DNA of 64,000 nt, taken from the sequence record ON529853.1; one strand, 5' to 3'. The position numbers and the translations under genes are program-made. This document shows, one piece after another, positions 1 to 64,000 of this stretch (positions within the stretch are counted from its first letter, which is position 1; the number at the start of each line of letters is the position of its first letter). Below the pieces are notes generated by a model. That model was given only the letters and a program-made list of their open reading frames with translations, had not been told where the DNA came from and did not search any database.

Positions 1-251
1 CCATCCCCCAGGTCGTAGGCGTCCGCCCAGGCCGTCCACTCGCCGAAACGGCCCATCTCGTAGGGAGGCTCCGCCGGCCAGTCGCTCGGAAGGTAGCGCG
101 CCTCGGTGATAAAGGGCGCTTCGGCGTAGTTGCGCTGGTTGGCGAGAACGCCGTAAATGGCGTAGCTGGTCCATGCAGGCGTGAACCCGACCGGCTCCCA
201 CAGGCCTGCGCCGTTGCGTCGCTGCGCGATCAGTTTGATGAAAGCGCTCAT
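1..251 (-). CDS. phage hypothetical protein (3' truncated by window edge)
   Basis: Read by eye: MSAFIKLIAQRRNGAGLWEPVGF...; ATG overlaps stop of upstream ORF; not in ORF track. Confidence 0.7.
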   Translation of the reverse strand, partial: MSAFIKLIAQRRNGAGLWEPVGFTPAWTSYAIYGVLANQRNYAEAPFITEARYLPSDWPAEPPYEMGRFGEWTAWADAYDLGD

Positions 252-571
252 GACGACAGGCTCGCAAGAGCCTCTCGCGCCTTCCCGTACTCGATCTCCA
301 GGAGCCCGGCGATGTGCGTCTCAGGGTCGTATTGATGGGCGAAGTCCGGGTGGAACCAGAACCGGGCGTGGTCCGAAATCCCGTCCGGCTCGCGGTAGGT
401 CCAGAGCCCGCCATGACCCTGCATCAGTCCTTCCGACAGGCTGTAACCAGGGCGTCGCGTGACGCCGTCGAAATGTCCGCCGTCGATGTATCCGGGCATC
501 GCCGGACCCCCGAACGCCGCATAGATGGTCCGGAACATCAGACGTTCCTGGTTGGTGGCGTAGCGGATCAT
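248..571 (-). CDS. hypothetical protein
   Basis: 107 aa, stop/start overlaps with neighbours. Confidence 0.75.
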   Translation of the reverse strand: MIRYATNQERLMFRTIYAAFGGPAMPGYIDGGHFDGVTRRPGYSLSEGLMQGHGGLWTYREPDGISDHARFWFHPDFAHQYDPETHIAGLLEIEYGKAREALASLSS

Positions 572-993
572 GCGGCGGCCTCGAACAGGCGTTTCAAATC
601 ACGGACCGCGAGGCGCACCCCCCGTCGTGTCCAGACCGGGGTCCCGGCGTGCTCAGCCAGAAGCTGCGTGACCTGAGGGTCCCACGGCGACAGCCCCGCG
701 TTGAAGGTCCGGAAGAGGTCCCGCTGCGCCTTGAGGAAGGCGGAACCAGGCAGGCCGTATTCCTCGCGCACGAGGCCACACCAGAAATGCATCATCCGCT
801 GGACGTGTACGAAGTCGGCGCGATAGGCTTTGCGGGGATCGATGCAGCAGCGCCGGCCGTCCCATCCGGTCGCGGCGACCGCCTCACGGAACTCGCGCCG
901 AAGCCGCGCTTCGGCCGTGACGATCAACTCGCCCTGGAAGGTTTCGACCTGCGCCCGCAGGCGCGCCCAGGTGTCTTCGGAGACGGCGGTCAC
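568..993 (-). CDS. hypothetical protein
   Basis: Start re-called at GTG overlapping upstream TGA (MTAVSEDTW...). Confidence 0.7.
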   Translation of the reverse strand: MTAVSEDTWARLRAQVETFQGELIVTAEARLRREFREAVAATGWDGRRCCIDPRKAYRADFVHVQRMMHFWCGLVREEYGLPGSAFLKAQRDLFRTFNAGLSPWDPQVTQLLAEHAGTPVWTRRGVRLAVRDLKRLFEAAA

Positions 994-1205
994 GACGCTA
1001 ACCGGACCAGCCAGGCGATTGATCCCGTGACGCCCGCAAGCCCCCCGGCCAACAACACGGTGTAGAGGCCGTAGCGGACCCAAAGCCCGCAATCCCCACG
1101 ACCTTCTCCGCCGAAGCGCAAAACGCCGCCCACGCCCACGCAGACCAAACCCGTGAACAGGAGAATCGCGGCGATGCTGTAGTAAATCACTTCGTTCTGG
1201 GTCAT
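990..1205 (-). CDS. small membrane protein
   Basis: MTQNEVIYYSIAAILLF..., two hydrophobic segments. Confidence 0.7.
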   Translation of the reverse strand: MTQNEVIYYSIAAILLFTGLVCVGVGGVLRFGGEGRGDCGLWVRYGLYTVLLAGGLAGVTGSIAWLVRLAS

Positions 1206-1495
1206 GCGGTGGCCTCCCGCGCCAGGAACCGCCGCCTCGCCTCTCGCGCCTTCATCCCGCATTCGGTCGTGATGGAGCCGAACGGCTCCCCGTCGCCCTC
1301 CAGGCAGGCGTCCTCGTCGTTGGCGTAGCGGGCCAGGGCTTCGTCAACCAGGGCCAGTTCGGTTTCCAGTGCGGCGATGTGCGCCGCAGCGTCCTTGACG
1401 ACGGCCGGGCCGCGCCACTCGTCGCAGCCCAGTTTGCCGGCCTTGTCCAGGAAGTAGGCGGCGCGGGGTTTGATCAGATCAGGACCCATAGGCAT
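1202..1495 (-). CDS. hypothetical protein
   Basis: C-terminal part of ORF 1202..1855 (MPMGPDLIK...). Confidence 0.6.
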   Translation of the reverse strand: MPMGPDLIKPRAAYFLDKAGKLGCDEWRGPAVVKDAAAHIAALETELALVDEALARYANDEDACLEGDGEPFGSITTECGMKAREARRRFLAREATA

Positions 1496-2186
1496 CGCCC
1501 AGCTTGATCTCCAGATTGGCGTACACGGCCTCGGCGGCGGGCTTGAACCATTCGTGGCCGGGACGGAAGGCGTTGAAGTCGATCTCCGACCCGGTCTCGC
1601 GAGGCTGGAGCGCGGCGTTGTGCCACTCGTTCGGATCGATGCCGGCCTTCCGCGCCAGGGCGAACGAAATGCGGCGGATGGCGGACGAACGATGATCCAT
1701 GGAGCCGTGCTCCAGCGCCGACACCATGACCTCGACCAGATCGACCAGGGCCACAACCACCGCCGGGTCCGCTTCGGCGACGAAGTCGTTCTCTTCGCTG
1801 CCGTCGAAGGTGGCGATCCACCCACCGTCACGGTCCGCCAGATAGCCCGATTCATTGCCGTAGAGCGTGCGGGTGCGTTCGGTATGCTGCCAAGGGGTCG
1901 GCGACAGTTCCTGGGCGTCCTGGGCGGCCGCCCGCAAGCGGCGCAGGCGCGCCCGGTCGATCACGGTGTCGTCGGGTTTGTCGGCTGCGGGCGCGTAGCC
2001 GACCTGTCGGGCCGCCGCCGGCCCCAGCACCAGAGCATAGTGACGCGCGCAGACATAGGCCGTCAGGTTGTGACGGGAGGGGTTGGGGTCGTCGTGCGGG
2101 ATTTCCTCACCGATCTTGGCGACGGCGGGCGCGCCGCAGCGGCAGGTCTCGCCCTCGCAGGTGTTGGAGACAAAGGGCGCGCTCAC
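1479..2186 (-). CDS. Ead/Ea22-like domain phage protein
   Basis: GTG start overlapping upstream stop; SPTPW...FVAEADPAVVVALVD resembles the Ead/Ea22-like motif; N-terminal Cys/His cluster. Confidence 0.55.
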   Translation of the reverse strand: MSAPFVSNTCEGETCRCGAPAVAKIGEEIPHDDPNPSRHNLTAYVCARHYALVLGPAAARQVGYAPAADKPDDTVIDRARLRRLRAAAQDAQELSPTPWQHTERTRTLYGNESGYLADRDGGWIATFDGSEENDFVAEADPAVVVALVDLVEVMVSALEHGSMDHRSSAIRRISFALARKAGIDPNEWHNAALQPRETGSEIDFNAFRPGHEWFKPAAEAVYANLEIKLGDAYGS

Positions 2187-2722
2187 AGTTCCAGCCCCGC
2201 GCCAAACAGCACCGACTTGGCCCGCTCGATTTCGGGCGCGTCTTCCTGATCCTCGGCCAGCATGCCTTCGCCTACCGCCCAGTCCATCGTCGGATAGATG
2301 CTTTCCCATGCTGCGCCCCAGTCGTCGCCTTCGCCGGCGGCACGCGCCATCTCCATGGCCCATTGCGCCATGGGCAGGACGCCTTGCAGCGCCAGGGCGG
2401 CTTCGGTGGGTATCGGCACGCCCGTGATCCAGCCCTCCAACGCCAGGGCGTTGCCGCGCACGCGTTCGACCAGGGTGGGGTAGGACGAGGCGAGCGCGCC
2501 CGCCTCCTCGGCGTTGAAGCCTTGCAGGAAGACGTGCAGGTCGCACAGGTCGCTGTAAGTCTCGCGGATGTGCTCCTCCTGGACCGCGATGACGGCGCGG
2601 GCGCGCTCCAAGGAGGAATCGGTCGTGATCCCCAAGAACTGAGCCTTATCGGCGCCCTCGGCGTCGAGGATTTCCCAAGCGAGCGGGTCGATGATGCGGG
2701 CCAGGCGTTCGGTCGGGTTCAT
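2183..2722 (-). CDS. hypothetical protein
   Basis: 179 aa, overlap-coupled. Confidence 0.75.
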   Translation of the reverse strand: MNPTERLARIIDPLAWEILDAEGADKAQFLGITTDSSLERARAVIAVQEEHIRETYSDLCDLHVFLQGFNAEEAGALASSYPTLVERVRGNALALEGWITGVPIPTEAALALQGVLPMAQWAMEMARAAGEGDDWGAAWESIYPTMDWAVGEGMLAEDQEDAPEIERAKSVLFGAGLEL

Positions 2723-3138
2723 TGCGCAGCCTTCCAGATGGCGTCTTTGTTGGCGGCGTGCAGGCGCGGCGCCAGGGTGTCTTCAATCGCGGCGTAGATG
2801 ACGTAGCGGCTGGCGTCGTTGAGCCCTGCGCTGTCCCCGAAGCATTGCTTCGTGTTGGCGCAGACCGCCACACCCCAGGCCCCGTTCGGCCACCAGACCG
2901 ACAAGGAGCCGTCGGAGCGGGCCGCCATATACGGGTCGATCTCCCATCGATCAGGGCGTTCACGGATGTCGCGGGCGACCGCCACGGCGGCGGGATCGGG
3001 TTTGATCCAGAAGGGGTATATCAGCCCCTGCTTAGCCGTGAAAACGGCGATGCACACCACCATGCTGCCGAGGCAAAGGAAGGCGAAGGCGCTGAAAAAG
3101 ACGTTATACGCTTTGCTGGAATCTCGCCCATACGTCAT
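2719..3138 (-). CDS. membrane-anchored hypothetical protein
   Basis: N-terminal TM segment VFFSAFAFLCLGSMVVCIAVF. Confidence 0.75.
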   Translation of the reverse strand: MTYGRDSSKAYNVFFSAFAFLCLGSMVVCIAVFTAKQGLIYPFWIKPDPAAVAVARDIRERPDRWEIDPYMAARSDGSLSVWWPNGAWGVAVCANTKQCFGDSAGLNDASRYVIYAAIEDTLAPRLHAANKDAIWKAAQ

Positions 3139-3413
3139 GGGATGACCTCGCGAATCAGTGCGGCGGCGCGCCGGTAAATGGTGTCGTGCGGCGCGCCTTC
3201 ACGCGCGGTGCGGTCGATCGTGTCGGCGATATGGTCGAGGATGGCGGCGACCGCGTGTCGCTCTTCAGGGGCGTCATGGTCGTTCGCCAGAAGCTGCAAA
3301 GCGCGCCGGTAGACGTTGGTGGCGCGATAACGCACGTCCATCTGAAGCGCCTTGAAGATGAAGACTTCGGCGATGTCGCCGCAGCGCTGCGGCGTCACGT
3401 AGAGGAGTGTCAC
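3135..3413 (-). CDS. hypothetical protein
   Basis: 92 aa, overlap-coupled. Confidence 0.7.
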   Translation of the reverse strand: MTLLYVTPQRCGDIAEVFIFKALQMDVRYRATNVYRRALQLLANDHDAPEERHAVAAILDHIADTIDRTAREGAPHDTIYRRAAALIREVIP

Positions 3414-3787
3414 CGTTGGAGGTCCTCGTAGGCGCCGAGACGGCAGCCCGCATGGAAGATCGTTCCGTTGCGGGTCCGCGCCATGTTGGGTTCCAGGTCT
3501 TCCGCCGAGGTCATCAGAAACTCGCAGCCCGTTTCGGGTTGGGTGATGATGTAGATGGTGCCCTCGCCCCCTGACGGATACCGGACGGTGAAGGTCCGAA
3601 CGGCTCCGGGCGCGGGCGCCGTCGTGACGGTGCGCCCCAAGGGGGCCGGCTTGGCTTCCGCCGCTGCCGGCTCCGGGCTACACCCCTCCAGGGCCACGCT
3701 CGCGCCGAGCAAGGCCGCCAACATCAACACACCCACGGCGCGACGGCTGAAGAAAAAAGCGCTCAAGGCGTCAACCGGATCACGCAT
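3410..3787 (-). CDS. putative lipoprotein
   Basis: RR + hydrophobic stretch + LEGC lipobox-like site; IITQPETGCEFL motif. Confidence 0.65.
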   Translation of the reverse strand: MRDPVDALSAFFFSRRAVGVLMLAALLGASVALEGCSPEPAAAEAKPAPLGRTVTTAPAPGAVRTFTVRYPSGGEGTIYIITQPETGCEFLMTSAEDLEPNMARTRNGTIFHAGCRLGAYEDLQR

Positions 3788-3983
3788 GGCGGCGCCTCCC
3801 CAGGCAATGAAAGAACAGTCCCACCACGACGGCGGTCAGACCCGCCGTCACCTGGGTCTCGATGGTCAGGGCGCGCGTTACGCCGAACAGCGGCAGCACG
3901 GCGTAGAGAGCCGCCACCCCTGAAACGGCCACGAAGAAGAGGGCAGCAGCGAGCGACAGCCCGGCAAAGACGCGATCGACCAT
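3780..3983 (-). CDS. small membrane protein
   Basis: MVDRVFAGLSLAAALFF..., two TM segments. Confidence 0.7.
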   Translation of the reverse strand: MVDRVFAGLSLAAALFFVAVSGVAALYAVLPLFGVTRALTIETQVTAGLTAVVVGLFFHCLGRRRHA

Positions 3984-4177
3984 CAGCGCTTGCCGAAGTC
4001 CACCGAGATGACGCGGCCGGAAACCCCCGTCACCTGAGGATGACGCTCGCGCGTCGCGGCCTTCTGGCGCGCCGCGATGGTTTCGTGGGCCTTGTCGATG
4101 GCGCGGGCGGCCTTGGACGCCGGGCGCAGCAGCGTCCCCAGGGTGTATTCCAGGTCGGGTTCGAAGGTGTTGCTCAT
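3983..4177 (-). CDS. hypothetical protein
   Basis: 64 aa, TGATG coupling. Confidence 0.65.
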   Translation of the reverse strand: MSNTFEPDLEYTLGTLLRPASKAARAIDKAHETIAARQKAATRERHPQVTGVSGRVISVDFGKR

Positions 4178-4863
4178 CAGTCCGCGCTCCTCGCCAGTGC
4201 AGCGGCCTCAGCCTCTGCGAATTCCGTTTCGTCGAACCGATCACGCAGATAGGTCCGCATTTCTTCACCGACCCGCGACAGGCGCACGCCCTCCGGGGTC
4301 ATCGGATCGGCGATCACGAGCCCCTTCATCTGGAGATACTTCAGCGTGCGGTCGTAACTCATCGCCGGGCGACTTGATTGCTCGATCGCCTTGGCAAGGC
4401 CGACCTCCGGCATCAAGCGGATGACCTGCCGGACCTCCAACCCGAGCATGACGGCGCGGCCGTACATCAGCGAATCTTCATCCCGGACGCGCGCGGCCTC
4501 GGCGACAGCGTCAGAGGCGCCGCGCATGTTCATTTCGGCCAGAGAGCGCAGCATGGTGCGAGCGAGGGTATTGGACTGTTCGGCGGCCTCGACCTGTTCG
4601 GGGAGAATCCGATACGCCGACCAGACTTCCATCCCGAAGTGGATGTAGTCGCGTCCGCTGTCCGGGTCGATCGTGCCGTCAGAGTTCAAGCCGGCCGACC
4701 CCTGGACGCGGAACCGCGCCGTCTGCATGAGCCCGCGCCACAGGCGCGCATCCTCCAACGCCTCCATGACCGTCTCCAGGGCGGCGTAGGGCACGTTCGC
4801 CATATTCTCGACGGCCGTGCGCAGTTCGGCTTCGGCGGCGTTCAGTTCAATGGTCTGGGTCAT
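4177..4863 (-). CDS. hypothetical protein, possible C-terminal winged helix
   Basis: GGAGGACCC RBS; first gene after promoter. Confidence 0.75.
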   Translation of the reverse strand: MTQTIELNAAEAELRTAVENMANVPYAALETVMEALEDARLWRGLMQTARFRVQGSAGLNSDGTIDPDSGRDYIHFGMEVWSAYRILPEQVEAAEQSNTLARTMLRSLAEMNMRGASDAVAEAARVRDEDSLMYGRAVMLGLEVRQVIRLMPEVGLAKAIEQSSRPAMSYDRTLKYLQMKGLVIADPMTPEGVRLSRVGEEMRTYLRDRFDETEFAEAEAAALARSAD

Positions 4864-4893
4864 GGGTCCTCCGTGGCGTCGTCATCTGGTCGC

Positions 4894-4919
4894 GTAAAGG
4901 AACCTCCCGCGACTGTCAA
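4894..4919 (-). promoter_or_regulatory. conserved early promoter (TTGACA-N11-TTCCTTTAC)
   Basis: Plus strand gtaaaggaa-N11-tgtcaa; 17-nt spacer to TAC-type -10. Confidence 0.8.
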
Positions 4920-4989
4920 TGGTGCTGGCAATCGACGCCGTTGTTTTTCACACCGGCTTGAGGCCGCTACCCGGCAAAGCTGTTCCAGG

Positions 4990-5565
4990 TCATAGGCCCT
5001 CCTTGGCGATGCGGTTTTCCAGAAGCTGGAGCAGGTAGAGGTAGGCGTCGAAGTCGGTCAGCACCGGCTGGGTCGGCGTCCCGTCGATTTTTACATAGAC
5101 CCATTCCGGGTCGCCCTCGGCTTCGAAGGGTCGGTTGTCGCGCTGGTAGATCATGACATGCAGGGCGTGGTGGACCTTCTCCACCAGCTTGCGCGCGCCC
5201 ATCCGTGTCAGGCTGGCGTAGCTGAAGCGGACATTCGCCTTATGCGCGTCGCCCATGCCTTTCGGATAACCGACATAGGGCTCCCAGGGCAGGGACAGCT
5301 TGATCAGGTAGAAGAGGTAGCGCAGCGCCACCAGGCGCCCGCCAAGCATCTCGTCCCCACGCAACACGAGAACGGTCGTCCAGATATGCTCGCCGTAGTG
5401 ATGGCGCGCCGCTTCGTCGTAGTCGGGGGCCAGGGAATGCGGGTCGCGGTGCGCTTGCACGCCCAGGCGCAGCGCCGAAAGCAGTTGCGCACGGCTCATC
5501 GCCTTCAGGTCGTCCACCTGATAGGCGAGGACGTGCCGCTGCCAAGGCTCTCGGCTGTAGGTCAA
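4990..5565 (-). CDS. hypothetical protein
   Basis: TTG start overlapping upstream TGA (MTYSREPWQ...). Confidence 0.7.
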   Translation of the reverse strand: MTYSREPWQRHVLAYQVDDLKAMSRAQLLSALRLGVQAHRDPHSLAPDYDEAARHHYGEHIWTTVLVLRGDEMLGGRLVALRYLFYLIKLSLPWEPYVGYPKGMGDAHKANVRFSYASLTRMGARKLVEKVHHALHVMIYQRDNRPFEAEGDPEWVYVKIDGTPTQPVLTDFDAYLYLLQLLENRIAKEGL

Positions 5566-5756
5566 AGCGTGGAACCCCCGTCTTCGTCCAGATTGGACCA
5601 CCATTCGCCGATCGTGCCGCGACTCAAAGCCTCGACCATCTCTGCGGTCAGGGTGCACCCGGTCCCGCGTTCGCTGGCGCGCTTCATGCGCCGCAGCGCG
5701 TCGCCCTGGAGTCGCAGCACCCGAGCGTTCTCCGCCCGCCAGTCCTCCATCATCAC
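5562..5756 (-). CDS. hypothetical protein
   Basis: 64 aa, coupled. Confidence 0.65.
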   Translation of the reverse strand: MMMEDWRAENARVLRLQGDALRRMKRASERGTGCTLTAEMVEALSRGTIGEWWSNLDEDGGSTL

Positions 5757-6553
5757 CAGTAGGCCGTGACGCTGCGATGCTCGGGGAAGTGGGCGTCGAG
5801 CCAGACCAGGGCCTCGGCCTTCAGCGGCTCCTCGGCGATCTCGTGGTCGCGGTAGGCCATGGGCTCACACTGGTAGGTGCCGGTCTCGAACACGAAGGCG
5901 TCGCCGGCGCGATCCTTGACCCCGAAGCCCTTGGCGTAGGCCTGCGGCTGCGGCTGCTGGTCATCCGGCAGCGGCTCTTCGACCTCGCGCATTTCGTAGC
6001 GCGGCGCCGGCTCATAGCGTTCGCCGTAGAAGCCGTCCAGGTCATCAGGGTAGAAACGCCCGGCGGCCTGGACCCACTCGGAATCATAGGCGGAGGCGTG
6101 GCGCGCGCGGTTTTCGTCCTTGATCCTGACCTTGCGCTTGACCTTCTGGGTCAGCGTCGCGGGGCGGTGGAGCAGCCACCAGTTCTCGGGTCGCACCTCT
6201 TCGATCTCGAAGCGGGTCAGGAAGTAGAAGCTGGCCCAGCGATCGTGGGAGGAGCCCTTGTAACCCAGTTGGCCCCGGACGCGGCCCTGGGCGTCCACGG
6301 CGTGCGAATACATGTAGTGGTCGGTCGACACCAAACCCCAGCCGGCCGGCGCCGTCACCTCGGTGAACAGGTCGTCGATGACCTCGCCGACGGTGAAGCC
6401 CAGGGCCTCAAGATCGACGCGGTTCTCCGCGACCGCGACGAACGCGGTCGGCAGGCGGTTCAGGTCACGCGGCTTGGTCGCGTGGGTCACCGTGTCAGGC
6501 CCCGTCAACAGGGTGGCTAGGGCTTCCTCTTGGATGCTCAACAGGGTCGACAT
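5753..6553 (-). CDS. conserved phage hypothetical protein
   Basis: APAGW..STDHYMYS..DAQGRVR..YK..DR motif; GGAGGACCCC RBS. Confidence 0.75.
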   Translation of the reverse strand: MSTLLSIQEEALATLLTGPDTVTHATKPRDLNRLPTAFVAVAENRVDLEALGFTVGEVIDDLFTEVTAPAGWGLVSTDHYMYSHAVDAQGRVRGQLGYKGSSHDRWASFYFLTRFEIEEVRPENWWLLHRPATLTQKVKRKVRIKDENRARHASAYDSEWVQAAGRFYPDDLDGFYGERYEPAPRYEMREVEEPLPDDQQPQPQAYAKGFGVKDRAGDAFVFETGTYQCEPMAYRDHEIAEEPLKAEALVWLDAHFPEHRSVTAYW

Positions 6554-6573
6554 GGGGTCCTCCTCGGCGGTGA

Positions 6574-6903
6574 TCAGCGGCGTGTAAAGGAATGTTTAGC
6601 GTCAGTCAAGCCGTAGTCGTTGGTCGCCTGCACGCGATCAGCATATTTGAGCCCCGTGTTGAGCAGGGCTTCCAGATGATAGGCCTGCCCCTGGGCCAAA
6701 CCGCGCCGCACCACGTATTCGTTTCGGCGCGGTCGCCCTTTCGATTCGTCGTGGACGTAGGCGACGCCGTTGAGCAAGACAACGGCGTAGCTATACCAGG
6801 GGTGGACGCGCCGCCGGCGCTCGACGTAGGCCTGCAAGCTGGCGCCGAGCACCAGCAGCAACAGGACGGCGTAGCCGGCGTTGAACAGGGCATGTCCCGT
6901 CAC
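6574..6903 (-). CDS. membrane-anchored hypothetical protein
   Basis: GTG start overlapping upstream stop; N-terminal TM segment. Confidence 0.6.
   Translation of the reverse strand: MTGHALFNAGYAVLLLLVLGASLQAYVERRRRVHPWYSYAVVLLNGVAYVHDESKGRPRRNEYVVRRGLAQGQAYHLEALLNTGLKYADRVQATNDYGLTDAKHSFTRR
6584..6609 (-). promoter_or_regulatory. conserved early promoter
   Basis: gtaaaggaa-N11-agtcaa. Confidence 0.8.
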
Positions 6904-7643
6904 AGGTAGCGCGCCCCGGCGTTCATCCGGCGTTCGGCGGCCTCGGCGCGATCGAACCAAGGCTCGGCCATCAGTTCGCCCGTCTCACCCGGATAGGTGC
7001 TGGACAGGTCGAGCCCCGCCGCGCGGCAGGCGCGGACATAGTCCTCCAGGGCGATCGGTCCGGCGCTGTAGTCGCTGCGCGGACGGCTCCCCGCCAGGGC
7101 GAGCCGGGCATGATAGTGGGCTTGCTGGAACAGCGGCGTGTTCTCGCGTTCGTGCAGCACCAGTTCAGTGGCGGTGAGGCCGCCCAGGAACAAGGCTTGG
7201 AGAATGCGGCCGCGCGCGCCCTCGATCGTCAGGCCGCTGAGGAAGTCGCCCAGAAGGGTGCCGGCCTGGTTGGGGCTGATGCACAGGAAGGGTCCGCCCT
7301 CCTCCGTATCCCAGGAGACGTTGGCGAAGGGCTTGCCTTCCCAATCCTCGGGCCAGTTTTCCGGCGTCTCCGCCAGCGGCGCCTCGATCTGCGTGATCTG
7401 GGCCAAGGCGGCGTCGACGGCGCTCTGACGGGCGATCAACGGCCCCTCGATCGTCTCCACCCGGCGCTGCTCGTCCAGCATGCCGTCGAACGGGTCAACC
7501 GCCAGGGTCTTGAGCCCCAGCGCGGTCATGATCTTCTGAGCGGCCTCGCCTCGCACGCGGTCGGGGTCGTCTGCCGGCTGGGCGTAGGGGCAGAACAGGC
7601 GCAAAGCCTGCTTCAGTTCGGCGGTCGGTACGGTCGTGTCCAT
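6900..7643 (-). CDS. hypothetical protein
   Basis: GGAGGACCCG-ATG (MDTTVPT...). Confidence 0.75.
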   Translation of the reverse strand: MDTTVPTAELKQALRLFCPYAQPADDPDRVRGEAAQKIMTALGLKTLAVDPFDGMLDEQRRVETIEGPLIARQSAVDAALAQITQIEAPLAETPENWPEDWEGKPFANVSWDTEEGGPFLCISPNQAGTLLGDFLSGLTIEGARGRILQALFLGGLTATELVLHERENTPLFQQAHYHARLALAGSRPRSDYSAGPIALEDYVRACRAAGLDLSSTYPGETGELMAEPWFDRAEAAERRMNAGARYL

Positions 7644-7668
7644 CGGGTCCTCCATCGTTGGCCTACGC

Positions 7669-7694
7669 GTAAAGGAACGAAATGCGGTTGTCAA
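7669..7694 (-). promoter_or_regulatory. conserved early promoter
   Basis: gtaaaggaa-N11-tgtcaa. Confidence 0.8.
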
Positions 7695-7735
7695 CCACCT
7701 CGACATTAGCCCTGAAAAGTGTCAGGTAAACGGAC

Positions 7736-8272
7736 ATGACCCAGTTGTGCCGCTACCACGTCGACCAGATCGAAATCACCGACCACCAGGAAGCGCGTCT
7801 TCCGCAGTCGGATGAATGGGCCTTCCCGATCTTCATCAACCACTCCAGGGAGATGGACGCGACCTACCTCCTGGGGGTCTGGCGCGACAGTGTGCGGCTG
7901 GATGATCGACCGGGGCAGTCGGCGCCGCATGACCCGGCGGCGGTCGCGGCGGCCCTGGAGGCCTGGTCGGCGTCCTGGAACGGCCGGTTTTTCCAGAAAC
8001 GGTTGAACGCCGTCCCCTTCGACGACGACCTGAAAACCACGCCGGGCCTGGAACGGCTGGCGATCACCCTGTTCATCCAGGATCGGGAGTTCGACGGACC
8101 TTACGAGGTCAGCGAGACGGAGGAAGGGAGCGAGATTTATCGCGCTGCTGACCCGAACGCCGTCACCTTGGTGACGGTGAACTACCTGGAGGACGAGAGC
8201 CTGGAGAACCATCAGGCGCGCGTGTCGGAGGTCATGCGCGGCATGGCCTGGGCGCTCATGAATCCCCTGTAG
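7736..8272 (+). CDS. acidic hypothetical protein (rare plus-strand gene)
   Basis: 178 aa, fills a gap in the minus-strand run; high GC3. Confidence 0.8.
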   Translation: MTQLCRYHVDQIEITDHQEARLPQSDEWAFPIFINHSREMDATYLLGVWRDSVRLDDRPGQSAPHDPAAVAAALEAWSASWNGRFFQKRLNAVPFDDDLKTTPGLERLAITLFIQDREFDGPYEVSETEEGSEIYRAADPNAVTLVTVNYLEDESLENHQARVSEVMRGMAWALMNPL

Positions 8273-8450
8273 GCGGCTCCAGCCACGACCCGAACTCGAA
8301 GACGCCAGGGCAGATTTCCCCGTCACGGCCCCGGTGTCGCCGGGGGAAGCGTTCGGAGCCATCCCCCTTATGGCGACCCAGGCGCGGCAGGCGCCCGTTC
8401 GCGGTCTGCTTGCCGCAGACGACGCACTGCACGATCAGCCAGATCGCCAT
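8256..8450 (-). CDS. small Cys-containing protein
   Basis: CxxC ... H..C; coupled start. Confidence 0.55.
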   Translation of the reverse strand: MAIWLIVQCVVCGKQTANGRLPRLGRHKGDGSERFPRRHRGRDGEICPGVFEFGSWLEPPTGDS

Positions 8451-8905
8451 CAGTCGTCCCGGTCAGCCCCCGGCTTGAGCCGCCAGGTGGCGACGGCGCC
8501 GTGCCGGGCGCCCATCAGGTTGTTCCTGCGCTCCGCCTTCTCGGCGTTGACCAGGATGCCGAGCATGCCTTGCAGCATCGCCGCACTGCTGCGCTCACCC
8601 CAGCGGCGGTGCAGGGCCACGATGTCTTCCCAGTCGTCGGACAGGATGCCGAGGGCTTCCAGAGCCAGCGGCGGGATCGCGTCCTCGGCCAGGCGTCGCG
8701 GCGGGCTCGTCGCCTCGCGCAGCGCCTTCTGGTGTTCGGCCGGCAGGCCGTAGAGCGCGACGAGGCCGTCGCGCAGCAACCTCGCCTGATGGCTCGACAG
8801 GTCGAGGGTGAAGTCGCCCAGACCGATCTCGCAGCGCCCGCTGCGATCGATCGACATGCCGCAGTCGCCGTGCGGGCGCAAACGCCCTGTGAATCCAGCG
8901 GTCAT
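8450..8905 (-). CDS. hypothetical protein
   Basis: ATG overlapping upstream stop (MTAGFTG...). Confidence 0.7.
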   Translation of the reverse strand: MTAGFTGRLRPHGDCGMSIDRSGRCEIGLGDFTLDLSSHQARLLRDGLVALYGLPAEHQKALREATSPPRRLAEDAIPPLALEALGILSDDWEDIVALHRRWGERSSAAMLQGMLGILVNAEKAERRNNLMGARHGAVATWRLKPGADRDD

Positions 8906-9351
8906 GCCATCTTCCAACGATAGGTCGGCGACCCCGCGCCCGTGGGCTTCGGGTTCTCCTCAATACGCCCTTCCGCCATCAGTGTGGCGATCGCGCGGTT
9001 CAAGCGCGGCGTCGGAATGCCGGCCTCGCCCATGGAATCGTGAATTTGCAGCGGCGTGCGCCAGAACCCGCGAATGTGCTTCGCGACCGTCTCGACGTCC
9101 TGAACGGCGACCGACACCAGGCCCATGCGCCCCAGCCATTCCTTGTAGCGCAGGTCGCAGGCGGCCTTGGCCTGCTCCACCGTCTTGAACTCGTCGGTGC
9201 GGAAGGGCTGGCTGTTGACGTAGTCGTAGACCGTGACCACCTCGCCGACCTTCTGGATGTCGAACACCGACGGGCCGGCGTGACCGTTCAGGTCCACGGC
9301 GCAGCCGTGCGCCTCGTTCTTGTGTTCCGCTTGCCAGATCAGCGCGCCCAT
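8902..9351 (-). CDS. protein with putative C-terminal winged-helix
   Basis: GGAGG RBS; ...RLNRAIATLMAEGRIEE...TYRW. Confidence 0.65.
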   Translation of the reverse strand: MGALIWQAEHKNEAHGCAVDLNGHAGPSVFDIQKVGEVVTVYDYVNSQPFRTDEFKTVEQAKAACDLRYKEWLGRMGLVSVAVQDVETVAKHIRGFWRTPLQIHDSMGEAGIPTPRLNRAIATLMAEGRIEENPKPTGAGSPTYRWKMA

Positions 9352-9382
9352 ACGGCCCTCCATGAATGTCGTTGAGGGTGAT

Positions 9383-9408
9383 GTAAAGGAATGATCTGCG
9401 GCTGTCAA
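9383..9408 (-). promoter_or_regulatory. conserved early promoter
   Basis: gtaaaggaa-N11-tgtcaa; -35 contains stop of 9405..9647. Confidence 0.8.
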
Positions 9409-9647
9409 TCCCACTGGAAGGCGTCCCATTCGATCGCCAGTCGCGCCGCGTCTTCTTCCGAGATCGGGTGGGGGTCCGAGCACACACGGTAGGGCTCTCC
9501 CCGCAGGGTGACGCGGCGAATGTGTCGTCCCTGGTGTCGTTCGTAGGCGCTGCACAGGCAATCGCCGCGCACCTCGTAAACCTCGACCACAATGCCCGGC
9601 TCGATCTTGCGCCGGCGCCGTCGGTTCATCGTCTTAAGGGTCGCCAT
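9405..9647 (-). CDS. hypothetical protein
   Basis: 80 aa. Confidence 0.65.
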   Translation of the reverse strand: MATLKTMNRRRRRKIEPGIVVEVYEVRGDCLCSAYERHQGRHIRRVTLRGEPYRVCSDPHPISEEDAARLAIEWDAFQWD

Positions 9648-9810
9648 TGCGCGCCTCCAGTTTGGTGTTGAGGTCCGCCCAGGCCTGGGCGATGCGCCGG
9701 TCGCGCTCCTGATCAGTGATGCGTCCTTGGTTCCGCAGCAGGTCTGCGTCCTCGATCTTCCAGCGGCAGTGGCGCTTCAGTTCCGCCTCAGAGACGACAT
9801 AGGCGTTCAA
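9634..9810 (-). CDS. hypothetical protein (58 aa)
   Basis: Read by eye: TTG start overlapping upstream TGA, MNAYVVSEAELKRHCRW... Confidence 0.6.
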   Translation of the reverse strand: MNAYVVSEAELKRHCRWKIEDADLLRNQGRITDQERDRRIAQAWADLNTKLEARNGDP

Positions 9811-10430
9811 TCGTCCAGTCCCCTCAAAGTCAGTTCGGCCCGTGATCCACGCCGATCCATGGCGGCTTTGGCGCGCGCCAGGAGGGTGTCGTAGGCGGCG
9901 ATTTTGTCGCGCGCGCAGTAAAGGGTGCGCAGATAGACGACGATTTCCTCATCGGACATCCGGGTCGGGTCCTTTGCGGCGTAGACCTCGGACAGGTACT
10001 CCCAACGGCCGGCGTGCGCGTGATCGTCCAGGTCCGCCATCAAGGCCGACATCAGCGACATCGGCAGGCTTTCAGGCGCCTGGGCGATGGCCCAGCAGCG
10101 ATCCGCAGCCGCCTGGACGTCAGTCGCGGCCCGAGAGTCGCTGCTGGGGTCGTATTCCCCGCCGTGACGGACGTGGAAGATGTCCCAGATGGCCTTGCCG
10201 ATCTTCTCGATCTGCGCCTGTTCGTGGGTCAGGCGCGGCTCCGGCGGCCGAACCCAGTCGGGACCTTGCGGGAAAGCCGCCTCGAATTCCACCCAGGCGC
10301 CGATCATCTCGCGCCGCGCCGCCTCACGGGGCAGGTATCCCAAACGACCCCGTCGGGCGCAGACCTCCGCCCGGTACTCGGTGATGATTCGGGCGTCCTC
10401 CTCGGACATGTCGGGATCGAGATAGGCCAT
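9807..10430 (-). CDS. hypothetical protein
   Basis: 207 aa, GGAGA RBS. Confidence 0.75.
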   Translation of the reverse strand: MAYLDPDMSEEDARIITEYRAEVCARRGRLGYLPREAARREMIGAWVEFEAAFPQGPDWVRPPEPRLTHEQAQIEKIGKAIWDIFHVRHGGEYDPSSDSRAATDVQAAADRCWAIAQAPESLPMSLMSALMADLDDHAHAGRWEYLSEVYAAKDPTRMSDEEIVVYLRTLYCARDKIAAYDTLLARAKAAMDRRGSRAELTLRGLDD

Positions 10431-10442
10431 AGGGTCTCCGGA

Positions 10443-10619
10443 TCAGGCGTTGGCGGCGGACAGGAAGTAGCGTTGGGTTTGGTCCAGCCAGAGGTGGAAA
10501 GGCCGCACCGCCGCCTTCACGCCGCCGCGCGGCTCCGTCTGGTCGAACAGGGCCTGTGCGCGGCTGACCTGGGCTGCGGTGACGCCCAGGCGGCGCATTT
10601 CAGTCTCAACAGTCGTCAT
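10443..10619 (-). CDS. hypothetical protein (58 aa)
   Basis: Read by eye: GGAG RBS, MTTVVETEMRRLG... Confidence 0.6.
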   Translation of the reverse strand: MTTVETEMRRLGVTAAQVSRAQALFDQTEPRGGVKAAVRPFHLWLDQTQRYFLSAANA

Positions 10620-10677
10620 GGGGCTCCAGATACGCAGGAGGGAAAAGAGGCGGGCCGCCGGAGCGGCCCGCCGTGGA

Positions 10678-11973
10678 TCAGGCGCGCGCCTTGTCCAGGG
10701 TCGTCGAGGTGGCGTCGCGCGGCTGGAACTTGCCGTCCTCGGCGCGGGTCATGTTGGCGAGGCGCTCGGCCGGCGAGACCTTGGGCGCCGGCATGCGCAG
10801 GTCGGCGCGCGGGAAGGTCAGGCTGCTCGGCACATAGCCCATGATCGCCAGGTCCTTCTGGGTGGGGCTGGTGATGCCCCGGATCGTCGTCAGCGACTTG
10901 TCGACCGCAAAGGCGTTCCAGGCGCGGGCGGCGGCGCCGAAGGCGACGGAAGGATGCACGATGTTGCGGCTGCGGGCGCGCTCCAGCGCCTCCCACTCAC
11001 GCAGCGTCAGGCGCGGATCGCCCTTCTCCAGCCCGGCGCCGGTTTCGAGCGCCTCCAGGAACTCGTCCACCTTCGAACTGAACAGGCCCTTGCTGTCGCC
11101 CAGCGCCAGCACGGCGGCGAGCGGACCCTTGGGGAAGCGAATCTTGCGCTTGGCGACCTTGTCGACGACGCCTTCCAGGACGGGGTTGGCTTCGATGAAC
11201 TCCAGCAGGGCGACGCGGCCCAGCGGGCCGGTCAGCGACACGTTGGCCCCGTAGTTGTGCACGAAGCGTCCGGCGGTCGCCAGCAGGCTGGAGTTCTCCT
11301 TGCCCGCCAAGGCGACGACGTCGCCGGCCGAACGGGTCTTGCCGTTGTCGATCGTGGTGAAGACTTCATCGGCCGCGTCGTAGGCGATCAGCAGCTTCAG
11401 CGTGACGCCGGCGCGGACGATGGCGTGCAGGCGGTGCTGGCCGTCCAGCAGGCGGTTGGTGAGGCTCACCACGATGGTGGCGCCGTTCTGCTGCCAGGAC
11501 CCGGCGATCATGTCTTGCGCGTACTTCCGCACCAGCGCTTCCGAGAGCGGGCGGTTGTGGGTGTTGGATTTCAGCAGGGCTTCGGCCTCGTCGGGGCCGA
11601 TCATTTCGAATTGGATACGGGGCTGCATGGGCGCGGGTTGTCCTTTCGTGGCAGGGGCGGACGAGACCAGGGTCGCGGCCGGAGCAGGTGAAGGGGTAGA
11701 CTTGGGGACCACCTTGAGCGCACGCGGTTGGGCGCCTCGGGTGGAGAAGAGCGGCGTGACGTCGCCGGCGGACGCGGCGCCGGTCGCGGAGGCGGTCGTT
11801 TTATCGGCCTTGCGGTTGGCGCGCACGCGTTCGTAAATATCGGGAGCCTTGGCTTTCACCATCTGCTGCACGCCTGTGCGGTCGACGTTGAAATGGCGTC
11901 CGAGTTGGGCGAAGGAATAGTTGCCCGTCGCGAACATCTTGATCGCTTCGTCATGGTTATACTTGGCTTGCAC
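10678..11973 (-). CDS. HTH + ParB/Srx-like domain protein
   Basis: N-terminal HTH (YSFAQLGRHFNVDRTGVQQMVK), Ala/Pro linker, NRPL...LLDGQHRLHA motif. Confidence 0.75.
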   Translation of the reverse strand: MQAKYNHDEAIKMFATGNYSFAQLGRHFNVDRTGVQQMVKAKAPDIYERVRANRKADKTTASATGAASAGDVTPLFSTRGAQPRALKVVPKSTPSPAPAATLVSSAPATKGQPAPMQPRIQFEMIGPDEAEALLKSNTHNRPLSEALVRKYAQDMIAGSWQQNGATIVVSLTNRLLDGQHRLHAIVRAGVTLKLLIAYDAADEVFTTIDNGKTRSAGDVVALAGKENSSLLATAGRFVHNYGANVSLTGPLGRVALLEFIEANPVLEGVVDKVAKRKIRFPKGPLAAVLALGDSKGLFSSKVDEFLEALETGAGLEKGDPRLTLREWEALERARSRNIVHPSVAFGAAARAWNAFAVDKSLTTIRGITSPTQKDLAIMGYVPSSLTFPRADLRMPAPKVSPAERLANMTRAEDGKFQPRDATSTTLDKARA

Positions 11974-11974
11974 T

Positions 11975-12316
11975 TCAGAACTCCTGGGACTTGGAGGCGC
12001 AGACGCGCCGGGGCTTGACGGGGGTTACGTGGTCGGGGTGGCGTTTCAGCGCCCGACCGGGATGGCCCAGACGTCGGAGCGTGGCGTGATTTGCGCGCGG
12101 GGAGACCCGACCGACCGGAAAGGCGTTTTGGACCGGGACCACCTTGCCGTAGCAATCGGGGTTCAAGGGGTCATCGCCGTACCACAGCCCCGTGAAAAGA
12201 TAGTCCCCCGGCAAACGGATCAAGGAGGTCGGGCGCTCGACGTCCGCCTTGGACAGCGTCAAACGCACCCACAGGCGGTCGCTGCGATCTCTCGGGCGGC
12301 GGTAGAGCGCGCTCAT
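11975..12316 (-). CDS. hypothetical protein
   Basis: 113 aa, coupled. Confidence 0.55.
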   Translation of the reverse strand: MSALYRRPRDRSDRLWVRLTLSKADVERPTSLIRLPGDYLFTGLWYGDDPLNPDCYGKVVPVQNAFPVGRVSPRANHATLRRLGHPGRALKRHPDHVTPVKPRRVCASKSQEF

Positions 12317-12666
12317 GCTTCGGCGCCCAAGACGGCCACGAGCGATTCGATCTGCTCGGTCGACAGATGCTCAGGCGGGTCGAAACTGTCCGCCAGCTTG
12401 CGGAACCGACGCCAGGCCGCCTTGCGGCCCTGTTCGGCCTCGTAGACGACGCGCGACGGCCAGAGTTGTGCGCGGTGTCCGATGTCGCCTTCCTGGCGCC
12501 CCGAGAAGTCATAGCGGTCGCTGGACCAGGATTCCGACTTCACCGTCAGCCAGGCGCGCCCGATTTTCTCGATCGTCGCCTCGAAGGTCTCGACCCCTTG
12601 GCGCCCCGGCCGCGAGATGACCGCCGTCTGACCTTCGCTCCAGGTGCTTTTATCGAACTTCGGCAT
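12313..12666 (-). CDS. hypothetical protein (beta-barrel-like phage protein)
   Basis: ATIEKIGRAWLTV motif; GGAGGG RBS. Confidence 0.7.
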   Translation of the reverse strand: MPKFDKSTWSEGQTAVISRPGRQGVETFEATIEKIGRAWLTVKSESWSSDRYDFSGRQEGDIGHRAQLWPSRVVYEAEQGRKAAWRRFRKLADSFDPPEHLSTEQIESLVAVLGAEA

Positions 12667-12875
12667 CAGCCCTCCCTCTCGTCTGAGGAAACGGCGTAAA
12701 GGAACGGTTTCTGTCTGTCAACGGTCTCATGCTGAATATTCGCGACATCATAGCCGCTCGCCGAGAGCAACTCGTAGGCGATGTCGCCCGCCTTCTCAAG
12801 CGGCGCGACGCCGGTGTGGACCAGACCCGCTGCGATGGCGTTCAGTTGCCGCCGCGTCGCCGTCGGCGCCGTCAT
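12666..12875 (-). CDS. hypothetical protein
   Basis: 69 aa, coupled. Confidence 0.6.
   Translation of the reverse strand: MTAPTATRRQLNAIAAGLVHTGVAPLEKAGDIAYELLSASGYDVANIQHETVDRQKPFLYAVSSDEREG
12696..12721 (-). promoter_or_regulatory. conserved early promoter (intragenic)
   Basis: gtaaaggaa-N11-tgtcaa. Confidence 0.75.
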
Positions 12876-13219
12876 GCGCGACCTCGCGACCGAACGGCTT
12901 CGCAGACCTCGCTGGCGGGGTCTCCGTCGTTATTGCGCCGGCGTTCGCTGGCGGGATGCTTGCGCCAGCCCGACGGCTCGCCCTGGAAGTCCCGCTCGGA
13001 CCATTCGATCAGGGCGAGCAAAGCGCGGCGGAAGTCCGCATAGCAGTAGCGGTCGAGATAGCCCGAACGGTCGCCCACCTCCCCGATGTGCAGGGTCCAG
13101 TGGAAAAGCAGAGGTTTGACCCCGCACCACATGGCGTCCGGCATGATCAACGCGGCGGCGTAGCCCTCGCTTTCCAGCCAGGTCAGGAACTCGGCTTCGG
13201 CGGCGTCCGGCTTAAGCAT
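12872..13219 (-). CDS. conserved phage hypothetical protein
   Basis: LLFHWTLHIG...YLDRYCY...EPSGWRKHP. Confidence 0.7.
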   Translation of the reverse strand: MLKPDAAEAEFLTWLESEGYAAALIMPDAMWCGVKPLLFHWTLHIGEVGDRSGYLDRYCYADFRRALLALIEWSERDFQGEPSGWRKHPASERRRNNDGDPASEVCEAVRSRGRA

Positions 13220-13556
13220 CGGGGGAACACGCGGCGGCGCAGCGCAGCCCCATCGCCCAGCCGGCGGCGTTCGGGCGGAACCGGGCGATAGGCGAGAGGA
13301 AGTCAGGGGATTCACTGAAGTGCGGGTCGACCACGCCGCGATTGCGCGTCACCACCGCCTCAAAGGAATCCGCCTGGAACAACATGATCTTGCGACCCTC
13401 GTAGTTGCTGGCGTCCGGGTACTGGACCTCGACGAGCACGAAGGCGCCGACGCGCAACTGCTGGATCAGGCGGAAGTTCGTGGCGACGGGATTTCCCGGC
13501 GGCGGCGCCACCGGGCGATCGAAGGTGGAGCCGCTCAACCGGTAACCGACCCCCAT
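13212..13556 (-). CDS. hypothetical protein
   Basis: VEVQYPDASNYEGRKIMLF...DPHF. Confidence 0.7.
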   Translation of the reverse strand: MGVGYRLSGSTFDRPVAPPPGNPVATNFRLIQQLRVGAFVLVEVQYPDASNYEGRKIMLFQADSFEAVVTRNRGVVDPHFSESPDFLSPIARFRPNAAGWAMGLRCAAACSPDA

Positions 13557-13885
13557 CACGACGCCCTTTCGCACAGGTAGACGACATTAGAGCCGTCGAT
13601 CGAGCCCAACCCCTGGTCCGCGTTGAGCGCGCGTTCGACGCGGCGCTGCGCGTCCAGGCGAAACTGATCGCGATCCGCCGCCGTCACCAGCGGAAGCGTC
13701 AAAGGCCCGCCGGTCAGGGCCAGACCGTGGGTTCGCGCGGCATCGGCTGCGCCGGTCCGGGAGCCGAAGGCGCCGTAGTGCGGCTGCGCCTTGCCGGGGA
13801 AGAGCGTGCTTTCGCTGACCAGACGGTATTGGTGGGGATGACTGCGGTAGCCGGTAGGCTCCTCCATGATCCAGGCCTTGCGCAT
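13556..13885 (-). CDS. hypothetical protein
   Basis: MRKAWIMEE... Confidence 0.65.
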   Translation of the reverse strand: MRKAWIMEEPTGYRSHPHQYRLVSESTLFPGKAQPHYGAFGSRTGAADAARTHGLALTGGPLTLPLVTAADRDQFRLDAQRRVERALNADQGLGSIDGSNVVYLCERAS

Positions 13886-13886
13886 C

Positions 13887-14348
13887 TCAGACCGCCTTGC
13901 TCTTGGGCCAGTGCCGCAGCACGCCATCGGCGATCTGGCGGCCGCGCGCGGACAGGATGGTGTTGGCGCCCAGCAAACCCAGTCGAATGAGGTGGTCGAA
14001 GATGGGTTGCAGACTGCCGACCTCGGCGGGCATGGGGCGCTCCTGGAGCAGCCGGATCAGGACCCGTCGGTCGTCCTCGTCGAGCGCGCTGTAGATGCGT
14101 TGACGTTCGCTGGCGTCGACTTCATTGGTGTCGATCAGCGCCGGGTCGACTTCAAGCGCCCGCGCCAGCAGCATGTCCGCGATCTCCAGCACCGTATGCA
14201 TGGCGCTGCTGCGATCCTGCGTGCGGAACGCGACGACGATTCGCTCGCCCATCTGAGCAGCGGCCCAGGCCGAAATCACCTTTGGGGAGCCTACAGGCTC
14301 GGCCGCCAGGACGGTGTCCAGCGGGACTTCGATGTCGAACTCTTCCAC
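13887..14348 (-). CDS. hypothetical protein
   Basis: GGAGG RBS, GTG start; first gene after promoter. Confidence 0.75.
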   Translation of the reverse strand: MEEFDIEVPLDTVLAAEPVGSPKVISAWAAAQMGERIVVAFRTQDRSSAMHTVLEIADMLLARALEVDPALIDTNEVDASERQRIYSALDEDDRRVLIRLLQERPMPAEVGSLQPIFDHLIRLGLLGANTILSARGRQIADGVLRHWPKSKAV

Positions 14349-14377
14349 GCAGCCTCCTATGTATCGTCGATCTCCGT

Positions 14378-14403
14378 GTAAAAGAACGAATCCCGGCTGT
14401 CAA
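14378..14403 (-). promoter_or_regulatory. conserved early promoter (variant TTCTTTTAC)
   Basis: gtaaaagaa-N11-tgtcaa. Confidence 0.75.
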
Positions 14404-14497
14404 CCACCGTCAGTTCTGCTGACGTAGCTTGTCCTTTCACTGGGCGCCCTGTTTTCAGCGCGTGCCGAAACCACCGTGGGGAGTGAAACCGGCCGTC

Positions 14498-14525
14498 TTG
14501 CGCCAGCGTCCGGCTGAGATATGGT
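14498..14525 (+). promoter_or_regulatory. sigma70-type promoter
   Basis: TTGCGC-N16-TATGGT upstream of plus-strand gene. Confidence 0.5.
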
Positions 14526-14549
14526 GTGGCGGACATGGGAGGCATCCAT

Positions 14550-14849
14550 ATGACGCATATGACCATCGGGCAGGTCGGCGCTCGGGCGCGCAGCCTGGGG
14601 ATGATATTCAGCCGCAATCCTGAGACCCTAGTGTTCCGCCTGCGGTATCGGGACCCCGTCCTTACCGACGCCGACGGACGTTCGGAATGGCGCACCCAGG
14701 ACCTGGAAGAGGTCGTCGCGATCCTGAACGCCCTGGCGCCGGCACAACCACCACCGATCGTCACCATCCCCCGTATGGTCAATTTCAGCAATCAACGGGC
14801 GTGCAGTGATCTGGCGGAGCGCGACAAGCGTTCCGCCAGTGACTACTGA
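14550..14849 (+). CDS. hypothetical protein
   Basis: GGAGG RBS then ATG; MTHMTIGQVGARARSLG... Confidence 0.65.
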   Translation: MTHMTIGQVGARARSLGMIFSRNPETLVFRLRYRDPVLTDADGRSEWRTQDLEEVVAILNALAPAQPPPIVTIPRMVNFSNQRACSDLAERDKRSASDY

Positions 14850-14925
14850 ACCAACGGACAATCTGTCCACCTAAGTATACATCCATCCCTAAAGAGTCCG
14901 ATGGTCGTCTCTCGTGGGCTTCGCC

Positions 14926-14959
14926 CCCTCGTGACCGGCTGCCGCCGGGCCTCCTTCGG
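14926..14959. repeat. 34-bp dispersed direct repeat, copy 1 (32/34 with 25692..25725)
   Basis: ccctcgtgaccggctgccgccgg(g/c)cc(t/a)ccttcgg. Confidence 0.85.
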
Positions 14960-15110
14960 ACGCCCGCGCGCCAGGACGACTACGCCCGGTACGGCCCCGG
15001 CGCCGGACACGGCCGGAACGACTCCCCAAGCCCGGCACGATCATTTTCATGTTGCTTAATCTGTTTTGATGTTGTTTAAGCCCTCACATCGCTCGAACAA
15101 GGAGAACGCG

Positions 15111-15434
15111 ATGCGCTACACGCCCGAACAGATCGCCGCTCAGGCGCAACTGGTGACCGACTCTCTGGCGGAGGCGGCCGAGCACCAGGCCCGGCTCAAC
15201 CACATGCTGACGAAGAACGCGACGCCGCAAAAACCAGGCCCGAAGCCGGCCCTGCTCAACATGTACGGCAAGCTGACCGAGCACGGCGAAAAGGTCATGT
15301 TCGATATGTTCGAGTCCGGCGATCGGGACACGGACATCGCCGTGCACTTCGACATCACGCCGTCGGCGGTCCATGCGCGTCGCCAGCGCTGGGCCTCGGC
15401 CCAGCGGAAGAAGAAGGCGCTCCAGCCGGCCTGA
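15111..15434 (+). CDS. HTH DNA-binding protein
   Basis: AAGGAG RBS; C-terminal GDRDTDIAVHFDITPSAVHARRQRW HTH; AT-rich upstream region. Confidence 0.7.
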   Translation: MRYTPEQIAAQAQLVTDSLAEAAEHQARLNHMLTKNATPQKPGPKPALLNMYGKLTEHGEKVMFDMFESGDRDTDIAVHFDITPSAVHARRQRWASAQRKKKALQPA

Positions 15435-15438
15435 CACC

Positions 15439-15474
15439 ATCGTGTTGCCGTATCGGGTGATACGGCAACACGAT
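15439..15474 (+). terminator. 16-bp perfect hairpin after HTH gene
   Basis: atcgtgttgccgtatc-gggt-gatacggcaacacgat followed by cttt. Confidence 0.8.
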
Positions 15475-15485
15475 CTTTACACGCC

Positions 15486-15621
15486 GCGCCGGACATGATC
15501 CGGACATATCCGGCCAAGGCGACCGTCCATATATGGACGCTTAGGCCCCGTGCTGATCTTAAATGTCCATATATGGGCGGTCGCAGAACCTATCCGGCCG
15601 TATCCGGCCGCGCGCCGGACA
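15486..15621. repeat. palindrome/inverted/direct repeat array (putative protein-binding site)
   Basis: 20-bp inverted repeat 15519-15538/15565-15584, each with GTCCATATATGG(A/G)C; flanking cgcgccggacat x2, tatccggcc x3. Confidence 0.8.
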
Positions 15622-16152
15622 TCAGGACGGGCGAAGCTGGCTTCGCCGCGCCTCATCGATTCCCTTCGACAGGGCGTAGTTGGAATAGGCTTGGTCCCCG
15701 GTGATCTCGGCGTCGACGGCTTCGGCGAACCAGGCCGGCATGTTGATGCCGTGGTTCTCGTCCGGCAGTTCGACCTCCAGGATCATCAGGTGGCGCAGGG
15801 CGGGGTGGTCGAACATGTCGAACTCCAGCGTCAGGTCGCCGTGCGGGATCGACCAGCGCGTCTTCTCAATACAGGCGCCTTTTGTGTGGTGGATCGCCAG
15901 GTTCAGGTAGGTCATTCCGTCGATCTCGAACTCGATCTCATGACTGGCGAAGGCCGAACCTTCGACGGGCCGCTTCATCGTCAGGTGATAGCGGGGGCGG
16001 GACAGCGCGCACGAGGTCTGGCGGATGCGCGTGATCCAGTCACCGGTCCCCTGGACGTAGGCCTGGGTGATCTTCACCTTGCGCGCGGCGTCCAGGACGG
16101 ATTCCGGCGGCAGTGTCTTGAGCCGGAACCGGCGTTCGATTTCCAGGCTCAT
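15622..16152 (-). CDS. CYTH-domain protein (triphosphatase/adenylate cyclase-like)
   Basis: LEIERRF, ITQAYV, RIR, IEKTRW, LEFD, ILEVE motifs. Confidence 0.9.
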   Translation of the reverse strand: MSLEIERRFRLKTLPPESVLDAARKVKITQAYVQGTGDWITRIRQTSCALSRPRYHLTMKRPVEGSAFASHEIEFEIDGMTYLNLAIHHTKGACIEKTRWSIPHGDLTLEFDMFDHPALRHLMILEVELPDENHGINMPAWFAEAVDAEITGDQAYSNYALSKGIDEARRSQLRPS

Positions 16153-16865
16153 GCCGGTGCCCCGCCGCTGTCGACGGCTGCCTGCATCCGGCGAAGGGCC
16201 TGCGGCCGGAACGGGACTTCAGCCCGCACAACATCGCGCGCGGCGTCCGACGGCTTGAACGTCACACGGGAGCCCTGGGGCGACCAAACCGCCCGCACCG
16301 GATAGACGAGACCCGCCTGAACGGCGCCGGCGTACTCGCCGTGAATGAACGGCTCGTGGGACCCGAACTCACCGTCGCGCGCCGGCAGCAGCAAGCGGGC
16401 CACCCGCCGGTTCACCGCCATCGGCTTAAAGGCCCAACAGCCCTGCGCGGCCACTTGCCGGAAGGTGTAGACTTGGTCTGGATCACCCTCCAGGGTCTTT
16501 TCGCAGGCGTAGAGGCGCCCTTTCAGGGTCACTTCCCACACAACGTCCTGACCCTGCCCATCCTGTTCGCACGGCCGCAGGCGGCCGTCGGCGACCGCCT
16601 TCACGACCAGGGCGCGCAGCGCCGGGTCCTCATGCATCGGCGTGCGGCGCGCCTCGCCCAGCCAACTATACCGCAGGGTGTCTGCGCCGCTGTCGGCGGT
16701 GATGACCAAGGCTCCGGCGCGGGCGACCGCCGCCCACATGGCGTCGTCCTCCATCTGGGCGCTATCGGGGTCCATGCCTTGCGGCGCGGGCGCAAAGCCG
16801 GCGGCGGCCGGGAGACCGGCCAGGGCGGCGAGCGCGGTGAAGACGGTGCGTCGGTTCAGATTCAT
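16149..16865 (-). CDS. putative Tat-exported protein
   Basis: MNLNRRTVFTALAALAGLPAAAG twin-arginine signal. Confidence 0.7.
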   Translation of the reverse strand: MNLNRRTVFTALAALAGLPAAAGFAPAPQGMDPDSAQMEDDAMWAAVARAGALVITADSGADTLRYSWLGEARRTPMHEDPALRALVVKAVADGRLRPCEQDGQGQDVVWEVTLKGRLYACEKTLEGDPDQVYTFRQVAAQGCWAFKPMAVNRRVARLLLPARDGEFGSHEPFIHGEYAGAVQAGLVYPVRAVWSPQGSRVTFKPSDAARDVVRAEVPFRPQALRRMQAAVDSGGAPA

Positions 16866-16871
16866 GACGTT

Positions 16872-16944
16872 GTTCTGCCGCGTCGATTTTTCTATGTCAA
16901 CCACCACGACGGCTGTTGACAGCAATCACGGCACATGCGAGAAG
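16872..16944. promoter_or_regulatory. back-to-back divergent promoters
   Basis: Minus: TTGACA-N17-CAGAAC (16900-16872); plus: TTGACA-N17-GAGAAG (16916-16944). Confidence 0.6.
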
Positions 16945-16950
16945 GACCAC

Positions 16951-17480
16951 CTCGGCGGCGCGGTCCCAGGACAGCGTCGTCGGGCGATCTCGACCGGCAC
17001 ACGGGCTTGGGAAGATCAGAGGAATAGATGGGGAACCACAGCAGCGCCTCGGCGGGCTGCCCGATCACCGCGCTATCCTTGCGGACCCCTCAGGGGATAG
17101 GCTCTGACGCCGCAAAGATGTCGAGAGGACGGACCCTGTTGAACGGCGCTGTAACGCCGCCTCGGCCGGGAGCAAGGACGACCCGCCGCACCTTCAGGTG
17201 CGGCCTCGCCCGGACCCGTATCTACCAAGATCGTAGGTGACTAAGCGATCGCCTCCCCCGTCCGGGACATGTACCGGCCGGACCGAGAGGTATTCGCGAG
17301 GCGAGCACGCCAGGGTTACGTCACCGAATCCGGCTCACCCGCCCGGAGCGGTCTCGGGGCCGTCCGTGGTTCCCCTTATCGGGTCCGGCGTTTCGTCAGG
17401 CCGGGTTCAGGATTTATCTGCGGACAATCAGCCTCATACCCCAAACCCCCGTCGGCTCGCGCCGGCGGGGGTCTCTTCTT
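16951..17480 (+). ncRNA. candidate ~530-nt structured RNA or long leader
   Basis: Promoter upstream, terminator at 3' end, many hairpins, 10-bp long-range pairing 17030-17039/17366-17375. Confidence 0.45.
17445..17480 (+). terminator. intrinsic terminator / attenuator
   Basis: acccccgtcggc-tcgc-gccggcgggggt + ctcttctt. Confidence 0.7.
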
Positions 17481-17488
17481 GAGGCCCC

Positions 17489-17707
17489 ATGCCGTACCAG
17501 ATCAGAATCACCGCCGCCGATTGCGAAACCCTCTCGGGCCAGACAGGCCTGAAGGGCATGATCGCCGGCCTGCGGGTCATGAAGACCTGGGCTGAGACGC
17601 ACACGCCGGGATGGGCCTATATCGCAGGGCTTCAGCGGTTCCAATTCCAGACAGCGGACGACCTGGACCGGTTCGAGGCGACGTTCAAGCGCGCGCCGGA
17701 GGCCTGA
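17489..17707 (+). CDS. hypothetical protein
   Basis: GAGG RBS, 72 aa, high GC3. Confidence 0.7.
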   Translation: MPYQIRITAADCETLSGQTGLKGMIAGLRVMKTWAETHTPGWAYIAGLQRFQFQTADDLDRFEATFKRAPEA

Positions 17708-17819
17708 CGAGTCTTCAAGGCTGTCACAGGCTCAGGCCTGGAGTTGCCGGGTCTCGCAATTATCAGGCCTGATTTTCCTGACGTTTCCTGCGTCGTATCC
17801 CAACAATTTGTTAAGATCG

Positions 17820-17990
17820 CCGAGCGCGCCTCCAGGCGGACTCGCTGCGCGTGGACCTGGCGGAGGCTTCCCTGCCGCCGGGGGGGTTGGCGGGGCCTCG
17901 CGGCCGGAGCGTAATCGGGGGGCGTCATGCGCTCGCACAGGGAAGTGTCCTGCCAAGGACCCCAGGAACATGGCATAGGCGCGCGCAAAG
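17820..17990 (+). ncRNA. candidate structured RNA (multibranch)
   Basis: gcctcc/ggaggc stem; cttccctg/cagggaag closing three hairpins; no credible ORF. Confidence 0.4.
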
Positions 17991-18025
17991 GAAAAGCCCC
18001 GCCGGCGAACCGACGGGGCTTTTCC
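17990..18025 (-). terminator. intrinsic terminator (possibly bidirectional)
   Basis: Minus: ggaaaagccccgtcgg-ttcg-ccggcggggcttttcc then ttt. Confidence 0.85.
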
Positions 18026-18233
18026 ACAAGGCCTGACGACCTCGCTCGATTCCTCTTGGCCCGAAGGCTCATCCCGCTGACGCGTGGACCCCTTGCGGGG
18101 CGGGCGGACGCTATTGCCCCAAGGGGCTCAACCGATCTGTCGTCCAGAAACAGGGTGAGACCTCGGCGGCCGCACGAGGTCTCGGGCGTCCTCAAGCCGG
18201 ATTTCCGATCCTCGTACTGACCGGCTATTGAAC
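17990..18233 (-). ncRNA. candidate ~245-nt structured sRNA
   Basis: Bounded by near-consensus promoter and terminator; UUCG/GCAA tetraloops; 9-bp hairpin 18157-18183; no credible ORF. Confidence 0.6.
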
Positions 18234-18239
18234 AGGCGG

Positions 18240-18268
18240 AGTATGGCTCAGCTTGTCAGAAAAGTCAA
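18240..18268 (-). promoter_or_regulatory. sigma70-type promoter
   Basis: TTGACT-N17-CATACT; -35 contains stop of 18265..18612. Confidence 0.8.
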
Positions 18269-18612
18269 GCCTTCGCGACGGCGCAAGCCATGGCCGTGTA
18301 GCGTCCCCCGCTGTCGCGGAAACCCTCGACGAAGATGTATCGGACGCCGTCCGCGTTTTGGAATTCATAGACGGCGCAGTGATCGCCGGTGAACACCCGT
18401 TTGAGTCCGACCGCCTGGCGTTCCTTGACGGCCTTGTCAGTCGCGATCTGGCGGCGCTCTTCTGAGGTCGTCGGCCGGGTCTGGTTGGGACCCACCTCGA
18501 CCGTGGATGGGGCAGTCTCGACCGGCGGAGCGGGGCTCTGCGGCGGCGCGTTGCAGGCGGCGGTCGTCAGCAGCAGGGCGGCGGCGGCGAGGATGAGTTT
18601 GGTCTTGGTCAT
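18265..18612 (-). CDS. lipoprotein
   Basis: MTKTKLILAAAALLLTTAA-C lipobox. Confidence 0.8.
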   Translation of the reverse strand: MTKTKLILAAAALLLTTAACNAPPQSPAPPVETAPSTVEVGPNQTRPTTSEERRQIATDKAVKERQAVGLKRVFTGDHCAVYEFQNADGVRYIFVEGFRDSGGRYTAMACAVAKA

Positions 18613-18671
18613 GGGGTCCTTTCGAGGGAGCGGCCGGGATTCCTCCCGAGGGCGGTGCCAGGGTGGTGGGG

Positions 18672-18998
18672 TTAGTCGTCTAAATCAGGATGCCAGCCTG
18701 CTGGACACGGCTCCGGCTTCCAGCGGCGATCTTCCCCGGTCGGGAAGCCGAACTTCAGCACCATTTCGTAAGAGTCCCAGAACGCACGCGCCTGGGGATA
18801 GGCGACCAGCACCAGATACAGCGCCATAAGGCCGTTCAGTGCGGGGATCAGGAAGAACAGTATCACCGGGAACATCATCATAGGTCGGATGACCGCGTTG
18901 CCGTAATCAGACCGGCTCCACCAGTGGGCGCTTTGGATGATGAAGACCCCGCAGACGCACATAGGTGCGAGCCAGTAGATCAGGAATGGATCAGGCAT
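18672..18998 (-). CDS. membrane protein
   Basis: Two to three hydrophobic segments; GGAGG RBS. Confidence 0.75.
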   Translation of the reverse strand: MPDPFLIYWLAPMCVCGVFIIQSAHWWSRSDYGNAVIRPMMMFPVILFFLIPALNGLMALYLVLVAYPQARAFWDSYEMVLKFGFPTGEDRRWKPEPCPAGWHPDLDD

Positions 18999-19007
18999 GG
19001 GGACCTC

Positions 19008-19064
19008 CTAGATACAGATCAGCGCGAGGATGAAGGTGAAGATGAAGACGCGCAGGGCGGTCAT
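19008..19064 (-). CDS. 18-aa hydrophobic micropeptide
   Basis: MTALRVFIFTFILALICI; ATGA overlap with upstream stop; its stop abuts next RBS. Confidence 0.55.
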   Translation of the reverse strand: MTALRVFIFTFILALICI

Positions 19065-19363
19065 TGGGGGGCGGCGGCCGGCACCGGGGCGAGGGCGCAG
19101 GCCATAGAACTGGCGCCGCTCTGACCCGACACGATGATAAATTCCCGCTCATTGTACGTCAGGACCCCGATGGCGCAGTCGTCAAGGGACCCAAGTTGGG
19201 CGTAAGACCACGCCCTCGACGCGTCCGTGGCTGGCGCGCCTGTGTTCGCCGTGTTTCCCGGCGCGGGGACGACGGCCACAGGCGAGGGCGGGGAGCATGC
19301 CGCGAGGGCGAGCGGCGCGGCGCCCAGGGCGGCGGCGAGCAGGATGAGTTTGATACGGGGCAT
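19061..19363 (-). CDS. lipoprotein (paralog of 18265..18612)
   Basis: LALAA-C lipobox; shared C-terminal D.CA...I.V.G...MACA(L/V)A. Confidence 0.8.
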   Translation of the reverse strand: MPRIKLILLAAALGAAPLALAACSPPSPVAVVPAPGNTANTGAPATDASRAWSYAQLGSLDDCAIGVLTYNEREFIIVSGQSGASSMACALAPVPAAAPQ

Positions 19364-19399
19364 GAAAAAGTCCTCCAGGCGTTGTCGTCTGGAGGACTT

Positions 19400-19424
19400 G
19401 TAAAGGAATGAACTGCGGTGTCAA
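19400..19424 (-). promoter_or_regulatory. conserved early promoter
   Basis: gtaaaggaa-N10-tgtcaa; -35 contains upstream stop. Confidence 0.8.
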
Positions 19425-19522
19425 CCCAGGAAGAAGCGGATCAGCAGCCCGGCGGCCCCGAACAGGCAGAAGATCAGCACCAGGTCCAACACCATGCTCG
19501 GCGGCTTGTCTCGATCAGCCAT
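19421..19522 (-). CDS. 33-aa membrane peptide
   Basis: Read by eye: MADRDKPPSMVLDLVLIFCLFGAAGLLIRFFLG; TGATG coupling. Confidence 0.6.
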   Translation of the reverse strand: MADRDKPPSMVLDLVLIFCLFGAAGLLIRFFLG

Positions 19523-20019
19523 CAAGCGCGGTTGAAGCTGAACGGGGTGAAGGGCCGCCCCTCGCCGGCGTCCAGCAGGGTGTCCAGAAGGACCTGCCCT
19601 GCCGTCGACTGCGGATCGAGGTCGGCGCCGAAGCCGCTCGCATAGAGGTCCAGGGCCAGGAACCGCAGGTTGGTTGCGGTGTTCGCAACAGGCGCGCCCC
19701 GATCCATCGCGGCGTGATAGGCTTCGTGGGCGTCCTCGTCGTGGGGAACGGCGACCGTCGTCTCGGGCTCATCCGCATCAAGCAGCAGCGGAATGTCCGG
19801 GTCCAGGGTCAGGCCGTGCTGCTTGGCGAGCGCCCGCGCATAGGCTTCTGCGCCCGGCTTGTCATCAAAGAAGTCGCGACGCGCCGCCAGGGCGTAGTCG
19901 CGTCGCTCGTAATCCAGGGCCGGGGTGATCTCGGCGATGCCGATCCGGGTGCGGTCGCCGCGCGGGTAGATGATGATCCAGGTGCTGGGGTCCTGGTTCC
20001 GCTCAAGATGGTCGGTCAT
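19522..20019 (-). CDS. hypothetical protein
   Basis: 165 aa, coupled. Confidence 0.75.
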   Translation of the reverse strand: MTDHLERNQDPSTWIIIYPRGDRTRIGIAEITPALDYERRDYALAARRDFFDDKPGAEAYARALAKQHGLTLDPDIPLLLDADEPETTVAVPHDEDAHEAYHAAMDRGAPVANTATNLRFLALDLYASGFGADLDPQSTAGQVLLDTLLDAGEGRPFTPFSFNRA

Positions 20020-20435
20020 GCGGGCGTCAGGGTCAGGTGGAGAGGCTCGAACGTCGGGTAGTCGACCCCGCCGCCCGAGGCGCTGGTCATCCGGGCCATG
20101 CCTTGCCGCTCCAGGCGAATGGCGGCGGCGATCGCCTCAGCGCGCGTCATCCAGAACCCCTTCTGGGTGTTCAGGATGTCGTTGTCCAGGCTCACGGTCT
20201 TGGCGGGGCCGGTTTCCAGCAGGGTCAGCCAGATCACGCCGGCGGCCGTTGTCACCCAGCGCTTGTTCAGCACGACTTCCCTGATTTCGGCCAGGCCCAT
20301 CCGCTCCAGCATGCGCAGTTGCGGCAGGCGGGCCAGGTTGATGGGGTGGCCCACCACCGACTCGTCGCGGGCGTAGACGGCGGCGAGGTGGCGCAGGACG
20401 TCTTCGCCCTCTCGCGCGTTGTCAGTCTTTCGCAT
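20016..20435 (-). CDS. hypothetical protein, possible winged helix
   Basis: GGAGG RBS; LRMLERMGLAE...WVTTAAG. Confidence 0.7.
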   Translation of the reverse strand: MRKTDNAREGEDVLRHLAAVYARDESVVGHPINLARLPQLRMLERMGLAEIREVVLNKRWVTTAAGVIWLTLLETGPAKTVSLDNDILNTQKGFWMTRAEAIAAAIRLERQGMARMTSASGGGVDYPTFEPLHLTLTPA

Positions 20436-20444
20436 CCTGTCCTC

Positions 20445-21461
20445 CTATTGATCGATGTCGTCGAAGATGGCCGCGAGGTCGTCGCGCTCCATCATGGCGA
20501 CCATGTTGACCGCGTTGGGTTCGATCCCTTCGTCGACGAACCCCATGGCGGAAGGCGACCAGCCGGGGCCGGTGATGAACTTCATCCACTGGGCGGACGA
20601 CAACCCATCACTATAGCGCGACCGCGCCATCCAGTGCGCCAGGCCGTTCGGGGTCGCGAACACCGGGGAGATCGGACCGTCCGAGACGGTCTGCCACATC
20701 TGCCAGCCTTCACCCTCAGGCGGCTCGGTGCGCGCCCAGGCGTCGAGCGCCGCCTTGATCTCTGGGCTATCGTAGACCACGCCGCCGTGGCAGTCGGGGT
20801 TGAGGCAGTCCCAGCTTTCGCCGGACTCGCGGATGACGCGGTCCATGCAGGCGCTCTGACCAATCTGACTGTGACTCAGGTTCATCGCCGAAATCTGACG
20901 CGCCGTGAAGACAGGCGCGGGGTCAAATGGAACCCAGACCTTAGCCTCGCGGTCGAACGTGCCCGTCAGATGCGGTGGGATGCCGTGCTCGGCCGCCAGG
21001 ATGGCTTCCAGATCGGTGTCCGTCAAGCGCGCCATCCACTTGGTGTTGTGCAGCGCCGCCAGGCGTTCGGCTTCGCGCACGATGGCGGCCTCCACCTCTG
21101 GACGATCCAGATCATCTTCGGTCAGCGGGGTCTCGGGCCGCTGCGCGGCGATGAACCGCTGCATTTCGGTCAGAGCGTCGACGTAGAAGCCCGGCGAGGC
21201 CATGACGCTCCGCTGCGCCTGATGGCGGATTTCCGGGTCCTCGGCGGTCCAGCGGTGCGCGCCGGCGGCGTCGCCCTGCTGGGTGTAATCTTCACCGCGC
21301 TGACCCCACCAGAGCGCCTGGAGGTGGTTGGCGTACGGGGATTGAGCCAGCCCGCCGCAATCGGGGCAGGTGGACACGCCTTCATCGGGACGGATGTAGC
21401 CAGCCCAGGCCGTCAAAGGGGCGTCGAAATCCAGGGCGACGCGTTTGACAGAGCGGCCCAT
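20445..21461 (-). CDS. conserved phage protein with CxxC motifs
   Basis: CPDCGG; PPEGEGWQMWQTVSDGPISPVFAT motif. Confidence 0.8.
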   Translation of the reverse strand: MGRSVKRVALDFDAPLTAWAGYIRPDEGVSTCPDCGGLAQSPYANHLQALWWGQRGEDYTQQGDAAGAHRWTAEDPEIRHQAQRSVMASPGFYVDALTEMQRFIAAQRPETPLTEDDLDRPEVEAAIVREAERLAALHNTKWMARLTDTDLEAILAAEHGIPPHLTGTFDREAKVWVPFDPAPVFTARQISAMNLSHSQIGQSACMDRVIRESGESWDCLNPDCHGGVVYDSPEIKAALDAWARTEPPEGEGWQMWQTVSDGPISPVFATPNGLAHWMARSRYSDGLSSAQWMKFITGPGWSPSAMGFVDEGIEPNAVNMVAMMERDDLAAIFDDIDQ

Positions 21462-22102
21462 CAGCAGGAAATCCCGTCATAGCCGCCGCCGGCGTGATCG
21501 GTGCTGACGCTGTCGCGCGGCGCGGGCTTCGCCATGATCGCCAGTTCAGGGAAGTCGCGCCCGGCGCAGAAGACGAAGTCGGGCTGGCCCTGGGCGACGC
21601 GCCACATGGAATGGGCCAGGTCGTCGTGCAGCTTCTCGATCGGCAGTCCGAACCGGGCGCTGTAGGCGCGGTATTGGTCGTCGAACTGCTCGAACAGGGC
21701 CTTGACCGAAGGGTCCGCCTGAAGCCGGCGATAGGCGACCGCGCGTGAATGCTGCATCACCGCGCGCATGTCGGCGACGGTGTATTGCTGGTCCTGGGTC
21801 AGGTCCCGATAAGGGGTCTCGGGCGCCGAAACGACCTCTTCAATCATCTCGTCGTCGGTCCAACGGAAGCGTTCGCCGTCCATGACGAAGTGGTCGACGC
21901 TGGAAGACAGCAGGGTGCGGAAGCCGGGGTGCTTGATTTGTCCCGCGTAGGCGACCTGCTGCGCCCGCAAATAATCGACGTCCGGCGAGCGGGTGTAGTA
22001 GGTGAACTCACGACCGCCCGGCAGGGTCAGGACCACGCCCCGATAGGAGGCCTGATCGCCCTCGTCGTAGTCGATCGCGATGTGGAAGTTCGGCGTCGCC
22101 AT
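21461..22102 (-). CDS. hypothetical protein
   Basis: GAGGAG RBS (MATPNF...). Confidence 0.75.
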   Translation of the reverse strand: MATPNFHIAIDYDEGDQASYRGVVLTLPGGREFTYYTRSPDVDYLRAQQVAYAGQIKHPGFRTLLSSSVDHFVMDGERFRWTDDEMIEEVVSAPETPYRDLTQDQQYTVADMRAVMQHSRAVAYRRLQADPSVKALFEQFDDQYRAYSARFGLPIEKLHDDLAHSMWRVAQGQPDFVFCAGRDFPELAIMAKPAPRDSVSTDHAGGGYDGISC

Positions 22103-22113
22103 GGGTCGCTCCT

Positions 22114-22311
22114 CTAGGGTTTGGCGGTCAGGGCGCAGCGCCGGCAGACATCTCCCTCGTAGACACGTTTCTCTTCGATGTTGTGCCACTCGATGGGGCC
22201 GCCGAACCCGTGGTTGGGCTCAGACTCCATCACCGAGATCGGCACCACCGAATAGCGGGGGCGCATCTTGTGGCCGAAAACTCGGCACCACCAGGGGGTC
22301 TCCTGCGTCAC
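22114..22311 (-). CDS. small Zn-ribbon-like protein
   Basis: CRVFGH...CRRC. Confidence 0.65.
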   Translation of the reverse strand: MTQETPWWCRVFGHKMRPRYSVVPISVMESEPNHGFGGPIEWHNIEEKRVYEGDVCRRCALTAKP

Positions 22312-22333
22312 GATCTGACCTTTCTAGGGTTCT

Positions 22334-22359
22334 GTAAAGGAATGGTTTGCGAACGTCAA
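22334..22359 (-). promoter_or_regulatory. conserved early promoter
   Basis: gtaaaggaa-N11-cgtcaa; -35 contains upstream stop. Confidence 0.8.
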
Positions 22360-22634
22360 GCGCCGTCATGCACGATGACGGACAAACCGTGCCGGGCGGC
22401 GTAGTCCGCCAGGCCGTTATTGACGGCGGCCTGGGCGACGCGGCAGTCGTAGCGCTGGCTGGCGCGCAGGCAGGCGTGCACCCGCTTCGCGGTCGGCGCG
22501 GGACAGCCGAAACCCTGGACGACGTCGCGCACGATAGCCCTCGTCGCCGTCCCCCGGATGGAAATGGCGACGTCGTGGGCGCGACGCGACGGCGGCGACA
22601 GCCTCAGCACGTCAGCGCCGCCGTTCAGCGACAA
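22356..22634 (-). CDS. hypothetical protein
   Basis: 92 aa. Confidence 0.55.
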   Translation of the reverse strand: MSLNGGADVLRLSPPSRRAHDVAISIRGTATRAIVRDVVQGFGCPAPTAKRVHACLRASQRYDCRVAQAAVNNGLADYAARHGLSVIVHDGA

Positions 22635-23004
22635 CCAGACGGGCGCGTTCCAGCATTTCGGGCGCGCAGCCCGTCTCGCCGGCCGCCAGGCGCTCCGCCA
22701 CGAAGGCGCGGCCTTTGTCGGTGGCCTCGTAGTCGCCTCGGCAGCCGCAGGGACAGCCGTCGATCAAGCCGCGACGGATCAGGTTCGCCATCTTGCCGCG
22801 CAGCAGTTTTTCCGGGATGTCCTCAGGAAAGAGCGGTGCGACCGAATGGAACCAGAACTGCGGGTCGGCCTGGACAGTGTCCGTCCAGCACCAGGTCCCC
22901 CAGACGCCGTCCAGGGCGGTGACGAACTGGACGATCGGCAGGTCGGGGATGTCCTTGAGTTGGCGAGGCGCGGCGCCGGTCCAGTAGGAGACGAACGTCG
23001 TCAT
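22612..23004 (-). CDS. conserved phage protein (winged-helix-like, CPCGC)
   Basis: PEKLLRGKMANLIRRGLIDGCPCGCRGDYEAT. Confidence 0.7.
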   Translation of the reverse strand: MTTFVSYWTGAAPRQLKDIPDLPIVQFVTALDGVWGTWCWTDTVQADPQFWFHSVAPLFPEDIPEKLLRGKMANLIRRGLIDGCPCGCRGDYEATDKGRAFVAERLAAGETGCAPEMLERARLVVAERRR

Positions 23005-23279
23005 CGGCCGGCGCCTTGCCGCAGACTGTCATAGACCCCCGGAGCGATGCCGGCGACTTCACAGGCGGCCTCACGGAAAATCCCGCGATAGGGCTCGGCA
23101 TGGGCTTCGATGTGCGTGATGACGTCGATGACCTCCAGATCGGTGGACGCCGGGGACAGCCGCGCGATCATGGCCGGAAGCGGCGCCTCGGGGTGCAGGA
23201 CGCCGGCCTCGCAGCAGGCGTCGTCGGGCTCCGCCTTGATCTTTTCCAGCAGCCATTCGCGGGTGATGTGCATCTTCAT
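23001..23279 (-). CDS. hypothetical protein
   Basis: MKMHITREWLLEKI... Confidence 0.65.
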   Translation of the reverse strand: MKMHITREWLLEKIKAEPDDACCEAGVLHPEAPLPAMIARLSPASTDLEVIDVITHIEAHAEPYRGIFREAACEVAGIAPGVYDSLRQGAGR

Positions 23280-23524
23280 GCCTTGATCTCCTGTGGCGAG
23301 CGGTCCAGCCAGCCCGGCTCCGATTGAAACCGGATCGGCGCGGGCTCATAGAGTTTCTCGATCGTCTCTCGGCGGCCCCAGTGCTGGACGTAGCCCTCGG
23401 CGTCGGACACGACCCAGGCCCCCACCCAAGGACCGCTGACGACGCCCTCGAATTCCGCGATGTTCTCGGCAGTGATCTGTTCGACGACGCAGGGCGCCGA
23501 GCGGCCCTTGAGCGAGACCTTCAA
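23276..23524 (-). CDS. hypothetical protein
   Basis: Start re-called at TTG overlapping upstream stop. Confidence 0.55.
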   Translation of the reverse strand: MKVSLKGRSAPCVVEQITAENIAEFEGVVSGPWVGAWVVSDAEGYVQHWGRRETIEKLYEPAPIRFQSEPGWLDRSPQEIKA

Positions 23525-23955
23525 GTGCGCCGCCCGTCGCACGCCAGACAGGCCATCAACGCCAGGACGAGCCCGACGGCGGCGCCCGCCGCGTCCACCT
23601 GGAAATAGTCGTCCGTGTGGTCGTCCGTAATGTAGCCGGGACCGGCGACCCAGGCTCTCACCTCGGTCGCGCGATCTGCGTCGGCTCCCGGCATATAGGC
23701 ATAGCCGTGCACCCAGCGCGGCAGGATCGCCTCGATCAGCCGCATGGCCGCGTCCACTGAGGCGGTGTAGCGGGGAACCGGCGTGCGGTCCCCGGCCAGC
23801 GGATACAGCAGCGCATGCAGGTCGCGGTCGATGGTGCGGTCAGGCCCCTTATCCAGTTGACCCGCCAAGGCGCGCAGATGCGCCTTGGCGTCGTGGCCGA
23901 GCAGGATGCTGGGGTGTTGACCCGCGCCCATGGCGGGATCGTAGGTCTCAGTCAA
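23521..23955 (-). CDS. conserved phage hypothetical protein
   Basis: VPRYTASVDAAMRL motif. Confidence 0.7.
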   Translation of the reverse strand: MTETYDPAMGAGQHPSILLGHDAKAHLRALAGQLDKGPDRTIDRDLHALLYPLAGDRTPVPRYTASVDAAMRLIEAILPRWVHGYAYMPGADADRATEVRAWVAGPGYITDDHTDDYFQVDAAGAAVGLVLALMACLACDGRRT

Positions 23956-24382
23956 CGGACGTGCTCCCCGGATTGATAAGGGCTTTGCCCCGACGCATCA
24001 GGTCGACCAGGAACGGACTGGGCGCGCCCAGGGCCATGAACATCCGCACGAGCAGCAGCTTGTGCGCCTTGGGGATGGTGATGGACTCGTCCGGGTTGAT
24101 GACGCACAGGCGGGTGAGGGTTTTGGCGGCCGCTTCGCCCCCGGCGCGGTCGCGATAGTGCAGGTCGAGGCGATCGACGAGCGTCTCTTCGGCCTCGGGC
24201 TCCCAGGGCTTGCCGTCCTGAAGCGCCAGCATCAGGGCGCGAAGTTGCCCGGCGACCACCGGCGCGTCGATCAGATTATCGCGCTCGGCGAACTCGTCGA
24301 GCATCCCCGCCGCCGCCGCCATGACGGCGGGCAGCGGCGTGGGGCCGATCTTGTGCGGGACCTTTCGGGTCAGATACTCCAC
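23948..24382 (-). CDS. hypothetical protein
   Basis: 144 aa. Confidence 0.7.
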   Translation of the reverse strand: MEYLTRKVPHKIGPTPLPAVMAAAAGMLDEFAERDNLIDAPVVAGQLRALMLALQDGKPWEPEAEETLVDRLDLHYRDRAGGEAAAKTLTRLCVINPDESITIPKAHKLLLVRMFMALGAPSPFLVDLMRRGKALINPGSTSVD

Positions 24383-24384
24383 GC

Positions 24385-24672
24385 TTAGGCGCTCGTCTTG
24401 ACCTTGGCGCGGGGCGCGGGGGTCAGGGCCGCCGGCCCCTCGATTTCCAGGCCCTTGTAGAAGTGGGAGACCGGCTTGCCCAGCAGGCTCGCCAAGGTGA
24501 ACAGGTTGTCCACCGTGATGCGGCGGTTGCCCTTCTCGTAGTGGTGCATCGCCACCTCGGAGATGCCCATGCCGCGCGCCAGTTCGGCGCGGCTCAGCCC
24601 GCGCTTTTCACGGGTCTCGGCGACGACGGCGCCGACGTGGTCGGAAACGCGTTGATCGATCGGTCTGGGCAT
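24385..24672 (-). CDS. XRE-family HTH transcriptional regulator
   Basis: TREKRGLSRAELARGMGISEVAMHHYEKGNRRIT. Confidence 0.9.
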   Translation of the reverse strand: MPRPIDQRVSDHVGAVVAETREKRGLSRAELARGMGISEVAMHHYEKGNRRITVDNLFTLASLLGKPVSHFYKGLEIEGPAALTPAPRAKVKTSA

Positions 24673-24685
24673 GGAATGTCCTTTC

Positions 24686-25156
24686 TTAGAACGGATTGAC
24701 GGCGGCTTCGAAGGCCGCGATGAATTGGTGGTGTCGGTCCACAGGCTTGGCGGTCATCCGCGCGGCGAGCGCGTTCAGACCCTGGCGATTGCGTACGAAC
24801 CCCGAAAGCCAGTCCGGCACCTGGTAGGCGGTGCGCCCAGTCTCCACGCACTGGATGGACAGCGAACGGTTTCGCTTGACCACGCAGTAGCTGAACACCG
24901 GCTGATCGTCCTTGGTGTAGGGCAGGGCCGGTTGGAACCACCGCAGCAGCCGCCGGGCTTGTTGACGGGCGTAGACGCCCGCCTCGAAGTCGCCCGAGCG
25001 CCCGGAGCCGATCAGGGGAATCTTGTGACGGGAGCCGTCGGGCGCGATGATGCGCGCCATGTTGTGCTTCTTGGCGGGCTCGAAGACCACCTGGAACCCT
25101 TCCGGCTCCAGCACCGCCCGGATGGCGTCAAGACCGGCTCGTTCATGTGATGTCAT
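24686..25156 (-). CDS. hypothetical protein with HicA-like N-terminus
   Basis: LEPEGFQVVFEPAKKH...APDGSRHKIP resembles the HicA fold; weak. Confidence 0.5.
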   Translation of the reverse strand: MTSHERAGLDAIRAVLEPEGFQVVFEPAKKHNMARIIAPDGSRHKIPLIGSGRSGDFEAGVYARQQARRLLRWFQPALPYTKDDQPVFSYCVVKRNRSLSIQCVETGRTAYQVPDWLSGFVRNRQGLNALAARMTAKPVDRHHQFIAAFEAAVNPF

Positions 25157-25180
25157 AGCGCCCTCCTTTCCCTCTGCGCT

Positions 25181-25206
25181 GTAAAGGAACGCGAGCAGGG
25201 TGTCAA
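25181..25206 (-). promoter_or_regulatory. conserved early promoter
   Basis: gtaaaggaa-N11-tgtcaa. Confidence 0.8.
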
Positions 25207-25221
25207 ACTATTTGTTAAGTC

Positions 25222-25608
25222 TCAGGGCGCTTTGCCAAGAATCTCGGCAGCCTTTGCCCAGGCCGATTGCGTCGGCGGCACGATCACGGGGAGGCGCTGG
25301 TTATAGCGCGATGCGCTGACCACGTTGGCGACCCACTCCAGTTGACGTTCCCGCAACCGGGCGAACCAATAGAGCGCCACCAGGCGCTCCTCGTCGCCGC
25401 CATCTTGCGCCCGACGTTTGGCGTCGCGCGTATCCTGACGCGCGGACGCCAGCAGCCCTTTCAGGTCGTCGGCGTCGACCGTCTCACGGGCCTCGCTGAA
25501 CCCGCGCAAGGCGCCGGCGCGTTTGTAGAGGTCAGTGTAGGCCCGCGACACCTCGGCCTCGCCGTCGGCGCAGATGCGGGCGACGAACTCTCTATAGGTC
25601 AGTCCCAT
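25222..25608 (-). CDS. hypothetical protein
   Basis: GGAG RBS, 128 aa. Confidence 0.75.
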   Translation of the reverse strand: MGLTYREFVARICADGEAEVSRAYTDLYKRAGALRGFSEARETVDADDLKGLLASARQDTRDAKRRAQDGGDEERLVALYWFARLRERQLEWVANVVSASRYNQRLPVIVPPTQSAWAKAAEILGKAP

Positions 25609-25639
25609 GGCGGCTCCTTCGGTTCAACAACCACCGGTC

Positions 25640-25665
25640 GTAAAGGAATGGTGTGCGTATGTCAA
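25640..25665 (-). promoter_or_regulatory. conserved early promoter
   Basis: gtaaaggaa-N11-tgtcaa. Confidence 0.8.
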
Positions 25666-25684
25666 CATCGACGTCACTCGCGCG

Positions 25685-26089
25685 CTACGCGCCCTCGTGA
25701 CCGGCTGCCGCCGGCCCACCTTCGGTCGGCTCTTTCTCCGGAACGACCATGACCCCGAGACGGCCGCGATTTTTCCATAGGTCACGGCGCCAGGTGAGCC
25801 ACCGATCGTAGAGCAGGTCCGCCAGCATATCCAGCTTGGCGCCCAGGATCGGGTGCTCCTTAATCACAAGCGCGCGCACGGCCTGCGTGTTGTGGAGACA
25901 GCCGGAGAGCAAGGCGTCGGTCAGGTCGTTGCGCCGGATCATCCGCATGGTCATGCTGCGGAACGTCTCCTCCAGCCGGTCGACCTTATCGGGGTGCTCG
26001 TCTAGGAAGGCGCGCAGGATCGCCCGCGCCTCGTCGGGCGTGCAGTCCAGGGTCTTGATGCGGTGCAGGCCAGGAAACTCAATCACCAC
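25685..26089 (-). CDS. hypothetical protein
   Basis: GTG start near upstream stop (MVIEFPGL...). Confidence 0.65.
   Translation of the reverse strand: MVIEFPGLHRIKTLDCTPDEARAILRAFLDEHPDKVDRLEETFRSMTMRMIRRNDLTDALLSGCLHNTQAVRALVIKEHPILGAKLDMLADLLYDRWLTWRRDLWKNRGRLGVMVVPEKEPTEGGPAAAGHEGA
25692..25725. repeat. 34-bp dispersed direct repeat, copy 2
   Basis: 32/34 identical to 14926..14959; encodes end of ORF 25685. Confidence 0.85.
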
Positions 26090-26345
26090 GACCTGCCTTG
26101 CGCGCCTGTTCGTCGGCGCAGTGTGGGTCGCCGTAGCCCCCATGCAGGGGAGAGGTGCAACCCGCCATGCAGGCCCAGTTGCAGGGGTGTTCTTCCGGCG
26201 CGATCGGCTCCGCCAGGGCGGCGCGCACCGACTCGACCATGACGTCGTTCTGGGTTCGGTTGTTGCGGAAGGCATGGACGCGCAGCTTCTCGGCCAGTTC
26301 GGGCGGAAGGAAGAAGGTGCGGCCGACAGGACGATCGCTCACCAA
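26079..26345 (-). CDS. ribbon-helix-helix DNA-binding protein
   Basis: RTFFLPPELAEKLRVHAFRNNRTQNDVMVESVRAAL. Confidence 0.7.
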   Translation of the reverse strand: MVSDRPVGRTFFLPPELAEKLRVHAFRNNRTQNDVMVESVRAALAEPIAPEEHPCNWACMAGCTSPLHGGYGDPHCADEQARKAGRGD

Positions 26346-26653
26346 CCGTCTCCGTCGTCACCGGGCAGGCTGCTCAGGTAGCGCTGCCGTTCTTCCTCGT
26401 CGATTTCGCGCTGGAACTCCGCCTCGCGCTCCTGCTCTTCGCGCGCCCACTTGGCTTCCAGGTAATCCTGATAGACGTCATTCGCGCCGGCGCCCCAGTA
26501 GTCGCATTCCAGGCCGCAAGAGCGGCACTTCTCCCGCGACACCGTTTCCACGTAGTCGGTGGAGTTGCACTTCGGGCAGCGTTTCTGCCGGCTGGTCGCC
26601 CGGAGCGGGGCGCCGGTGTCGACGTGGCCGTTGCTGTAGCGGGGGTAGGTCAA
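26339..26653 (-). CDS. Zn-ribbon protein
   Basis: CPKC...CRSC; acidic tail. Confidence 0.75.
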   Translation of the reverse strand: MTYPRYSNGHVDTGAPLRATSRQKRCPKCNSTDYVETVSREKCRSCGLECDYWGAGANDVYQDYLEAKWAREEQEREAEFQREIDEEERQRYLSSLPGDDGDGW

Positions 26654-27264
26654 GAGACGGACACCCGACCGCCGCCGGCGCGGACCTCGGCGAAGAACTC
26701 ACCCAGAGCGACGCGTCCGTCCGTCATCGCTAGATTGGAGCGGCGCCCGGCGTTGTTCATCACGTCGACGCGTGCGGGTTTCGGCGGGTTCAGGCGCAGG
26801 CGGCGGTCCGTCGGGTCCTCGTAGACTTCACCCTCTTCATGCGGGTCGAAATTGAGGAACTCGGGCCGCACGCCCGTGACGTCCTCTTCAATCACGTAGG
26901 TGATAGTGAATTCCAGTTCGTGGCGCGGGCGGACCGATTCGGCTCCGTCTACGTCTTCGTCCTGGATCACGCGCCCCACCACCGGCAGCCGATGGGCCTC
27001 AACGTATTGCCGCAAGGCCATCCGCGCCAGTTCATTGGCCTCGTCGTCGCTCAACAGGTCGGCTTCATCTTCGCCGTCGTGGGGTGCGTCGATGTAATCG
27101 GAATAGTAGGTCAGGCTGAACACCTGGACCCGCGTCGGGAAGGTGATCATACCCTTCCGCGCGTTAGGCTTCCGCCCTGTCTCCGCCGTCACCTCTAGCG
27201 ACGGCGCGTCGAGGATATAGCGGCTGGCGAGGAAGGCTTCAGGGGTTGTCGGGGGCGTCGTCAT
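26650..27264 (-). CDS. acidic hypothetical protein
   Basis: 204 aa, GGAGA RBS. Confidence 0.75.
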   Translation of the reverse strand: MTTPPTTPEAFLASRYILDAPSLEVTAETGRKPNARKGMITFPTRVQVFSLTYYSDYIDAPHDGEDEADLLSDDEANELARMALRQYVEAHRLPVVGRVIQDEDVDGAESVRPRHELEFTITYVIEEDVTGVRPEFLNFDPHEEGEVYEDPTDRRLRLNPPKPARVDVMNNAGRRSNLAMTDGRVALGEFFAEVRAGGGRVSVS

Positions 27265-27958
27265 GCTTGATCTCCTCGCCGTCGATAAACAGGATGCCGG
27301 CGCCGTCGTTGGCGTCCAGCGCGGCGAGGTAGGCGCGCCACCCCGCGTCCGTAATGGGCAGGTTCCCCGGCGGATCGCCCAGGATGAAGTGGGTCGTCGC
27401 AGCCGCGTAGGCTTCGAGGTCCTGCGCCATCTGCTCGGCGACCGCCTCGGGCATGACGCCGTCAGGGAACAGCGGCGGCGTCGTTTCGTCCGTCCAGAGC
27501 GGGGACGACCAGGTGGACATGGTCATGCCCATGCGGGCGGGCCACTCCTGAGGGAAGAGGCGGGTGAACCATTCCTTGGCCTTCTCGCGCTGCTCGGGCG
27601 TGTCCGGACCGCTGACGTCGTCAATGATCTGCAACGGGGGCTTGGGGTCCTCGCCGCGCCAGTGCGTCAGGAGGTCCTCCATCGCCTGCCGCTGGTGCGG
27701 GTAGAGGCCGTCGGCCTCGATGTCCATGAGGACGGTCGGCGGCGCCGCCAGACCGGCGCGGGCGCGGCTGACATGACGCCCCGTGCCGGCGCAGACGCGA
27801 CAGGGTTTGTAGTAGGGCGGCATGGTCATGTAGACGTCGGGACCGCCGCGCTTCAGTTGCGCCAGGTATTCGTCTTCCCCGTCGACACGACCGGTCCCCT
27901 CGCAGGTCCGACAGCGCAGCGGCTCCAGTTCGAAAGAGGTGACATAGGCGATGGTCAT
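27239..27958 (-). CDS. DnaJ-type Zn-finger-containing protein
   Basis: CRTCEGTG...CRVCAGTG; LYPHQRQAM motif. Confidence 0.7.
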   Translation of the reverse strand: MTIAYVTSFELEPLRCRTCEGTGRVDGEDEYLAQLKRGGPDVYMTMPPYYKPCRVCAGTGRHVSRARAGLAAPPTVLMDIEADGLYPHQRQAMEDLLTHWRGEDPKPPLQIIDDVSGPDTPEQREKAKEWFTRLFPQEWPARMGMTMSTWSSPLWTDETTPPLFPDGVMPEAVAEQMAQDLEAYAAATTHFILGDPPGNLPITDAGWRAYLAALDANDGAGILFIDGEEIKHDDAPDNP

Positions 27959-28569
27959 GCGGGCATCTCGGTGAAGACGTCTTCGGTCAGGCGATAGGAG
28001 CGCCGCGAGACAATCCGCAGGGGCTCGTCGCCTCGGCGGTAGTCGCCGCACCGGGCTTTCGCCAAGGCGAGGGAATGGAATTCCACCACGTCGCCGAGGC
28101 TCAGGCCAATGTCCCGCCACTCGTCGCCGACCTTGCGCTGTACGAAATGGGTTTCGTCCCACTGGCTTCGGCCCTGGGGTCGAACGACCGGTAGCGTCGG
28201 ATTCTGGATATGGGCGACGAGCGCCTTCAACGCCCGATCCAGATCGGGCGCCGTGTCGAGATCACCTTCGTCGTCCGGCGGCGGCGGCGTGTCCCAGCTA
28301 AAACCAGCCGTGCCCCGCATGAGGGTGGAGAGGTCCAGGGTCTCCAGGACCTTCAGGGCGAGGCTGGCGTGCTCCAAGTAGGCGGTCCAGGCCGGTCCGC
28401 CCATGTCCACCTTCCGTTTCGGATTGTAGTCGAACCAGTGTTCGTCCTCATGATGCCCCTCGGCCAGGCAGATGGCGCGCGCCATCTTCTCCAGCGCCGG
28501 GTGGATCGTCGTGATGTCGACCAGGGGCTCGCGCGGGACGGCGCAGGGCGGCGGCGCGTCAGCGGCCAT
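27955..28569 (-). CDS. hypothetical protein
   Basis: 204 aa. Confidence 0.7.
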   Translation of the reverse strand: MAADAPPPCAVPREPLVDITTIHPALEKMARAICLAEGHHEDEHWFDYNPKRKVDMGGPAWTAYLEHASLALKVLETLDLSTLMRGTAGFSWDTPPPPDDEGDLDTAPDLDRALKALVAHIQNPTLPVVRPQGRSQWDETHFVQRKVGDEWRDIGLSLGDVVEFHSLALAKARCGDYRRGDEPLRIVSRRSYRLTEDVFTEMPA

Positions 28570-29161
28570 GGAGCGCTTCCTTATGTTGATCGAGAAAGGC
28601 TTGGGCGGAGGCCCCGGCGGCGGATTGCTGCGCCCCTTCGCCGCCGCCCTGGGCGATCGCAGTCAGCACGCTGAGGGCGCGATCCAGCAAGGTCGCTTCA
28701 TGATAGGCGCGGTAAGCCATCTGCAAGGTTTGGGTCAGCAGGGTGCTTTCGCTGCGCTCCCACCCCAGGTGCTGATCCAGTAGGGTGAGGAGGCCCGCCT
28801 TGTCGTGCTGGATAAGGTCCAGCAGGGCGTCGGGCGTCATCCAACCTTCGCGGTCGGTGCGCACAAAGGCCGCATGGGTGTCGCGGGCGGTGATGCTGAC
28901 GTTGGTCCCGCCGACATGGTTGGTGCGGATGGTCAGGGCGTTGGTGTCGCGGATCACGAAGCCGAGGCTGGTCGAGCCGTCGGCGGCGAAGGCCCGGACG
29001 GTGACGTCGGACCCTTCATCCTGCTCGATTTCCGGCTCCAGATAGAGGACGAGGTCGCCGCCGGCGCAGGCCGGGCAAGGCTTCATGACCGGACCGTGAT
29101 CGGTCGGGACCTTGATCTCGTGGCGGTCGCCGCAGAGGCGGCAACGGATGTCAGCGTCCAC
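28559..29161 (-). CDS. Zn-finger-containing protein
   Basis: CRLCG...CPACAG. Confidence 0.7.
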   Translation of the reverse strand: MDADIRCRLCGDRHEIKVPTDHGPVMKPCPACAGGDLVLYLEPEIEQDEGSDVTVRAFAADGSTSLGFVIRDTNALTIRTNHVGGTNVSITARDTHAAFVRTDREGWMTPDALLDLIQHDKAGLLTLLDQHLGWERSESTLLTQTLQMAYRAYHEATLLDRALSVLTAIAQGGGEGAQQSAAGASAQAFLDQHKEALHGR

Positions 29162-29366
29162 GGCGACCCTCCAGGAGAATCAGGCCTGTATGCGCGGCTT
29201 GGGCCTCGCGCAGCCGCGTCGCCGCTTCGGTCATGCGGCTGGGCTGGGCCAGCACCATGGCGTCGATCGCCGCCGAGACACGATCCCAGGATTCGATCAC
29301 GGCGTCGGAGAGGGCGGGGCGTGGCACGTAGTCGCCGCCGAGCCCGTCCATGCCGGCCCGGCTCAC
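29151..29366 (-). CDS. hypothetical protein
   Basis: 71 aa, coupled. Confidence 0.6.
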   Translation of the reverse strand: MSRAGMDGLGGDYVPRPALSDAVIESWDRVSAAIDAMVLAQPSRMTEAATRLREAQAAHTGLILLEGRRGR

Positions 29367-29584
29367 GACGTCAGTCTCCGGTCGATCCAGTAGACATCGT
29401 CGTCGCGCGACGACGTCGCCTTGATGACGTAGCCGATCAGATCGCCGTTGTGGCGCCAGTCGACGCGCGGCGGCAGGCCGGGCACGGGGTTTTCGAAGGC
29501 GAGGCCGCCGTGGCGCATCTCGTAGCGGCGCACGGCGTCATAGAAGGCGCGCTTGCCGATGCGGCGGTAGTCGGTACGGATCAT
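29363..29584 (-). CDS. hypothetical protein
   Basis: MIRTDYRRIGKRAFY... Confidence 0.65.
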   Translation of the reverse strand: MIRTDYRRIGKRAFYDAVRRYEMRHGGLAFENPVPGLPPRVDWRHNGDLIGYVIKATSSRDDDVYWIDRRLTS

Positions 29585-29592
29585 GGTCTGGA

Positions 29593-30384
29593 TCACGAGC
29601 GCTGCGCCTGCGCGAAGATGACGTCCACGGAGCAGTCGTCGCACAGGGTGACGCCGTCCACGATGTTCTCGTTGCCCAGGGCGCCGCCGCGCGCGCCGTG
29701 GCAGCGCTTGCAGTTGTCGGGACCGGGGGCCACGGACAGGCTGCTCGCCAGTCCGCCGGCGTTCTCCAGGTCGGTGTGGATGGTATCGAACAGGGCGCGC
29801 TCGCCGTCCTGGAGGTGCAGGGCGTCCTCCACCTGGAAGAGGTCATCACGGGCGCCCTGGATCAGGGTCGCGGCCTCGGCCGCCATGGCGGCGTGCTTCT
29901 CCAGCGGCTCCAGGGTGCGGGCGATCCGCATCGACATGATCAGGTCCGACTGGGCCTTGTCCCGCAGGTCGGACGGCACGCGGTCTTCCTGGAGGGCGCG
30001 TTCCAGATCAATCGCCCATTGACGGTGATGGGTGACGATCTCGGCCAGGGTCAGCGGCGGGACTTTGTCCTCGGCGCGCCCCGGCAGATAGCCCAACTGG
30101 GTCTGGATGCCGTCCGGATAGCCCAACGCCTTGTCGCGGGCCGACATGCGCGGCGCCGGCTGGGGGTTCTTGGGGTCGTGCAGCGGCCGCGCGACGGCGT
30201 CCTCCAACTTGCGGAAGACGTCGACGAAGTCGCGTTCCTCCGACCACAACAAGGCCTGGCCGATGGAAACCGGAAGACCGTTGACGTAGGAGACCTCGTG
30301 CAGGCCGAATTCCATGCCGTCCTCGGCCTGATAACCCACCACGCGGTAGCCCCAGGTGTGCGTCGGTTCCACTTCATCAGCCAT
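29593..30384 (-). CDS. hypothetical protein, C-terminal Zn finger
   Basis: WGYRVV...FGLHEVSY; CKRC...CDDC. Confidence 0.75.
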   Translation of the reverse strand: MADEVEPTHTWGYRVVGYQAEDGMEFGLHEVSYVNGLPVSIGQALLWSEERDFVDVFRKLEDAVARPLHDPKNPQPAPRMSARDKALGYPDGIQTQLGYLPGRAEDKVPPLTLAEIVTHHRQWAIDLERALQEDRVPSDLRDKAQSDLIMSMRIARTLEPLEKHAAMAAEAATLIQGARDDLFQVEDALHLQDGERALFDTIHTDLENAGGLASSLSVAPGPDNCKRCHGARGGALGNENIVDGVTLCDDCSVDVIFAQAQRS

Positions 30385-30523
30385 GCAGATACATCTCCTT
30401 GTCGTCGTAGCGGCTCCAGTGGAGCCCGGCGTAGACCGCCAGCGCGAGAGGGATCGCCACCACCAGAAGAACCAGTGCCGCCGGGATCATCCACAGCAGG
30501 TTGAGGGCTTCGAGATCGGTCAC
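30377..30523 (-). CDS. 48-aa membrane peptide
   Basis: Read by eye: GGAG RBS, MTDLEALNLLWMIPAALVLLVV... Confidence 0.65.
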   Translation of the reverse strand: MTDLEALNLLWMIPAALVLLVVAIPLALAVYAGLHWSRYDDKEMYLHG

Positions 30524-30598
30524 GGTCGTCTCCCTTATCATTTTGTTACGACCACGCTAGTCTGTGCCGTCAATCCTGACAAGGGGCGCCAGCGATTT

Positions 30599-30820
30599 TT
30601 AAGTCCAGCCGATCGCCTTGCTGAGTTCGGGCGTCCAGTCGCCCAGGGCGCGGAACCGCGCCTGGATGCGCTCCAGGATGACGATCTCGGCGTCGAGGAC
30701 CTCATGGAAGTCGTCGCGGCCCAGGGCATGGTTGGCGGGGGACGGCAGATGCCGCAGCCAGCGGCCCAACTGCATCTTGTCGGCCGCCTCGACCTGATCT
30801 GGCGTCGGATAGCGGCTCAT
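30599..30820 (-). CDS. hypothetical protein
   Basis: MSRYPTPDQVEAAD...SKAIGW. Confidence 0.7.
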   Translation of the reverse strand: MSRYPTPDQVEAADKMQLGRWLRHLPSPANHALGRDDFHEVLDAEIVILERIQARFRALGDWTPELSKAIGWT

Positions 30821-31446
30821 GCGCACGCGCGCCATTCAGCGTGCTCGCGCAGGATCGCGGCGACTTCCCGTTCCTGCGGGGTTTCCACATAGAGGGGCTC
30901 GCTTCGCCGGCGCTCGACCCAGGACAGAGGCGGCTGGTAGGCCGCCAACGCCTTGATGAAGAAGGGCTCGATCTCGGCCCACTCCATGCAGCCGTCCAGA
31001 GGGTGGACGCTGGTGCGGCGATGCTCGGCGTGCGGATGCTTGTTGATGCCGGCGTCGATGGCGCCGTCGCGACTATGCGGGTGCAGGCCGATGCGGACGC
31101 GGGCGCCGCGATACCGGGCGTAGAAGACCGTGCCGTCGGACAGCCGCCCTTCCCACTGACTGGGGCAGACCCGACAGGTCTGGACGACCTCGGTGAACAC
31201 GTCGGGGTCCAGGCGGAAGTCACGCACGTCGAAGCGAGTCCAACTGAAGCCGAGGTGCTTGTGGATCGCCCGGCTGCGGCGGCCGGGCCGGACCTGGGCG
31301 GTCATCGAGTGGAACTGGGCGAAGACCGAGCGCGCCAGCACGGCGTCCGGCGCATTGCGCCAGCCCCGCGAAGGTTGGTTGCGGATCAGCGCCCGCTGCC
31401 CCCGTAGATGCGGGATCGGGCCGACATAAGTGGCGACAATGATCAT
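30817..31446 (-). CDS. hypothetical protein (two-domain)
   Basis: TCRVCPSQWEG...FYARYR motif. Confidence 0.7.
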   Translation of the reverse strand: MIIVATYVGPIPHLRGQRALIRNQPSRGWRNAPDAVLARSVFAQFHSMTAQVRPGRRSRAIHKHLGFSWTRFDVRDFRLDPDVFTEVVQTCRVCPSQWEGRLSDGTVFYARYRGARVRIGLHPHSRDGAIDAGINKHPHAEHRRTSVHPLDGCMEWAEIEPFFIKALAAYQPPLSWVERRRSEPLYVETPQEREVAAILREHAEWRACA

Positions 31447-31943
31447 GACTTGGCCTTCAACTGGCGTTCGACGCTGGGCGGCACGAGCCAGGACATGTCT
31501 TCACCGATGCGGGCCAGTTCACGGGCCATGCTGGAGGAGACGTGCAGGAAGTCCGACTGGCAGATCAGATAGACCATCGGCAGGTCGGGGGCGATGCGCT
31601 CCATGACGCCGTGAATGCCGAACTCGTCGTTGAAGTCGCTGGCCTGGCGGAAAGCCCTCACGAGGTGGGACGCTCCCACGGATCGGGCGGCGGCCGCCAG
31701 GCTGCCTTCGAAGGCAAGCGTAAAGATGCGTGACGCGTCCTCGGGGAACTGCGCCTTGCACGCCTCGTAGACCATAAAGGTCCGTTCTTTGGGATCGAAC
31801 AGCCCCTGTTTGGCGGCGTTGCTGCCCACCGCCACATACAGGACGTCAAAGACCGTCAGGGCCTGCCGGATCACGTCGAGGTGCCCCCGCGTGATCGGAT
31901 CAAACGACCCGGCGTAAAAGCCGATTTTCGGTCCCTGGGTCAT
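31443..31943 (-). CDS. coaD: phosphopantetheine adenylyltransferase
   Basis: YAGSFDPITRGHLDVI, LVRAFRQASDF, VSSSMARELA. Confidence 0.9.
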   Translation of the reverse strand: MTQGPKIGFYAGSFDPITRGHLDVIRQALTVFDVLYVAVGSNAAKQGLFDPKERTFMVYEACKAQFPEDASRIFTLAFEGSLAAAARSVGASHLVRAFRQASDFNDEFGIHGVMERIAPDLPMVYLICQSDFLHVSSSMARELARIGEDMSWLVPPSVERQLKAKS

Positions 31944-32173
31944 TCGTCCGCCCAGATGTTCACCGTCTCGCCCGTCCCCCGGAAGATGGAAACATCCTCG
32001 ATCCGGTGTTTGTCGTCGTCGAGGCAGTAGCTGTCCGGCGCGTCAGGGCGCATATGCCAGGGCGTCGCCCGGCGCGCGGCTTGGATCGCTTCGCCGCGCG
32101 TCAGTCCCTTGATCAAGGAGACCTTCCCGCCTTCAGTCCGGGTGTAGAGACACCAATCCGCCACCTCGCTCAC
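31940..32173 (-). CDS. hypothetical protein
   Basis: 77 aa, coupled. Confidence 0.7.
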   Translation of the reverse strand: MSEVADWCLYTRTEGGKVSLIKGLTRGEAIQAARRATPWHMRPDAPDSYCLDDDKHRIEDVSIFRGTGETVNIWADE

Positions 32174-32598
32174 GGGTGCAGGTCCAGCGGCGCCACGGCG
32201 CGTTCGATGGCGATCTTCGGGCCGAAGATGTAGGCGCAGGTGTCCAGCGGGAACAGATGCACGACCGAGCCGTCCAGCAGCGGATAGGACGGGTCGTTGA
32301 CCACGGCGCAGGGGAAGCCCAGGCGGGTGGCGATCGCCAGCGCCTCGTTCATCTGCCGGTTGTCGCAGCCCATCGTCAGCACGGTGCCGAACCCGCGCGA
32401 CTCGGCCCAGTCCCGAAGCCAGTTCTGTTGCGTGACCGTCCAGGTCTGGCGATCCTTAAGCGCCATCTGGGTGCCGGCGTGGTGCGACTGGGCATGACCC
32501 TTGCCCGCGTTCATCGACGCCATGTCGGTGCGCATCAGCAGGTAGACGCACAGCAGTTCGGGCGCGGCGCCTTCGGGCGGCGTAGTCTGGTCGGTCAA
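32170..32598 (-). CDS. peptidyl-tRNA hydrolase PTH2-like protein
   Basis: YLLMRTDMASMNAGKGHAQSHHA...W...GTVLT...VVND matches PTH2 pattern. Confidence 0.75.
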   Translation of the reverse strand: MTDQTTPPEGAAPELLCVYLLMRTDMASMNAGKGHAQSHHAGTQMALKDRQTWTVTQQNWLRDWAESRGFGTVLTMGCDNRQMNEALAIATRLGFPCAVVNDPSYPLLDGSVVHLFPLDTCAYIFGPKIAIERAVAPLDLHP

Positions 32599-32894
32599 GC
32601 TTCATGTCCTTGCAGGGCGGGGAAGGCGTCGATCAACGCGTTCGCCAGCCGGGTTTTCGAACCCCCCAGCGGACCGGGGTAAAAATGGTGGTAGATGACC
32701 TGCTCCAGGGTCTCGACCAGAGCCGGGCCGGCGGCGGCCGGCGGCCGCAACATCGCGGCGATGACCGCCTCGCGATGCTCCAGCACAAAGAGCGCCAGGA
32801 CTTCGCGGGCGTAGAGGCCTTCGGAAGACGACGCCGCGTCGCACTCCGCCATCAGCGCCCGCAGCTTCTCGACCCGCTTCAGGTCAATCGGCAT
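32595..32894 (-). CDS. hypothetical protein
   Basis: 99 aa. Confidence 0.65.
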   Translation of the reverse strand: MPIDLKRVEKLRALMAECDAASSSEGLYAREVLALFVLEHREAVIAAMLRPPAAAGPALVETLEQVIYHHFYPGPLGGSKTRLANALIDAFPALQGHEA

Positions 32895-33420
32895 CAGGAT
32901 GCTCCTGGGCGCCGGGCGTCTTCGGCAGCAACAGCCACAGGGTAGGCGCAGGTCCGTCCCAGGGAATCAGTTGATCGGTATCGGCGCGATACCACGACCA
33001 CTCATATTCATGGCCGGGGTGATGGTCGATGGAGCCGACTGCCGCCCGCCACTCCTCCGGCGTGCCCCAGCGCGTGACCATGCCGGAAAGCGGCGTTGCC
33101 CAGTCGCGGCCGCAGAACAGGACGTCCGCCTGCTGGGCGACGGCGCAGGGCGCGCGGTCGACCAATCGGTTCCAGGTCGTGACGCCGCCGTAGAGACGGT
33201 CCCGCGCGTCCTGCACGAACTCCGAACACTGACGCCCCGAGAGGGGCGCGGCCGGGTGCTCGCGCAGATGCGCTGCGATCGTCGTCATCGCGTCGTAGTC
33301 GTGCTGGTTCTGGTCGAACCGCCCCGCCAAGTCTCGGGCGATGGCGACCTGATCCACCGCAGGCGAGAGCCGTACGTTGACCATGGGCGTGACGAGGTTC
33401 ATGCGGTCCTGGATGCTCAT
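32884..33420 (-). CDS. hypothetical protein
   Basis: MSIQDRMNL... Confidence 0.7.
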   Translation of the reverse strand: MSIQDRMNLVTPMVNVRLSPAVDQVAIARDLAGRFDQNQHDYDAMTTIAAHLREHPAAPLSGRQCSEFVQDARDRLYGGVTTWNRLVDRAPCAVAQQADVLFCGRDWATPLSGMVTRWGTPEEWRAAVGSIDHHPGHEYEWSWYRADTDQLIPWDGPAPTLWLLLPKTPGAQEHPDAD

Positions 33421-33593
33421 GCGCACGCGCATTGGCCCAGCAGCAGGCGCGCGCGCTGGGCGCGTTCAGCAGCGCTCGGAATCGTCTGGCGCTTGCCGTG
33501 CTCCTGACGCCGACGCGGCGGGAGGACGGGGCTCTGGATAAAGGCTTCAAAAGCCTCGTCGCGGCCGGGGATGGTGTAGGTCGTCGAGTGCAA
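33417..33593 (-). CDS. hypothetical protein (58 aa)
   Basis: AGGAGG RBS + TTG; first ORF after promoter. Confidence 0.55.
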   Translation of the reverse strand: MHSTTYTIPGRDEAFEAFIQSPVLPPRRRQEHGKRQTIPSAAERAQRARLLLGQCACA

Positions 33594-33622
33594 TAGGTCC
33601 TCCTGAAATCGTCGGAGAGGGC

Positions 33623-33648
33623 GTAAAGGAACGATCAGCGACTGTCAA
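33623..33648 (-). promoter_or_regulatory. conserved early promoter
   Basis: gtaaaggaa-N11-tgtcaa; -35 contains upstream stop. Confidence 0.8.
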
Positions 33649-34112
33649 CCATCCTGACTCACTTTCGGCCGCCGCCGGGCCTCCTTCTCAGCCCGGCGCC
33701 ATTCGCTGATGTCGCGCGCGATCTCGATGGTGTTCTCGGTGCAGACCTTCTGGCCCACGGCCTTGACCAGGGCCTCGACCTCGTGCCGCTTAAGATCGAG
33801 GGCGCACTTCATCGCCCGCACGAACCGGTCGAATTCCACACCGGACCGTTCGCTCGCCACATAGAGACGGATGACGATCTCGATTTCCTCGGCGCTGGCG
33901 GTCGGCTTCAACCGGGCGACGCAATCCAGTCGGTAGCACTCTTCGATATAGCGCCCGAGCAGGGACAGGTTGAACCGCCCATCCAGGCCTATGTCATGGT
34001 CGTCTTCTTCCCAGACGTGGGGGGCGTGTGCAGGGTGTACGGAGTCCCCATAGAGGGCGAACGCACGCCGCAGGACTTCCGGCGTGATATGGGTCGGGTC
34101 AAGCAGGTTCAA
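33645..34112 (-). CDS. hypothetical protein
   Basis: TTG start overlapping upstream stop. Confidence 0.65.
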   Translation of the reverse strand: MNLLDPTHITPEVLRRAFALYGDSVHPAHAPHVWEEDDHDIGLDGRFNLSLLGRYIEECYRLDCVARLKPTASAEEIEIVIRLYVASERSGVEFDRFVRAMKCALDLKRHEVEALVKAVGQKVCTENTIEIARDISEWRRAEKEARRRPKVSQDG

Positions 34113-34321
34113 CGGCGCGCCTCCAGAAGCCGCAGCGCTTCTTCGAGCGCCTGCGTGCGTTTGACAAATGTCTTGTCGCTGATCTCGCCGGCGAGGTAGG
34201 CGTCGTGGGCCAGGCGCAGCCGGGCCAAAAGAAGACGCCGCACACGCTCGACGTTCGCCTGACGCCACCAACGCCAGCCGAACCAGGTCCCGATCACCAG
34301 AAGGATCAGCAGTTCAGCCAT
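34109..34321 (-). CDS. small membrane-anchored protein
   Basis: MAELLILLVIGTWFGW; GGAGGAG RBS. Confidence 0.75.
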   Translation of the reverse strand: MAELLILLVIGTWFGWRWWRQANVERVRRLLLARLRLAHDAYLAGEISDKTFVKRTQALEEALRLLEARR

Positions 34322-34354
34322 GTTCTCCTCCTGCTCTACGTCAATATCGGTCGT

Positions 34355-34711
34355 CTAGTTCGTGATCCCCTCCGATTCGGCCCGTCGATCGTAATAGGCC
34401 TGCATCCAGGGATTCGCGGCGTAACGCCAGGTCCAGGGCGTTTCGCCGAATCCGGCGCCGTTGAAAGCACACAACCATTTGTAGGCGCGCACCGACAACG
34501 GGTAGTTGTAAGCGTCGCCGGTGCGCCCGCCAAGCCTAAAACTGGCGTGAATCTGCTCCGGCGTCAGGCCTTCGGGTTGCTCCCGGCCGACCTTGATCTT
34601 GACCTCAGGGACATGAACGTCCGATGACTCAGGCGGCTCCACGCTCCACCCGGCTTTCCGCAGAAGTTTGATCGCCGCCTTGAGCGCCGACGGATCAGTA
34701 GCGGTAGCCAT
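34355..34711 (-). CDS. hypothetical protein
   Basis: 118 aa. Confidence 0.7.
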   Translation of the reverse strand: MATATDPSALKAAIKLLRKAGWSVEPPESSDVHVPEVKIKVGREQPEGLTPEQIHASFRLGGRTGDAYNYPLSVRAYKWLCAFNGAGFGETPWTWRYAANPWMQAYYDRRAESEGITN

Positions 34712-34970
34712 CGTCGATCTCGTCCAGAGGGTGGGACTCTTGCAGCAGGTTCAGCGCCTCGGCGCGCCACAGCGCCCGTTCCCGTCGCTCCAGAGCAGCC
34801 CACGGCGCGTAGCCGGCGGTAGCGACCACGGCGGCGCGAACCTGATCAGCCTGGGTCGACAGGCCGCCGCTGTGCCAGGAGGCCTTGCCCTTGTCGAAAG
34901 AGCGGCAGTCGCTCTCGTAGAGGGCGATCGCCACCGTCTCCAGTTCGGCGCGCGTCGGTTCGCCCGTCAT
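34695..34970 (-). CDS. hypothetical protein
   Basis: 91 aa. Confidence 0.65.
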   Translation of the reverse strand: MTGEPTRAELETVAIALYESDCRSFDKGKASWHSGGLSTQADQVRAAVVATAGYAPWAALERRERALWRAEALNLLQESHPLDEIDDGYRY

Positions 34971-35350
34971 TGCACGGCTTTCGGCGCCGGCGCGACCGGT
35001 CGGGTCACGGCCGCGTACTGGTTCATGAAGGTCGACACCAGGGAGGCGTCCTCCAGCGTGGCGTGGAAGGTGTAGACGCCCAGACGCCAGCGTCCGCTGT
35101 CAGCCTTGACCTCGGCGGTGACGACGCCGTCGCCGGCCTCGGGGACCCCGGTGCGCACCCAGGTCAACACGTCTTCCTTGATCCGGTCGCCCAGCCAGCG
35201 CGCCTCGACCTCGTCGAGGATGCTTTCGATCACCATGATCGCCAGGATGTGGTCGTCAGGCCCCTTCATGACGCCGACCTTGATGGCCTGGTCGGCGACC
35301 GTGAAGTGCTCGACGTTGTCGAGGTGTTTGGTCAGGTCATGCGTCAGCAT
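34967..35350 (-). CDS. hypothetical protein
   Basis: GAGGAG RBS. Confidence 0.75.
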   Translation of the reverse strand: MLTHDLTKHLDNVEHFTVADQAIKVGVMKGPDDHILAIMVIESILDEVEARWLGDRIKEDVLTWVRTGVPEAGDGVVTAEVKADSGRWRLGVYTFHATLEDASLVSTFMNQYAAVTRPVAPAPKAVQ

Positions 35351-35351
35351 G

Positions 35352-35795
35352 TCAGGCTCTCCTCGTCAGGCGGGCGAGCCAGCCTGGTTTGTCGTCGGCA
35401 GGTTCTGCGGGCTGCGGATGGTCGGGGACCCCGAAGGCGCGGGGGCTCAGGCCGCCCACCGTGACCGGCTTCACCGTAGGTTTGTGGCCCCGCTTGGCGA
35501 TTCGGTCCAGTTCCTTTCGGACATCCTTCCACAGGTGATCCTCATCGAAGTAGATTTCCCCGACCACGCGACATTCCGCACGCCGGCGCACCAGGATGCC
35601 CATGCAGAACAGCCAGAACTCGTCGCGCGCCTGGCGCTTCAGGTAGTCGGAATGACCGGTGAACAGCGTCTGCTGCTCGAACATGATGTCGAAACCGGAG
35701 AAGCCGGTCTTGCCATGTTCCGGGCACTCCCACAGGCGAGGCGCCATGTCGCCGGCGCTGGCTTTGGCGCTGCAAACGCAAGGCACACGACTCAT
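35352..35795 (-). CDS. hypothetical protein with Cys-rich N-terminus
   Basis: MSRVPCVC...WECPEHG; TGATG coupling. Confidence 0.7.
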   Translation of the reverse strand: MSRVPCVCSAKASAGDMAPRLWECPEHGKTGFSGFDIMFEQQTLFTGHSDYLKRQARDEFWLFCMGILVRRRAECRVVGEIYFDEDHLWKDVRKELDRIAKRGHKPTVKPVTVGGLSPRAFGVPDHPQPAEPADDKPGWLARLTRRA

Positions 35796-37534
35796 CAGCG
35801 GCGCTCCGCCAGGGCGTGAAGGCGCTGCTCCAGGTCGACCACGCGGTCTTCGATGACGGCGGCCTGGGAGGCGACCTTTTCGGAGGCCGCGTCCAGCATC
35901 GCCTTGGTGTCGTCCTTGATCTGCGCCATCAGGGCGGACTGGCGCGCCTCGATCTGCTCGACCTCGTGAGCGCCGTCGTCGAACAGCTTCTCCTGGAGGG
36001 TCTTCAAGACCTTGACCTCGTCCTTCAGGGCCTCGATCTCCAGGGCGTCCTGCGACGTGGCCTCGTTGACGTCGGGGCCGTACAGCATGGCCTCGCGGCG
36101 TTCCGCGACCCACTCGGCCGGAACGCCCAACAGGGCCGCCAACCCGGCGTCCGAGAAGTCGCCGATATAGTAGCCGCCTTCGCCGTTGCTGGTGGCGCGC
36201 ACATAGTGCTCGTTGAGCGCCTCGCTGATCTTGAGGCGGTCCAGGACGCCCGGCGCCGTCGGCGTCACGGTGTTGTCATGGATGGGCATGGGCGCCGGTC
36301 TGGCGTTCATCGGTTTCTCCGGCTTGGGGGTTTGAGGGGACGAGGATTCGACGAGGCGCAGCACAGGCTTGGCGGCCTTTTTGGAGGCCTTCTCCAGCCG
36401 CCGGGCCTCGGTTTCCGCCTTGCGGGCTTCATTCCGCTCGGTCCAGTCTTCGAGCGACAGCCCGGCCTTGGCGGCGAACTTCAGATTGCGCTTGATCGTC
36501 ATACGGGCCACGCGGTCCGCGTGTTCCTCGGGCGTCATGCTGTCCCAGCCGCCCGTGCGCTTGACCCGGTTGGGGGCCTTGCGCGCCGGCGCCGGCTCGG
36601 AAGGGACCGTCGACAAGACGGGGCGCGCGGCGGCCGGCTCAGGCTTGGCCGGAGGCAGCGGCGCCTTACGGGCCTTGCCGACGAGACGGACGCCGCGACG
36701 GTCGTCACGCGCCTGATCCGAGATCAGCCTGTCGAGCGTCGCCTGATCCTCGGGCGTGCGGGGCGGACGCTGGGCGCCGGCCTGCTTGATCTTGTCGGTC
36801 TGCGCCTTGACGAAGGCGGCGCCCAGCGCGGTGTCGGGGCGGACAGGACGGGAATGCATGGGTTCGGCCTCCTTTGCGGGACGGGGCTGGGGCATGTCCG
36901 TCGCGTTGACCTGCTCCATCAGGGGGATCAGCGTGACGGCTTGTTCATCCAGTTCCGCCATCAGGGTGTGGATTTGCTCAATCCGGTCATCGATCTCGGA
37001 CAGCATGGCGTCGTCCAGAAGGTGATCGCGCCGGGCGCGCTTCAACGCGGCCTGGAGCAGGACTTCTGCGCGCGTCTGGAGATTGGACGGCAGGGCGCGC
37101 CCCTGCTCGGCGTGCTCGATCTCCACGGACGCCATAAGGATCGCCAGCAGAGGGAAGTCCTGATAGAGGACGTCGTATTCCTTCTGGCGCGTGTATTCCG
37201 GGTCGAGCGCCACGCGGCTTTTCAGCTTCTCGCTGAGGTCCGCCAGCGTCGCCTGGCGCTTGTCCTGAGGCACGCAGGCGATCTTGCTGCGCGCGGCGCA
37301 GCTAGGGCAGACGTCCTTGTTGCGGTGGGCGCCCATCTTCCAGCCGAGCCGGCGGCGGAACATCTTGGAGCCGGCTTCCGGCGGCACAGACCCGGCGTTG
37401 TTTGGGATCAGGATGGCGCCCTCGGCGTCGCAGTTTCGGCAGAAGGCCAGAATATGCGATTTGTAATCGTCGGTGCCGGGGACTTTACGGGTTTCGGTCG
37501 GGAACGCGGTACGCGAAGACGCTTGACGAATCAT
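35795..37534 (-). CDS. 579-aa multidomain protein (Zn finger, basic region, coiled coil)
   Basis: CRNC...CPSC; K/R/P-rich middle; SDAGLAALLGVPAEWVAERRE; heptad tail. Confidence 0.85.
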   Translation of the reverse strand: MIRQASSRTAFPTETRKVPGTDDYKSHILAFCRNCDAEGAILIPNNAGSVPPEAGSKMFRRRLGWKMGAHRNKDVCPSCAARSKIACVPQDKRQATLADLSEKLKSRVALDPEYTRQKEYDVLYQDFPLLAILMASVEIEHAEQGRALPSNLQTRAEVLLQAALKRARRDHLLDDAMLSEIDDRIEQIHTLMAELDEQAVTLIPLMEQVNATDMPQPRPAKEAEPMHSRPVRPDTALGAAFVKAQTDKIKQAGAQRPPRTPEDQATLDRLISDQARDDRRGVRLVGKARKAPLPPAKPEPAAARPVLSTVPSEPAPARKAPNRVKRTGGWDSMTPEEHADRVARMTIKRNLKFAAKAGLSLEDWTERNEARKAETEARRLEKASKKAAKPVLRLVESSSPQTPKPEKPMNARPAPMPIHDNTVTPTAPGVLDRLKISEALNEHYVRATSNGEGGYYIGDFSDAGLAALLGVPAEWVAERREAMLYGPDVNEATSQDALEIEALKDEVKVLKTLQEKLFDDGAHEVEQIEARQSALMAQIKDDTKAMLDAASEKVASQAAVIEDRVVDLEQRLHALAERR

Positions 37535-38313
37535 AGGCGGCGCAGACCCAGGCTGGAGACGCGGCCGCCGTCGTAGAGCACTTCGCGAACGACGTAGTCG
37601 CCCCAGAGGTCTTCATTGTCCGTGCGGTCCCAGTCGAGCGACAAGGTCGCGTGGGTCTCGGCCAGGTCGATTTCGGCCTGTGTGAGGGTCAGGCTGACGT
37701 CGTCCATATCGGAGAAGATCAGCGTGACCGCGTGGCCGTCGGGCGTTTCAACCCCTGGCAGTTCACCGACCGAGGCAAAACGGCCGTCCTCCATCTCGGC
37801 GGGCGGGCGCAGGAACCAGGCGCCGTCGTTCTCGTCGCGGTAGATGGTCAGGGCGGCGCCGTCGCTCAGGGGATGTTCGGTCTGAAGCATGCCCACCGCG
37901 TGTACGGCGTAGGTGGTGCCGCGTTTCTTATGCCTCAGCGTGGGCCGCTCGGCCGCCTCCGTCAACAGGACCAGCGCGGTCTGGACGGCCTCGGCGCGCT
38001 CGTCGCGCATCCTGATCTCTCTCGCCATTTCTTCGCGCGAGAAGGAGCCCTTTTCCGTCCCTTCGGACAGGCGGTCCAGCCTCTTGGACTCGTGCCGATC
38101 GTCGATCAGCAGCGCATTGAGCACCGCCAGAGCCTTGCCGGCGCGGACGCCGTCGATGGGGCGGGTCAGTTCGTCCACGATGTCCCGGTGCTCGACCAGG
38201 GCCTGACGGGCCACGGTGCGATGGTGGTCGCTGTAGAGATTGCCGTCGGTGTCCAGAACCGCCTGATGCTGACGTATCTGCTCGCGGTGATAGGCTAGGG
38301 TGCGCTCGAACAT
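37531..38313 (-). CDS. DUF1653-like domain protein
   Basis: LRHKKRGTTYAV...TIYRDENDGAWFLRPPAEMEDGRF. Confidence 0.6.
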   Translation of the reverse strand: MFERTLAYHREQIRQHQAVLDTDGNLYSDHHRTVARQALVEHRDIVDELTRPIDGVRAGKALAVLNALLIDDRHESKRLDRLSEGTEKGSFSREEMAREIRMRDERAEAVQTALVLLTEAAERPTLRHKKRGTTYAVHAVGMLQTEHPLSDGAALTIYRDENDGAWFLRPPAEMEDGRFASVGELPGVETPDGHAVTLIFSDMDDVSLTLTQAEIDLAETHATLSLDWDRTDNEDLWGDYVVREVLYDGGRVSSLGLRRL

Positions 38314-38340
38314 GGGGCCTCCGTTGACGTTAGGGGCGTT

Positions 38341-38366
38341 GTAAAGGAACGATTTGAGGCTGTCAA
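38341..38366 (-). promoter_or_regulatory. conserved early promoter
   Basis: gtaaaggaa-N11-tgtcaa; -35 contains upstream stop. Confidence 0.8.
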
Positions 38367-39049
38367 CCGAGGGCGTCGGTGAAAGCCTTCTGGCGGTCCG
38401 GGGTCAGATGGACAAACGTCGACACCGCCCAGAACGAAAGGTCCTGGGCGCCGGCCTGATCCAGAATGACGGACTTGGCGGCGGCGAAGGCCTCGTCATA
38501 ATTCTCCGCCTCCAGCCAGGTGATTTGATCGTTGACCTCCACGCTATAGGCTTGGTCCTCCTTGACGTAACGAAGCCACCCTACGGGGTTGCCCTCGACC
38601 GCGAGGATGCATTGCAGCGACAGGTCGGAGCGGGGCGGCAGCCGGCTGGTGACGTCCTGGACTGTGATCTGATCCCGCACAGGGTAGTCGGCCGTGGCGG
38701 CGATCGTCATCAGGGCGTCGTCGCGCAGGGCCTCCAACTTGGCGCGCACCGCCGCGAACGATTCGCCCTGGAAGTCCCGCATCAGGATTTTCAGGGTGTG
38801 CAGCGTCCGCAAAGCGGCGTCGCAAACCGCCTTGTTCGGGGCCAGGCCCTCGGGGCTGGCGGCGATGAAACGCACCGGGTCATAGCCCACGACCTTGCCG
38901 TCGTCGGCGGCGACCCGGCACCATTCCTGGGCGCCGCAGCCGGAGTGTCCGTCGTAGGAGGAATGGACCCGGTAGGCGCGGCCGGCGGTCATGCGGTCGC
39001 TGTCGAGCAGGTTGACGACAAGCTGATTGGCGGGGAAGGTGAAGGACAT
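38363..39049 (-). CDS. hypothetical protein
   Basis: GGAG RBS, 228 aa. Confidence 0.8.
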   Translation of the reverse strand: MSFTFPANQLVVNLLDSDRMTAGRAYRVHSSYDGHSGCGAQEWCRVAADDGKVVGYDPVRFIAASPEGLAPNKAVCDAALRTLHTLKILMRDFQGESFAAVRAKLEALRDDALMTIAATADYPVRDQITVQDVTSRLPPRSDLSLQCILAVEGNPVGWLRYVKEDQAYSVEVNDQITWLEAENYDEAFAAAKSVILDQAGAQDLSFWAVSTFVHLTPDRQKAFTDALG

Positions 39050-39060
39050 GCGGGCTCCTG

Positions 39061-39861
39061 TCAGAAGGGGCGGATGACGGCGTCGGTCAGGCGGATCGCC
39101 AGGGGATCGCCAGAGGTGGAGTAGCGCAGGAAGACATCGGCGGCGCCTTCGGCGATCAAGCGCCGCACCGTCTTGATGTCGACGCTCCAGGCGTCTTCGG
39201 CCAGGGTGACGGCGCCGGGGTTAGAGACGTCGCCGATGACCGACTTGACCGACCACCGCCCGCCTTGGGTCTTGAACAGGCTGTAGGCGTTGCCAGGCTC
39301 CAGCATCCGGCGCATGACTTCCGCGTAGGCGGCTTCAGCCGCCTTGACCTTCTCGGCGGCGGCCCGCGCCGCACACATACGGCGGGCGGTCCGGCGCATC
39401 TCCCGCTCGTTGGGCTGGAGGCCCGACCACAGGGTGTCGCCGGCGAGACGCACGGCGAAGCCGTAGCGCCGGGTCACATTGAAGACGGACTGGTTGCGAC
39501 CCACCAAGGGCACGAAGACCTTGCGGAGCGACTGGACGTCGTCGGCGCGCGCCTCGGGCGAACGGGCGAAGAGTTCCGCACTGGTCAGGGCGACGCCGCT
39601 GTCGTCCAGACTGGCGACCCAGAACCAGCCGCGACGCCAGTCGTAGCCGGGCTCGTCGCTTTCGATCGGTCCTTCTTCCGGCTCAAACTGCGGCCAGGTG
39701 GCGTGGGTTTCGGCCCTGAGTTCGCTGGTGGCGAAATGGCTCCTGAGCGCCATGTCTTGCGCCGCTTTCAAGGCGGAGGCCTCGTCGCGCGCCATGACGT
39801 GAACCTGAATGCGGTTGGTCTGCGTGACCAAGACGCTGTAGTTCCGATATTCGTCGCTCAT
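39061..39861 (-). CDS. hypothetical protein
   Basis: GGAGG RBS, 266 aa. Confidence 0.8.
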   Translation of the reverse strand: MSDEYRNYSVLVTQTNRIQVHVMARDEASALKAAQDMALRSHFATSELRAETHATWPQFEPEEGPIESDEPGYDWRRGWFWVASLDDSGVALTSAELFARSPEARADDVQSLRKVFVPLVGRNQSVFNVTRRYGFAVRLAGDTLWSGLQPNEREMRRTARRMCAARAAAEKVKAAEAAYAEVMRRMLEPGNAYSLFKTQGGRWSVKSVIGDVSNPGAVTLAEDAWSVDIKTVRRLIAEGAADVFLRYSTSGDPLAIRLTDAVIRPF

Positions 39862-39891
39862 GAGCCCCCCTCCGAATCTATTCTACGTCAC

Positions 39892-39920
39892 TCCCTACGG
39901 CAGTGATTGCCGGCTGTCAA
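39892..39920 (-). promoter_or_regulatory. sigma70-type promoter (variant)
   Basis: TTGACA-N17-TAGGGA; -35 contains upstream stop. Confidence 0.7.
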
Positions 39921-40429
39921 CGACCTAAAGCCAGAACGTCATTCTCCGTAAGCACGGGCCTCGACGACAGCGCCTTGACCACCTCGGTCCAGAGCGTGGC
40001 CCGCTTCAGGCGAGCGTGGGCCATCAGCTTCTCCAGGGCGCCGGACGTATCGAAAACAGCCCGGATGCCGAAGTCGTGCATGGCTTGGGTCTGCGCCTGT
40101 GCGATCTTCTCACCATGTTGGGTCAAGACCGGCTCGATTTGCGCGCGATAGGTGCGGAGCCCTTCGCCGGCGTCTTCCCAGGCCTGGTCCAGCATCGACT
40201 TCAGCGTCATGATCTGGTCGACGTCGCTGCTTCGGGTGATGATGGTGTCCGGCGGGATCGGGACCAGTTCGTCCTTGGGGTCTCGATCGTGGCGTAGTCC
40301 CAGGCATCCGCCAGGAAACTCATAGAGGAGCCGGTAGACCGCACACGATCCGGGATCGCCGACGATGTCCGCCACCAGGGCATAGGCATGCTGGGTCACT
40401 GCATGGGCGGGATCAGGGGTCAGGGTCAT
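39917..40429 (-). CDS. hypothetical protein
   Basis: 170 aa. Confidence 0.75.
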   Translation of the reverse strand: MTLTPDPAHAVTQHAYALVADIVGDPGSCAVYRLLYEFPGGCLGLRHDRDPKDELVPIPPDTIITRSSDVDQIMTLKSMLDQAWEDAGEGLRTYRAQIEPVLTQHGEKIAQAQTQAMHDFGIRAVFDTSGALEKLMAHARLKRATLWTEVVKALSSRPVLTENDVLALGR

Positions 40430-40716
40430 GCGCCTTGGATGTCCTTGCGATAGTCGTCGACCACGCCGATCGACCGGCCGATCGCCTCGATCGCCTTATC
40501 CAGATCGAAAGCGGCCGCGACGAGGTAGGGGAAGATGTCGTGGTCGTACCAGCACTCCAGGACGAAGTCCCAGCCGCCGTCCTCATAGTGAGCCTGGGCG
40601 TAGGCCTGCACGTCGGCGATCAGGGCGCGCTGCTCCGGCGTCGCGGCCGCCATGGCGGCCTTGCCGGCCTCCTCCTGGGCCACGAACTCCTCGTGCGAAG
40701 TCGGCGTCTTATACAT
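40426..40716 (-). CDS. conserved phage hypothetical protein
   Basis: AYAQAHYEDGGWDFVLECW motif. Confidence 0.75.
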   Translation of the reverse strand: MYKTPTSHEEFVAQEEAGKAAMAAATPEQRALIADVQAYAQAHYEDGGWDFVLECWYDHDIFPYLVAAAFDLDKAIEAIGRSIGVVDDYRKDIQGA

Positions 40717-41059
40717 TCGGGTTCTCGCGTTGCAGCTTTTCAAGCCGGCGTCGCCAGCCTTGAATCCAGGTGTTGACGCGCCCGCGCATGTAGACGTCCG
40801 ACAGCGGCCCGGCGCTTTCGACGAAGACCACCGTGAAGGCGTCCAGCGCCTTGATGCCGTCTTCGATGCTGTGCGTCCGATTGCCGAAGGCGCGCAGGAC
40901 ATGACGTTCCGCCACGGCGTCGATCAGTGCGTTGGACGCGCCGGAGCGTTCCAGCGCCTCGTAGGCGTCCTCGTTCATCGCCTGGGCGAACTGACCGATG
41001 ATCAGATCAAGGCGCTTGCTGTGCTCGGCCTTGAGGGCGGCGTAGGCGTCGTAGGGCAT
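40709..41059 (-). CDS. hypothetical protein
   Basis: 116 aa. Confidence 0.75.
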   Translation of the reverse strand: MPYDAYAALKAEHSKRLDLIIGQFAQAMNEDAYEALERSGASNALIDAVAERHVLRAFGNRTHSIEDGIKALDAFTVVFVESAGPLSDVYMRGRVNTWIQGWRRRLEKLQRENPNV

Positions 41060-41559
41060 CAGAAGTCCACCTGGGTGCGGAAGTCGAGAATACGGAAGAA
41101 GCGCGACCCGGCGTCGTCGAAGAACCGCTGCGCCTCGCCAAGGTCGTCGAAATGACGGGAAATGCGGTGGGCCGCGAAGGCGTCGGCCCTGGCGAACCCC
41201 GCCGCCTTGACGAAGCCCTCCACGTCATAGGTGAAGTCCACCGAGTCGACCGTCAACTTCAAGGCGAAGCAGTTGGTGCGGACCTCGGCCAGGGTCGCGC
41301 TGGTGTCGCGATAGGGGTCATTGGTCAGCATCGCCGGCGCGTACCCGCCCCTGGCGTAGGTTTCATTGGCGCGCTGACGCATCATCTGCGCCGTGTCCAG
41401 CTTGGCCTGATTGACCGCGACCGTCAGCCGCGTCTTGGCCTTCAGGCGCTCGGACTCGGTAATGCGTTCGTGCAGACGTTGTTGGCTCGCCAACAGTTCA
41501 GCCATGGCGACCGGGGTCACGACGCCTTCAGGCGCTTGTTTCGGGTCCGGCGTCTGCAT
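41059..41559 (-). CDS. hypothetical coiled-coil protein
   Basis: GGAGGG RBS (MQTPDP...). Confidence 0.75.
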   Translation of the reverse strand: MQTPDPKQAPEGVVTPVAMAELLASQQRLHERITESERLKAKTRLTVAVNQAKLDTAQMMRQRANETYARGGYAPAMLTNDPYRDTSATLAEVRTNCFALKLTVDSVDFTYDVEGFVKAAGFARADAFAAHRISRHFDDLGEAQRFFDDAGSRFFRILDFRTQVDF

Positions 41560-41593
41560 GGGAAAGCCCTCCTTGTTGTCGTCAAGGTGGGCT

Positions 41594-41619
41594 GTAAAGG
41601 AATGATTCGAGGTTGTCAA
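41594..41619 (-). promoter_or_regulatory. conserved early promoter
   Basis: gtaaaggaa-N11-tgtcaa; -35 contains upstream stop. Confidence 0.8.
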
Positions 41620-41903
41620 GCGGCGACCGCCACGGGGCGTCGTTTTCTGGGCGGCCCCTTGATCCGGGGCGGTTTGAGCGTGGCCGGCGCCGTCCGCAGT
41701 CCGGCGAACTTGCCGTTGCGGGTGACGCCCACGGGATCGACGCCGGCGATATACCAGCGCTTGTCCTTCTCGTAGATGTAGGCGACCCCGTCCGGGTCTC
41801 TCATGTTATAGCAACGAAACTCGCCTTCCCACCCGCTCGGGAGCGGGACGATATAGACCGCCGCCGGCGTCCCGCGCGGCGGTTTTACGCTGTAGTCCAT
41901 CAT
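41616..41903 (-). CDS. hypothetical protein
   Basis: MMDYSVKPP... Confidence 0.7.
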   Translation of the reverse strand: MMDYSVKPPRGTPAAVYIVPLPSGWEGEFRCYNMRDPDGVAYIYEKDKRWYIAGVDPVGVTRNGKFAGLRTAPATLKPPRIKGPPRKRRPVAVAA

Positions 41904-42151
41904 TCCTTGACGGCATCCTGCATCACTTTGCGCACCCACTGCGCGGTTTCCTGGGTCTGGTAGCGCGCGATCACGATCTCGCCCTGCGCGCTGATCTCGA
42001 TGACGCCCAGGCGCCCTGAGGCGCCGGCGGGCGGCAGGGTGCGCACCTCGTAACGGGTGGCGGGACGACGTCTGCGCGGCGCGGCCAGGCGGGCGTCTAT
42101 ACGCTCCGCCAGGCGCTTCATGGCCTGCTTCTTTTCAGCCTTCTTGCCCAT
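41900..42151 (-). CDS. basic hypothetical protein
   Basis: 83 aa. Confidence 0.65.
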   Translation of the reverse strand: MGKKAEKKQAMKRLAERIDARLAAPRRRRPATRYEVRTLPPAGASGRLGVIEISAQGEIVIARYQTQETAQWVRKVMQDAVKE

Positions 42152-42153
42152 GC

Positions 42154-42390
42154 TCAGAACACCTGCTCGTGGTCGACGAAGGCGGTGCCGTCGGGCAGGG
42201 CCGTGATGAACCGGTCCGGGGATTGGACGGCGGCTTCGACGACCGCGTCGATGTCGGCCTGCCAGCCGTCGTTATGGCTGCGGCGGTCAGCCGCCATGAC
42301 GTCCTTGAAGCGCGCGATGCAGGCTTCCGGCGAGGCGGCGAAGATTTCGACCGGCAGATGGCCGCGAAACTCTGTGGTGAAACGATACAT
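42154..42390 (-). CDS. hypothetical protein
   Basis: GGGAGGACCC RBS. Confidence 0.75.
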   Translation of the reverse strand: MYRFTTEFRGHLPVEIFAASPEACIARFKDVMAADRRSHNDGWQADIDAVVEAAVQSPDRFITALPDGTAFVDHEQVF

Positions 42391-42419
42391 GGGTCCTCCC
42401 TAATGGTCGTCAGGGCTTT

Positions 42420-42448
42420 GTCCTAGAGGGGCGAATGCCGCTTGTCAA
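42420..42448 (-). promoter_or_regulatory. sigma70-type promoter (variant)
   Basis: TTGACA-N17-TAGGAC. Confidence 0.7.
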
Positions 42449-42464
42449 CGCTCTCACGCCAACG

Positions 42465-42497
42465 AAAAAAGGCGGCGGACTGGTGTCCGCCGCCTCT
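42465..42497 (-). terminator. intrinsic terminator ending the hfa-like operon
   Basis: aggcggcggac-acca-gtccgccgcc-tttttt. Confidence 0.9.
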
Positions 42498-42521
42498 CTT
42501 GTTTGCCTTAGGTCCGAAGAC

Positions 42522-43502
42522 TTACGGGCGGGTGTTGATCGAGACCGAGGTGCCGATCGACTGGGCGGCGCCCGTCAGCGACCCGAAGCTGGAACCCGCG
42601 ATCGACAGGTTCGAGACCTGGGCCGAGTTGTGGTTCTGCGTGGTCACGCCAGCCACGATGTTGCCACCGGCCGACAGGTTGACCACGCCGCCGAAGGCCG
42701 AGGCTGCCAGGTTCGTCTTGCCGTTGAAGTTCGACCCGCCGAAGACCGTCAGGTTGGCCGTCTGGGACGAGCCCTGGTAGCCGTCCAGCCCGAAGTAGTT
42801 CGAGCCACGACCGTTTGCCTGCTCGATGGCGTAGGAGCCGCTTTGGGCCGAATCGTACTCGATGATGCCGCCGACGGCGAGCGAGCGCAGGTCGGTGTCA
42901 CGGGCAAAGGCGTTCCCGCCGAAGACCGTCGTATTGGCGAGTTGGGCACCGACGTTCGACTGCTGGAAGTTGGCGCCGTTGGTCACGGTGACGCCGCCGT
43001 AGACGGATTCACCCGAGATCGCGTTGCCGAACGCCGTCGCGCCGCCCGCCAGGTCGCCCGACACCGAGGTCGATTCGATGCTGACGTTCGCGTTCTGACG
43101 CACGGTGTTCGACTGACGCAGGCCGGTGACGGACAGGCTGTCGTCGGCGGACAGGTTGGCCGAGTTGCCGCCGGCGGTGCCGGTGAACGAGGTGTCGCGA
43201 CCGACGACCGCGCCATTGACGCTCAAGTTGGCGGTCTGGCCGCCAGCGGGGCCGTTCAGTTGATCGACGCGGCCGGGGACGAAGATGTTGTCGGCGGCGT
43301 TGACCTCCAGAGAGGTGCCCATGGCGATCGCGCGGCCCGTCAGGGCCGAGCCCACCGTGATGCCGTCGATGCTGACGTTCGCGGTCTGCGGCGAGCCGCT
43401 GGCGTTATGCAGGTAGCTGCCGTTGACGGTCACCGACTGCGCCGAAGCGGCGCCGGCGAACAGGGCGACCGAAGCGGCCGCCAGAAGGAAAGTCTTACGC
43501 AT
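42522..43502 (-). CDS. secreted repetitive beta-solenoid protein, HfaD-like
   Basis: Sec signal; G/S/T/N/A-rich; about 6 repeats with QxAN(L/V)S(V/I), AxG(N/T), QxN; third gene after CsgG homolog. Confidence 0.6.
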   Translation of the reverse strand: MRKTFLLAAASVALFAGAASAQSVTVNGSYLHNASGSPQTANVSIDGITVGSALTGRAIAMGTSLEVNAADNIFVPGRVDQLNGPAGGQTANLSVNGAVVGRDTSFTGTAGGNSANLSADDSLSVTGLRQSNTVRQNANVSIESTSVSGDLAGGATAFGNAISGESVYGGVTVTNGANFQQSNVGAQLANTTVFGGNAFARDTDLRSLAVGGIIEYDSAQSGSYAIEQANGRGSNYFGLDGYQGSSQTANLTVFGGSNFNGKTNLAASAFGGVVNLSAGGNIVAGVTTQNHNSAQVSNLSIAGSSFGSLTGAAQSIGTSVSINTRP

Positions 43503-43651
43503 TGAGATATTCTCCCGTTGATGAATGGACGAGGCTCGAATGAGCCCCGCTTAATCCCGACCGCTGAACTGGGAGCGGTCGTCCCTCCCGCCGGGAAGCC
43601 CCGGAGGTTGGCGACGCGGCGACCCAGGGCCGCCGCGAATAGGGGTGCGGC

Positions 43652-44536
43652 TTACGACCGGAAGCTGGCGTCGACGAGCGGCGCGCAGTCGCGGAAGTAG
43701 TTGCCGTAGAGCGGGTTCAGCAGTTCCAGCGTGGCGTATTCCAGCGTGGCGCGGACGCCGAGTTGGAGCGGCTCCTGGCCCTGCTTGCCGGTGTTGATGT
43801 CCACCAGATAGTCGCCGAAGAAGCGGAACAGGCCGGCGCGGGTCTCGTAGCCGATGATCTGCTTCTGTACCGAGACGGTCTTGACGACCTTCAGCGACTT
43901 GGTGTCGACCAGTCGCAGGTCCACCGCCGTGTTGATCACGTAGTAGCGCATGCCGGCCTCGAACAGGCTGACGCCCAGTTCGGCGCCGCCCGAGACGATG
44001 TCGTAGTTGACCTCGGTGATGCCGCCGACGATGTAGTAGTCGGAGCCCTGATACTGACCAGCGGTCAGGTTCAGGCGGCGCAGCGTGGCGGCCTGAGGGT
44101 TCGCGGGATCGTAGGCCGGGTCCTGGATCAGTTGGTTCTGGGTCAGGGTGGCTTCGTTGGAGGCGATGTCCATGTCGAAGCGCTCGACCTGTTCGATGCC
44201 GTCCAGCTTGCCCAGAGCCGACATGACCATGAGCGAGCCGCCTTGGGTGATGCGGAAGCCGCCTTCACTGGCCTCGTTCGAGAACTTGCCGGTGTAGTCG
44301 CGGATTTGGCCCACGGCGATGCGGTTCGGAACCACGCTTTGACGCGTCGCCTGGGCGAAGCATTGCATGGCGGGGTCCATCGGGCTGGAGTTCAGCGTCG
44401 GGCGGGTGCCGACCACGACCGGGGCCTGGCCCTGGGCGTTCAGAACCGGCGAGACCGGGGCGGAGGTCGAAGCGCAGGCGGCCGTCGACAGAGCCAGCGC
44501 CGACAGCGCGGCCAGAGAGATGATGCGATTTTTCAT
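43652..44536 (-). CDS. hfaB: CsgG/HfaB-family outer-membrane lipoprotein secretin
   Basis: STAA-C lipobox; IAVGQIRDYTGK, QVERFD, YYIVGGITEVNY, VDLRLVDTKSLKVVKTVSVQKQI, EPLQLGVRA. Confidence 0.85.
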   Translation of the reverse strand: MKNRIISLAALSALALSTAACASTSAPVSPVLNAQGQAPVVVGTRPTLNSSPMDPAMQCFAQATRQSVVPNRIAVGQIRDYTGKFSNEASEGGFRITQGGSLMVMSALGKLDGIEQVERFDMDIASNEATLTQNQLIQDPAYDPANPQAATLRRLNLTAGQYQGSDYYIVGGITEVNYDIVSGGAELGVSLFEAGMRYYVINTAVDLRLVDTKSLKVVKTVSVQKQIIGYETRAGLFRFFGDYLVDINTGKQGQEPLQLGVRATLEYATLELLNPLYGNYFRDCAPLVDASFRS

Positions 44537-44542
44537 GGTGTG

Positions 44543-45040
44543 TTATGCGCCCCCGCCCGGTTGACCATTCGTCTGCGAGCCGGAGCCCGTGTTCGTGTTG
44601 GTCTGGTTGCCCTGGTTCGTGACGGTGTTGTCACGAATGGTGGTCGTGGCGTCCTGGGTGTTGCCCGTCGAGGTCTGGTTGTTGCTGACCTGATTGGACG
44701 AGCCCGAGCACGACAGCGAGGCGCCGACGGCGGAGGCCGTGCAGTTGTTGTTGGTCACCGACTGGTCGATGAACTGGAACACGTTGTTAGTGTTCGCGGC
44801 CGAGCCGCCCAGCAGGCCCCCGGCGCCGGCCACGGCGGCGGGATTGCCGGCCTGAAGCTGGTCGAAATAGCCCGCCTTGTTCAGTTCGAACAGTTGCAGG
44901 CTGTTCTGCTTGACAGCGCGGTCGCTGGCCGTCCCGAAGCGCCACGGCGCGTCTTCGCCGATGGAGCGGTCCTGGGCGTGGGCGGCGCTCGCCGCCATGG
45001 CGAGAGCGACAGCAGCCCCCGCGAGAATCTTCATCCTCAT
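44543..45040 (-). CDS. secreted N/Q/T/S/G-rich protein, HfaA/curlin-like
   Basis: Sec signal ending AHA-Q; polar low-complexity C-terminus; first gene of the operon. Confidence 0.6.
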   Translation of the reverse strand: MRMKILAGAAVALAMAASAAHAQDRSIGEDAPWRFGTASDRAVKQNSLQLFELNKAGYFDQLQAGNPAAVAGAGGLLGGSAANTNNVFQFIDQSVTNNNCTASAVGASLSCSGSSNQVSNNQTSTGNTQDATTTIRDNTVTNQGNQTNTNTGSGSQTNGQPGGGA

Positions 45041-45130
45041 GTAAAAAGTCCCTCCGTATCGGCGCGTGCGCCTTGATGATGGGCCGGGGCGCGGGAGAGT
45101 TCCCGCCGACCCCGGTCAGTGATCGAGGGT

Positions 45131-45156
45131 GTAAAGAAACCTATTGCGTCTGTCAA
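45131..45156 (-). promoter_or_regulatory. conserved early promoter driving the hfa-like operon
   Basis: gtaaagaaa-N11-tgtcaa; -35 contains upstream stop. Confidence 0.75.
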
Positions 45157-45752
45157 CACTCGACGTCATTTTTCTTGTAGCGGTTGATCGGGATGCTGTT
45201 CAGCGTCTCCAGATAGCGCGAGACCGCCGCCTCCGGTGTCAGGAACTTTGACGTGCTCAGGGTCGCGGCGATCCACAAACGCTGCGGACGCTCTGCCCAG
45301 ACGCCGCCCCAGTCTTCCGCCAGATAGCCGGAATCCCTTCGCTCCGTTCCGCACTGGGTCAGCGCGTGCAGGTGCGTCTGCTGTTTCAGGCAGATCAGGT
45401 CGCCCGCGAGATGCGGGGCGTCGAGCCCGCGCCAGACGCGCGGACCGGTCACATTGTAGCCCGAGGCCCGGAGGATCAGGAGGTAGCCGTAACGGGGGAA
45501 GCCCTGGTCGCGGTGGAAGCCGATCTCGCCGTTGGCTGAGATCACCTGGACCTCGCCAAAGGCCTGACCCATGTTGACCTCGGATTCCCACAGGCGGTGG
45601 CGCATGTGCGGCCGTTGCTGGCGAATGTAGTCGAGTTGCTCGCGCTTGAGGTTGGCGATCCACTCGGGCGGCACCAGAGGCAGCAGGGCCTTGCCGGCGC
45701 CGCGCGCCACCCAGCCGATGGCGTCGTATTTAGGCGGGCTCAGGTCGTGCAA
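45153..45752 (-). CDS. putative 2OG-Fe(II) oxygenase-like protein
   Basis: GFHRD...YLLIL...GDLICL...LHAL (HxD...H triad); TTG start re-called. Confidence 0.5.
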   Translation of the reverse strand: MHDLSPPKYDAIGWVARGAGKALLPLVPPEWIANLKREQLDYIRQQRPHMRHRLWESEVNMGQAFGEVQVISANGEIGFHRDQGFPRYGYLLILRASGYNVTGPRVWRGLDAPHLAGDLICLKQQTHLHALTQCGTERRDSGYLAEDWGGVWAERPQRLWIAATLSTSKFLTPEAAVSRYLETLNSIPINRYKKNDVEC

Positions 45753-46321
45753 GGCAGGCCTCGCCGCAGACGCCCGACACCGAGTTCGACCGCCGCCTTG
45801 GCCTCGCGCAGCGAGGGCGCTTCCCCCTCGGCGAGCGGCGGACCGCCGGGCGCGGCCGGGTTGTCGATCAACCAGGCGTAGGTCTTGCCGTCCCAGAGCC
45901 CCGAAGGCCCGATCGAGACCCGGCCCAGACGCGGCGCCTCGCGGGTGTTGCGCGGCTCGTCGAGGTCGATCACGGGGGTGTTGGACCACAGGCCGTGACA
46001 GCGATGGCCGCGCTCCCAGTGCGCGCCGCGCATCAGGTCCTTGCGCGCCTGGCGTGCGACGCGCTCCAGGACGCGCCCTTCTTCAGCGAGGATTTCCCGG
46101 CGCCCGAGGCGGGTCAGAATATAGGCCGGCTCACCGGGCGCGAGGCGTGCGTTCCGGCCCTGCCAGACGATGAAGCCCGCCCGTTCCGCCGCGCTCAGGG
46201 TCGCCCCGCGCCCGACGGTGCGAGACTGCGACCCCCGCCCGTTCACCAGCGGGACCCAGGACGGATCGTTCCCGGATTCCAGCAGCTTGAGGACGTGCAT
46301 GATTTCGGCGGAAACGCTCAA
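45740..46321 (-). CDS. hypothetical protein
   Basis: 193 aa. Confidence 0.7.
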   Translation of the reverse strand: MSVSAEIMHVLKLLESGNDPSWVPLVNGRGSQSRTVGRGATLSAAERAGFIVWQGRNARLAPGEPAYILTRLGRREILAEEGRVLERVARQARKDLMRGAHWERGHRCHGLWSNTPVIDLDEPRNTREAPRLGRVSIGPSGLWDGKTYAWLIDNPAAPGGPPLAEGEAPSLREAKAAVELGVGRLRRGLPCTT

Positions 46322-46920
46322 GACGCGAGGCTTTCAGCTTCGCGTTCCAGACCCTCGGCGCGGGCGATCACGGCAGCGCGCGCCTCACCGTCCAGAACCC
46401 TCGCGGTGTCGCGCATCTCCTGCGCGGCGCGGCGCAGGCCGGCGATCTCCAGGTCCAGGCCGTTGGACGGTTTGTCGATGACGATCACGCGGACCTTGTC
46501 GGCGCGGGCGCGATCGCTGGACTGCTTCTTGGGCTTGATCCGGTTTGCGATCGGCTTGTAGCCGCCGCTCTGGCCCTCGATCGGTCCATAGGTATGGTCG
46601 AGCGTGAACCAGCCCGGCTGCGTGGCGCTCGGGCGGAGAATCTGGCGCGCCTGGATGGGGAACTCCGGCGCGGCGATTCTCACCCAGCGCTCTTCGTCGA
46701 AGGGGATGAAGGGTTCGAACGTCTTGGGGCCGCCCATGTCGGGGCTGTCGCGGCCAATCTTGACCCCGTCCATGGCGAAGAGCACGAGGTCCATAAAGAC
46801 CGCGTCGCCGGAGAAGTAGGCCTGACGCACGCGGCCGACGCGCACGGCGCCGAGGCCATCGCGCCTTTCAGCCACCCAGTCGCCCTGCGCGATAGGGAGA
46901 ACCCGTTCTGCTTCGGTCAC
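46318..46920 (-). CDS. hypothetical protein
   Basis: GTG start overlapping upstream stop. Confidence 0.7.
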   Translation of the reverse strand: MTEAERVLPIAQGDWVAERRDGLGAVRVGRVRQAYFSGDAVFMDLVLFAMDGVKIGRDSPDMGGPKTFEPFIPFDEERWVRIAAPEFPIQARQILRPSATQPGWFTLDHTYGPIEGQSGGYKPIANRIKPKKQSSDRARADKVRVIVIDKPSNGLDLEIAGLRRAAQEMRDTARVLDGEARAAVIARAEGLEREAESLAS

Positions 46921-47144
46921 GCGGCGGCCTCCAGTTCTTCTTCCAGGGACGCCAGCGCCAGGAAATGGGTTTGACGATAGGTGCGCCACACGTCGCCGGG
47001 GCGCTTGATCCACCACATCCGTTCCAGTCCGTCGCGTCGGACCTCCACGCCCAGCTTGGCGGCGGCGGCCTCCACCTGCGCACGGGCGACGCGCGCCGCG
47101 CCTGGCGGGTTGAGCGGCGGCGGCTTGGCCTGATCCTGGCCCAT
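46917..47144 (-). CDS. hypothetical protein
   Basis: MGQDQAKPPP... Confidence 0.6.
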   Translation of the reverse strand: MGQDQAKPPPLNPPGAARVARAQVEAAAAKLGVEVRRDGLERMWWIKRPGDVWRTYRQTHFLALASLEEELEAAA

Positions 47145-47161
47145 GGTGTGACGGGTGCGCA

Positions 47162-47362
47162 TCAGAGACTATCGATCCCGATGGTGAACGCCTGGCCGTC
47201 GACCGTGACGAGGTTGATCGCCATAACGGTGACGGTCTCGACTTCGAACTCGGGGTTGACCACCGGCAGGGTGATGCCGGCGTCGGACAGGGCGCGCACG
47301 ATGCGGCCCATCAGGTCGGCTTCGTTCTCGACCTCGGCTAGGTCATGCAGGGTATGGGCCAT
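47162..47362 (-). CDS. small acidic protein
   Basis: AGGAG RBS, 66 aa. Confidence 0.7.
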   Translation of the reverse strand: MAHTLHDLAEVENEADLMGRIVRALSDAGITLPVVNPEFEVETVTVMAINLVTVDGQAFTIGIDSL

Positions 47363-47395
47363 GGTCGGGCTCCTCTGAAGGTGTGATGGGGCGCG

Positions 47396-47713
47396 TCAGT
47401 CGAAACCGTCGTCGAGGCCTTGCGCGGCGCACAGGGCGCTGTGTTCGTCCATTTCGCGATCGCCTTCGGCGGCGAAGCGGCGGCGGGTCTCTTCATCCAG
47501 ACCGGCGAAGACGCCGACGCGGAACAGACCGTAGCGGGGGTCCGCCAGGACGGCGGGATCAGGGGCGGGGATGCCCTTGAGGATGTCCGAGATCGGTCGC
47601 TCACGCCCGACGCGGACGTCGAAGATCATTTCTTCAGGCGTCTCGTCCTCCGGCGTTTGCGGCTCGCAGGCGGTCCACTGGGCGTCACAGGCGATTTCAT
47701 CGGCAGGGTGCAT
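47396..47713 (-). CDS. small acidic protein
   Basis: First ORF after promoter, 105 aa. Confidence 0.7.
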   Translation of the reverse strand: MHPADEIACDAQWTACEPQTPEDETPEEMIFDVRVGRERPISDILKGIPAPDPAVLADPRYGLFRVGVFAGLDEETRRRFAAEGDREMDEHSALCAAQGLDDGFD

Positions 47714-47742
47714 TCCATCTCTCCGTCGTTGTCGGGAAAGGT

Positions 47743-47768
47743 GTAAAGGAATGTTCTGAGGCTGTCAA
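47743..47768 (-). promoter_or_regulatory. conserved early promoter
   Basis: gtaaaggaa-N11-tgtcaa; -35 contains upstream stop. Confidence 0.8.
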
Positions 47769-48214
47769 TCACCTTCGTCTTCGAGCGCGGCGGCGCCGGC
47801 CTCCAGGGCGGCGATCACCTCTTCAGCCGTGCGTGTCTTGTCGTTGTTCCAGGCGTTGGCGCGCTGCGGCAGGTCCATGATCCGGGTCGCTTCGGCCATC
47901 ATGGCGAAACCATAGGCGTCGCCATCGGTCCAATCGGCGTCCCAACGGGATAGGCTTGCCTGGGGGTGGAGCAGGTCGAGATCGACGCCGGCGCGGACCA
48001 GGGCGCCCATGATGCAGAAGCAGGCCGCCTCGGGAGCCTCGATGTTGCACACGCGGCCGCCCTGGTCATGCGGACCGGTGGCCGCAAACACCTCGCGGGT
48101 GTGACCCTTGGTGCGGATCAGGTCGGCGGCGACGCGGTAGACGGCGGGATTGCGCACCGCCGTCTCGACCTCTTGAAGCACCCGGCTGTAGCGGGCGTCA
48201 CGCTCCGGCGTCAT
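47765..48214 (-). CDS. DUF6197-like protein
   Basis: AADLIRTKGH...FCIMGALVRA...AWNNDKTRTAEEVIAAL. Confidence 0.6.
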   Translation of the reverse strand: MTPERDARYSRVLQEVETAVRNPAVYRVAADLIRTKGHTREVFAATGPHDQGGRVCNIEAPEAACFCIMGALVRAGVDLDLLHPQASLSRWDADWTDGDAYGFAMMAEATRIMDLPQRANAWNNDKTRTAEEVIAALEAGAAALEDEGD

Positions 48215-48603
48215 CAGGCGGCGTCCTGTGCGACGCGGCACGCGTCGAGAGACTGGATCAGGAAGTCGAGGTCCTGCCCCTCGATCCAGGACGCCGAATC
48301 GGACAGGCAGATGTCGCCGACCATGCGCACGATCTCCGACAGGCAGGTGATCGAGCCGATGGGCTCCATGTCCGGCATGACGTCGTAGACGTCGGTCATG
48401 CCCTTGGCGCGGTTCGCGATGGCCGCGCGATATTTCTCGCCCCGCTGCACGGCCCTCTGGGCGTCGGCGATCAGATCATAGACCGGTCGGGCGTAGATCG
48501 TCGGCATAGGCTTCACCGCCGCGCTCATGCGGCGCAGCGCGTTCAAGCAGGCGCGCCCGCGCGCCTCGTTGGCGATCTCGGCCTTGGTCTTTTCGCGGAG
48601 CAT
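48214..48603 (-). CDS. hypothetical protein
   Basis: GGAGGACCTC RBS. Confidence 0.75.
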   Translation of the reverse strand: MLREKTKAEIANEARGRACLNALRRMSAAVKPMPTIYARPVYDLIADAQRAVQRGEKYRAAIANRAKGMTDVYDVMPDMEPIGSITCLSEIVRMVGDICLSDSASWIEGQDLDFLIQSLDACRVAQDAA

Positions 48604-48635
48604 GAGGTCCTCCTGGGTTGTCGTCGACCACCGTT

Positions 48636-48660
48636 GTAAAGGAATGATGTGCGTTGTCAA
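48636..48660 (-). promoter_or_regulatory. conserved early promoter
   Basis: gtaaaggaa-N10-tgtcaa; -35 contains Thg1 stop. Confidence 0.8.
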
Positions 48661-49484
48661 CCCGCCGCATCGCCGTAATCGCGTTCGATCGGGTCAGCGC
48701 CCGCCATGATGAACTCGGTGCGATTGACGATGCGCTGGAGCGGCGGGACAGACAGTCGGGTCATGGAGGAGCGAACCACCGACGTGTCCTCAAGTCGCGC
48801 CGGGCGCATGGCGGCGGGGATGCGGGCGACCTCGGTCGGCGTCAGGGGCCGCTCGACCGTCTCCTTACGCACGAACGTCCCCAGGCGGAACGCCTCGGGG
48901 TAGTCGGCGAACACCACGCCCTTCTCGGCGATCATGTCGATCATCGCCTGGCGCCCCTTGCCATGCATCTGGCTCGGCGAGTATTGCGCCCGGCACGCCA
49001 TGGAGGCGGCGTTCTTCTGGCAGTCGAGGTTACGCCACAGGAACATGTTGGCGGCTTCCCACGGGTGGGGAAGCTGGCAGACGCGCGCGTCGAACGCCGG
49101 CAGGCGATCGTTGAACGGCTCCCAGTAGCGGATGGCGTGCGCCATGCGCGCGGCCGCCATCGACGCCAGCACCGAGGTCATCTTGACGATCTTGCCGGAG
49201 AAGAAGATGTCGCTCTCGTAGTCGGGCGCCTCCCACACCAGGCTGATCTCGTCGGACTGGACGTAGCCGATCTTGGCGTGGGTCTTGTCGACCAGATACT
49301 CCGCCACCACGATCATCGCCTCGGTCATGCGCGGGTCAAACGGCCGCTCCATGCCCTTGGTGAACTTGGAGAAGCCTCGGCCGTCGATGCGGGCGTAGAC
49401 CGGCAGGGACGGGAAGAAGCGGCGCGCGGTCTCGCGGCGCTCATAGTCCTTCATCCGGTCGCCGAGTTCATCCTTGGTCGTCAT
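48657..49484 (-). CDS. thg1: tRNA-His guanylyltransferase / Thg1-like 3'-5' polymerase
   Basis: RMKDYE, YARIDGRGFSKFT, YVQSDEISL, FDARV, NMFLWRNLDCQKN. Confidence 0.93.
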   Translation of the reverse strand: MTTKDELGDRMKDYERRETARRFFPSLPVYARIDGRGFSKFTKGMERPFDPRMTEAMIVVAEYLVDKTHAKIGYVQSDEISLVWEAPDYESDIFFSGKIVKMTSVLASMAAARMAHAIRYWEPFNDRLPAFDARVCQLPHPWEAANMFLWRNLDCQKNAASMACRAQYSPSQMHGKGRQAMIDMIAEKGVVFADYPEAFRLGTFVRKETVERPLTPTEVARIPAAMRPARLEDTSVVRSSMTRLSVPPLQRIVNRTEFIMAGADPIERDYGDAAG

Positions 49485-49960
49485 GGGAATCGTTTCCTGC
49501 GCGCTGCGGCGACGATGGGATCGGGCTTCTTTTCGACCACTGCTCGGGGTGATCGCTCGCTGGCCTTCGGCTGCGCTCGCGCCCGGCTGCCGCCGGCCTG
49601 TCCTTCGGACGTCGAGGCGGGCGCTTCAGCCGCTGCGGCCTTCTTGGGCGTCTCGACCTTCTCGGCCTTCTTGCGCTCCGCCATCTGGGCCATCACGACC
49701 GGATCGGGCGGGGCGATCTCGTATTTGATCGGCGCCAGCTTGTCCCAGCCGAGCGTCTTTTCGTTTTCCAGGGCGGCGCGCCCGGCGTCCTCCAGCGTCA
49801 TCAGGCGCCCGACCTTCTTGGTCCGCCCCGATTCGGTCGGCAGGTGGACCTCATAGAGGACACGCCCGGTCTTGGTCTCGACCTTGCCGGTCTGGACCAG
49901 AGACATGATGACCATGCCGGCCTTGTTAATGTAGGGGCAGCTATGCAGGGGCGCGCTCAT
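49481..49960 (-). CDS. hypothetical protein with K/A/P-rich tail
   Basis: Coupled to Thg1 start. Confidence 0.7.
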   Translation of the reverse strand: MSAPLHSCPYINKAGMVIMSLVQTGKVETKTGRVLYEVHLPTESGRTKKVGRLMTLEDAGRAALENEKTLGWDKLAPIKYEIAPPDPVVMAQMAERKKAEKVETPKKAAAAEAPASTSEGQAGGSRARAQPKASERSPRAVVEKKPDPIVAAARRKRFP

Positions 49961-50211
49961 GCGCACACCTGATCGTTTTCACCGCGATCGGCGCGCTGCG
50001 GTTCAAGCCCGGCGTATAGTCGCGCGTGCTTTTCACTGCGGAAAGCGTCCATGACCTGAGCCTTTGCCGGCTCCCAACGCCCGTCGAAGCGGTCGTAATA
50101 TTCATAGGGGTTGTCGGGGGTAGGGCGGCGCGCGGCGCGACGGACAAAGAAGACCTTGCGCTCGGGATCGTAGATGACGCTGCGGGGCGGGTTGTGGCGG
50201 AACAGGCCCAT
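49957..50211 (-). CDS. hypothetical protein
   Basis: 84 aa. Confidence 0.7.
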   Translation of the reverse strand: MGLFRHNPPRSVIYDPERKVFFVRRAARRPTPDNPYEYYDRFDGRWEPAKAQVMDAFRSEKHARLYAGLEPQRADRGENDQVCA

Positions 50212-50855
50212 CAGCGGGTATTCCTCATGATGCGGGTGGCGCGAACCCAGGGGATGTAGTGTTCGATCAGGAACTCGGCCGCCTTGGCTTCGACGTCGCC
50301 GTATTCGGCAGGCCAGTGGATCGGCCAGATGGCGCCCTTATGGGTCGTGATGGAGGTATCGACGTTCATCAGGTTGAGCCACCACGGAGAGTTGCCGTGG
50401 TATTCAGCTTTGAAGCCGCCGCGCTCGGTCCAGGCCTGGATGACGCCCTTGCCGATGTCCAGTTCATAGAGGGAGGGGATGTGGGTGGTCGGCTTGAAGT
50501 CGGCGGCCTTCAGCACCTCGACCACTGTACCGCCGGCGGGGCGCGGATCACGCAGGCGCTCGATCAGGGCGATCAGCATCTCCATGCGCGAGCAGTAGAT
50601 GATTTCGCTCTGGGGCGAGATGTGCGCCCAGAGTTTGCGGAACTCGGGATCGCCGATGTGGTCGTGCGTGTCGTCCTTGGGCCAGGCCTGATAGGCCGCC
50701 ATCTTGTCCCGCGTCGTGGGCAGCGTCAGGCTGCCGTAAGCAACGTCGTCGCGGCGGTCCGCCAGCCACCAACGGCAGCCGTCGGGCTGGAACCCTTCAC
50801 GGACATCCGATGTCGAGCCCTTGATCGGGACGGTGCGGTATTGAATCGGTTCCAT
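50211..50855 (-). CDS. hypothetical protein
   Basis: GGAGGACCCC RBS. Confidence 0.8.
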   Translation of the reverse strand: MEPIQYRTVPIKGSTSDVREGFQPDGCRWWLADRRDDVAYGSLTLPTTRDKMAAYQAWPKDDTHDHIGDPEFRKLWAHISPQSEIIYCSRMEMLIALIERLRDPRPAGGTVVEVLKAADFKPTTHIPSLYELDIGKGVIQAWTERGGFKAEYHGNSPWWLNLMNVDTSITTHKGAIWPIHWPAEYGDVEAKAAEFLIEHYIPWVRATRIMRNTR

Positions 50856-50882
50856 GGGGTCCTCCGTTGCGTCAGAGGCTGC

Positions 50883-50908
50883 GTAAAGGAACGATCAGCG
50901 AATGTCAA
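50883..50908 (-). promoter_or_regulatory. conserved early promoter
   Basis: gcgtaaaggaacgatcagcgaatgtcaac, one mismatch to copy at 33623. Confidence 0.8.
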
Positions 50909-50916
50909 CTATCCTG

Positions 50917-51174
50917 TCAGCCGCATCCGCCGCAAATTCCTCCATCAGCCGGCTTGTCGTCGTGGCAGACCGCGCACGGCGCTGGCAGGTAGTCCGGCCC
51001 GCGTTCGATCGCGGCCGGGTCGGGGTCGCCGGGCTTCCAGTCGTCCGGCACGAGGGTGCGGGGACCTTGCGGATAGGCCTTGCCGCACTGTTCCTCGCGC
51101 GTCCCGTAGCGGGCGATGAAGGCGGCCTGGCGCAGGGCCTCAAGGATTTGCTCCGGTGTGCCCAGAAGGCTCAT
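50917..51174 (-). CDS. small Cys-rich protein
   Basis: CAVC...CGGC. Confidence 0.65.
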   Translation of the reverse strand: MSLLGTPEQILEALRQAAFIARYGTREEQCGKAYPQGPRTLVPDDWKPGDPDPAAIERGPDYLPAPCAVCHDDKPADGGICGGCG

Positions 51175-51515
51175 GCCAGCATCGCTTCATAGAACCGGGG
51201 CCAGGTCAGCACCGGTTCGATCACGGCCGCCTTGCCGTTCTTGATGTAGTGACGGCTCTCGTAGGTCATGTCGTATTCGACGGCCGCCTCGATCACGATC
51301 AGCACCTTGGGATGCTTGAGCGAGAAGGCCTTCATGTCTTCGGTAAACTCCCACTCGCTCCCGGCGCTGATCGGCTTCCCGTCCTCGTCGATGAAGTGCT
51401 TCGCGTCGGGAACCTGCTTGCGCAGGCTGTAGATGAAGTAGTCGAGATCGAAGTCTTCGAGGTCGCTCGGCGACAACATCGGCTTCAGGGTATAGCTGGC
51501 GGATTCAACGCCCAT
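51171..51515 (-). CDS. acidic hypothetical protein
   Basis: AAGGA RBS, 114 aa. Confidence 0.75.
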   Translation of the reverse strand: MGVESASYTLKPMLSPSDLEDFDLDYFIYSLRKQVPDAKHFIDEDGKPISAGSEWEFTEDMKAFSLKHPKVLIVIEAAVEYDMTYESRHYIKNGKAAVIEPVLTWPRFYEAMLA

Positions 51516-51536
51516 GGGTCAGTCCTTTCTGGGGCG

Positions 51537-52691
51537 TCAGCCGCCCGGCGCCAGACGCACGCCGTCGAGCGCCGTCAACATGTCTTCGCGGTTCATGGTG
51601 TAGCCGCTCAAGGCCCAGGTCAGGCGCGCCGCCATCAGGCCGCCGCCGATCTCCTTGGGTTTGAAACCCTTCGCGACGAAATCATCCCCGTTGATGGGCA
51701 GCGCCGGAACGGGCCAGGAAGAGACTTCGGTGAAGACCTCCGGAACTCCGGTCGCGCGCGCCCAGGCCTCAGCATAGGCGGGCGAGGCTTTCTCACACGC
51801 CAGGAGGTATTTCAGGTTCTTCAGGGTCGGCGGGCCGTAAAGCCGGTTCTCCAGGAACTTCGCCAGAGCCGTCTCGGATTTCGACCACCGCCAGCGCTTG
51901 GCGATCGGCGGCCAGTTCTTGGCGAGCGCGCTCATCAGGACCACAGGATCGCGGGTGTGGGCGTGCGCGATGTCCATCCGCTCGGGCAAGACTTCGCCGG
52001 AGACCTCCAGGTGATCCAGCAGCCCCAGGCGGCGCATCTCCCGCACCATGCGCGGCCCGCTGTCGTGGGCCACCACCTTCTTCATCTCGACCCAGATGCG
52101 TTCGCCGGAAATGGCGCGCAGCCCGTGTCCGAATAGAGCGCAGGCCGCCGCCGCCGCCGGGTCAAGGCGACCGCGTCCATAACGGCCGTGGAACCGGAAG
52201 AAGCGCAGGATGCGCAGGTGGTCTTCCTCAATCCGCTCGGAGGCGTCGCCGACAAATCGAACCACGCCGGCGTCCAGATCACGCTCGCCGCCGAAGGGAT
52301 CGATCAACAACCCCTGGAAGGTCATCGCCATGGCGTTGATGGTCAGGTCGCGCCGCGCCAGGTCCTCATGCAGATCACGCGTGAAGGCGACCGTGGCGTG
52401 GCGCCCGTCGTGTTCGGTCTCGGTGCGCAGGGTGGTGATCTCATAAGGCTCCGCGCCGATCACGACCGTCAATGTGCCGAACTCGATCCCCGTGGGGTAG
52501 CAGACCAGGCCCAGGCTCCTGTAGAGGGCCTGCTGCTCGTCGGGGGTGGCGTCCGTGCACAGGTCGACGTCCTTGGGCGCTTCGCCCATCAGGGCGTCGC
52601 GCACGCAGCCGCCGACGAACCACAGGCGGTAGCCGCGATCCACGAAGGCGCGCTCGACCGCCTCCAGTTCAGGGGTGACAGGCGGGCGCAT
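51537..52691 (-). CDS. cca: class II tRNA nucleotidyltransferase (CCA-adding enzyme)
   Basis: FVGGCVRD, DVD, EITTLR, EDLARRDLTINAMA, EDHLRILRFFRF; lacks the PAP-type GRRF signature. Confidence 0.9.
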   Translation of the reverse strand: MRPPVTPELEAVERAFVDRGYRLWFVGGCVRDALMGEAPKDVDLCTDATPDEQQALYRSLGLVCYPTGIEFGTLTVVIGAEPYEITTLRTETEHDGRHATVAFTRDLHEDLARRDLTINAMAMTFQGLLIDPFGGERDLDAGVVRFVGDASERIEEDHLRILRFFRFHGRYGRGRLDPAAAAACALFGHGLRAISGERIWVEMKKVVAHDSGPRMVREMRRLGLLDHLEVSGEVLPERMDIAHAHTRDPVVLMSALAKNWPPIAKRWRWSKSETALAKFLENRLYGPPTLKNLKYLLACEKASPAYAEAWARATGVPEVFTEVSSWPVPALPINGDDFVAKGFKPKEIGGGLMAARLTWALSGYTMNREDMLTALDGVRLAPGG

Positions 52692-53222
52692 CTATTCGAT
52701 CTCCAGGTCGGCTTCGGTCCAGCCGAACTCGGCCAGCAGACTGAGGCGCAGGGCGCCGCCGGTGGAACGGATGCGCTGCGCCTGTTCCGCCCGATACCGC
52801 CGGGCTTCCTCCAACACCGCCGCCACGTCGCCCGCGCGGTCTCCGGCCGTGTCATAGAGGCGCAAGGCTCGCTGGAAGGCGTTGAAGTGAACGGCGTTCT
52901 CGAACACGGTGACGTCTTCGGGATGGACAGCATAGCCGTCGATCTCCAGGACATAGCCCTCGTCCTCAGCGTAGGCGATGACGCCGTGCAGGGACCCCGC
53001 CCGCGCATACTTGCCCACCAGGCAGTCAGGATCGGTGTAATCGTCGACGCTGCGCCAGCGCCCTGACCAGGTCAGGGGATCGCCCCGCTCCAGCACACGC
53101 CACTCGCGGGTTGAGCGGCGCAGCGACGTCGCATAAGAGCCGTAGCGGGCCGGAATGCGCGGACCCGGCACGACGTCGTCGCGCTGGTGGTCAGGCAGCA
53201 GCGGCAGGTCGGACTGGCTCAC
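52692..53222 (-). CDS. hypothetical protein
   Basis: 176 aa. Confidence 0.7.
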   Translation of the reverse strand: MSQSDLPLLPDHQRDDVVPGPRIPARYGSYATSLRRSTREWRVLERGDPLTWSGRWRSVDDYTDPDCLVGKYARAGSLHGVIAYAEDEGYVLEIDGYAVHPEDVTVFENAVHFNAFQRALRLYDTAGDRAGDVAAVLEEARRYRAEQAQRIRSTGGALRLSLLAEFGWTEADLEIE

Positions 53223-53818
53223 AGGGTCACCGGGGTCTTGATGATGCGCAGGCCGTTCGCGGCGGCGTAGGCGCGATAGCGGTCGGTCTTCGTGGTGTAG
53301 CGCCCGAACGCCCGGTCATAGTTCATCTGCTGGATCACCGCCGCATGACGTCTGATCTGGAACGACCACCGTTTCGTCAGCGCCAGCTTCTCGTTGAGCG
53401 TCATCCGCGAGAAATCCACGTCCGGCTCGAAGCTGAGCGCGTATTGCGTGGCGTGGACGGCCGCCGTGTAGGGATCGGCGCCGAAGCAGACGACGTCACG
53501 CCCCTTCAAGGTGACGTAGATCGTGCGGGCGCCGTCCTGGAAGGTGAAGGTGTAGATCACGCCCGGTGCGGCCGTGCGCCGGATCAGGGTCAGGCCTTCA
53601 GCGGTCTCGCCCTTGCGCAGCTTGCTGCTCAGGCGCCGGATGGCCTTCAGGCGCTCTTCGCCGAACTGCCGCGCGAAGCCGTCGGACGGGTCCTTGACCT
53701 CGTCCTCACGAATAATCCGCTCGGTGCCGCGACGGGTGTATTTGTCGAGCACGGGCGGCGCCTTCGGCTCGGCCGGCGGCGTGCGCTTGGTGTTCCATTG
53801 AACGGTGGCGGCGGTCAC
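53219..53818 (-). CDS. hypothetical protein
   Basis: 199 aa. Confidence 0.75.
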   Translation of the reverse strand: MTAATVQWNTKRTPPAEPKAPPVLDKYTRRGTERIIREDEVKDPSDGFARQFGEERLKAIRRLSSKLRKGETAEGLTLIRRTAAPGVIYTFTFQDGARTIYVTLKGRDVVCFGADPYTAAVHATQYALSFEPDVDFSRMTLNEKLALTKRWSFQIRRHAAVIQQMNYDRAFGRYTTKTDRYRAYAAANGLRIIKTPVTL

Positions 53819-54264
53819 GACGGTTCAGGCCCTTTCGGCAGCATCGAGCCCAGGTCGATCAGGGCGTCGCGGGCTTCGACTCCTCGCGCCATCTCGGCCG
53901 TCAACGCGGCGACTTCGCCCAACTGATGTTGGAGCGCGTTGATCTGCTCATCGCGGCGGCTGACCATGTTGAACAGGTCGATGACCGTGTCGACCAGGTC
54001 GGGGTAGGATTCGTACAGCAGGTCGTGTTCGGCGTCGTCCTGCCGGGCGTCGCCGTTCTCGATGACGTCGGCCAGCAGCAGGGTCTTGACCCAGTCGTCG
54101 CTCTTCATTTCCTGCAACTGCGTGCGGGCGTTCGGGCTCAGCCAGGGGCCGTCGCGCAGCAGGGCGTTGACCAGGAGGCTCTGCACCCGGCTGGCGTCGG
54201 AACGCATCGTCCATTCGCTGTCGCCCAGGGCCGGTTCATGCCGGAGGTCGATGGTGCGGCTCAT
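53815..54264 (-). CDS. hypothetical protein
   Basis: 149 aa. Confidence 0.75.
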   Translation of the reverse strand: MSRTIDLRHEPALGDSEWTMRSDASRVQSLLVNALLRDGPWLSPNARTQLQEMKSDDWVKTLLLADVIENGDARQDDAEHDLLYESYPDLVDTVIDLFNMVSRRDEQINALQHQLGEVAALTAEMARGVEARDALIDLGSMLPKGPEPS

Positions 54265-54265
54265 G

Positions 54266-54532
54266 TCAATCTACTCCGTAGGTTCCAGGTTCGTGGATAT
54301 GCATCTCGCAGCCGTGCAGGCCCACGATTCGCTGCGCCGCTTCAAGTGGCATGCCGGCGTTTTCCACACAATATCCGAGCAGACGCCCCACCAGGTCCTG
54401 CAAATCGCTGATGTCGGCCGCCATGCGGTCAAGCGTGTCGCTGCGGTCATTCCGGTCTGGCGTCAGGGCGTCTTCCACCGCCATCACCTGGGGCGCGCGG
54501 CCGGACCATTTGCGGGTGACGACGACCTTCAT
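54266..54532 (-). CDS. hypothetical protein
   Basis: 88 aa. Confidence 0.7.
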   Translation of the reverse strand: MKVVVTRKWSGRAPQVMAVEDALTPDRNDRSDTLDRMAADISDLQDLVGRLLGYCVENAGMPLEAAQRIVGLHGCEMHIHEPGTYGVD

Positions 54533-54825
54533 CCGTACTTATCCTCGGCGACGCGCAGCAGGGCGATGACCTCGTCCTGGGTGCGCCCCTCTTCGTCCGC
54601 CCAACTCATGAGCGAGAGGGAAGCCGTCACGGCGTGCAGCATGCCTATGGCCTCCTGATACAGAAGGTCGATGACATCCTGATGGGCTTCGATCGGTTGA
54701 AGCTTCTGGGCGGCGCTGTAGACGGCGACGTGCAGATACATCCCCGAGGATTGCGGAGCGTAACGCGGCGGTTTCCAACCGAATGCCGCCAGGTTGTCGG
54801 CGGCGGCGGCGAACAGACGGTTCAT
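54529..54825 (-). CDS. DUF6197-like protein
   Basis: AAADNLAAFGW...SWADEEGRTQDEVIALL. Confidence 0.55.
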   Translation of the reverse strand: MNRLFAAAADNLAAFGWKPPRYAPQSSGMYLHVAVYSAAQKLQPIEAHQDVIDLLYQEAIGMLHAVTASLSLMSWADEEGRTQDEVIALLRVAEDKYG

Positions 54826-55118
54826 GGGGCAGGCTCCAGAGTGTCCATGGCTGCCCGCGTGGCGCGGCGCAGCAAGGCGGCGATGTCGGCCGCCGCACGT
54901 TCCGGGGCGTCATGCCAGGTGTCTAAGGCGGGACCTTCCAGCAGGGCTTCCAGGCGCTCCATCAGCGCCGCTGCGGTCAGGTCCCCGCCCAGACGCCGGC
55001 GCGCCAGGCCGACGGCCTCGTGCAGGGTCACGTTGGTCTGGAGCGCGCCCCGCGTCTCGGTGATGCGTCGCCAGCCGTGGGTTTCCACGATGTCGAGGGC
55101 GGCCGCGAACACACTCAT
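54822..55118 (-). CDS. DUF6197-like protein
   Basis: AALDIVETHGW...TWHDAPERAAADIAALL. Confidence 0.5.
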   Translation of the reverse strand: MSVFAAALDIVETHGWRRITETRGALQTNVTLHEAVGLARRRLGGDLTAAALMERLEALLEGPALDTWHDAPERAAADIAALLRRATRAAMDTLEPAP

Positions 55119-56047
55119 GACAGCGCCCCGAGCGCGTCCGGCGCCAGGAACATGCCGCACGACGCCTTCACGTCGAACCCCACGCGGGGTACGATGCGCG
55201 ACTGCGGGGCGTCAAAGGCCGTCGCCAGCTTGGCGGTCAGCCGGGTCAGCGTCTCTTCGTCCGGCTCCGACCCCTGGGTGGGGCTGTAGGGGTTGTACCG
55301 CACGCAGTTGAAACGGGTTTTCATGCCGCGCGCTTTGACCGCCGCGATGATCTCCTCGACCGTCTCGTCTTCGTCGTTCTGACCGGCGATGAAACTGTGA
55401 TGTAGGACGATTTCGCCCGGCGTATCGTACGACATCGCCGACTGCTGAAACTCCGCCAGCCGATCCAGCGCCCGTTCGGGGTCCATCGCCTTGGGCAACC
55501 AGCGGCGGCGGAACTGCGGCCGCATCGAGTAGAGGCTGTAGTAGAGGTTCACCGAGCGACGGCTGCGGCCAATCAGGTCCGCCAGCGGACGATCGGGCAA
55601 CGAGGCCGGCATGATGGTCGACAGATTGAAGACGGCGTCCGCGACGCCCAGCTTGAACACCTGCCGGCGCCAGATGTCGCGTTCCAGCTTCGCCAGGCCG
55701 CCGTCGAACAGGTGAGGATTGGCGAGCGGTTCGCCCCGCGCCATGAAGTTGAAGTTGATGCGGTTGGGGCGATTGACCCAGTCGGGGCTCTTGAACCAGT
55801 GCCGGATGACCTGGTCGGCCTGAGCGTAATAGTCCGCCAGCGTCGCCGGCGTCATCATCGTCTGCCCGGTCTGGGTCAGGTGGCACATGCGGCAGGCCCG
55901 GTCGCAGCCGGAATGGCTGGACAGGTAGACGATGAAATAGTCGTCCACACGGCGCACGAAGCGGCACTCGAAGGCGCCCCCGTCCTCGGTCTTGAGGATG
56001 TGGTTGACCGAGGCGTCCTGGTCCGAGATCAGGGTCTGGAAGGTCAC
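55115..56047 (-). CDS. rlmN: RlmN/Cfr-family radical SAM RNA methyltransferase-like protein
   Basis: SSHSGCDRACRMC (CxxxCxxC), NFMARGEPLAN, LYYSLYS, RYNP, C-terminal ASCGMF. Confidence 0.85.
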   Translation of the reverse strand: MTFQTLISDQDASVNHILKTEDGGAFECRFVRRVDDYFIVYLSSHSGCDRACRMCHLTQTGQTMMTPATLADYYAQADQVIRHWFKSPDWVNRPNRINFNFMARGEPLANPHLFDGGLAKLERDIWRRQVFKLGVADAVFNLSTIMPASLPDRPLADLIGRSRRSVNLYYSLYSMRPQFRRRWLPKAMDPERALDRLAEFQQSAMSYDTPGEIVLHHSFIAGQNDEDETVEEIIAAVKARGMKTRFNCVRYNPYSPTQGSEPDEETLTRLTAKLATAFDAPQSRIVPRVGFDVKASCGMFLAPDALGALS

Positions 56048-56373
56048 GAGTGGTCCATCCGATCCACGCCGGTCACGCGGTAGGCCTGAGCCACAATCCG
56101 GGAGCCCTTCGGCGGGGTCGCGGGAGCGGAGGCCGTCAGGCTGTTGCGGTTCAAGACGTCGATGAAGGCCTCGACCTCCGACGCCGGCACCTCCACCAGA
56201 ACGTCACGCATCTCCTGGAAGCGCAGCTTCACGGTCGGGATGTTGCTGTTGGGGCAGACCTGTTGCAGACGCGTGTCGCCGGCGGCGTCCGTCCCTCGAC
56301 AATGGATGCAGATTTCGTCGTACAGGGACGAATCCGAGGTGCGGGTCTCATGCCCCAGGCTCTCAAACGTCAT
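56044..56373 (-). CDS. hypothetical protein
   Basis: LGHETR..DSSLYDEICIHC motif. Confidence 0.7.
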   Translation of the reverse strand: MTFESLGHETRTSDSSLYDEICIHCRGTDAAGDTRLQQVCPNSNIPTVKLRFQEMRDVLVEVPASEVEAFIDVLNRNSLTASAPATPPKGSRIVAQAYRVTGVDRMDHS

Positions 56374-56572
56374 CTCGGGTCTCCGTCAGGGCCGCCCACT
56401 TGGCGGACAGCAGCGCGCCCTGGGCGGCCGTCGCCTCAATGCTGTCGGCCATGACGCCATCACCGACCACACAACCGATCTCTCGGGCGTAGGCCGTGAA
56501 GGCGTCCATCAGCGACACGGCGCTTTTCTCCTGGGCCGCCAGGGCGTCCAGATCAATCCGACGGGCGGTCAC
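56363..56572 (-). CDS. hypothetical protein
   Basis: 69 aa. Confidence 0.6.
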   Translation of the reverse strand: MTARRIDLDALAAQEKSAVSLMDAFTAYAREIGCVVGDGVMADSIEATAAQGALLSAKWAALTETRDDV

Positions 56573-56931
56573 GACCGGGCGATCCGGTTCAGCATCCGCT
56601 GTTTGTCCCAGCGCCCGACGTTGTAGAAGACCTGGACCGGAGCGCCTTCATACTGCCAGCGCGGCGGGCGTGAAGACGTGGTGCGGCGGTCGGATTCGCC
56701 CAGATAGACGACCTCGACCTGCCACTCCTCAGCGCACCACTTCGTCTTGGATTTGCCGTTGGAATCGGTGGTGGTGCCGCAGGTCCGGCGCGGACGATGG
56801 TCGATGTCGGTGATGCGTCCCTGGGCGACCTGGGTCGGCGTGCCGGCGTAGTTGCCGACCATATAGCTGACGCCGCCCACCAGCAGGAGGGCGATGGCTG
56901 CGCCGATGGCGATGAGACCCTTGTCGGTCAT
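56569..56931 (-). CDS. membrane-anchored OB-fold-like protein
   Basis: N-terminal TM segment; Cys pair. Confidence 0.7.
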   Translation of the reverse strand: MTDKGLIAIGAAIALLLVGGVSYMVGNYAGTPTQVAQGRITDIDHRPRRTCGTTTDSNGKSKTKWCAEEWQVEVVYLGESDRRTTSSRPPRWQYEGAPVQVFYNVGRWDKQRMLNRIARS

Positions 56932-56932
56932 G

Positions 56933-57136
56933 TCAGGTTTCCTCCGGAAATTCATTATGCAGGCTGAGGGCCAGGCGGATCAGCGCGTCTTTGGCCAAGG
57001 CGCGCAGTTCGGCGTAGGGCGGCGGCGACTTGTCGAGCGCGCGACACATGGATTGAATGTTTTGCTCGGCCACGCTGCGGTTCCGCTTTTCGTAGTAGCG
57101 GTAGCTGACCGAGGAGACGGTGGTGACGATAGCCAT
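56933..57136 (-). CDS. hypothetical protein
   Basis: 67 aa, coupled. Confidence 0.6.
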   Translation of the reverse strand: MAIVTTVSSVSYRYYEKRNRSVAEQNIQSMCRALDKSPPPYAELRALAKDALIRLALSLHNEFPEET

Positions 57137-57357
57137 CAGGGCAGTCCCTGGGCCACGATGACCGCGACCGCATGGTCGACGTCGCCGGTGAAGTCCACGC
57201 CGCGCTCGATCGCCAGGGCGATCAGTTCGTCGGCCTTCTGATCCACAGGGCCGCCTGCGGCGGGATAGGTCCCGCCGTTCAGCGCCGTCACCAGGGCGCG
57301 GTGGACCTTGAAGGCCCAGCCGCCGTCGTCCGTGTCGTCGAGGGTCAAGAGCGACAT
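57136..57357 (-). CDS. small acidic protein
   Basis: 73 aa, coupled. Confidence 0.7.
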   Translation of the reverse strand: MSLLTLDDTDDGGWAFKVHRALVTALNGGTYPAAGGPVDQKADELIALAIERGVDFTGDVDHAVAVIVAQGLP

Positions 57358-57947
57358 CAGTCCTTGATCCTCCGGGCGGCGTTCCAGGCGTCGACCACGC
57401 CCTGAGCGAACTCTTCGGCCTGCGCCACGGTGTCGAAGGCGTCGGAGGCGACGCGCAGGACGGTCATCGACCGGGCGTCATTCAGGCGGATGGCCGTGCG
57501 GGACACGGGCACATAGAAGCGCCCGTCATCGCGCGCGACCTTGGCGCCGACCGCCAGCTTCTGACCGGCGAAAGCGTCCTCGCCGGGGTCGCAGTAGGTT
57601 TCCGCCGCCAGCAGCAGTTCGGGACCGGACATGGACGCATCCTCGCGGATCATGCCAGCCGCGACCAGGACCTGACCCAGAGCCTCGCCCATCATCTTCA
57701 GGCGCGCTTCGGCCTGTTCCAGAGTCCCGGCGTCCCGATAGGTCGTCCGGGCGTAGGGGTAAATCCGATCGAACGCCGCGCGCTTGCCGCAAGCGGCGCA
57801 GATATGCTCGTACTTCGGCGGATCGCAGGTGTAGACCGTGCCGCCCACCTTCATGTCGCCCTTGCCGCAGGACTCGCAACGGTAGCGGACGGTCGTCACA
57901 GTGTCGGGCACCTGGGCGGGCGCCGCTGCATCCTGATACTCGGCCAT
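57357..57947 (-). CDS. Zn-ribbon-containing protein
   Basis: YRCESCGKG...YEHICAACG. Confidence 0.75.
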   Translation of the reverse strand: MAEYQDAAAPAQVPDTVTTVRYRCESCGKGDMKVGGTVYTCDPPKYEHICAACGKRAAFDRIYPYARTTYRDAGTLEQAEARLKMMGEALGQVLVAAGMIREDASMSGPELLLAAETYCDPGEDAFAGQKLAVGAKVARDDGRFYVPVSRTAIRLNDARSMTVLRVASDAFDTVAQAEEFAQGVVDAWNAARRIKD

Positions 57948-58138
57948 CAGCGCTTCTTGCTCCAGTTGAAGACGTAGGAGAGGCCGGTGCCCAGCCAGGA
58001 GAAGGTGGTGCGCACGCCGCGCCGCCCGACGTTGGTGGTGAAGCCGCGCGGACCGATCGAGGTCGACACGCCCGTCTTGGACAGGTTGAACTTCAGGCCC
58101 GGCAGGATGCGGAACGACTTACGAAAACGGAAACCCAT
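57947..58138 (-). CDS. DUF4236 domain protein
   Basis: MGFRFRKSFRILPGLKFNLSKTGVSTSIGPRG...GTGLSY. Confidence 0.85.
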   Translation of the reverse strand: MGFRFRKSFRILPGLKFNLSKTGVSTSIGPRGFTTNVGRRGVRTTFSWLGTGLSYVFNWSKKR

Positions 58139-58140
58139 GG

Positions 58141-58953
58141 TTATGCCTCTTGGAGAATGTCGGCCGCCTCCAGGCGGCCCTTGAGATAGGCGCGGGCCAC
58201 CACCTGGGAGCCGAACCCGATCGGATCGCCCAGCGGCATGTAGACGACCTCATCGTCGCCATCCCACTTGCCCCGGATCAGCCCGACGTCCGGGTCCACC
58301 AGACCGTCGGTGCGGAACAGGCGGTCGCCGTAGACCAGCCAGTTGCGCACGTAGGCGATCTTGTCGGGCGCATCGGCGCGGTAGCCGCCCCAGGCGACGT
58401 CGATGGTCTTGCAGCGGACCTCGCCGCGCGCCACCGTCTTGGACTTCTGCCGGCGGTTGTTTTTGGCCCGACGCCGCTCGTGGCGGTTGACGTCCCGCCC
58501 CGGACCCGCCGCCAGATCGCCCGGCGTCTTGTCGGACTTGAAGCGGTTACAGGGGCTGCACATGGTCTGATAGTTGAAGTCCGCGTCCGGCCCGCCTTTC
58601 GAGCGCGGCTGGATGTGGTCCTTGGTCAACATCACCAGCTTGCCGCCGGCGTCGAGCGCATAGAGGTTGAAATGCCACTTGTTGGTGGTCGCCTCCCACT
58701 GCCCGGTCGACTTGCGCAGCACCGCCGAACGCTCCTTGGCGAACCACATTCCGGTGATCCCGCAAGAGACGCAGACCGTGGACTTCTGGAAGAGGCGGTA
58801 ACGCGCCGACGTCATGTCGATCACGTCATCATCGAAGACGTGCGTATCCTTGTCCAGGTGCTGGAAGACTTCGTCGCAGGCATAGAAACCGCGCCGCTCG
58901 TAGCCTGGCACGAAGCCGTGCGACCGCACCCCTTTCGGCCCGTTGGTCGTCAC
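58141..58953 (-). CDS. HNH endonuclease
   Basis: CVSC...TKDHIQPRSKGG...NYQTMCSPCN. Confidence 0.85.
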   Translation of the reverse strand: MTTNGPKGVRSHGFVPGYERRGFYACDEVFQHLDKDTHVFDDDVIDMTSARYRLFQKSTVCVSCGITGMWFAKERSAVLRKSTGQWEATTNKWHFNLYALDAGGKLVMLTKDHIQPRSKGGPDADFNYQTMCSPCNRFKSDKTPGDLAAGPGRDVNRHERRRAKNNRRQKSKTVARGEVRCKTIDVAWGGYRADAPDKIAYVRNWLVYGDRLFRTDGLVDPDVGLIRGKWDGDDEVVYMPLGDPIGFGSQVVARAYLKGRLEAADILQEA

Positions 58954-59642
58954 TGCTCACCCGTGTAAAGATAGCCCTTGCCGACCCGCTGGAAGCTGTC
59001 CGGAGGGCCGCCGGCGGCGCCGATGGCCTCCAGGGCGGCGATGCTTTCGGGGGACGACCGATGGAAGACGCCGATGCCGCCCGCTTCCGCCCAGGCCAGG
59101 ACGTTGGCGATCCGATCGTCGACCAGGATTTGGTGGGCGCCGTGCAGGCGGTGCATGAACTCGAACTTCCGCGCCGAGGTGGTGCAGATGAAGTTCTCGT
59201 CCGGGATGGCGATCCGTTCCTTCACCTGAGCGAAGACCATGGCGTCGTCGTATTCTTCCCGGACCACCGCCGGCAGCAACACCGTCTCAACCCAGACGCG
59301 CTTATGGTAGGCCGCGCCCAGCCAGAACGGGTTGAGATAGTAGTCGTCCTCCGTCGCGCCGAACTTCGGCGCCGCCGTCACGATGACCGGCAGCCGGGCG
59401 GACCCCGCCATCAGGCGCGCCGCCGCGCGGTAGAGCGCCACAGCGCCTTCCTGGAGCGGCAGGTGACGGTAGAACTCGGTGCCCTTGATGCGCTCGTACA
59501 TCTCGCGCTTCAGCGGGTGGGAGGTGCCGGACCGGTTAAGGTCGCGACCCAGTGCGGGATCGACGTCGTAACCGAGCGCGACCATGCCGGCGGCGTAGTC
59601 AGCCTCGACGCCGTCGAGGTCCAGGGAGACAACGAATTCCAT
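58950..59642 (-). CDS. HAD-family 5'(3')-deoxyribonucleotidase-like protein
   Basis: LDLDGVEAD; ILVDDRIANVLAWAEAGG; start re-called at MEFVV. Confidence 0.85.
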   Translation of the reverse strand: MEFVVSLDLDGVEADYAAGMVALGYDVDPALGRDLNRSGTSHPLKREMYERIKGTEFYRHLPLQEGAVALYRAAARLMAGSARLPVIVTAAPKFGATEDDYYLNPFWLGAAYHKRVWVETVLLPAVVREEYDDAMVFAQVKERIAIPDENFICTTSARKFEFMHRLHGAHQILVDDRIANVLAWAEAGGIGVFHRSSPESIAALEAIGAAGGPPDSFQRVGKGYLYTGEQ

Positions 59643-59869
59643 CACGCACCTATCTTCCATACCCGGCGCGCCAGGACGGCGGCCGCAAACATGCCGACCA
59701 GGGTCAGCAGCGCCAGGGCGCCGCCCCGCACGGCGTGTTCCGCTTGACCCTCTCCGAAGCCGAAGAGGCGATTGATCCAATAGGCCGCCCCGCCCATCAT
59801 CACGAAGGTGACGTAGAGGGCGACGACCGTAGCCGCCAGCAGCCGCAGCGTTTTTAGTCCGGTGCTCAT
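59642..59869 (-). CDS. small membrane protein
   Basis: Two TM segments. Confidence 0.7.
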   Translation of the reverse strand: MSTGLKTLRLLAATVVALYVTFVMMGGAAYWINRLFGFGEGQAEHAVRGGALALLTLVGMFAAAVLARRVWKIGA

Positions 59870-60240
59870 GAGTGAATCTCGTCGCGCCCGTCCAGCGCGT
59901 CGTCGCGCTGACACAGGTCGACCAGTCGGTGGACCGAGATGTGGCGGTCGTAGATGGCGCAGCCGTCGAACTTGAACAGTTCAGAGGCCTCATGCATCAG
60001 GGCGCGCTGCACCGCCGCCCAGAGCGTCTGGACGATCTCGGTGTCGGTCATCCACTGCGACAGCTTCCACTTGCGGCCCTTCCATTCGATGGGCAGGCCG
60101 GTCTTGGTGTCGACGCCGTCAGGGCAGATGATCTGGCACCAGGGCTCGTCGATCGAGCCCGAGACCTTGAAGATGAAGCCCGGATAGCGGCATCGCGCCA
60201 CCACCGTCTCCAGTTCGGCGAGGGTCTTCGGCGACGACAT
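59866..60240 (-). CDS. conserved phage hypothetical protein
   Basis: GRKWKLSQWMTDTEIVQT...HEASELF. Confidence 0.8.
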   Translation of the reverse strand: MSSPKTLAELETVVARCRYPGFIFKVSGSIDEPWCQIICPDGVDTKTGLPIEWKGRKWKLSQWMTDTEIVQTLWAAVQRALMHEASELFKFDGCAIYDRHISVHRLVDLCQRDDALDGRDEIHS

Positions 60241-60773
60241 CAGGCGGGCGGCCTGGCTTTCGCCCGCGCTTCCAGCGCCGCCATGAAACGGCTGTTGTCG
60301 TAGTGGACCTGACCCGGCAGGGCGGCCTTCAGCGCCTTCACATCCTTGATGTGCCGGGTGAACATCGCCACAGGCGGCACTTCATCCGCCAGGGACTCGC
60401 CGGTGTAGTGGTACATCTCGGCCTCGATCACCAGGACGTCGCCCTCGAAGACCTTGACGCGCGGTCCCGTCAGTCCGGCCTTGTAGCCGTTGTGGGAATC
60501 CCAGGCCTGGCCCAGTTCGCCTTCGAAGCGGGGGTCCTTGAGGTCGACGCGCACGTCGATCGGCCAAGTCTCCTGACCCAGAACAAAGCCGTCGGCCTGG
60601 ACCTTATTGATCCAGTCCACAGCGAGCGAGGCGTGCTCATGGCGGAAGGCCTCCTGCGTGAAGGTCACGGCGCGCATCGTCGGAGGCGTGACAGCGGCCA
60701 AGGCGCCGGCGGGCAGCGCGCTGAGCGCCGCAGCGGCGCCGGCGGTTTTGAACAGGGTGCGGCGGTTCATCAA
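60240..60773 (-). CDS. putative Tat-exported protein
   Basis: MNRRTLFKTAGAAAALSALPAGALA twin-arginine signal. Confidence 0.75.
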   Translation of the reverse strand: MMNRRTLFKTAGAAAALSALPAGALAAVTPPTMRAVTFTQEAFRHEHASLAVDWINKVQADGFVLGQETWPIDVRVDLKDPRFEGELGQAWDSHNGYKAGLTGPRVKVFEGDVLVIEAEMYHYTGESLADEVPPVAMFTRHIKDVKALKAALPGQVHYDNSRFMAALEARAKARPPA

Positions 60774-60781
60774 GGACTCCT

Positions 60782-61030
60782 TCAGTCGAGAGGGATGCCG
60801 TGATAGGCGAGCCAGTCCTGGAGTTCGCCGAGCGAAGGGAAGTCATCGACCTCCAACTCGCCCGACGCGCCGGTCAGGGTGCAGCCCCAGTAGCCTTCAT
60901 CGTCATCCTGTTCGAGGAATTGCGCCGTCACATCGTCGTCTTCAGTCGCCTCGCCGAATCGCTCGAACCAGATCAGACCGAGGTCGTCGCCGGGTTGCAG
61001 GACGGGGGCGTTGAAGAAGTCCAGACGCAA
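60782..61030 (-). CDS. very acidic small protein
   Basis: GAGGA RBS + TTG; 21 D/E versus 2 R in 82 aa. Confidence 0.7.
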   Translation of the reverse strand: MRLDFFNAPVLQPGDDLGLIWFERFGEATEDDDVTAQFLEQDDDEGYWGCTLTGASGELEVDDFPSLGELQDWLAYHGIPLD

Positions 61031-61049
61031 GACGCATCCTCTGGGAAAA

Positions 61050-61340
61050 GTAAGGGTGGGAGCGAGGGCGGACGACGCATGAGCACAGGGCAAAAAGCAC
61101 AGGGCAAAAAGCATCCCAGCAAACGTGTCACAAACCCCGAGCAATAGAGCAGCGCCATTGTTTCAGGCGGCCCGAAGGCACGTTGTTTGATCGGGGCAGC
61201 ACGACACGATCCCATAAAGGGTGGTGCATCGTTGCATCATCAGCGCCCGAAGGCCCGACAACTGTTAAGGGCGCCGCCCGTATCCTCGCTCCCACCCCTC
61301 GGTTCAGGCGGCCCCGAAGGCCCGCCGTCCCCAAGCGGGT
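61050..61340 (-). ncRNA. candidate structured RNA with terminal closing stem
   Basis: 14-bp perfect IR 61054-61067/61284-61297 extended by G-U pairs; three cUUCGg hairpin repeats; 14-nt tandem repeat. Confidence 0.6.
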
Positions 61341-61344
61341 GAAA

Positions 61345-61941
61345 TCAGTTCAGCTTGAAGCGCTCGATCAGCGCCACCACGGACTCGGGGAGCGTGATGC
61401 GGTGACCGGTGTTCAGGCCGAGAAGGTCGTCGGTGATCTCGGTCTTTTCGCGCCGAATGTCGCGCAGGGCGTCTTCGATCCCTTCATAGGCCGACCGAGG
61501 GAGACGCACCGAAAACATGTCGGCGGCGGTGACGCGAACGCCGGCGGTCTTGGCGGCCTCGTGCTGCGCCAGCAGGGCGTCAAAGCGGCGCGGAGCCAGG
61601 GCGACGTCGTCGGTCGCCGTGGCGGCCGGCGCGTGGGCGAAGACCTGCGACAGCAGCTTCTCCCTGCGGTCCAGCAGCGCCTTGCGAGTCAAAACGTTGT
61701 TGATGTCCGTGGTGTGGAAGGCCTTGCCCATCAGGGCGCGGACGTCGTAGGCGGCTTCGGTCAGCGCCAGCGCGTCGTCCAGGGCCGCGCGCATCGCCTT
61801 GCTGGCGGCGTCGACCTTACCGACGAAGTCAGGGTCCGTATCGTAGATGGAGAACGCCACAGCGTGCTCGGTGGTCTGCTTCAGGGCTTCGTCTTGAAGC
61901 GATTTGGCGAGCGCGTTGGCTTTGCGCAGATTGACTTGCAT
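61345..61941 (-). CDS. helical/coiled-coil phage protein
   Basis: GGAGGACCCG RBS; MQVNLRKANALAKSL...; immediately upstream of the candidate RNA. Confidence 0.85.
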   Translation of the reverse strand: MQVNLRKANALAKSLQDEALKQTTEHAVAFSIYDTDPDFVGKVDAASKAMRAALDDALALTEAAYDVRALMGKAFHTTDINNVLTRKALLDRREKLLSQVFAHAPAATATDDVALAPRRFDALLAQHEAAKTAGVRVTAADMFSVRLPRSAYEGIEDALRDIRREKTEITDDLLGLNTGHRITLPESVVALIERFKLN

Positions 61942-61966
61942 CGGGTCCTCCGTAATTCGTTTGCCG

Positions 61967-61996
61967 TGTTTACTGGCACTTGGCGCCGTCTGTCAA
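61967..61996 (-). promoter_or_regulatory. sigma70-type promoter (variant)
   Basis: TTGACA-N17/18-(G)TAAACA. Confidence 0.6.
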
Positions 61997-62003
61997 CTCT
62001 TAA

Positions 62004-62339
62004 TCACATCGGCTTCAACTTGATCGCCAGCGGCACGCCGTTGATGTTGAATTTGACGACGTCGACGCGCCCCGCACGCACCAGCTTCTGGATCGTCGCC
62101 GCCGAGAAGCTTTTTTCCTTGAAGGCGCCGTCGGCGTCTAGGGGCTGCCCCATCACGTTGTAGAGGCCGAGGCTGTCGCGTTCCATGGAGCGGGAATCGT
62201 GGACCGCCATCATGAGTAGGGCGATTTCGGCGGCGGGGGCCACAGAGCCCTTACGCAGGCCGCCCAGGTAGCGGACGACCCGTTCCCGCTGCTGCGCCTG
62301 CATCTGCTGTCGAAAGGCGATCTGGGACGCCGTGGGCAT
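62004..62339 (-). CDS. hypothetical protein
   Basis: MPTASQIAF..., TGATG coupling. Confidence 0.7.
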   Translation of the reverse strand: MPTASQIAFRQQMQAQQRERVVRYLGGLRKGSVAPAAEIALLMMAVHDSRSMERDSLGLYNVMGQPLDADGAFKEKSFSAATIQKLVRAGRVDVVKFNINGVPLAIKLKPM

Positions 62340-62596
62340 CAGACCCCGCCCTTCATCGCGGCGACATCCAGCACGATCAGGACGCCGGTGTGAACCCGCA
62401 GGCGATCGGAGTTGATGCCGGAGAGGAAGACGGGGGCCTCGTCGGTGCCGGGGCGGATGACACAGTAAGGCTGCTGCCTCAAGCGCGTGGCGTCGGAGGC
62501 GTGCTCGACGATGGTCCAGGCGACCGCTTCGGCGTCCCCGGCGTCGTGACCCAAGCGCGTCAGCCAGCGGGCGCAGTGGGCGTGGAATTGGCGCAT
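62339..62596 (-). CDS. hypothetical protein
   Basis: 85 aa. Confidence 0.7.
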   Translation of the reverse strand: MRQFHAHCARWLTRLGHDAGDAEAVAWTIVEHASDATRLRQQPYCVIRPGTDEAPVFLSGINSDRLRVHTGVLIVLDVAAMKGGV

Positions 62597-62904
62597 CAGC
62601 GGTTTGCTCCCAAAAGCCAGAGCGCCAGCGACGCCATATCGTCATCGTCGGGGATCGAGACCACCCCGGCGGCGAGGTCGGGGCGATAGGTCATGCTGTT
62701 GATCTGCGGATCGACCAGGCCGGCGAGGGTCCAGGCGAACGGAATCCAGGCGTCGCCCGCCGCCGACTTGAAGGCCATGCGATGCTCAACGCCGGCATTG
62801 ACGGTCTTGATCAGGTCCTTACCGTGGACGACATGGCGTCCTTCGCTCAACGGGTGTTTCAGGATGAAGCGCTCCACTTCCTGGAGCAGCATCGGGTCAG
62901 CCAC
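62596..62904 (-). CDS. hypothetical protein
   Basis: GGAG RBS + GTG. Confidence 0.7.
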   Translation of the reverse strand: MADPMLLQEVERFILKHPLSEGRHVVHGKDLIKTVNAGVEHRMAFKSAAGDAWIPFAWTLAGLVDPQINSMTYRPDLAAGVVSIPDDDDMASLALWLLGANR

Positions 62905-62914
62905 GTAAGGTCTC

Positions 62915-63676
62915 CTAGCCGCCGGCAGTCTTGATCGCTTCAGCGAGGGCGGCGGCCTCGAAGTTCGATAGGTCCGGGCCGAGGCGGTCCTGAATGGAGC
63001 GGAGTCCCTCCAGTGTGTCGGCTTGAAGTTGTTTACGGGCGGCGACTTCAAGAGCGTGGATGCGATCGCGCTCTTCGCGGTCCGTCTTGTCCTGGAGCGC
63101 CTTGGCGCGCGCCCGCTCGGCGCTGTCGATCCGCGCCTGTTTCGCCTCGGCGATGATCTGCACCACCGCTGCGGCGTTCGGCAGGCGCCCGGCCTTCAGG
63201 AATCGGGGGACGAAAGACGCGATCTGCTCGCGGCTTTTCCACCCCGGCCAGCCGCTGTCCTCGCTGTCGGCCCATTGACCGTGATCCTGGTCGGGCGCGA
63301 CGTCCCGGCGCCAGGGCGTCAAGGGCGTCAACTTGCCCATGAGGCCGCCGTAGCGTCCCCAGACCGGGAGGTTGTCGCAGTCGGGGTTCGGCGGCGGCGG
63401 CTCCCAGGCGTGGATGAAGCTGTCGCTGTAGGTGTGCGTGCAGCCGTTCGGCACCAGGGCGGTGAAGACCCAGGGCTTGCCGACGCCGATCGGGTAGAAG
63501 GCGAACCCCACCAGATCGTCGCCGACCGTGATCTCCCACTTGGAGCGCTGCTGCGGCGTCAGTTCCGTCCTAAAGCTGACCCCCAGGTCGGGATCGACCT
63601 GGGTGAACACGACCTCAAGGCCGTCGACCGAATAGGTCTCGACCTTGCGCCGGCGCGGCTTGGCGTCGGCGGTCAA
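62915..63676 (-). CDS. hypothetical protein
   Basis: 253 aa. Confidence 0.8.
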   Translation of the reverse strand: MTADAKPRRRKVETYSVDGLEVVFTQVDPDLGVSFRTELTPQQRSKWEITVGDDLVGFAFYPIGVGKPWVFTALVPNGCTHTYSDSFIHAWEPPPPNPDCDNLPVWGRYGGLMGKLTPLTPWRRDVAPDQDHGQWADSEDSGWPGWKSREQIASFVPRFLKAGRLPNAAAVVQIIAEAKQARIDSAERARAKALQDKTDREERDRIHALEVAARKQLQADTLEGLRSIQDRLGPDLSNFEAAALAEAIKTAGG

Positions 63677-63900
63677 TCCAGGTCTTTTTCGTAATCGTAG
63701 GTCGAGGTCGAGTTGCCCTTGGGATCGACCGAGAAGCGCTGCGTGCGGTGTTTGCCCGTCGTGCGGTTGATCGTCTCGATCTCAACGACGGCGTTGTCGC
63801 CGTCCATGTTGTGGCCCAGGTTGGTCAGCACCCAACCGGAGCCGGACGCCCGATTCTTGATCGACTGGATGGCGGTATGTTGGAAGTCGTTCGCGGGCAT
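63673..63900 (-). CDS. hypothetical protein
   Basis: 75 aa. Confidence 0.7.
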   Translation of the reverse strand: MPANDFQHTAIQSIKNRASGSGWVLTNLGHNMDGDNAVVEIETINRTTGKHRTQRFSVDPKGNSTSTYDYEKDLD

Positions 63901-63902
63901 GG

Positions 63903-63956
63903 TCAGAAACTCAGGCAGATGATCAGGAGACAGGTCAAAAGGGGCAGGGCGCGCAT
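63903..63956 (-). CDS. 17-aa hydrophobic micropeptide
   Basis: GGAGGACCCC RBS + MRALPLLTCLLIICLSF. Confidence 0.6.
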   Translation of the reverse strand: MRALPLLTCLLIICLSF

Positions 63957-64000
63957 GGGGTCCTCCATAAAAGTCGTCGGAAGACCCCTACCGCACTGAG

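Follow-up and report, generated by a model that had tools for sequence, protein, structure and literature searches.

The question raised by this locus is whether the stretch at 16916-17488 encodes a functional RNA, a regulatory leader of the gene that follows it, or protein. The original prediction had described a ~530-nt structured transcript between a divergent promoter and a terminator, to be read either as a large non-coding RNA or as an attenuator/riboswitch leader controlling 17489..17707, with two coupled open reading frames as the alternative. The window, i.e. the whole stretch of 64,000 nucleotides that was analysed, is 100% identical to the genome of Brevundimonas phage vB_BpoS-Bambus (ON529853.1), and its coordinates equal those of the record minus 62000. 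Bambus is a 348-kb siphovirus of the Dolichocephalovirinae with B. pondensis LVF1 as the isolation host. The stretch lies within an unannotated 623-nt gap, BAMBUS_01460 to BAMBUS_01470. The giant (at least 300 kb) Brevundimonas phages have been described with 24-29 tRNAs and no tmRNA, and ncRNA genes are not mentioned in that description (PMC10070969). The analysis given below suggests, with high confidence, that a genuine structured ncRNA gene is present in this gap. The more specific reading, in which a ~530-nt structured non-coding RNA of an undescribed family has a stand-alone gene on the plus strand, from ~16950 to 17482, is considered likely.

The distribution of the region was elucidated by comparison with other genomes. 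A blastn search against phages recovered it in only seven phages, all of them giant Brevundimonas phages, even at E = 10. The whole unit occurs in the same gene context in Bambus, Marchewka, Papperlapapp, Kabachok and Domovoi (the Bambus clade), and the predicted RNA is ~490 nt long in Marchewka and ~465 nt in Papperlapapp, Kabachok and Domovoi. Of this unit, Kikimora and Gurke share only the promoter and the initial ~190 nt; their distance from Bambus is evident from a 579-aa protein of the window, which is only ~35% identical there. The first ~190 nt, referred to here as the core, is almost unchanged across the seven giant phages and includes uninterrupted invariant runs of 34 and 27 bases. 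The RNA gene of Kikimora and Gurke is located inside a ~1-kb unannotated gap, at a genomic place and in an orientation other than those of the syntenic gene block, and its neighbours are unrelated to the Bambus neighbours. When Bambus was compared with Papperlapapp, the blocks 16916-17137 and about 17229-17346 displayed 97 and 96% identity, respectively, against 91 and 88% for the flanking genes and 72-82% for the linkers between the blocks, where all insertions and deletions are found. The core model R1 detected exactly one copy per genome in the four genomes searched. It gave noise-level matches only in five Caulobacter jumbo phages, and none in 151 genomes of one alphaproteobacterial order, that of a Robiginitomaculum genome reached via a phage CsgG/HfaB-like gene, a set that may not include the host species. 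Exact-pattern scans with invariant 19-25-mers gave 0 matches in IMG/VR and in genome contigs and, in metagenomes, 0 and then one chance match in unrelated DNA; blastn against plasmids gave 0 matches. The putative RNA family has so far been seen only in the seven giant Brevundimonas phages.

Several other features were recorded around the locus. In Kikimora and Gurke, an unannotated small ORF upstream of the RNA gene would encode a hydrophobic peptide of ~31 aa, MRTLSRFLTAFAIFLALFIGVGLPILLSVSS (about 2385-2480 of the Kikimora stretch, L006), and further upstream (L006 2098-2206) a G+C-rich hairpin resembles a terminator and matches ar14 weakly (E = 0.05). In the Bambus window, another gap of ~560 nt without annotation lies behind the 72-aa gene, at 17708-18264; a promoter-like site on the minus strand (18268-18240) is found at this gap, and a short stretch within it (18071-18107) is 87% identical to Kikimora.

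The features of the locus, in window coordinates, are as follows.

16149-16865, minus strand: BAMBUS_01460, the left flank of the gap.
16895-16900, minus strand (TGTCAA on the plus strand): TTGACA −35 box of the divergent BAMBUS_01460 promoter, read directly and kept in the five Bambus-clade phages.
16916-16944, plus strand: putative promoter of the RNA gene, with a −35 TTGACA (16916-16921), a 15-nt spacer and a −10-like GCGAGAAG (16937-16944).
16950-17482, plus strand: whole predicted RNA of ~530 nt, from the promoter and terminator bounds and alignments A1 and A4.
16951-16984, plus strand: P1, a 5' hairpin of 11 bp, a one-nucleotide break and 3 bp, of the same architecture in both clades.
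16988-16994, plus strand: UCUCGAC, 5' strand of a tentative closing helix, pairing with 17120-17126.
16994-17004, plus strand: P2, a small hairpin (CCG-GCACA-CGG), invariant in all seven phages.
17009-17027, plus strand: purine-rich tract GGGAAGAUCAGAGGAAUAG, predicted to be mostly single-stranded and identical in all seven phages.
17027-17066, plus strand: P3, a hairpin with a 5-nt bulge and a UNCG-type tetraloop cap, showing covariation and containing the ATG of the ORF at 17028.
17067-17116, plus strand: near-invariant, pseudoknot-prone block, identical at 48 of 50 positions in the seven phages.
17120-17128, plus strand: invariant GUCGAGAGG, which ends the conserved core and would supply the 3' strand of the closing helix.
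17135-17170, plus strand: Ha, a dispensable peripheral hairpin; Marchewka is without 17138-17176 (39 nt).
17177-17210, plus strand: Hb, a variable hairpin with a UUCA or UUCG cap and compensatory changes in the Bambus clade.
17211-17366, plus strand: 3' domain, a Bambus-clade-specific multi-branch fold closed by CGGACCC/GGGGCCGUCCG.
17366-17375, plus strand: GUGGUUCCCC, 3' partner of a long-range pair that is strong only in Bambus.
17379-17440, plus strand: segment of 62 nt found only in Bambus and Marchewka and missing from the other three phages of the Bambus clade.
17445-17482, plus strand: intrinsic terminator with a 12-bp G+C-rich stem and a U-rich tail, from the terminator scan.
17489-17707, plus strand: BAMBUS_01470, 72 aa, the right flank of the gap.

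The back-to-back arrangement of a plus-strand TTGACA with the minus-strand promoter, on which the original prediction was partly based, is present, with the two boxes 15 nt apart. The RNA-gene promoter has the form TTGACA-N15-G(C/G)GAGAAG, which is preserved in both clades and differs from the phage promoter consensus TTGACA-N12-TTCCTTTAC, of which ~18 copies occur in the window. It presumably resembles the Caulobacter sigma-73 type, which hints at transcription by the host polymerase, perhaps with different timing. Transcription of the RNA gene would start near 16950. Sites of the form GTTGACA-N12-TTCCTTTAC were also seen ahead of many genes, mostly on the minus strand, e.g. at 7694, 9408, 12721, 14403, 19424, 25665, 38366 and 48660 (all minus strand).

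At the other end, the terminator stem spans 17445-17472 and is followed by CTCTTCTTGA. A terminator ahead of the ORF at 17489 had been predicted and is borne out, the stem ending 16 nt and the U-rich tail ~6-8 nt upstream of the ATG. Five phages retain it, one of its G-C pairs having become G-U. In Kikimora and Gurke, the core is followed by ~300 nt of different sequence that lead to a strong terminator (GAGGCCCGA...UCGGGCCUC, then UUUAUUUU); 3' of this RNA terminator, the TTGACA-N12-TTCCTTTAC consensus promoter precedes the next gene. We infer the transcription, ends and processing of the RNA from these sequence signals.

The fold of the core was derived from the comparison of the two clades. 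Covariation, which had been named as a check on the predicted structure, is found in P1 and P3, whose shape is kept through nine compensatory pair changes, each covarying pair being essentially one evolutionary event as there are only seven sequences in two clades. In P1, five pairs are changed on both sides, four show consistent one-sided changes and none is broken; a C-G to G-C swap distinguishes Kikimora from Gurke. In P3, all 13 pairs are kept in both clades, and four of them are changed on both sides (A-U to G-C, U-A to C-G, A-U to G-C and G-C to A-U). Sliding the partners by 1-3 columns reduces the pairing from 97% to about 29-48%, with the loss of nearly all double changes. P2 is invariant in the seven phages and so leaves no room for covariation. 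The candidate closing helix shows two one-sided changes in Kikimora and Gurke that keep G-U pairing, and no double change; it also competes with a UCUC/GGGA pairing.

The mutually exclusive pairings proposed around 17075-17120 were recognised as overlapping pairings at 17073-17115. These competing pairings are CUAUCC (17073-78) with GGAUAG (17095-100), UUGCGG (17079-84) with CCGCAA (17110-15), CCCC (17086-89) with GGGG (17093-96), and UCAGGG with CUCUGA, of which the former two are mutually compatible as a pseudoknot. Since the most conserved blocks never vary, this pseudoknot and the closing helix (16988-94/17120-26) are put forward as proposals. A further complementarity was observed between ACCGCGC (17068-17073) of the invariant block and GCGCGGU (16959-16965) of the P1 5' strand in six of the seven phages; it is used in the minimum-energy fold of Bambus and is broken in Gurke. 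This pairing may represent an alternative conformer, the local P1 hairpin being the one that displays covariation.

The strand on which the structure resides is indicated by the G-U pairs in P1, P3 and the candidate closing helix, which would be C-A mismatches on the opposite strand; the structure thus belongs to the plus strand. When compared with shuffled sequences, the fold of the plus strand has a z value of −2.1, against −0.19 for the minus strand, and the single-sequence z-scores are modest (−1.6 to −2.3). Compensatory helices, strand-specific G-U pairs and a promoter and terminator of their own, which are generic features of structured ncRNAs, are found at this locus, in two clades only. 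The purine-rich tract between P2 and P3 contains AGAGGA, the ribosome-binding site of the original prediction. An antisense role of this tract was also considered and rejected, as the same 151 genomes yielded no conserved complement with up to 2 mismatches (2 chance matches).

Beyond the core, the remaining ~300 nt constitute a second folded domain, which is different between the two clades. The three hairpins named in the original prediction are present in Bambus, namely cggcg-ctgtaa-cgccg at 17144-17159, ccgcacc-ttca-ggtgcgg at 17186-17203 and gtccgg..ccggac at 17260-17285. Compensatory pairs in Hb are 247-265, 248-264 and 251-261 (alignment A4), and the 3' domain, with 96% identity between Bambus and Papperlapapp, contains two more. 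The natural deletion of 17138-17176 in Marchewka and that of 17379-17440 in the Papperlapapp group indicate that those parts are dispensable. The model R2, built on the 3' domain, found no match in the RNA-gene stretches of Kikimora and Gurke (L006 and L007), and local alignment was no better than that of shuffles; homology of the 3' domains between the clades was rejected on these grounds. The invariant hairpin at 17258-17281 is nearly palindromic, R2 also matching its minus strand, and carries a palindromic loop, ACAUGU (17267-17272). This loop is a possible kissing-loop dimerisation site, in a 3' domain of the Bambus clade with no counterpart in Kikimora and Gurke.

The 10-bp long-range pair that had been proposed between ggggaaccac (GGGGAACCAC, 17030-17039) and gtggttcccc (17366-17375) is present in Bambus and exceeds chance there, but it is no conserved part of the fold. 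The Bambus duplex extends to 13 bp with an energy of −22.3 kcal/mol, as compared to −14.4 ± 2.0 kcal/mol for the shuffles, 0 of 300 of which reach it. In the other six phages the pair is ordinary (shuffle fractions 0.21-0.98), and its 3' partner is mismatched in Marchewka and has decayed in the remaining three phages of the Bambus clade. Moreover, its 5' half coincides with the lower stem and bulge of P3, which is itself supported by covariation. The long-range pair is regarded as lineage-specific and, at best, as forming an alternative conformer of the Bambus and Marchewka RNAs.

Comparison with known RNAs revealed no described family. Rfam 15 (4227 models) gave no match in the whole window at gathering thresholds, and with permissive thresholds the only matches within 16900-17500 were those on the terminator hairpin (E 1.3-3.7), so that the Rfam check suggested earlier turned up no described family at either setting; nothing relevant was found in Kikimora. 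tmRNA combines a tRNA-like acceptor and T-arm domain with a tag reading frame, and needs SmpB. The two-piece alphaproteobacterial form is comparable to the present RNA as a large pseudoknotted RNA, and in Bambus a GGGG... pairs with a far-downstream ...CCCC; however, this pairing is not conserved, and there is no conserved tag frame in the alignments. ARAGORN detected no tRNA or tmRNA at the RNA gene, and SmpB is absent in Bambus and Kikimora. tmRNA, including the two-piece alpha form, was rejected in view of the negative ARAGORN and Rfam results and the missing SmpB. A retron or DGR RNA was likewise rejected, the phage being without reverse transcriptase.

GOLLD and ROOL are large ornate RNAs often found on phages and prophages (bioRxiv 10.1101/2024.12.08.627333). 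The RNA described here is similar to them in being a stand-alone, non-coding phage RNA of at least 0.5 kb with many hairpins and conserved blocks between variable helices. It differs in that their covariance models remain unmatched (no match with E up to 1-10), the RNA gene is not beside tRNA genes, and its occurrence is limited to seven phages of one host genus. As regards multimer formation, the only hint in the Bambus RNA is the palindromic ACAUGU loop, which is missing in Kikimora and Gurke.

YrlA and other Y RNAs are ~100 nt long, lie by rsr, and possess a Ro-binding stem formed from both ends and a tRNA-like module. Together with Ro60 (Rsr) they provide a parallel as structured, protein-bound RNAs, and these phages encode a TROVE/Ro60 protein. 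The Bambus RNA, however, is four to five times longer, and the phage rsr gene, at 215-216 kb of ON529853.1, is ~137 kb away; no tRNA-like or skipping-rope module was found in the RNA gene. The locus being without a YrlA match, assignment to the Y RNAs was rejected. The TROVE/Ro60 (Rsr)-like protein itself, with an open frame of 463-489 aa, is encoded in both clades. Just upstream of rsr there are one or two sub-threshold YrlA-like Rfam matches (38.8 and 32.6 bits, E = 1e-5 to 7e-4), the Ro60/YrlA loci being 215650-216330 on the minus strand of ON529853.1 (L029, L030) and 157559-158167 of the Kikimora record (L028, L031). By its sequence, this looks like a phage-borne Ro60 and Y RNA pair.

Among the other explanations of the locus, two coupled small protein genes (17028-17240 and 17237-17482) would account for the AGAGGA placed 7 nt upstream of the ATG at 17028 and for both frames being open in Bambus. 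The relatives do not keep these frames, as the former ORF is cut short by a stop in Kabachok and Domovoi and shifted in frame in Marchewka and Papperlapapp, and the latter contains a stop in Marchewka. Variable sites per codon position number 13/8/6 and 5/4/5, respectively, without the third-position excess of the real 72-aa gene (9/3/22). The ATG at 17028 is part of P3; Kikimora and Gurke have GCT instead, and their partner strand is altered so as to compensate. All six frames are stopped within the core in every phage checked. The alignments refute the two ORFs as genes and leave this explanation next to no probability. GURKE_00600 (L007 1987-2598, minus strand), a 204-aa hypothetical protein, overlaps the RNA promoter and the 5' part of the RNA in Gurke; its equivalent in Kikimora contains 2-5 stops in every register, which makes the annotation probably spurious. 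A cis-acting leader, in which the RNA senses a ligand, a protein or a tRNA and sets terminator passage into the 72-aa gene, draws on different evidence. BAMBUS_01470 is a real gene by its codon-position pattern; it has an SD-like GAGG and no recognisable promoter of its own, and is thus probably expressed by read-through of the moderately U-rich terminator. Its product gave no lead in Pfam, PHROG and Atlas, and the AlphaFold model is weak (pLDDT 68). The terminator directly before this promoterless gene in the Bambus clade, the folded conserved core and its competing pairings, which look like a binding pocket, all recall riboswitch and attenuator leaders. The link to the downstream gene, however, is not conserved: Kikimora and Gurke carry the core among unrelated neighbours and are without the 72-aa gene, which indicates that the RNA is not the dedicated leader of that gene. 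In these phages a strong terminator closes the RNA, and the unrelated next gene is served by a consensus promoter of its own, suggesting that the conserved unit is the RNA itself. Furthermore, no expression platform adjoins the sensor, as ~300 nt of clade-specific structure lie between the end of the core (17128) and the start of the terminator (17445), unlike known riboswitches, and no Rfam riboswitch or leader model and no known aptamer class is matched. As a general explanation, the attenuator/riboswitch leader is not supported, and a leader function of the RNA is judged improbable.

As no homology is detectable between the 3' domains of the two clades, the transcript could be a precursor of two RNAs, which self-cleavage or host nucleases would divide into the ~190-nt core and a 3' RNA of its own, a ribozyme core being one possibility. 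A 5' core common to both clades alongside unrelated 3' domains would reflect independent evolution of the two parts, and ribozyme and ribonucleoprotein cores show a conservation similar to that of the invariant, pseudoknot-prone core. Nevertheless, the self-cleaving ribozyme families gave no match with E up to 10, and there is no internal terminator or promoter, so that such a precursor is unlikely. An element acting at the DNA level, such as an origin of replication from which a primer is transcribed, a site of recombination or an array of single-strand DNA hairpins, is compatible with a non-coding unit that has a promoter and many hairpins and lies in different places in the two clades, and a small local dip of the cumulative GC skew occurs near 17.5 kb. 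Against it stand the G-U pairs, which mark a plus-strand-specific structure, and the intrinsic terminator at the end of the unit; in addition, neither an AT-rich unwinding stretch nor a window-wide skew minimum is found at the RNA gene, and inspection of the sequence and the alignments showed no repeats or iterons. This makes a DNA-level element highly improbable.

The large non-coding RNA of the original prediction is supported by its conservation in seven phages, the nine compensatory changes, its own promoter and terminator and the lack of a conserved frame. For this RNA, a trans-acting mechanism based on the binding of a partner is proposed tentatively. It is suggested by a core that is portable between gene contexts together with its promoter and far more conserved than the 579-aa protein compared, and by an invariance that covers the competing pairings and stretches predicted to be single-stranded, as is seen in binding or active sites. 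The invariant core would present the contact surface for a conserved partner of the host or the phage, most likely a protein or an RNA-processing machine, and would serve as a scaffold, decoy or cofactor. The clade-specific 3' domain would add stability or accessory contacts, and in the Bambus clade partial read-through of the terminator would also express the 72-aa gene. The position of the Bambus-clade terminator right before a promoterless real gene speaks against a purely trans reading, since it fits a cis role too, and nothing in the neighbourhood points to such a partner.

RNA-handling genes were also noted elsewhere in the window, all on the minus strand. A PolyA_pol head-domain protein of the nucleotidyltransferase family is encoded at 51537-52691, a Thg1-like guanylyltransferase at 48657-49484, a protein with a weak, RlmN/Cfr-like radical-SAM match at 55115-56047, and a CYTH-domain protein, which adjoins the RNA gene, at 15622-16152. 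The richness of the phage in such genes, including Ro60, makes a role in RNA metabolism plausible and does not demonstrate it.

These results imply a correction of the annotation, in that 17028-17240 and 17237-17482 are not to be read as genes and GURKE_00600 is probably spurious. The locus also offers a small and clean test case, as both the phages and the host are cultivable, the RNA gene is single-copy, and natural variants already mark the dispensable hairpins. Large structured RNAs of bacteria and phages without an assigned function are rare, and earlier examples proved to be ribozymes, the cores of ribonucleoproteins or assemblies of RNA alone. In a more far-reaching and rather doubtful reading, the invariant, pseudoknot-prone core of ~190 nt would form the active centre of a new class of giant-phage RNA, possibly a ribozyme or the RNA subunit of a phage ribonucleoprotein, which would act along with the phage RNA-handling proteins (Ro60, the PolyA_pol/nucleotidyltransferase-family enzyme and the Thg1-like enzyme) in taking over or protecting the RNA metabolism of the host.

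Follow-up and report, generated by a model that had tools for sequence, protein, structure and literature searches.

A predicted small RNA gene of modular make-up in the Brevundimonas jumbo phage vB_BpoS-Bambus

Phage T4 encodes RNA C and RNA D, two small stable RNAs that lie in its tRNA gene cluster and whose function is unassigned. The predicted small RNA (sRNA) of Brevundimonas phage vB_BpoS-Bambus described here would resemble them as a stable, structured and phage-encoded RNA. In addition, a Bambus RNA that carries the "domain A" of the same family adjoins a tRNA-Cys gene and a permuted tmRNA, and the promoters of the sRNA family belong to the tmRNA-promoter class, a tie to phage tRNA biology. 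Unlike RNA C and RNA D, with which the comparison is by description only, the Bambus sRNA is located outside a tRNA cluster and possesses a promoter and a terminator of its own. OOP of phage lambda, sar of phage P22 and the non-coding RNAs reported for the jumbo phage PA5oct (PMC7318152) share with it the form of a short promoter-to-terminator phage unit without an ORF. RNAs of that type are short antisense molecules with obvious cis targets, whereas the Bambus sRNA is 3-4 times longer and comprises several predicted domains; its resemblance to sar in Rfam concerned the terminator hairpin only (18.6 bits versus a threshold of 43 bits).

Among bacterial RNAs, 6S RNA and CsrB/RsmZ are likened to the Bambus sRNA through the working model proposed below, in which a stable structured RNA would act by being bound. 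Both were considered as specific models and rejected. 6S RNA is a long bulged duplex, whereas the supported structure of the Bambus sRNA consists of short hairpins and a junction, and Rfam returned no 6S match. Unlike in CsrB/RsmZ, the GGA and ANGGA motifs expected of a CsrA-type sponge are neither enriched (GGA 7 versus 5.0 expected; ANGGA 0 versus 0.8 expected) nor placed in repeated hairpin loops. Riboswitch and attenuator leaders are similar in that several helices meet at a junction whose nucleotides are invariant, the hairpin tips vary and an intrinsic terminator comes next, but the sRNA has no conserved downstream gene, starts from its own promoter and matches no known aptamer class. 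No described family accommodates its sequence and structure, and it appears as a phage-encoded small structured RNA of unusual modular make-up; its nearest functional analogues would be the small stable RNAs of the T4 tRNA cluster and other stand-alone phage sRNAs.

Bambus is a 348-kb jumbo phage of the Dolichocephalovirinae that was isolated on B. pondensis LVF1. The window, which is the whole stretch of DNA analysed here, covers 64 kb of record ON529853.1, and window positions equal record positions minus 62000. Over the 2.5 kb surrounding the locus, the identity to the Bambus record is 100%. In GenBank it is annotated as a near-unbroken leftward array of "hypothetical protein" genes, whose largest unannotated interruption (16866-18264, ~1.4 kb) contains a single annotated CDS, 17489-17707 on the plus strand, encoding 72 aa. 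The sRNA locus is flanked by this CDS on one side and by the leftward CDS 18265-18612, at its stop codon, on the other. The proteins flanking the locus are present only in five close phages and carry no family assignment, and no defence-related genes were found among the neighbours.

A second RNA of ~500 nt is predicted on the plus strand beside the locus, at ~16940-17472, and a putative 3' UTR occupies 17708-17985. It is large, conserved and structured, with compensatory changes, and its function is unassigned. As a large structured RNA in a tRNA-rich phage it is comparable to GOLLD and ROOL, but it is smaller than GOLLD and gave no Rfam match to either family. The unannotated 1.4-kb stretch is predicted to hold at least two conserved structured RNA genes, the sRNA and this neighbour.

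The locus is carried by four close relatives of Bambus, namely Marchewka (96% identity in the region) and Domovoi, Papperlapapp and Kabachok (~84%), all of which retain the promoter, the terminator and the hairpins listed in Table 1, with changes concentrated in loops.

Table 1. Predicted features of the Bambus sRNA locus in window coordinates.
Feature	Position	Strand	Description
-35 hexamer TTGACT	18263..18268	-	promoter scan; contains the TGA stop of upstream CDS 18265-18612
-10 hexamer CATACT	18240..18245	-	17-nt spacer; promoter scan and five-phage alignment
Predicted sRNA transcript	17990..18233	-	~244-245 nt; ends predicted from promoter and terminator
Hairpin H1	18195..18226	-	GCCGG/CCGGC stem, 18-nt loop; 17 loop positions invariant; loop contains CGAGG
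Hairpin H2	18157..18183	-	9-bp stem GAGACCUCG/CGAGGUCUC, loop UGCGGCCGC; invariant in five close phages
Helix PC	18106..18145	-	GGACG 18145-18141 / CGUCC 18110-18106; encloses conserved loop A-N-AGA-Y-CGGUUG and H4
Hairpin H4	18116..18127	-	GCCC-CUUG-GGGC; inside helix PC
Domain B of conserved core	18040..18105	-	hairpins B1, B2, B3 and conserved tail ending GCGAGG
Hairpin B1	18089..18100	-	CCCC-GCAA-GGGG; domain B
Hairpin B2	18072..18088	-	3+3 bp, bulged A; domain B
Hairpin B3	18059..18068	-	GCC-UUCG-GGC; domain B
Hairpin GCGAGG/CCUUGU	18026..18045	-	two G-U pairs; loop 8 nt in Bambus and Marchewka, 13 nt in the Domovoi group
Intrinsic terminator	17987..18025	-	16-bp stem 18025-17990, UUCG loop, then U tract UUUUCCUUU

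An earlier note, made from the letters of the window, had claimed a TTGACT-N17-CATACT promoter and a UUCG-capped terminator with a U tract, and both are present on the minus strand, the former at 18268-18240 and the latter as a 16-bp hairpin. Nine of the 12 promoter positions match the sigma-70 consensus. The five close phages agree in both hexamers and in the length of the spacer while the flanks diverge, and the TTGACT hexamer is unchanged in all five although the coding sequence just upstream differs. A regular-expression scan of both strands of the 64-kb window for TTGAC-N18-20-NATANN returned one site only, which is the sRNA promoter. Promoters of its class, TTGAC-N17-(T/C)ATAC, also precede the Kikimora and Gurke homologs introduced below and the Bambus tmRNA gene. 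The predicted site has the properties of a sigma-70-type promoter, and transcription from it would begin at ~18233, 7 nt past the -10 hexamer.

The 3' end is predicted to fall within the U tract UUUUCCUUU at 17995-17987, which overlaps the 3' arm of the terminator stem. In shape the terminator is bidirectional and also closes the plus-strand unit that comes from 17489-17707; the stem is perfect on the minus strand, whereas one U-G pair becomes an A-C mismatch on the plus strand. Marchewka shows a compensatory C-G to U-A change in this stem. The predicted element has the features of a bacterial intrinsic (Rho-independent) terminator. A simple terminator scanner did not list it, presumably on account of the interrupted U run.

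Between promoter and terminator the earlier note had seen no credible ORF. Long ORFs do overlap the region on both strands (17632-18195, minus, 187 aa; 17927-18220, plus, 97 aa), which is what would be expected of an overlooked protein-coding gene or a decaying pseudogene. However, these open stretches differ in frame and bounds among the relatives, and the sRNA region is interrupted in the five-phage alignment by indels of 1, 1 and 5 nt. The mini-ORF candidates of Bambus are disrupted in the Domovoi group through loss of the start codon or of the frame. The 41 substituted columns are distributed over the three phases as 17/13/11, without codon periodicity, and neither overlapping ORF matched a family in Pfam or PHROG. 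The absence of a credible ORF is therefore borne out, and a coding gene at this place is barely conceivable. A pseudogene is equally hard to reconcile with the conservation of the region, which exceeds that of the flanking third codon positions.

That comparison was made between Bambus and Domovoi. Their sRNAs are 87.6% identical overall and 95% identical over the first 84 nt (the 5' third), whereas identity falls to 63% and 75% at the third codon positions of the two flanking CDSs, to 62% in the spacer just past the terminator and to only 61% in the upstream protein. The better conservation of the predicted sRNA relative to the third codon positions of its neighbours demonstrates purifying selection. 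Its distribution follows the predicted fold, with 10.6% of paired versus 24.3% of unpaired columns being variable (Fisher p = 0.008).

On the minus strand the region folds with -124.3 kcal/mol (z = -3.9 versus dinucleotide shuffles). The plus strand folds almost as well (z = -3.5), so folding energy alone cannot choose the strand. The minus strand is instead indicated by tetraloops and G-U pairs, as the earlier note had proposed. The G-U pairs of H3/H4, B1, the GCGAGG/CCUUGU hairpin and the terminator turn into A-C mismatches on the plus strand, and substitutions in the loops exchange one class of stable tetraloop for another (UUCG to GUAA to GAAA; GCAA to GUAA to GUGA). Thus B3 reads GCC-UUCG-GGC in Bambus, GCC-GUAA-GGC in the Domovoi group and GUC-GAAA-GAC in Kikimora, and the loops of B1 are GCAA, GUAA, GUGA and UCAC, with a longer stem capped by CUUG in Gurke. 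H4 varies between C-G, U-G and U-A at one pair, with CUUG, CUGG and UUCG as loops. The stem core of H1 is unvaried in the five phages, and the replacement of U-U by U-G at its inner end agrees with pairing on the minus strand.

The five hairpins that had been noticed earlier (gccgg/ccggc, the 9-bp hairpin, gcccc-tt-ggggc, cccc-GCAA-gggg and gcc-UUCG-ggc) are all present on the minus strand where they had been placed. In contrast, the stem gacgac/gtcgtc (18144-18139 / 18035-18040), which had been taken to close a multibranch fold, is intact in Bambus and Marchewka only. According to the five-phage alignment, Domovoi, Papperlapapp and Kabachok can form only four of the six pairs, and the 5' arm of the stem overlaps helix PC. 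Since the stem is broken in three of the five phages it is unsupported as a closing helix, and GGACG/CGUCC, the helix PC, is supported instead. Some other pairings compete: CGAGG occurs three times (H1 loop, 3' arm of H2, tail) versus a single CCUCG, and helix PC competes with a hairpin CUGUU/GAYAG. More than one global architecture is consequently possible, while the local hairpins are solid. A hammerhead-like GAUGA-GCC-loop-GGC was also tried and rejected, its core nucleotides being unconserved in the relatives and Rfam giving no match.

The earlier note had suggested collecting homologs from related phages and looking for covariation. Within the five close phages this gave a non-significant result taken alone, most pairs being unvaried and 55 of 500 shuffles reaching the observed value; H1 and H2 show zero covariation among the available relatives. 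The supporting evidence came from more distant homologs. A permissive BLAST search with the sRNA alone matched, over 38 nt, a gap in the Kikimora annotation, to which Gurke has a counterpart. In both phages the unit is complete, with a promoter TTGACG-N17-TATACA, a predicted RNA of ~200 nt and a UACG-capped terminator with a U tract. The string CTTTGACGTAATGC precedes this promoter, and the same string stands before the promoter of the Bambus tmRNA gene. The 3' half of the Kikimora/Gurke RNA is homologous to window positions 18145-18040, a core of 105 nt, in another genomic context. No protein gene is common to the two contexts beside the core, and the Kikimora neighbour is unrelated.

Across the clades, helix PC is GGACG/CGUCC in the Bambus clade versus GGGGAG/CUCCCC in Kikimora and Gurke, with three pairs changed on both sides, while its loop is conserved as A-N-AGA-Y-CGGUUG ... 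AA-N-AG, into which H4 is inserted in the Bambus clade. After PC the core continues with the hairpins B1, B2 and B3, the invariant strand GGGGUCCACGCG and the tail GCGAGG, which in Kikimora and Gurke overlaps the 5' arm of the terminator. A covariance model of the core, R1 (105 positions, 22 pairs), recognised the window at 18040-18145 on the minus strand with 107.4 bits (E = 1e-24). It found exactly one core per phage in seven of seven phages (82-128 bits), and all other fetched loci scored at most 21 bits. In the model-guided alignment of the core across clades 93.8% of cells are paired, and at five pairs both partners have changed. The covariation score of 0.216, which represents three lineages only and a shuffle control uncorrected for relatedness, compares with 0.110 in shuffles (0 of 500 reach 0.216) and with at most 0.095 for slid partners. 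Direct reading shows that B2 pairs perfectly in all seven phages, the "unpaired" cells being an artefact of aligning 4-nt with 5-nt loops. The expectation of covariation thus held for the cross-clade core, in the form of compensatory changes, and not within the close phages. The sequences of Kikimora and Gurke support a cloverleaf-like four-way junction closed by GCCCRC/GUGGGU, with one G-U to A-U change among its pairs; just two of its pairs remain in the Bambus clade, and it is therefore not claimed for the window.

These observations also bear on whether the locus is an element of the DNA, such as an operator, a replication origin or a packaging signal, whose RNA folds are incidental. It does fall within 16866-18264, the window's largest non-coding island, and the perfect 9-bp inverted repeat of H2, which does not vary in five phages, might be a DNA site for a binding protein. 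Nevertheless, the G-U pairs and tetraloop identities are strand-specific, the helices are maintained by compensatory changes, iterons and direct repeats are lacking, and the core recurs elsewhere with its own promoter and terminator. A DNA-level role is accordingly considered very improbable.

The 5' halves of the RNAs are not common to the clades. H1 and H2 are found in the Bambus clade, and H2 is missing from Kikimora and Gurke, which carry domain A in this position. From the -10 hexamer onward, domain A is homologous by BLAST and alignment to an unannotated RNA of Bambus itself at ~213 kb of the record, and one pair in this comparison swaps U-A for C-G. The Bambus domain-A RNA runs directly up to the 5' end of tRNA-Cys, downstream of which are located a permuted tmRNA (Rfam RF04321, 57.9 bits, 2364-2621 of the fetched locus L014) and two tRNA-Met genes. 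Modules are combined as Y+B in the window, as A+B in Kikimora and Gurke and as A+X beside the tRNAs, and all three combinations have promoters of the TTGAC-N17-(T/C)ATAC class. The sRNA core is, by these homologies, one module of a putative small modular phage RNA family.

Searches for described relatives agree with the earlier view that the RNA belongs to no known family. Rfam 15 at gathering thresholds gave zero matches over the whole 64-kb window, and at E values up to 10 only terminator-like fragments of 12-25 bits appeared, versus thresholds of 43-70 bits; the Kikimora and Gurke homologs had no match either. ARAGORN found no tRNA or tmRNA in the window or in the fetched loci L012 and L013. 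As a control, Rfam detected the permuted tmRNA in L014, and ARAGORN found the three tRNAs of L014, though not that tmRNA. No paralogs besides terminator-like hairpins were found in the window. Neither the paper describing the phages nor the phiCbK genomics paper mentions such an RNA.

Pattern scans covered IMG/VR, JGI metagenomes and GTDB genomes. These scans require exact words, so distant members may exist. Neither the 27-mer of H2 nor a 25-mer of the large neighbouring RNA had an exact match in IMG/VR, and the four matches of the H1-loop 18-mer all fall within unrelated coding sequence. A domain-B pattern had 0 matches in IMG/VR, 17 in metagenomes and 11 in genomes, none of them from Caulobacterales; their flanks are unrelated, R1 gave at most 21 bits, and they were rejected. 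A looser domain-B pattern matched 15 loci in IMG/VR, including seven related contigs (L051-L057) that also have CCGCCCGCC and CTTCATG. This motif scored 15-19 bits, is apparently, on its sequence, a terminator hairpin belonging to an opposite-strand gene, and was treated as a coincidence. The seven carriers of the core all come from one host species (six on LVF1 and one on EIF1) and from German sewage. The predicted RNAs make up a genuine, narrowly distributed and undescribed phage sRNA family. The earlier proposal of an undescribed phage sRNA is thereby supported, through the non-coding promoter-to-terminator unit, its conservation, the strand-specific signatures, the compensatory changes and the lack of an Rfam 15 match.

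With its gene-like anatomy, the purifying selection on it, its strand, its helices and its membership of a family, the locus is very probably a genuine sRNA gene. The combined explanation, a genuine sRNA gene whose product acts in trans by being bound, is given a probability of roughly 0.55, which is an overall judgement and not the product of the confidence in its two parts. Expression, transcript ends and the whole mode of action are read from sequence, and the mechanism would be as follows. A host polymerase of the sigma-70 type would start at TTGACT-N17-CATACT, overlapping the upstream stop codon, as for the phage tmRNA, and would produce a transcript of ~245 nt that stops at the strong intrinsic terminator. 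In the RNA, short G+C-rich hairpins with stable tetraloop caps would follow one another, the 3' two-fifths (18145-18040) being the core, in which helix PC with its conserved loop is followed by B1-B3 around strongly conserved junction strands. Such a stable trans-acting RNA may exert its effect by being bound, whether by a protein partner or as a decoy, scaffold or RNP component, and not by means of a long antisense seed.

A protein-bound RNA is the most economical reading since the hairpin tips are free to change in class and length, since the junction strands, like the bulged B2 helix and the PC loop, do not vary, and since the sRNA has little unstructured sequence. Granted a genuine gene, protein binding in preference to base-pairing or a cis role is put forward tentatively, at somewhat less than even odds. 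The earlier note had offered a protein sponge, an antitoxin mimic or an anti-defence RNA, and the results lend support to none of the three. An antitoxin mimic of the ToxI-like type III is disfavoured, the locus being without tandem repeats of a ~30-40-nt unit; direct repeats in 16800-18300 do not go beyond chance 16-20-mers, and self-BLAST returned hairpin arms only. As regards an anti-defence RNA, neither CRISPR-like repeats within the locus nor defence-related neighbours were found.

The same features may be read as those of a base-pairing regulatory sRNA, of the Hfq type or not, that would alter the translation or stability of host or phage mRNAs. As in most trans-acting sRNAs, the unit stands alone between promoter and terminator and ends in a 3' hairpin with a U tail. 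Pairing could be seeded by the PC loop AGAYCGGUUG, by the C/U-rich linker CACCCUGUUUC or by the loops that contain GAGG. The sequence of the PC loop is conserved across clades while the PC helix covaries, and GAGG is mildly enriched (5 versus 1.7 expected), which would fit a Shine-Dalgarno-like or a base-pairing role. Against this, no convincing complementarity was found elsewhere in the 64-kb window, where the matches were to the sRNA itself and to terminators, the RNA is almost wholly structured, and the 5' modules, the usual site of a seed, are not common to the clades. Regulation by base-pairing is regarded as unlikely, albeit worth keeping in mind.

A role in cis would take one of two forms. 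Either a structured 3' UTR with its terminator would close the long leftward operon and stabilise it, or an attenuator or riboswitch-like leader would control read-through. The target of read-through would be the operon in Kikimora and Gurke and, in Bambus, antisense transcription across the plus-strand unit. The sRNA begins at the stop codon of the same-strand CDS 18265-18612, and its terminator is the first after >30 kb of leftward genes. Moreover, aptamers typically combine conserved junctions with hairpin tips that vary, and in Kikimora and Gurke, where the GCGAGG tail overlaps the terminator, a co-oriented operon follows. However, the sRNA has a private near-consensus promoter that is invariant and unique in the window. 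The Kikimora/Gurke unit follows an unrelated gene and carries a tmRNA-type promoter, while the downstream operon has a separate promoter, and in Bambus the next co-oriented gene is 1.1 kb downstream, past a plus-strand gene. Considering both sides, an action in cis is judged improbable, and a trans-acting RNA that works by being bound is preferred. A more ambitious reading, treated here as a speculation of low probability, is that a new class of phage RNA has the 105-nt core as its functional centre, which could be a ligand or protein aptamer or a small ribozyme, with interchangeable cassettes alongside the tRNA/tmRNA set and within an RNA island that also holds the ~500-nt RNA.

The importance of the finding is limited for now, the carriers amounting to only seven phages of one host species. 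Annotation of jumbo phages yields mostly "hypothetical proteins", with the non-coding genes left nearly unexplored. The covariance model R1 can be used for seeking further members of the family. A modular sRNA family with the promoter class of the tmRNA would offer a testable entry to RNA-based functions of Caulobacterales phages, for which translation and tRNA biology, host takeover and defence evasion are possible arenas.

Besides the sRNA, another non-coding RNA gene, larger at ~500 nt, was recognized in the Bambus window, and its 5' start is an inverted repeat, TGTCAAC-N13-GTTGACA, that includes a TTGACA -35 element. The core of this RNA (16994-17128) is completely identical among the five close phages and retains 86% identity in the more distant Kikimora and Gurke, where the RNA occurs in a different genomic context with a terminator of its own. 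Compensatory changes were found at 7 pairs by Alifold, and comparison of the RNA with Rfam gave no match. The coordinates of this and other features are collected below.

Features of the Bambus window and of the Bambus locus L014 outside it (record positions 210974-215025)
Feature	Position	Strand	Remark
Larger non-coding RNA gene, ~500 nt	16895-17472	+	relatives L006/L007, about 4890-5440
YUCG-capped hairpin in this RNA	~17028-17067	+	among Alifold pairs with compensatory changes
Hairpin with T tract	17445-17472		immediately 5' of 72-aa CDS
CGAGG/CCUCG-related sites in sRNA	18157-18183, 18211-18215, 18041-18045
115-aa protein gene, upstream of sRNA	18265-18612	-
Pantetheine-phosphate adenylyltransferase, peptidyl-tRNA hydrolase, tRNA-His guanylyltransferase	31443-32598 and 48657 onward		record annotation
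Domain A RNA, ~200 nt	L014 ~1997-2200		unannotated; immediately 5' of tRNA-Cys
Permuted (two-piece) tmRNA gene	L014 2364-2621		unannotated; after domain A RNA/tRNA-Cys

The stretch 17708-17985, which separates the 72-aa CDS from the shared terminator, is likewise structured and conserved, with 17900-17950 being 100% invariant. Its consensus fold is stronger on the plus strand than on the minus strand (-102.8 versus -83.5 kcal/mol), compensatory pairs number 5 on the plus strand versus 1 on the minus, and many G-U pairs are consistent with the plus strand; a GGCC-GCGA-GGCC hairpin better fits the minus strand. This stretch probably serves as the 3' UTR for the 72-aa gene. The hairpin that follows it (17990-18025) is bidirectional in shape, with a T run after it on either strand, and therefore probably terminates both convergent units; over 18 nt it shares 89% identity with the hairpin preceding the 72-aa CDS.

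Within the sRNA, CGAGG occurs three times (in the H1 loop, the 3' arm of H2, and the 3' tail) versus a single CCUCG, and GAGG is enriched (5 observed versus 1.7 expected); these repeats could possibly form mutually exclusive pairings or serve as Shine-Dalgarno-like motifs. The motif CCGCCCGCC...CTTCATGGGGTCCACGCG is common to domain B of the conserved core and seven related viral contigs from IMG/VR (L051-L057), which reached 15-19 bits with the core covariance model R1. Sequence alone suggests that in these contigs the motif is the terminator hairpin for an opposite-strand gene; the resemblance was judged coincidental.

Upstream, the 115-aa protein carries a hydrophobic N-terminal stretch ending in ..LLLTTAAC, resembling a signal peptide or lipobox, and unlike the adjoining RNA it diverges fast, the two phage groups sharing 61% identity. 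In Kikimora, the sRNA terminator is directly followed (L012 2600-2857) by another promoter, TTGACG-N17-TATACG, which belongs to the same class as that of the sRNA and presumably drives an operon of small genes downstream.

In L014, the permuted tmRNA has a promoter, TTGACA-N17-TATACA, and a predicted tag ending in ..LLAA, and two tRNA-Met genes come next after it. The three enzymes annotated in the window fit a phage investing heavily in translation-related functions.

Follow-up and report, generated by a model that had tools for sequence, protein, structure and literature searches.

The hfaA-hfaB-hfaD operon of the Caulobacterales encodes, in this order, a small secreted protein, a CsgG-like lipoprotein and a large repeat protein, and in Caulobacter the surface location of HfaA and HfaD depends on HfaB. 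In the curli (type VIII) system of E. coli, a pore formed by a lipoprotein exports subunits that are rich in Asn, Gln, and Gly, form beta structure, and are delivered by Sec. The same three-part layout is also found in bacterial modules unrelated to the holdfast, namely in Novosphingobium, in a Rhodospirillales metagenome-assembled genome, and in a T4SS-linked element present in several Pseudomonadota; these modules are themselves uncharacterised. For phages, prior knowledge of such a module consists of product names in database records: in the three-gene units gp241-gp243 of CcrColossus and gp250-gp252 of CcrPW, the CsgG-type gene is annotated as 'putative CsgG-like curli assembly protein' or 'transcription activator protein hfaB', and its neighbours as hypothetical proteins or lipoprotein. 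Our literature search found no paper discussing a phage HfaB/CsgG module.

Here we describe an orthologous unit of the Brevundimonas phage vB_BpoS-Bambus (genome size 348 kb), located on the minus strand at positions 42464-45156 of the 64-kb stretch of DNA that was analysed (the window). The features of the locus are listed in Table 1, and its genes are referred to as A, B, and D.

Table 1. Features of the three-gene operon of phage Bambus (positions are those of the window)
Feature	Position	Strand	Remarks
Promoter-like box, TTGACA-14 nt-YTTTAC	45131..45156	-	One copy of a phage-lineage motif
5' leader, about 90 nt, with GC-rich hairpin (about 45084-45115) and RBS GGAGGG ahead of the ATG	45041..45130	-	
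Gene A (BAMBUS_02030), 165 aa	44543..45040	-	Predicted secreted small protein
Gene B (BAMBUS_02020), 294 aa	43652..44536	-	CsgG/HfaB-family lipoprotein, probable secretion channel
B-D intergenic spacer, 149 nt	43503..43651	-	Promoter motif absent
Gene D (BAMBUS_02010), 326 aa	42522..43502	-	Predicted secreted HfaD-family repeat protein; mature part about 42537-43433
Intrinsic terminator, GC stem of about 11 bp and T6 run	42464..42495	-	26 nt past the D stop codon

A preliminary description of this DNA had proposed a self-contained unit that runs from a promoter through three genes to a strong terminator, and each of these elements was recovered. The motif TTGACA-N13-16-YTTTAC is present in 15 copies in the window where 0.01 would be expected, every one of them on the minus strand, and at most of these sites an RBS and an ATG come next; GTTGACA by itself also occurs 15 times (4.1 expected). 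Since a scan for E. coli-type promoters found nothing, the case for a promoter rests on this repeated phage motif; it may be an early promoter, as the preliminary description supposed. The box upstream of gene A is kept in all five related Brevundimonas phages, with substitutions confined to the spacer in Marchewka, Domovoi, Kabachok, and Papperlapapp. The leader, which is longer than those at the other copies of the motif, folds with a minimum free energy of -37.5 kcal/mol (z = -2.15) and matches no Rfam family; promoter and leader together are 97% conserved among four phages, which leaves no covariation to test in the leader. The B-D spacer hardly differs between Bambus, Marchewka, and Domovoi, and no Rfam family reached its gathering score there. 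At the other end of the operon, the terminator hairpin (42470-42495) with its T-run has a folding energy of -36.3 kcal/mol (z = -5.57), a value attained by none of 200 shuffled sequences; the terminator is conserved in relatives, and CcrColossus carries an annotated terminator at the equivalent place. All three open reading frames begin with export signals, and the GC content of the operon equals that of the rest of the genome. We conclude that the region between the promoter-like box and the strong terminator has the organisation of a single transcription unit.

The assignment of gene B as a CsgG/HfaB-family lipoprotein, also made in the preliminary description, is borne out by several comparisons. 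B matches the Pfam family CsgG (PF03783) over residues 71-274 with 64.6 bits (cut-off 20.8; 1e-17) and phrog_20175 at 8e-74, and its residues 45-275 align to residues 26-245 of CsgG in the solved structures, thus over the whole domain (E = 1.4e-9; profile 5e-16). Its signal peptide ends at Cys21, a residue that hardly varies within the phage, HfaB, and other clades; the residue at position -3 is threonine, which is atypical. We therefore place B in the CsgG/HfaB family as a predicted lipoprotein with a complete channel domain, and we consider it a probable oligomeric secretion channel of the outer membrane. The segment of B that aligns to the channel loop of CsgG, whose residues we take to line the pore, is not conserved, having a different sequence and a gap of one residue, and the pore properties of B may therefore differ from those of CsgG. 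No homologue of CsgE or CsgF was found, another difference from the curli system.

Within NCBIfam, B scores better with HfaB than with CsgG, and HfaB (NF037935) is its best match; however, the score of 236.5 bits lies below the equivalog cut-off of 300, on a scale on which a validated HfaB reaches 407 bits and non-holdfast relatives reach 188-222. In a neighbour-joining tree, which was computed without bootstrap, the phage B proteins form a clade of their own, apart from 19 true HfaB proteins. As B scores below the equivalog cut-off and branches apart from the true HfaB proteins, a specific link to the holdfast is less strongly indicated than its name implies. The nearest cellular relatives of B, at 44-52% identity, come from Sphingomonas, Novosphingobium, Shinella, Solimonas, and a conjugative element, and are generic CsgG/HfaB-family genes. 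The B proteins of the bacterial non-holdfast modules fall within this range of identity and form a separate clade. These modules differ from the phage unit in being cellular or conjugative, in the fusion of many of their B proteins to OmpA-like domains, and in the greater length of their large proteins (up to 1029 aa). Some of these large proteins carry the Pfam HfaD domain, a similarity to the phage unit.

Gene D, which lies directly downstream of the HfaB-type gene, encodes a Sec-type signal peptide ending in AxA and followed by Q, and six repeat units of about 50 aa; its homologues are 47-77% identical. Initial hhalign comparisons with four near-identical Robiginitomaculum HfaA and HfaD sequences proved too weak and were replaced by profiles built from diverse sequences collected in a metagenome scan (73 for HfaA and 52 for HfaD). 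A profile of Bambus-type D proteins matched the HfaD profile with a probability of 96.5% (E = 9.5e-10) over 293 columns, and a profile of all phage D proteins matched it with 99.0% (E = 4.6e-18) over 342 columns. As single sequences, Bambus D itself has no NCBIfam match and scores 7.6 bits (E = 0.0017) with our own HMM of the 52 HfaD sequences, sister alleles score 24-40 bits with NCBIfam HfaD (NF037936; cut-off 100; 4e-10 to 1.5e-5), and a relative with 74% identity carries the Pfam domain PF27277 'HfaD'. Furthermore, D and validated HfaD have the motif AxAxGN in common, which recurs at a spacing of about 49 aa in the phage D alleles. These profile comparisons establish D as a homologue of HfaD over nearly its full length.

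The AlphaFold2 model of D is confident and all-beta (pLDDT 84, pTM 0.82). In a Foldseek search of PDB and BFVD with this model nothing was significant; the non-significant lists consist mostly of tailspikes and beta-helix proteins, with CsgA at rank 37 (E = 2.1), and PHROGs gave nothing useful for D. As the model has no structural neighbour, 'fibre' and 'solenoid' are unproven designations, so that of the secreted, repetitive beta-solenoid protein proposed in the preliminary description, the signal peptide, the repeats, and the predicted beta structure hold, and the solenoid is putative. The label 'curli-like' applies to B only; neither A nor D matched curlin in Pfam or in a profile search of PDB sequences, and D did not match it by fold.

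Gene A was likewise expected to encode a secreted protein rich in N, Q, T, S, and G, and both its Sec-type signal peptide (ending in AxA, then Q) and its composition agree with this expectation. Behind the signal peptide come an N-terminal domain that is conserved and spans about 45 aa, a linker of Gly and Ala, and a C-terminal part that is rich in N, T, Q, and S and has two conserved cysteines. A has no match in Pfam, NCBIfam, or PDB, PHROGs gave nothing useful, and its family comprises 35 relatives among 1.84 billion representative proteins. By position, A resembles HfaA, being a small secreted protein encoded directly upstream of an HfaB-type gene. However, neither A nor any of the 35 family members matched NCBIfam HfaA (NF037934), our own HMM of 73 HfaA sequences did not match A even with filters off, and a full-length profile match to these 73 diverse sequences proved to consist of the signal peptide alone; between mature A and the mature HfaA profile, the probability was 9.3% (E = 0.0035) over 16 columns. 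HfaA, moreover, has no conserved cysteine. We thus rejected HfaA as a counterpart, and also HfaE, because it has 10 cysteines and A has two. The N-terminal domain did match the small proteins encoded upstream of HfaB-like genes in the bacterial non-holdfast modules (hhalign 97.5%, E = 6.7e-12). On this evidence, A represents a distinct family of few members, and the N-terminal domain of this family is found beside HfaB-like genes of phages and bacteria alike. Given that A lacks detectable homology to HfaA and that its AlphaFold2 model is unusable (pLDDT 46), its role is a guess; most simply, the N-terminal domain would serve in channel docking or targeting, and the low-complexity tail might contribute to a polymer or serve as a nucleator. 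A does not necessarily depend on B, as it is retained in one related giant phage-like scaffold that lacks B and D. The hfaA-hfaB-hfaD assignment of the preliminary description is consequently two-thirds right: the gene order, the family of B, and the homology of D stand, whereas the identification of A with HfaA does not.

The three-gene layout is conserved in seven cultured giant phages of the Dolichocephalovirinae, all of which infect Caulobacter or Brevundimonas, and in phage-like metagenome contigs; the open reading frames are intact in all seven isolates. That HfaB-like product names might exist in the records of related phages had been anticipated in the preliminary description. The phage clade of B spans both host genera at about 55% identity: the units of CcrColossus and CcrPW, which are likewise followed by a terminator, are 55% (B), 39% (A), and 32% (D) identical to that of Bambus, and differ from it in the host genus and in lacking the Bambus promoter motif. 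The phage search gave no match to B in phiCbK-type records; a transcriptome of phiCbK exists. A search of genome contigs with a single protein returned six loci, none from Caulobacter or Brevundimonas, and a search of plasmids returned seven distant matches.

Within this conserved layout, D varies far more than its neighbours. Phages whose A and B proteins are 92-100% identical carry three allele types of D that are only 31-36% identical to one another; between Bambus and Marchewka, A and B are 100% identical and D is 32% identical. Conversely, between Marchewka and L110, identity is 73% for both A and B and 84% for D. The sharing of D alleles is thus incongruent with the flanking genes, and the borders of the exchanged segment lie at the signal peptide and at the last codons of D. 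In 53 of 55 pairs, conservation is lower for D than for B (mean pairwise identity 67% for B, 62% for A, and 38% for D), and D is intact in every carrier, with conserved signal peptide and C-terminus. The three highly different alleles coexist on one host strain. We conclude from these alignments that the mature domain of D is swapped as a recombination cassette between phages. The fast divergence of D could in part stem from weak constraint on a protein made of repeats, and not from selection. This cassette behaviour does not appear in the preliminary description.

On balance, we consider that the operon probably encodes an outer-membrane secretion-and-display unit of the phage, of the HfaB/HfaD type and related to CsgG-dependent curli export, and that its most likely function, as judged from sequence, would be the export of a variable protein and its display on infected cells. 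After infection, the operon would be transcribed by the host RNA polymerase. A, B, and D would cross the inner membrane via Sec, B would be lipidated and would then form an oligomeric pore in the outer membrane, and D, probably together with A, would pass through this pore and be retained outside, on the infected cell, in an assembly that is rich in beta structure and laddered with Asn, Gln, and Gly. Such display would resemble that of HfaA and HfaD in Caulobacter, which need HfaB for their surface location, and the export logic would parallel that of curli. Being exposed in this scheme, and existing as several old, recombining alleles, D most likely interacts with a partner that varies and lies outside the cell. 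This partner might be other phages trying to adsorb, or the surface polymers of the cell itself, so that the operon would alter what attaches to the infected cell, or what this cell attaches to. As a tentative extension, it is possible that the giant phages of Caulobacterales use a type VIII-like system of their own to coat the infected cell, with exposed alleles that are swapped between co-circulating phages and serve either phage competition or the control of sticking.

The preliminary description had emphasised the holdfast, and the phage proteins might indeed join, replace, or poison the polar HfaABD anchor of the host, causing shedding or firmer attachment. Caulobacter and Brevundimonas are holdfast-forming Caulobacterales, and the host range of the cultured carriers, the homology of D to HfaD, the gene order, and the preference of B for the HfaB model within NCBIfam are all in keeping with such a role. 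We nevertheless regard it as rather unlikely, since B falls outside the clade of true HfaB proteins and below the equivalog cut-off, its nearest cellular relatives are generic family members, A is neither HfaA nor HfaE-like, and three D alleles on one host strain would be odd for a protein fitted to a single host anchor. The hypervariability of D, the sharp recombination borders, and the incongruent sharing of alleles would fit a role directed against other phages, in which displayed D masks or mimics adsorption sites, acting in superinfection exclusion or as a decoy, and competing phages drive its diversification. Several related giant phages do share a sewage source and a host, with abundances that shift seasonally, and the export signals that count against a role in the virion also agree with this explanation. 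It seems to us doubtful all the same: no PADLOC or other defence family matched, we know of no exclusion protein with this architecture, and the variability of D could have other causes.

Proteins of the CsgG type, to which the PDB matches of B belong, are channels, and B is the best conserved of the three proteins; B might thus function chiefly as a pore of the outer membrane through which solutes are exchanged, or weaken the envelope in aid of infection or lysis, with A and D as accessory or vestigial components. This appears very unlikely, as B is lost jointly with D and not alone, D is intact in every carrier, and lysis in these phages is served by a cassette of its own, which includes spanins (PMC3556154). 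Nor do we think it at all probable that the operon is a passenger without a role in infection, recently acquired from a bacterium or a mobile element: similar bacterial modules are mobile, one of them adjoining T4SS genes and a recombinase and a few lying on plasmids, but the B proteins of phages of both host genera group together in a clade of their own, the GC content equals that of the genome, the reading frames are intact in all isolates, and the phage-type promoter is absent from all bacterial loci. Finally, the repeat-rich, all-beta character of D and the tailspikes and beta-helix proteins that lead its non-significant Foldseek lists might suggest that A and D are fibres or decoration proteins of the virion. 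Virions assemble in the cytoplasm, however, while A and D carry predicted cleavable Sec signal peptides; their genes lie far from the structural module and adjoin that of a secretion channel, and no fold match was significant, which makes a role in the virion extremely improbable.

Returning to the secretion-and-display unit that we favour, its comparison with the hfa operon of the Caulobacterales brings out what is distinctive: the phage unit resides in a lytic giant phage, stands behind a phage promoter motif, and encodes a hypervariable D. Phages are known to remodel the surface of their hosts by means of enzymes and inner-membrane exclusion proteins; a phage that brings a whole export pathway for the outer membrane, substrates included, would achieve this in another way. 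If the proteins are displayed as we propose, lytic giant phages would be spending resources on the outside of cells that they go on to kill, the study of holdfast anchors would gain natural, highly diverged variants of HfaD together with a second type of small partner, and the operon would offer a compact model for the widespread, unstudied modules of bacteria and conjugative elements in which a small open reading frame, a CsgG/HfaB gene, and an HfaD-like gene are combined. That D is exchanged as a cassette clearly points to a variable partner, and, should D indeed contribute to a coat on the infected cell, its exchange between phages would represent a secreted, non-virion counterpart of the cassette exchange seen in receptor-binding proteins.

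The 348-kb siphovirus Brevundimonas phage vB_BpoS-Bambus (ON529853.1; Dolichocephalovirinae), to which the window is 100% identical and which was obtained from sewage with B. pondensis LVF1 as isolation host, encodes three minus-strand genes, A, B and D, with B starting 6 nt past the stop codon of A and a spacer of 149 nt separating B from D. A and D carry Sec-type signal peptides at their N-termini, while the signal peptide of B ends in a cysteine that is nearly invariant across the B family. Two long plus-strand ORFs over these genes are antisense shadows, typical of DNA with 66% GC, and not genes.

Features of the operon and motif copies in the window (window position = record position minus 62000)
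Feature	Locus tag	Position	Strand	Length	Remark
A	BAMBUS_02030	44543-45040	minus	165 aa	annotated 'hypothetical protein'
B	BAMBUS_02020	43652-44536	minus	294 aa	annotated 'hypothetical protein'
D	BAMBUS_02010	42522-43502	minus	326 aa	annotated 'hypothetical protein'
Promoter-like box		45131-45156	minus		upstream of A
Leader hairpin		45084-45115	minus		GC-rich
Downstream gene		42154-42390	minus	78 aa	
Variant box		42443-42449			GTTGACA, without YTTTAC
ORF over D		42435-43505	plus	356 aa	antisense shadow
ORF over A/B		43763-45076	plus	437 aa	antisense shadow
Motif copies (starts)		4894, 7669, 9383, 12696, 14378, 19400, 25181, 25640, 33623, 38341, 41594, 45131, 47743, 48636, 50883	minus		TTGACA-N13-16-YTTTAC

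The preliminary description had presented the operon as a self-contained unit, and this was borne out: a promoter-like box lies upstream and a strong terminator (-36.3 kcal/mol, z = -5.6) downstream. A scan for E. coli-type promoters gave no match; the box fits TTGACA-N13-16-YTTTAC (core TTCCTTTAC), for which the window has 15 copies, every one on the minus (coding) strand, versus 0.01 expected. Downstream of most copies, a ribosome-binding site and a start codon lie within about 20-40 nt. Together with its 90-nt leader, the box is 97% conserved in four related phages, the few changes inside it all falling in the spacer. As the motif was found neither in the Caulobacter phages CcrColossus and CcrPW nor in any bacterial locus compared, we regard it as a predicted lineage-specific promoter-like element; host polymerase would probably serve it, since its upstream hexamer is TTGACA, and it probably sets the transcription units of the whole gene block. 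The leader of the operon is unusually long, those at other motif copies being much shorter, and it contains a hairpin that is conserved, yet shows no covariation. Just beyond the terminator lies a small gene, preceded by a variant box; the five Brevundimonas phages carry it in two allelic forms that are 38% identical.

B exceeds the cut-off of Pfam CsgG (64.6 versus 20.8 bits) and scores 236.5 bits with NCBIfam HfaB, which is under the 300-bit equivalog cut-off; its match to the E. coli-type CsgG model (NCBIfam) is far weaker than that to HfaB. It also matches phrog_20175, and solved CsgG aligns with it across the whole domain. The B segment opposite the channel-lining loop of CsgG is conserved within the phage and HfaB-like group, but its sequence is not that of CsgG. 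Among cellular proteins, the closest relatives of B come from many Proteobacteria; 44-52% identical to it, they belong to the generic 'CsgG/HfaB family' and are often fused to OmpA domains. In a neighbor-joining tree, computed with no bootstrap, phage-type B proteins form one clade, apart from 19 true HfaB of hfaABD operons and from the other bacterial group. What was previously known is limited to database product names for B, and the literature searched contained no paper on this phage module.

Bambus D itself matched no family in the protein-family libraries searched. However, alleles of its sister phages match NCBIfam HfaD (Marchewka, 4e-10; Kabachok, 1.3e-7; Colossus, 1.5e-5), and Pfam PF27277, named HfaD, is present on a metagenomic relative 74% identical to D. 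For comparison, 52 HfaD and 73 HfaA sequences were taken from 80 metagenomic loci chosen by similarity to one validated HfaB (57-91% identity). In profile-profile comparison with these 52 HfaD, the Bambus-type D profile reached a probability of 96.5% (E 9.5e-10, 293 columns) and the all-phage D profile one of 99.0% (E 4.6e-18, 342 columns). An AxAxGN motif, also found in validated HfaD, repeats every ~49 aa in the phage alleles, with six such units in Bambus D, and most positions conserved across alleles are Q, N or G. The AlphaFold2 model of D is confident and all-beta (pLDDT 84, pTM 0.82), and Foldseek found no significant neighbour for it in PDB or BFVD. We therefore assign D, by sequence homology, to the HfaD family, its fold being unsolved; of the earlier reading, the HfaD relationship stands, and we make no case for a curlin-like structure. 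Several uncultured Caudovirales proteins in BFVD, whose matches to D were not significant, are named 'Curlin associated', and other phages may thus encode curlin-repeat proteins.

Across 24 kb, Bambus and Marchewka share 99.4% identity, and their A and B proteins do not differ (100% identity), whereas D is only 32% identical; at the DNA level, identity ends just past the signal-peptide codons and returns about four codons before the stop. Five phages share three D types, 31-36% identical to one another: that of Bambus, that of Marchewka and Kabachok, and that of Domovoi and Papperlapapp. Between Marchewka and the compared locus L110, A and B are each 73% identical and D 84%, so that by these identities allele sharing conflicts with the flanks. 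Of the 55 pairs compared, 53 show weaker conservation of D than of B. The sharp identity borders, the divergent types and the incongruent sharing indicate that D has been replaced by recombination in conserved flanks and that its alleles are long-lived.

A had been equated with HfaA, an identity that we dropped. A profile built from 20 relatives was run against 1.84 billion representative proteins and retrieved no more than 35, none of which matches NCBIfam HfaA, and PDB contains no relative. Against the 73 diverse HfaA, the signal peptide is the sole match (mature parts, probability 9%). Moreover, the A family has two conserved cysteines, whereas HfaA has no conserved cysteine and HfaE has ten. 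Its N-terminal domain (~45 aa) does match small ORFs that precede bacterial HfaB-like genes of the non-holdfast kind (probability 97.5%, E 6.7e-12); the structure model of A was unusable. A is thus a positional analogue of HfaA with no demonstrable homology.

Seven isolates, Bambus included, carry the module (five Brevundimonas giant phages, CcrColossus and CcrPW), as do phage-like metagenome contigs, one a 500-kb viral genome. B is matched by only 9 of 50,697 phage records. One 568-kb phage-like scaffold (L014:6001-6775, L015) retains A, 84.6% identical over 136 alignable aa to that of a syntenic 122-kb contig (L020:3504-6532), and, set against that contig, lacks exactly B and D. In bacteria, the same order of small ORF, CsgG/HfaB gene and large repeat protein is found. 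One such module (L016:1-8933, L017; repeat protein of 454 aa) sits directly behind T4SS genes (TrbL, VirB8, CagX, TrbI, DUF2274) and ahead of a serine recombinase, probably in an integrative conjugative element common to several Pseudomonadota. In a Rhodospirillales MAG (L019:4957-7006), the CsgG/HfaB gene is followed by a tandem pair of HfaD-like genes (214 and 438 aa); substrate number thus differs between modules.

As to function, a holdfast-specific role of the operon and a role in phage competition are candidates of about equal weight. We consider it unlikely that B serves as a pore only, that the operon is a passenger without a role in infection, or that its products belong to the virion. 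In Caulobacter, HfaA and HfaD reach the surface only with HfaB and form heat- and SDS-resistant multimers (PMC6707917; bioRxiv 10.1101/2022.07.20.500906). The homologies of B and D, the operon structure and the presence of an export signal on each of the three proteins suggest that B would form an outer-membrane pore, through which D, and probably also A, would be exported and displayed on the infected cell.
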